Part shown: positions 1 to 12,472 of the stretch, piece by piece
How positions within the stretch are numbered: position 1 is the stretch's first letter
How the letters are laid out: the number at the start of each line of letters is the position of its first letter
Source of the DNA: Candidatus Krumholzibacteriota bacterium
Lineage (GTDB): Bacteria; Krumholzibacteriota; Krumholzibacteriia; LZORAL124-64-63
Length of the DNA stretch: 12,472 bases
NCBI GenBank assembly: GCA_039714075.1
Contig: JBDLKA010000096.1
Span: 1 to 12,472 of the forward strand
Direction: 5' to 3'
Translations under genes and position numbers: made by a program
The notes under the pieces: model-generated
The model's database searches: none
Seen by the model: the letters and a program-made list of their open reading frames with translations, nothing else
Told to the model about the DNA's origin: nothing

Positions 1-165
1 ATTTCCTGGCCAATTACGAACCGGAAAACCACACCGAAAATTCCGATGATTCGGCGATCGGGTTTGCCAGCCTGCATCTGATCTGGCGGCCTTGAGGGGC
101 ATTCAGAGGAATTGTGAAAAACCACGTAACTTGCTGAAAATTATATAGTTATTTAATTTTGCCAC

Positions 166-194
166 TTGTGGATTTCGCTATTTGTTCGTATATT
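166..194 (+). promoter_or_regulatory. Putative sigma70-type promoter of the HNH gene
   Basis: TTGTGG (166-171), 17-nt spacer, TATATT (189-194), in an AT-rich tract upstream of RBS AAGGAGG (221-227). Confidence 0.45.
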
Positions 195-233
195 GGTTTT
201 ACCTCCCATGCGTCATTTTCAAGGAGGAAAATC

Positions 234-1253
234 ATGTCCAGGATTTCTTATGTTCCCGGTCAACCCGCCGCCAAGGTCCACGTTTCTTTGAAGCACTCAT
301 TGGCCGCCATGGATGAGGCCCACAAGTGCGCCGTGCTGTGGTTCGGTGAGATCATGCGGCGCCGTCTTTTTCGTGACCTGGGTCACTCTTCCATTAATCA
401 GTACGCCATTCAGGAACTGGGTTTTTCCAAATCGCGGACCGACCAGTTCATTCGCCTTGCGCGGCAACTGGACAACCTGCCCGCGGTGCGCGATGCGGTG
501 GCTAATGGGGAGCTCGGGTATACCAAGGCGCGGGAAATCGTCTCGGTGGCCACTCCTGAAACGCAGGACGGGTGGCTTGAGGCCGCCAAGGGATCGCGGA
601 AGGAATTGATTCGTGAAGTAAAGAAGGCCAAACGTGCGGCCAAGGTTGATCCGGGTCAGGGTTCGCTGTTGCCTTCCTCGCCGCCGGTGGTGGCGCCGCG
701 AGAACTTCCGGTACGCTTCCAGATGGACCTGACCCCGGAGCAGGAAGCCCGCCGTGCCGCCCTGGTCGAAAGGCTCCACAAGGTTGGAGGCGTGCCGAAT
801 GACCGGGCCGAACTGGTTTTGGAAGCTTTGGCCGCTCTGTTGGAAACAAAAGAGTTAAAAGGCCAAAAGTGTCCCCGGGGACACTTTGCCAGCCGTCCGC
901 CGGTGCAGATCCATGTCCACGAAAATGCGGAAACGGGCCGCATGATGGTCCCGACCGACACGGGAGAACGTGAATTGGGCCGGGCCGAAAGCGAAAGGTT
1001 GCGTTGCGACGCCGCAGTCTGCGAACACGGCGGTCGCAACACAACGACAATTCCGCCAAGGGTGCGCCGCAAGGTGCTGGCCCGGGACAAACACCATTGC
1101 CAGGCGCCGGGTTGTGGACGAACGCGGTTCCTGGAAGTGCACCACATCGTGCCGCGACAACAAGGGGGAACCAACCAGGCGGACAACCTGGTGACGCTCT
1201 GCGGCTCCTGCCATCGGCTGTGGCATGAAAAGGGCGTCCGGCTGACGGCCTGA
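234..1253 (+). CDS. DUF222-like / HNH endonuclease (13E12-repeat-family-like), 339 aa
   Basis: ATG234 follows AAGGAGG (221-227), so it is preferred over TTG159. The C-terminus RRKVLARDKHHCQAPGC...EVHHIVPRQQGGTNQADNLVTLCGSCHRLWH is an intact HNH motif with Cys zinc ligands. It is preceded by RLRCDA...GR..TTIP, typical of DUF222-HNH proteins. The N-terminal region is helical (LARQLDNLPAVRDAVANGELGYTKAREI). Confidence 0.88.
   Translation: MSRISYVPGQPAAKVHVSLKHSLAAMDEAHKCAVLWFGEIMRRRLFRDLGHSSINQYAIQELGFSKSRTDQFIRLARQLDNLPAVRDAVANGELGYTKAREIVSVATPETQDGWLEAAKGSRKELIREVKKAKRAAKVDPGQGSLLPSSPPVVAPRELPVRFQMDLTPEQEARRAALVERLHKVGGVPNDRAELVLEALAALLETKELKGQKCPRGHFASRPPVQIHVHENAETGRMMVPTDTGERELGRAESERLRCDAAVCEHGGRNTTTIPPRVRRKVLARDKHHCQAPGCGRTRFLEVHHIVPRQQGGTNQADNLVTLCGSCHRLWHEKGVRLTA
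866..887. repeat. Perfect 22-bp palindrome inside the HNH CDS
   Basis: AAAGTGTCCCCGGGGACACTTT is its own reverse complement, centred at 876/877. It encodes the KCPRGHF linker. Confidence 0.97.
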
Positions 1254-1261
1254 ACCCGGCC

Positions 1262-1290
1262 TTTTCCCCGTGGCGACGGACTGTTATCAT
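1262..1290 (+). promoter_or_regulatory. Putative promoter of the methyltransferase gene (extended -10)
   Basis: TTTTCC (1262-1267), 17-nt spacer containing TG at 1282-1283, then TATCAT (1285-1290). Confidence 0.45.
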
Positions 1291-1333
1291 TCCGCGACCG
1301 AAACCCCGACCCTTATCCGGAAGTGGAAGTTCC

Positions 1334-2146
1334 TTGTCCGCCATCGCCTTCGTCCGCGACACCTTTTTCAACCCGCGTTCGCCCGCCTGTCTGTGGAAAC
1401 ACCCGCTGATGGCGCTGAAGGTGTTTGCGGGCGCGCTGGAGAATTTCCTGCTGCCCCTGGGCGAAAAGACGGCGCGGGGGGCCTTCCGCGAATGCCCGGT
1501 TTGTGATTGGCGGGGGCACCGTTTTCGCAATTTCCTTTCCGGCGACGAGGTCATTCGCCACTGCATCTGTCCGGGCTGCGGATCCTTTGACCGGCATCGC
1601 CAGCTGGTGGTGGGTGTGCGGAAGGAGTTGGCGACCAATCCCGGCGGCGCCCCCAAGGTGATGATCGGGTTTTCCCTGTCCACGGCCATGCGCTTCCTGC
1701 TCGAACACGAGGGGCTGGCCCGCTGTTTCCGCAGCGACATCGACGCCGGCGACAAGCGGTTCGCCCCGGATCTGGTCATGGACCTGCGCCACAGTTCCCT
1801 GGCCGACGGCGCGGTGGATTGGGTGTTCTGCAGTCATGTGCTCGAACACATCCCGGAACTGGAAATATGCGTGGACGAGATCCTGCGGATTCTCAAGCCC
1901 GGTGGCGCCGCCTGGATCCAGGTTCCCTTCGAGCCGGGCCGGGCGCACAGTCAACGGATCGACATCGATCCGCACCGGGCCCACGCCCACGCCTGGCAGT
2001 TCGCCCCCGATTTCGGCTCTCTGCTCGAACGGACCGGCTGGACCGTCAGTGAAATCATCGCCCGGGAAAGCATGTCGCCGGACGATTTGAAAAGGTACGG
2101 CATCGATCCCCGGGAAAGATACTGGCTGGCCCGAAAATCCGGCTGA
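1334..2146 (+). CDS. Class I SAM-dependent methyltransferase-like protein (Methyltransf_11 type) with N-terminal CxxC...CxxC zinc ribbon
   Basis: Motifs CPVC...CPGCGSFDRHR and DGAVDWVFCSHVLEHI...EILRILKPGG. TTG start after GGAAG; the start is uncertain. Confidence 0.75.
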   Translation: MSAIAFVRDTFFNPRSPACLWKHPLMALKVFAGALENFLLPLGEKTARGAFRECPVCDWRGHRFRNFLSGDEVIRHCICPGCGSFDRHRQLVVGVRKELATNPGGAPKVMIGFSLSTAMRFLLEHEGLARCFRSDIDAGDKRFAPDLVMDLRHSSLADGAVDWVFCSHVLEHIPELEICVDEILRILKPGGAAWIQVPFEPGRAHSQRIDIDPHRAHAHAWQFAPDFGSLLERTGWTVSEIIARESMSPDDLKRYGIDPRERYWLARKSG

Positions 2147-2158
2147 CCGGCGCGAGGC

Positions 2159-2187
2159 TTTCCCCGGGCCGTCCGAAGTCTTATTAT
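2159..2187 (+). promoter_or_regulatory. Putative proS promoter
   Basis: TTTCCC (2159-2164), 17-nt spacer, TATTAT (2182-2187). Confidence 0.45.
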
Positions 2188-2210
2188 TGCCGGACCTGAT
2201 TCATTCAAAG

Positions 2211-2231
2211 CGGGAGGGTACGCCCCTCCCG
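2211..2231 (+). promoter_or_regulatory. 5' UTR hairpin of proS
   Basis: CGGGAGGG (2211-2218) pairs with CCCTCCCG (2224-2231) around loop TACGC. There is no U-tract after it. Confidence 0.6.
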
Positions 2232-2255
2232 GTCGCGTTAGGGAAAGGGAAAACG

Positions 2256-3734
2256 ATGGCCCAGATCACGAAACGAAGCGACGACTACAGCCGTTGGTAC
2301 CAGGACGTCATCCAGGCCGCCGAACTGGCCGAGAACAGCCCCGTCCGCGGCTGCATGGTGATCCGCCCCAACGGGTACGCCATCTGGGAAAACATCCAGC
2401 GCACCCTGGACGACAAGTTCAAGGAACTGGGCCACGTGAACGCCTACTTCCCGCTGCTGATCCCGAAGAGTTTCCTGGCCAAGGAAGCCGAGCACGTCGA
2501 GGGCTTCGCCAAGGAATGCGCCATCGTCACGCATCACCGTTTGAAGCAGGTGACGGTTGATGGCAAGACAACGGTCATTCCCGATCCCGACAGCAAGCTG
2601 GAGGAGGAGTACGTCATCCGCCCCACCAGCGAGACGGTCATCTGGGACCAGTACCGCAAGTGGATCCAGAGCTACCGCGACCTGCCCATTTTGATCAACC
2701 AGTGGGCCAACGTGATGCGCTGGGAGATGCGCACGCGGATGTTCCTGCGCACCACCGAATTCCTGTGGCAGGAGGGGCACACCGCCCACGCCACCGCCGA
2801 GGAGGGCCGCGAAGAAACCCTGCAGATGCTCGAAGTGTACCGCTGGTTCGCCGAGGACATCCTGGCCATGCCGGTGATCACCGGCGCCAAGACAGCCAAC
2901 GAACGCTTCGCCGGCGCGCAGGAGACCTATTCCATCGAGGCCATGATGCAGGACCGCAAGGCCCTGCAGGCGGCGACCAGTCACGACCTGGGCCAGAACT
3001 TCGCCAAGGCCTTCGACGTGAAATACCAGGATGCCGAGGGCAAGGTCGAGCACGTGTGGGCCACCAGCTGGGGCATGAGCACACGCATCATGGGCGCCTT
3101 GATCATGACCCACAGCGACGACGACGGCCTGATCCTGCCGCCGCGCATCGCCGGCACCAAGGCGGTCATCGTGCCGATCTGGAAAAACGACGAAGAGATG
3201 GCGCAGGTGATCGAAGCCGCCGAGAAAATTGCGGCCGAGCTGCGGCCGGTCGTTGGGCCCATTCATATCGACAAGCGCGACAACATGCGTCCCGGCTGGA
3301 AATATGGCGAGTGGGAGCGCAAGGGTGTGCCCCTGCGGATGGAACTGGGACCTCGCGACCTGGCCGACGAAAAGGTCATGATGGCGGCGCGCCACGACCG
3401 CAACAAGCAACCCGTCCCTTTCACGGAATTGGCATCCGCCGTGCCGGCCGAACTGGAACGCATCCAACAAGACCTTTTCGACCGCGCCCTGAAACGCCGC
3501 GAAGAGGCCACCGTCACCATCGACACGTGGGACGAGTTCACCAAGACCTTCAAGGGCGACGGCGCGTTTGCCTATTGCCACTGGTGCGGCGACGGCGAAT
3601 GCGAGCAGACCATCCAGGACAAGACCAAGGTTACGGTCCGCAACATCCCGTTCGACCGGGACGAGACGAAGGGCGAGTGCGTGCACTGCGGGAAAGAATC
3701 CATCGGGCGGGTGCTGTTCTCGCAGTCGTATTGA
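2256..3734 (+). CDS. proS: Proline--tRNA ligase, archaeal/eukaryote-like (Thermus-type), 492 aa
   Basis: Motifs DYSRWYQDVI, VRGCMVIRPNGY, IRPTSET, NQWANVMRWEMRTRMFLRTTEFLWQEGHT, ALQAATSHDLGQNF and TSWGMSTR. It has an anticodon-binding domain, a C-terminal Zn domain (HWCG...C...CVHCG) and a terminal Tyr, with no INS editing domain. ATG2256 follows GGGAAAGGGA. Confidence 0.98.
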   Translation: MAQITKRSDDYSRWYQDVIQAAELAENSPVRGCMVIRPNGYAIWENIQRTLDDKFKELGHVNAYFPLLIPKSFLAKEAEHVEGFAKECAIVTHHRLKQVTVDGKTTVIPDPDSKLEEEYVIRPTSETVIWDQYRKWIQSYRDLPILINQWANVMRWEMRTRMFLRTTEFLWQEGHTAHATAEEGREETLQMLEVYRWFAEDILAMPVITGAKTANERFAGAQETYSIEAMMQDRKALQAATSHDLGQNFAKAFDVKYQDAEGKVEHVWATSWGMSTRIMGALIMTHSDDDGLILPPRIAGTKAVIVPIWKNDEEMAQVIEAAEKIAAELRPVVGPIHIDKRDNMRPGWKYGEWERKGVPLRMELGPRDLADEKVMMAARHDRNKQPVPFTELASAVPAELERIQQDLFDRALKRREEATVTIDTWDEFTKTFKGDGAFAYCHWCGDGECEQTIQDKTKVTVRNIPFDRDETKGECVHCGKESIGRVLFSQSY

Positions 3735-3766
3735 TTCGGTCGGAACTTCGAAGTCGTGTTCACGGA

Positions 3767-3797
3767 AAAATGAGGGTCCACCGGGGACCCTCATTTT
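3767..3797. terminator. Probable bidirectional intrinsic terminator between convergent proS and LVIVD genes
   Basis: AAAATGAGGGTCC (3767-3779) pairs with GGACCCTCATTTT (3785-3797) around a 5-nt loop, with A/T tracts at both ends. Confidence 0.8.
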
Positions 3798-3875
3798 GGT
3801 GTTTTGACCTTCGAACCAGCGGACACGATTTCAAAGACAGGACCCAGCTCAACCGGAAACCAGGGCGATTCCACA

Positions 3876-6095
3876 TCACTTGAGCAGAGTCATCCTTTCG
3901 ATCTGTCGTTGGTGTGCCGTTTCCAGCCTGCAGAAATATACCCCGCTTGCCATTCTGCGTCCGCCGGAGTCCCTGCCCTGCCAGATGGCCTGATGCGGCC
4001 CCGCCGGCAGCGATCCGGACACGAGCGTTTGCACCCGCCGGCCCGTCAGATCGAAGATTTCCAGGGATACATGACCGGGCTGGGCCAATTCATAGCTGAT
4101 GGTCGTCGCGGGATTGAAGGGGTTGGGATGGATCGCCAATTGCACCGACAGCCCACCGGCAGGCAGGACCGGAGAGACCGTCGGGCAGGGCAGGGTCAGC
4201 ACCTGGAATTCGGTTTCCGACGCCAGGAAGATGTTGCTGCTGTTGAAGGCGACGCAGGTGCCATATTCGATCGAACCATACAGGCCCACCGGCCGCGGTG
4301 AAGCGGGATTGCCGACGTCCACGATCTGCAGACCGGTCCAGGCGTTGGCCAGATAGGCGAAACCGTCCGCGACGCGAAGGTTTTTGATTTCTTCACCGGT
4401 CGGCAGGGATCCCAGGATCGCGGGTGCCGCAGGTGTGGCGAGATCATAGACCAACAGACCATGATGGGTATTGCCCACGAAGAGATTCTGATCCGCGACG
4501 CACACCTCGGTGGTGTTTCCCGAAAGCGCGATGGTCCCGACAAGTTGGGGATTCAGCGGATCGGAAACATCCACCGCCCGCACACCCGTGTGGACGTCGG
4601 CGATGTAGGCATGATCCCCCGAGACGTCTATGGCAAACAGTTCGGTCGATCCCACGCTGACCGATCCGAGTACCTGCGGATTCAATGGATCCGACACGTC
4701 GATCGTATAAAGGTCGCCGATATTTCCACCGATATAGGCGACCGGCCCGGCGACCGAAACCGCGAATTCCCCTCCCAGGGGGTCGACCTGGCCGAGGATC
4801 TGGGGTTTGGAGGGATTGGACAGGTCGATCGTGATGAGACCACCGGTCGAACTGGCGATGTAGGCGACGTTGCCTTCCAGGCATACTTCGTTGATGCTCT
4901 CGACCATGTCCAGTGTACCGATGATCCTCGGCCTTGCCGGATTCGACACGTCGATTGACCGCAGCTTGTAATCGTGATTGAAGATGGTGCCTGTGTCTTC
5001 TCCCAGGCAGATCAGGTTTCCCGTGATGTCCATCTGGATCACATCCGTGAGAGTCCCCAGCGAACCCACGTTGACCGGAGAATCGAGGCTCGGCAACGCC
5101 AGGACCTGGAGCGACCGCCCTGCAACTGCAAAAATATGGCTGCCGGCTGAGGAGACATCACTGATGGTACCCAGGTCGGCGGAATACAAAACGCCGGGGT
5201 AGGACGGAATGGTAATGTCGATGACGGCGACTCCCTGGTCTGAATCAGCCGTATAGACACGATCGCCGAAAACACTCAGATTCAAGCAGGTTCCAGGTGT
5301 GCTGGTCCGGCTGATGAAGGTCGGGTTGGTGGGGTCCAATACATCCACGATATCCATCCCGAATTCGCCAACGGCAACAAAGGCCAGATTTCCGACCACT
5401 TCCACGGTTCTGGCCGGACAGACATGTTGGCCGATGATGGCCGGAGCCAGGGGATTGGACACGTCGACAATCTGGAGGCCGCCTAATTCCGAGGTCACGT
5501 ACAGCAAGTCCCCGTAGACCATCATCATTCTGGTCATTTCTCCAAGAATCATGGAAGCGACGATGTGCGGGGTGGCGGGGTCGGATACATCCACGACATC
5601 GATGGTATATTCGTTCAGCCCTTCGGTCGTGATGTAGCGGCCCAGATACGCATAGCCGCCCGCGGCGGCGACGGCGTAGGCGGGTGCGGATTCCAACGAA
5701 TACAGATTGGATGTCATCTGGGGATTCGCGGGGTCGGAAACATCGTAGACCCGGAAGAATATAGCGTCACCGAACACCTGGGAGGCCACGTAGAGATGAT
5801 CGCCGGACACGGCAAAATCAGTGGCGGGAAAAACAAACTGGGAGCCCAACTCGACCGGATTGTCCGGCTCCGACACATCAAAGATCTCGATAATGTCGCC
5901 GGTCCCGACGTAAGCAAGGGTCTCATCGAGGATGATTCTGTTACTTCCGTCATCCGTTTCCACGGCGGAAAGGACGTGGGGGAAGGCTGAGTAGTCGAGA
6001 CAATCCTGCGCCAGCGGCGAGCCGGATGCCATGCAGAGGCAGTAAAGCAATACCAGCAGGCGGCATGAAAAGCGTAAGGCAGATACACGAGCCAT
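3876..6095 (-). CDS. Secreted LVIVD-repeat (beta-propeller) protein with C-terminal FlgD_ig / T9SS type A-like sorting domain, 739 aa
   Basis: N-terminal signal peptide (...SPLA|QD) and about 13-14 repeats of ~42 aa (AYIA...GL.IVDVS.P..P..LG). The C-terminus reads HPNPFNPATTISYEL...IFDLTGRRVQTL...WQGRDSGGRRMASGVYFCRL...MTLLK. RBS AGGAGG is on the minus strand at 6104-6109. Confidence 0.9.
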   Translation of the reverse strand: MARVSALRFSCRLLVLLYCLCMASGSPLAQDCLDYSAFPHVLSAVETDDGSNRIILDETLAYVGTGDIIEIFDVSEPDNPVELGSQFVFPATDFAVSGDHLYVASQVFGDAIFFRVYDVSDPANPQMTSNLYSLESAPAYAVAAAGGYAYLGRYITTEGLNEYTIDVVDVSDPATPHIVASMILGEMTRMMMVYGDLLYVTSELGGLQIVDVSNPLAPAIIGQHVCPARTVEVVGNLAFVAVGEFGMDIVDVLDPTNPTFISRTSTPGTCLNLSVFGDRVYTADSDQGVAVIDITIPSYPGVLYSADLGTISDVSSAGSHIFAVAGRSLQVLALPSLDSPVNVGSLGTLTDVIQMDITGNLICLGEDTGTIFNHDYKLRSIDVSNPARPRIIGTLDMVESINEVCLEGNVAYIASSTGGLITIDLSNPSKPQILGQVDPLGGEFAVSVAGPVAYIGGNIGDLYTIDVSDPLNPQVLGSVSVGSTELFAIDVSGDHAYIADVHTGVRAVDVSDPLNPQLVGTIALSGNTTEVCVADQNLFVGNTHHGLLVYDLATPAAPAILGSLPTGEEIKNLRVADGFAYLANAWTGLQIVDVGNPASPRPVGLYGSIEYGTCVAFNSSNIFLASETEFQVLTLPCPTVSPVLPAGGLSVQLAIHPNPFNPATTISYELAQPGHVSLEIFDLTGRRVQTLVSGSLPAGPHQAIWQGRDSGGRRMASGVYFCRLETAHQRQIERMTLLK

Positions 6096-6106
6096 GCATA
6101 TAACCT

Positions 6107-6146
6107 CCTAAATTTGTTTAGGGATATTATTTAATAATAGAATATC
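6107..6146. promoter_or_regulatory. AT-rich divergent control region with nested inverted repeats
   Basis: CCTAAA-4-TTTAGG (6107-6122), TATTATT-T-AATAATA (6125-6139) and GATATT-12-AATATC (6123-6146). Confidence 0.45.
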
Positions 6147-6201
6147 ACAATTAGAATGCCGGATGCAATCGGAAACGCCTCATCGCCCGGGTAGCCCGGG
6201 C

Positions 6202-6230
6202 TTTCGCCGGTCGAGGCCAGGTATTATCTT
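6202..6230 (+). promoter_or_regulatory. Putative pdxST promoter
   Basis: TTTCGC (6202-6207), 17-nt spacer, TATCTT (6225-6230), with an overlapping TATTAT at 6222-6227. Same layout as the proS promoter candidate. Confidence 0.4.
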
Positions 6231-6311
6231 GTCCCCGAAGAAACAAGGAGCGTGCGGGGGGCCGGGAACCCCGCCTTTGGTATCGATATGTCCATTCGAG
6301 GAGGCCGAGTC

Positions 6312-7217
6312 ATGGAGACTCCCCGCAACAACCAGGAAATCCAGGAGCTGTTCCGCCACAAGGTGGGTCTGGCCGAGATGCTCAAGGGCGGCGTCATCAT
6401 GGACGTCACCAACGCCGAGCAGGCCAAGATCGCCGAAGAGGCCGGCGCGGTGGCCGTCATGGCCCTGGAGCGCATCCCCTCCGACATCCGCAAGATGGGC
6501 GGCATCGCGCGCATGTCCCAGCCGGGCATGATCCGGCAGATCCAGGACATGGTCTCCATTCCGGTGATGGCCAAGGTCCGCATCGGCCACTTCGCCGAAG
6601 CCCAGATCCTCGAGGCGTTGGGCGTGGACTTCATCGACGAGTCCGAGGTGCTGACCCCCGCCGACAACGAGAACCACGTCTACAAGCACGATTTCAAGGT
6701 GCCGTTCGTTTGCGGTTGCCGCAACCTGGGCGAGGCCCTGCGCCGCATCGGTGAAGGCGCCGCGATGATCCGCACCAAGGGCGAGGCCGGCAGCGGCGAC
6801 ATCGTCGAAGCCGTCACCCACATGCGCGAGGTCACCGAGGGCATCCGCCGTCTGCAGCTGATGCGGGCCGACGAACTGATGGCCGAGGCCAAGAAGCTGG
6901 GCGCGCCCTATGAAATCCTGGTCCAGACCGCCGAACTCGGCAAGCTGCCCGTACCCAACTTCGCCGCTGGCGGTATCGCCACGCCCGCCGACGCCGCGCT
7001 GATGATGCAGCTGGGCGCCGAGACGGTGTTCGTGGGCAGCGGCATCTTCGCCAGCGAGGATCCCGCGCCGCGCGCCAAAGCCATCGTCGACGCCGTGACC
7101 TACCACGACGATCCGGCCAAGCTGATGGAGATCAGCATGAAGCTGGGCGAGGCCATGAAGGGCCGCGCCGTGAACGAGATGGCCGAGAACGAGAAAATGG
7201 CGGGACGGGGCTGGTAA
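6312..7217 (+). CDS. pdxS: Pyridoxal 5'-phosphate synthase lyase subunit PdxS, 301 aa
   Basis: Motifs [37 protein letters not shown] (catalytic Lys), [11 protein letters not shown] (second Lys), [28 protein letters not shown] and terminal RGW. ATG6312 follows GAGGAGG (6298-6304). Confidence 0.98.
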
Positions 7218-7222
7218 CGGCC

Positions 7223-7816
7223 ATGAGCAAACCCGTCGGGCTGCTGACCCTTCAGGGGGACTACGACAAACACCGTCAGGCTTTTCATGCCCTGGGACGG
7301 GAAACCTTCGACGTGCGCCGTCCCGCGGAACTGGCCGAGGTTTCCTGTCTGGTCATTCCGGGGGGAGAATCGACCACCCTGACCCGCCTGGTGGACCGTG
7401 CCGGTTTGCGGGAGCCTCTGGGCGCCTTCGCCGCCGAGAAGCCGGTCATGGGGACCTGCGCGGGACTGATCATGCTGGCCGCGGAGTTGACCGGTGAAGA
7501 GCGCCCGGATTACGGAGTGAAACCCCTGGGGCTGCTGGACTGCACGGTGATGCGCAACGGTTACGGCCGCCAGATCGATTCTTTTACCGCGCCGCTTTCC
7601 CTCGACCGTTTGAATGGAATCCAGGAACCCTTTCCGGCCGTCTTCATCAGGGCGCCGCGCATTACTTCCGTCGGACCCGAAGTGGAGGTTCTGGCGAGTT
7701 ACCGGGATGAACCGGTGATCATCCGGCAGGGCCATCTGCTGGCCATGGCTTTTCATCCCGAATTGACCGCGGACCAGCGGATCCACCGGTTTTTTCTGGA
7801 GCTGATACCGGGTTGA
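7223..7816 (+). CDS. pdxT: Pyridoxal 5'-phosphate synthase glutaminase subunit PdxT
   Basis: Motifs LQGD, IPGGESTT, GTCAG (nucleophile Cys), RNGYGRQIDSF, VFIRAP and FHPE (His/Glu of the triad). It starts 5 nt after the pdxS stop. Confidence 0.97.
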   Translation: MSKPVGLLTLQGDYDKHRQAFHALGRETFDVRRPAELAEVSCLVIPGGESTTLTRLVDRAGLREPLGAFAAEKPVMGTCAGLIMLAAELTGEERPDYGVKPLGLLDCTVMRNGYGRQIDSFTAPLSLDRLNGIQEPFPAVFIRAPRITSVGPEVEVLASYRDEPVIIRQGHLLAMAFHPELTADQRIHRFFLELIPG

Positions 7817-7932
7817 ACCGGTCCCGGCCCGGATTTGCGTGTATCAAACCGGGTGAAAAATCCGTATTATTCCTTCGGGAAATAAAATTGGGGCATATTT
7901 CCGGGGCGCCGCCCCCAGCAAAGGACTCGACA

Positions 7933-8955
7933 ATGCGTAAGGCGATACCCATTTCGGCTCTCCTGATTCTGATGGGACTGCTTGTTGTCCAGGTCGGCTG
8001 CAGCAAGGATGAAGATCCGGTGATCCCGCCTCCCACGTGTTCGATCACCATGACCACACCCACGGGTGGTGAAAATTTTTTCACGGGCGAGGAGATCAAG
8101 ATCCGCTGGGACCGGACGACCGGGGGCAATGTCGGCATCCACCTGCTCAAGGGGGGCAATCCGGTCGGAGTGATCATTGCCGAGACGGAGAACAACGGGT
8201 TCTATCCCTGGATCGCAGCGACCACTTTCGGCCAGGCGTCCGGGGACGACTATGCGGTCCGGGTGACCCACCACGATGATGCGGAATGCACCGACCAGAC
8301 CAGGAACTTCAGGTTGAACGACGTTTCCAACTGCTCCATCCAGTTCCCCTGGCAGGAAGTCGGCGATATCCCCAGACAGACTGCGGGAACAACCTTCGAG
8401 ATAACCTGGACAAGCCAGAACACCTCGGGTTTCGTGGACCTCGAACTGTGGCGGAAACCGTACCAGGATGATGCTTTCAAGGTCGAGGATATCGGCCAGA
8501 ATCTGGACGACACCGGGTCCTTCGATTGGGTGGTCGATTCCTATAATCTGGGGACTAACATCGGATTTTTCTTCAAGATCACCGATTTGAACGCCCCCCT
8601 GTGCACAGATTCCTCGGTCCAGTTCACAATCGTCGATGATGAAATCTGCATCATCGGGGTGGGCGGAATCTCCGATGGTGCAACCTATGACCAGGGCACG
8701 GACCTTTCCATTTCGTTCACCTTGACAAACTCCAGCGGTTTAGTGGACCTGAGGTTGTATTCCGGAAACGTGCCGGTGGACAGCGGGCTCATCATAAATG
8801 GTTTCAACACGGACCTCGGAACCCTGGTCTACGATTGGACGGTGACGGATTTCGGACATCCGGGTCCCTCGTTTTCCGCCTTCAACATCAGGGCCGTGGA
8901 TTCGAACGACGACAATTGCTGGGGCAAGAGCGTAAATTTCACCATCGCCCAGTAA
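7933..8955 (+). CDS. Lipoprotein with three tandem beta-sandwich repeats (resembles Ser-Thr-rich GPI-anchored / Kre9-KNH-like domain), 340 aa
   Basis: ATG7933 follows AAGGA. Signal peptide II MRK-hydrophobic-QVG|C, then a Pro linker. Three ~100-aa units share the pattern (P.GGE)..G....I.W...VDL.L.......G...W.........C....F.I. Confidence 0.8.
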   Translation: MRKAIPISALLILMGLLVVQVGCSKDEDPVIPPPTCSITMTTPTGGENFFTGEEIKIRWDRTTGGNVGIHLLKGGNPVGVIIAETENNGFYPWIAATTFGQASGDDYAVRVTHHDDAECTDQTRNFRLNDVSNCSIQFPWQEVGDIPRQTAGTTFEITWTSQNTSGFVDLELWRKPYQDDAFKVEDIGQNLDDTGSFDWVVDSYNLGTNIGFFFKITDLNAPLCTDSSVQFTIVDDEICIIGVGGISDGATYDQGTDLSISFTLTNSSGLVDLRLYSGNVPVDSGLIINGFNTDLGTLVYDWTVTDFGHPGPSFSAFNIRAVDSNDDNCWGKSVNFTIAQ

Positions 8956-8967
8956 ACGGACGTATCC

Positions 8968-9801
8968 TTGAGAAGTCGAATTTTACCCATTGATGGTACG
9001 AGGGCCGCCCGGGCGGCCCTCGTCGCGTTTCTCCTTTTGGCCGTCGTGACACCCTGCCGCGCCTGGTCGGAATTCGGTGCGGAGGAAAAGGCGGCGGAAC
9101 CCACGGGCCCGGAAATCCGGGAACCCTTCTTCGAATTCCTGCTCGGCATGGCCGAAAGTGATTCCCTGGGGGCCTGGACCGGACAGCAACTGCGGGCTCA
9201 CGCCGCGGCGTTGGGTCGCGAATCCCGGTTTCCCCTGGAAGAAGTCGTCTCCCTCGCGCGCTCCCGCCCCGATTCGATGGGGGAGCGGAAATACATGGGC
9301 ACCAGGGTGCGCGCGGTCTGGACCCTGGTGCTGAAAGGCAGCCAGGACCGTCCCATGCCCTACAGTATTCTCGGATACCATCCGGGCAGCCTGCGGATCG
9401 GCGGAGTGCTGGTCCTCAGTGAACTGGCGCCTTCGGACATCGATGTCGCCTTCATGAAGGACGACGAGCGGATCACGCGCCGGATGACCGAGGTGCGGAT
9501 TTTTCCCCTGGAAAAGGGTTATGTCCTGCTGGATGCGGACGGCTTTCTGGACGCTATCCTGGGGTCGGCCCTGGACGATGCCTGGACCCTGGGTTTCGTC
9601 ATCGGTCGCGAGAAGGGGAAACTGATCGGCCTGGGCGTGTCCCTGGGGCGCGAAGGCCGCCGGATTTACGGGGAATTCGATTTCACGCAGGACAAGGTGA
9701 TGGTCCACGGCCGGCGGCCCATGTCCGCCTTGAGCCGGGCCAGCCGCCGCTGGCTGAATGTCGAAGACGGCAATCTGCCGGAACCCTGGATTGAAAACTG
9801 A
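8968..9801 (+). CDS. Hypothetical exported protein
   Basis: ORF fills the gap 12 nt after the lipoprotein gene, with GC-rich third positions and a hydrophobic N-terminal segment (AALVAFLLLAVVTPCRA). TTG start is uncertain and no family was recognised. Confidence 0.7.
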   Translation: MRSRILPIDGTRAARAALVAFLLLAVVTPCRAWSEFGAEEKAAEPTGPEIREPFFEFLLGMAESDSLGAWTGQQLRAHAAALGRESRFPLEEVVSLARSRPDSMGERKYMGTRVRAVWTLVLKGSQDRPMPYSILGYHPGSLRIGGVLVLSELAPSDIDVAFMKDDERITRRMTEVRIFPLEKGYVLLDADGFLDAILGSALDDAWTLGFVIGREKGKLIGLGVSLGREGRRIYGEFDFTQDKVMVHGRRPMSALSRASRRWLNVEDGNLPEPWIEN

Positions 9802-9894
9802 CGCCTAATTTTCGGTAGAAACCCGAAAAATGACTATATTTTCCCAGGAGCGGCGTTTCCCGGCGCCGCGTTGTTTCAAGGGGCCGAACCGATC

Positions 9895-10167
9895 ATGGAA
9901 CGCGTGGAAATCACGGTGCGGGGCCGCGTCCAGGGGGTCGCCTTCCGCTGGTACACCCAGAAGCAGGCCCTGTCCCTGGGGTTGACCGGTTGGGTCCGGA
10001 ACCGGCCCGACGGATCGGTTCAGATGGTGGCCGAAGGCAGCCGCCGGGATCTCGAGATTTTTTGCAATTGGGCCAAGCGGGGCCCCGATCACGCCCGGGT
10101 CGACCACCAGGAGGTTTTCTGGAGCGAAGCCGCGGGCAAGTTCGACGATTTCCTGATATCCGGGTGA
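9895..10167 (+). CDS. acyP: Acylphosphatase, 90 aa
   Basis: Signatures VRGRVQGVAFR and LTGWVRNRPDGSV, then GPDHARV and terminal FDDFLI. ATG9895 gives the canonical length. Confidence 0.95.
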   Translation: MERVEITVRGRVQGVAFRWYTQKQALSLGLTGWVRNRPDGSVQMVAEGSRRDLEIFCNWAKRGPDHARVDHQEVFWSEAAGKFDDFLISG

Positions 10168-10174
10168 AAGGTCC

Positions 10175-11071
10175 ATGAGCACAACCGGAAAACAATCCCT
10201 GCTGGTGGCCGTCGACGTCGACGGCACCCTGCTCGACACCGAGTTCGAGGACGTGCTGCGGCCCCGCGAGATCGAGGCCATGGACGCGGTGCGCGCCGCG
10301 GGCCACGTGCTGGCCCTTTGCACCGGGCGCAATCTCAACTCCATCCGCGGGCTGATGGAACAGTCCAGCTGGGATCCCGTGGATCTGCCCATGGTGCTGC
10401 TCAACGGGGCCGTCGTCTGGGGCGGCCGCCCGCGCCGCAAGCTGGCCTGCAACATCCTGGACCGGAGACAGATCCTGGAACTGGTGCGCCTGTTCCGGGA
10501 ACACGGCACCGTGCCGATGGTTTACGGCACCGACGACGACGGGGGAGTCCTGCACCACGAGTCCCGTCCGATCAACGACATCCTGGGCCGGTACATCGGC
10601 AACCGGCGGCAGACCGTGGGGGCCATCCACACGGTCGAGGACCTGACCGACCTGCCCTGGGAGCAGGCCCTCGAAGTGGGAACCATCGATCTGGAAGGGA
10701 AGGTGCGGGCGCTGTCGGCGGCAATCGCCGAGCAATTGGCCGGTCAGGTCAAGGTCATCAACACCAGGTCCCTGCTGGGCGGGGGACATTATTATTGGGC
10801 CGAGGCCTTCCACGCGGACACCGACAAGGGCCGGGGCCTGAAGGTCCTGGCCGCCGAATGCGGGATACCCGTCGCCCGGTCGGTGGCCATCGGCGACAAC
10901 TACAACGATCTGGACATGTTTGCCGCCGCGGGCTTCAGTGTGGCCATGGCCGGCAGTCCCGACGAAGTGAAGGCCCGGGCCGATCTGGTGACCGGGCCGG
11001 TGGGCAAGGGTGGAGCCGCGGAGATCCTGGAACGAATCGCCGGGGGAGACCTGCTTCCCGGGATGGGTTGA
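10175..11071 (+). CDS. Cof-type HAD-IIB family phosphatase
   Basis: Motif I DVDGTLL, motif II CTGR, LLNGA, motif III DKGRGL and motif IV AIGDNYNDLDMF, with a large C2-type cap between II and III. Confidence 0.92.
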   Translation: MSTTGKQSLLVAVDVDGTLLDTEFEDVLRPREIEAMDAVRAAGHVLALCTGRNLNSIRGLMEQSSWDPVDLPMVLLNGAVVWGGRPRRKLACNILDRRQILELVRLFREHGTVPMVYGTDDDGGVLHHESRPINDILGRYIGNRRQTVGAIHTVEDLTDLPWEQALEVGTIDLEGKVRALSAAIAEQLAGQVKVINTRSLLGGGHYYWAEAFHADTDKGRGLKVLAAECGIPVARSVAIGDNYNDLDMFAAAGFSVAMAGSPDEVKARADLVTGPVGKGGAAEILERIAGGDLLPGMG

Positions 11072-11102
11072 AACGGCAATAAGTACGGTGAAAGGTGCCA
11101 GC

Positions 11103-12472
11103 GTGAGTACGAAATGGGATGAAGAAAAATCCAATCCGGTGCGGCCGGCCGGATCTCCACCCGTAGAGGAACCGGCGGGGGAACCAAGGGACTGGTCCGC
11201 CGGGGACCATTCCCTGGATGATCCCGGCCTGCGCGAAATGGGCTACGCCATGGTCGACCTGATCGTGGAATACCTCAGGGGCCTGGAGGGCCGAAGGGTC
11301 TACGGACCGCTGTCCCCGGCAGGCATGGACGACATGTTCGAGGAGTCGCTGCCCGAGGAGGGGACGCCCTTTCTGGATCTGATCCAGGACTGCCGCACCC
11401 GCGTCTTTCCCAACACCATGGCCATCGGCAGCCGCCGGTATTTCGGGATGATGAACCCGGCGCCCCTACCCGTGGCGGTGTTCAGCGAGGCCTTGTGTTC
11501 GGCCATGAACCAGAACACCGCCTCCTGGCGCCACGCCCCTTCCGGTACGGCCATCGAAAAAAGGGTGATCCGCTGGCTGTGCGACATGTTCCATCTGCCC
11601 GAAGGCAGCTTCGGCACCATGACCGACGGGGGTTCGCTGGCCAACATCACCGGGCTCAAGCTGGCCGTCAACCGGGCGCTCGGCCGCGATCTGTCCCAGG
11701 TGGACAACATTGACGGTCCCGGCTCGGAAATCGCCCAGCTCACCTTCTACGTTTCGGGGCAGGCCCACTACAGCTTCGACAAGGCGGTCGACCTGCTGGG
11801 GCTCGGCCGGGGCCAGCTGCGCAAGATTCCCCACGACGACATCTACCGGATCGATCTCGACGCGCTGGAAGCGGCCATCAAGAAGGATATCGACAACGGG
11901 CTGAAGCCCGCCTGCGTCATCGGCGTGGCCGGTACCACCAACACCGGCAGCATCGACAAGCTGGACAGGATGGCGGAGATCGCACACAGGTACGGCTGCT
12001 GGTTCCACGTGGACGCGGCCTACGGGGGCGCGGTCATCCTGTCGGAAATGTACGGCACCATGCTGCGGGGCATCGAACTGGCGGACTCGATCACCGTCGA
12101 TCCGCACAAATGGTTCTACATGCCTTTTTCCGCCGGGGGCATCCTGGTGCGCGACGGAGATTTCCTGCGGCGCAGCTTCCTGGTGCATCCCGAGTACTAC
12201 ATGGAAAAGGTCATGAAGGACACGGCCGCCGAGTCGCGGAACAATGGCCAGGGACACCGGGTGATCCCCGATGAACGCAGCTTCCACCAGGGGGACAAGG
12301 TCAACTTCTTCCAGTACGGCATCCAGGGCAGCCGGCGCATGAACGCCCTGAAGCTGTGGCTGTCATTCCGTTCGGTCGGCCGCCGGCAGTTCGCCGCCTG
12401 GGTGGAAAAGGACATCGAACTGGCCCGGATCCTGGCGGCGCGCATGCGGCGGCAGCCCGATTTCCGGATCCT
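11103..12472 (+). CDS. Group II PLP-dependent amino-acid decarboxylase (aromatic-L-amino-acid/DAB/glutamate decarboxylase family), 3' truncated by the window edge
   Basis: Manual translation gives an open frame from GTG11103 (RBS AAAGGT 11091-11096) to the window end. Motifs: MNQNTASWRHAPSGTAIE, GGSLAN, AHYSFDKA, AGTTNTGSID, WFHVDAAYGG, DSITVDPHKW (PLP Lys at 12108-12110) and GSRRMNALKLW. Confidence 0.93.
   Translation, partial: MSTKWDEEKSNPVRPAGSPPVEEPAGEPRDWSAGDHSLDDPGLREMGYAMVDLIVEYLRGLEGRRVYGPLSPAGMDDMFEESLPEEGTPFLDLIQDCRTRVFPNTMAIGSRRYFGMMNPAPLPVAVFSEALCSAMNQNTASWRHAPSGTAIEKRVIRWLCDMFHLPEGSFGTMTDGGSLANITGLKLAVNRALGRDLSQVDNIDGPGSEIAQLTFYVSGQAHYSFDKAVDLLGLGRGQLRKIPHDDIYRIDLDALEAAIKKDIDNGLKPACVIGVAGTTNTGSIDKLDRMAEIAHRYGCWFHVDAAYGGAVILSEMYGTMLRGIELADSITVDPHKWFYMPFSAGGILVRDGDFLRRSFLVHPEYYMEKVMKDTAAESRNNGQGHRVIPDERSFHQGDKVNFFQYGIQGSRRMNALKLWLSFRSVGRRQFAAWVEKDIELARILAARMRRQPDFRI

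Follow-up and report, generated by a model that had tools for sequence, protein, structure and literature searches.

The stretch of DNA analysed here (12,472 nucleotides, the window) carries, within a gene for an HNH nuclease, a palindrome that is real and, as judged by comparison across homologous genes, constrained at the DNA level over 16 bp (positions 869 to 884), not over 22 or 30. On the same comparative grounds, residues 70 and 71 of the predicted DNA-reading helix of the encoded protein track this in-gene site. Since scattered copies of the site in relatives change letter for letter with the predicted helix, the protein likely binds it, and gene and site together likely make up an undescribed nuclease-site system that looks functional.

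The palindrome and its gene

The features of the window on which the analysis rests are the following.

95 to 1253, + strand: approximate extent of the insertion; in relatives the upstream stop codon is joined to the downstream promoter region
127 to 139, − strand: IHF-like motif at the 5' end of the insert, one mismatch to the consensus
166 to 194, + strand: likely promoter, with TTGTGG and TATATT 17 bp apart and conservation in front of paralogs; below the scanner threshold (0 found)
234 to 1253, + strand: gene for a 339-aa protein with a ParB-like DNA-binding domain, a possible ribbon-helix-helix region, a site-bearing linker and an HNH nuclease; matched 30 times in the genome by tblastn
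297 to 635, + strand: ParB/Noc/KorB-like DNA-binding domain, residues about 22 to 134, overlapping a weak DUF222 match
429 to 458, + strand: predicted recognition helix, residues 66 to 75; D70 (441 to 443) and Q71 (444 to 446) co-vary with site positions −6 and −5
711 to 875, + strand: strand-helix-helix region, residues 160 to 214, a weak candidate for a dimerisation module
866 to 887, no strand: 22-bp palindrome, core plus A/T tracts; most free copies also have A/T tracts
869 to 884, no strand: 16-bp palindromic core GTGTCCCC·GGGGACAC (here and below the dot marks the centre), likely the binding site; arm co-variation at positions 5 to 8 and 24 exact genome copies
1098 to 1226, + strand: HNH nuclease domain; zinc cysteines, H304, N318 and H327 invariant

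The N-terminal half of the protein resembles ParB and Noc by four methods, each match being weak. A Pfam search of the protein returned DUF222 (weak), HTH_ParB (weak) and HNH (clear), with no ParB N-terminal CTPase domain and no HUH (Y1) or GIY-YIG catalytic domain. The score for PF02720 (DUF222) was 22 bits for a cut-off of 24.4, over model positions about 19 to 121 of 306 only; one paralog, at 27.7, passed the cut-off. H304, N318, H327 and four cysteines were invariant in 70 sequences. No parA lies beside the nuclease gene, the true parAB being located on contig C14, where two parS-type 16-mers (30437 and 30479) adjoin them. Longer distant homologs were seen in G018 (loci L125, L128 and L132) and G074 (L124), those of G018 seemingly with two helix-turn-helix repeats before the HNH. 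This motif, taken to be IHF-like here and in the cassettes described below, has exact matches in front of 8 of 18 paralogs, close to 13 of the 41 free sites and in 21 of 960 control spacers.

The palindrome is as the earlier note described it: AAAGTGTCCCC·GGGGACACTTT is loopless with 11-bp arms, GGC (861 to 863) and GCC (888 to 890) pair outside it past a 2-nt bulge, and it lies in frame in the ORF 234 to 1253, encoding KCPRGHF in a linker that the structural model predicts with low confidence (pLDDT 53 for the block 211 to 220). The chance figure of ca. 0.003 per window given with it rests on the wrong null, since a longer palindrome of no relation to it is present in the window and the 11-bp arm arises in 4,638 of 200,000 synonymous recodings of the given peptide (2.3%). 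That longer palindrome (8998 to 9023, perfect, 13-bp arms) lies near the start of the ORF 8968 to 9801 and is unrelated to the CCCC·GGGG family; a terminator-like 13-bp inverted repeat with a 5-nt loop (3767 to 3797) follows the ORF 2187 to 3734. In the 4.06-Mb genome, 37 of the 45 perfect palindromes with arms of at least 11 bp are centred on CCCC·GGGG, and CCCCCCGGGGGG occurs 65 times and its reverse 0 times. Taken alone the palindrome is modest evidence; what is decisive is the comparison of sequences across homologs.

The CCCC·GGGG centre was found in 39 of 43 close homologous linkers, in one codon phase and with a varying peptide. Among 41 distinct homologous 22-mers, the arms were paired at positions 5 to 8 from the centre in 41, 34, 33 and 31 cases (33.8, 18.7, 16.8 and 17.1 expected), with G-T pairs rare, and positions 9 to 11 showed no clear co-variation (13, 22 and 14 cases versus 13.8, 17.0 and 12.4 expected); because these rows were chosen by their centre, positions 1 to 4 are uninformative on pairing. 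Arms of at least 7 bp were present in 67 of 91 full genes, as against 16.6 after recoding, and by a fixed rule the site was present in 83 of 101 genes and missing from 18. The codons in 21 close genes were nearly fixed (CCC 21/21, CGG 20/21, GGR 21/21), with a synonymous identity of ca. 0.5 elsewhere. These data bear out the earlier proposal that KCPRGHF is dictated by DNA symmetry, compensatory changes and fixed codons being retained while the peptide varies. Other clades have different palindromes and other peptides, in some cases elsewhere in the gene; the palindromic linkers VSAET and VPAGT that had been mentioned for other DUF222-HNH proteins were not confirmed. The variant CCCGCC·GGCGGG replaces the usual site in one paralog (C31:33125-34162) and is also found free-standing at C89:5270 and C6:44378. 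Two gene copies (L030:1-140 and L031:1-53) are broken four bases beyond the site centre by a common foreign sequence, which had no match in Rfam and which we take to resemble the 3' end of a group II intron.

The gene is a multi-copy insert and likely mobile. Its 30 tblastn hits in the genome lie at unrelated loci, most of the partial ones cut by contig ends, and the copies have ca. 100 to 140 bp upstream in common, similarity stopping at the HNH end. The closest named relatives come from Ca. Krumholzibacteriia MAGs, a match was found in 71 of 151 genomes of the phylum, and genes of the DUF222-HNH type amount to 3,674 representatives at an E value of 1e-10. The window locus is empty in the congeners G151, G061 and G106, with no palindrome in these empty alleles, and the same gene adjacency was found in G155, G101 and G066. 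Among 117 loci of relatives, 15 were syntenic with the genome of the window (G000), five of them occupied in both and ten empty in G000; eight other empty G000 loci included two with the site and two with a degenerate site. Two relatives have the complete gene at a locus where G000 retains a 91-bp remnant comprising the linker and a near-site (C50:8056-8148). As locus occupancy differs between G000 and its relatives, the gene comes and goes. No terminal inverted repeat was seen at the insert junctions, and a search for insertion-sequence traits (transposase domain, terminal inverted repeats, target duplication) found none for the gene. A degenerate 12- to 13-bp direct repeat (82 to 94 and 1242 to 1253) is present at the junctions and is not a rule in other copies.

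Correspondence between helix, site and dispersed copies

Residue 70 ranked top of 296 columns for site position −6. Of 40 genes with an acidic residue 71, 39 had C at −5, as did 3 of the 35 with Gln71. Metagenome loci added later had the site in 31 of the 41 with a readable helix; there, acidic 71 was found with C (22/22), Gln71 with T (8/8), Gly70 with C (12/12) and Asp70 with G (4/4). Different helix types within one genome have different sites (TDQ and TGD in G000, three types in G001), and the same residue-base pairing, W70 with TTG or Q71 with T, is found in distant clades. On the tree, R70 changes four times and the R70 site type changes four times; a tree-aware (independent-pair) test of the correlation was not significant. 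Q71 aligns with ParB N178, which contacts parS (PMC7383237).

The dispersed copies follow the resident gene. G000 has 24 copies of the exact 16-mer (the TDQ site), against a single copy in G014 and none in 46 other genomes; 17 of the 24 are outside nuclease genes, so that free-standing copies, for which the earlier note suggested a search, do exist. Counted with our own gene caller, the 47 GTGY-type sites of G000 are distributed over nuclease genes (7), one other coding sequence and regions outside called genes (39), while control palindromes are ca. 90% coding. The TDD site was found 13 times each in G151 and G153 (mostly TDD genes), and the TRD site 17 times in G106 and 22 times in G128 (TRD genes among others), with none in G000. 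A 14-mer of genus g2, TTGCGCCGGCGCAA, has 75 to 296 copies in all eight g2 genomes, inside, before and after the g2 nuclease genes, and 0 in 129 of the 151 genomes, while KTACACGTGTAM has 6 to 28 copies in four g7 genomes with the gene and none in G048, a congener in which no such gene was found. Counter-cases to this matching are G074, G018, G093 and G110. G093:C86:1311-2282 and G094:C96:1311-2282 have identical coordinates and score in different genera, possibly one contig binned twice, from which the lack of matching sites in G093 would follow. The data support the earlier note's view of a cis-acting site that belongs to the gene of the nuclease. The idea that it seeds a REP-like family holds in part: free copies are of the same type as the site in the resident gene, but only 1 of the 41 free sites tested was plainly a gene remnant.

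Of these 47 G000 sites, 24 are fully T/A, 18 half-converted and 5 C/G. Free sites are enriched between convergent genes (14/37 versus 143/1,539 spacers), and sites also lie between divergent genes (7/47), upstream of many genes and right after them. Some belong to a MITE-like family of 160 bp (C10:57817-57976, C15:25371-25530, C26:1361-1520, C32:33236-33395 and others) whose members end in 21-bp terminal inverted repeats and carry the site at about mid-length, with a 9-bp target duplication at one copy and no autonomous partner assembled. An AT-rich cassette (C6:3089, C114:2845, C196:552, C68:1211 and others) has IHF-like motifs flanking the site together with a short imperfect palindrome, and sometimes a second site ca. 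105 to 140 bp off.

Out of 40 free sites of relatives, 17 were syntenic with G000, which has a site there in eight and none in nine; base-level orthology of the eight was clear for three, plausible for three and weak for two, and seven of them have G000's T on one or both arms. One of these syntenic sites is inside a host methyltransferase gene (G000 C9:25201-26016) that was found in 25 of 35 genomes, with the site in its variable loop in 9 of the 25 orthologs and absent from 16. The loop palindromes of G000 (KVSPGTL), G106 (KGPPGAL), G152 (KVPPGAL) and G151 (GPPGGL) are perfect, each of the type found in the nuclease genes of its own genome, and the variants change amino acids, amounting to four matched non-synonymous changes. 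Three further congeners have degenerate forms, and G008 and G013 carry in that loop the g2 palindrome also found in their own nuclease genes.

Probable binding, proposed writing and rival explanations

Size, symmetry and code are most simply accounted for by a ParB-like dimer that binds a duplex site, which we consider very probable; the two subunits would each read one 8-bp half, as ParB reads parS, and the in-gene copy could serve self-loading or autoregulation. Among the site types listed in the earlier note, the dimer site fits best, and a cruciform or hairpin fits worse given the lack of a loop, the co-variation to 8 bp and the near absence of G-T pairs. We further think that, on balance, the 16-bp core is the duplex binding site of its own gene's HNH protein, whose nicking, followed by biased repair, would drive near-matches to its specificity, and the protein probably does drive the scattered-site pattern by its activity. 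The HNH domain would nick nearby, and strand-biased or arm-templated repair would convert one arm and then the other, with MITEs and deleted genes spreading or leaving more copies; movement of the gene by nick-started illegitimate recombination is our guess. Nick-directed biased repair is favoured because the matched non-synonymous changes in the host enzyme are hard to obtain passively. More tentative is strict enzymatic site-writing, in which a mobile ParB-HNH protein would bind a parS-like palindrome, nick beside it, convert near-matches and rewrite spacers and host protein loops whenever the two helix residues change.

The protein might instead bind without writing, the site being an autoregulatory operator or roadblock that spreads passively in MITEs and remnants, with ordinary selection for binding, be it for host regulation, DNA protection or biased uptake, keeping the copies matched. 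All the helix-site evidence fits this equally, and the MITE-like family, the 91-bp remnant at C50 and the sites upstream of and just past many genes speak for it; the four matched changes in the methyltransferase loop, the site of a different genus in that same loop and the turnover of dozens of sites between congeners are not easily explained, and we regard it as a serious rival, though rather unlikely. A single-stranded hairpin in the style of RAYT/REP or Ssn/NTS, or an RNA hairpin acting as terminator or attenuator, would suit the RNA fold of the region (z of −2.1), the enrichment between convergent genes and the existence of such nuclease-plus-repeat pairs (PMC11893778). However, the palindrome lacks a loop; its four central pairs do not vary within a type, although a hairpin would leave them unable to pair; co-variation reaches no further than 8 bp, with G-T pairs rare at 5 to 8; no terminator was predicted at the palindrome; divergent genes flank 7 of the 47 sites; and a predicted duplex-type helix-turn-helix tracks the sequence, all of which makes a hairpin improbable.

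That the palindromes are an independent lineage-specific repeat of some other factor, invading tolerant loops and correlated with the helix through shared ancestry, would agree with the non-significant independent-pair test, with G074 and G018 and with the site in a host gene loop, but we hold it to be very improbable when helix types within one genome (G000, G001) carry different sites, residue and base are paired alike in distant clades, and nearly all nuclease genes have the site against 1 of 47 G000 sites in other coding sequence. Finally, the palindrome could be due to chance, or to a requirement for the peptide Pro-Arg-Gly where the genome is rich in GC. The recoding rate of 2.3% given the peptide is in favour of this reading; it is refuted by the arm co-variation and recoding test and by the fixed codons in close genes, symmetry holding while the peptide varies and other clades using other peptides and positions, and we give it a negligible probability.

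Relation to known systems and significance

The gene is not ParB proper, RAYT/Ssn, an insertion sequence or a homing gene. ParB-parS, Noc-NBS and KorB-OB may be alike in the fold that weak matches predict for residues 22 to 134, and parS and NBS are 16-bp sites with no spacer and a C·G centre (PMC7383237), as is the present palindrome, apparently cognate to its protein by correlation. Unlike ParB, the protein has a fused HNH domain and no detected N-terminal CTPase domain, and is encoded by a multi-copy, likely mobile gene in a host that has separate parAB and parS; specificity in the ParB/Noc family lies at residues 173, 179, 184 and 201, whereas here it seems to vary at residues 70 and 71. 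The DUF222/REP13E12 (13E12 repeat) HNH genes share the C-terminal HNH and the dispersed multi-copy state; the DUF222 match here is weak, covering only the first third of the model and falling under the cut-off. In the parts of PMC10589994 and PMC3592412 that deal with them, DUF222-HNH genes are described just as repeats or as a domain of unknown function, and our literature search found neither a cognate site or ParB-like domain for DUF222/REP13E12 genes nor a description of the present palindromic site.

Ssn-NTS and RAYT-REP likewise combine a nuclease gene with its own lineage-specific palindromic repeat in tens to hundreds of copies, mostly outside genes (PMC11893778), but their GIY-YIG or HUH enzymes act on single-stranded hairpins, whereas here an HNH and a helix-turn-helix go with a loopless site within coding sequence. 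In cyanobacterial HIP1 and alternative HIPs the identity of the palindrome also switches with the resident enzyme, and according to a proposal by Elhai the sites arise and are kept up through a repair system (PMC4390886); those sites are short and tied to methyltransferases, while this one has 16 bp and is tied to a likely mobile nuclease whose own gene contains it. Free-standing HNH homing endonuclease genes are similar as solitary HNH genes with a DNA-binding module between conserved genes. However, the present gene is inserted at many unrelated loci, and its likely site is inside the gene and does not occur at the empty target, which is the opposite of homing; a homing gene was rejected as the recognition site would be expected in the empty allele and the window's empty alleles have none.

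These results provide a testable function for a large class of DUF222-type HNH genes, multi-copy and so far uncharacterised, and tie them to lineage-specific palindromic repeats, with helix-site pairs that predict the exact binding site of each protein. If the enzyme writes its own sites, it would be a mutational force reshaping host genes, a new engine for dispersed bacterial palindromes and a mechanism for DUF222/13E12 genes, and the family would offer a natural collection of nickases specific for 16-bp sites, with a code that can be read from two residues. If it does not, the genes would still represent a fast-evolving natural series of ParB-type specificities, useful for DNA labelling and nicking tools.
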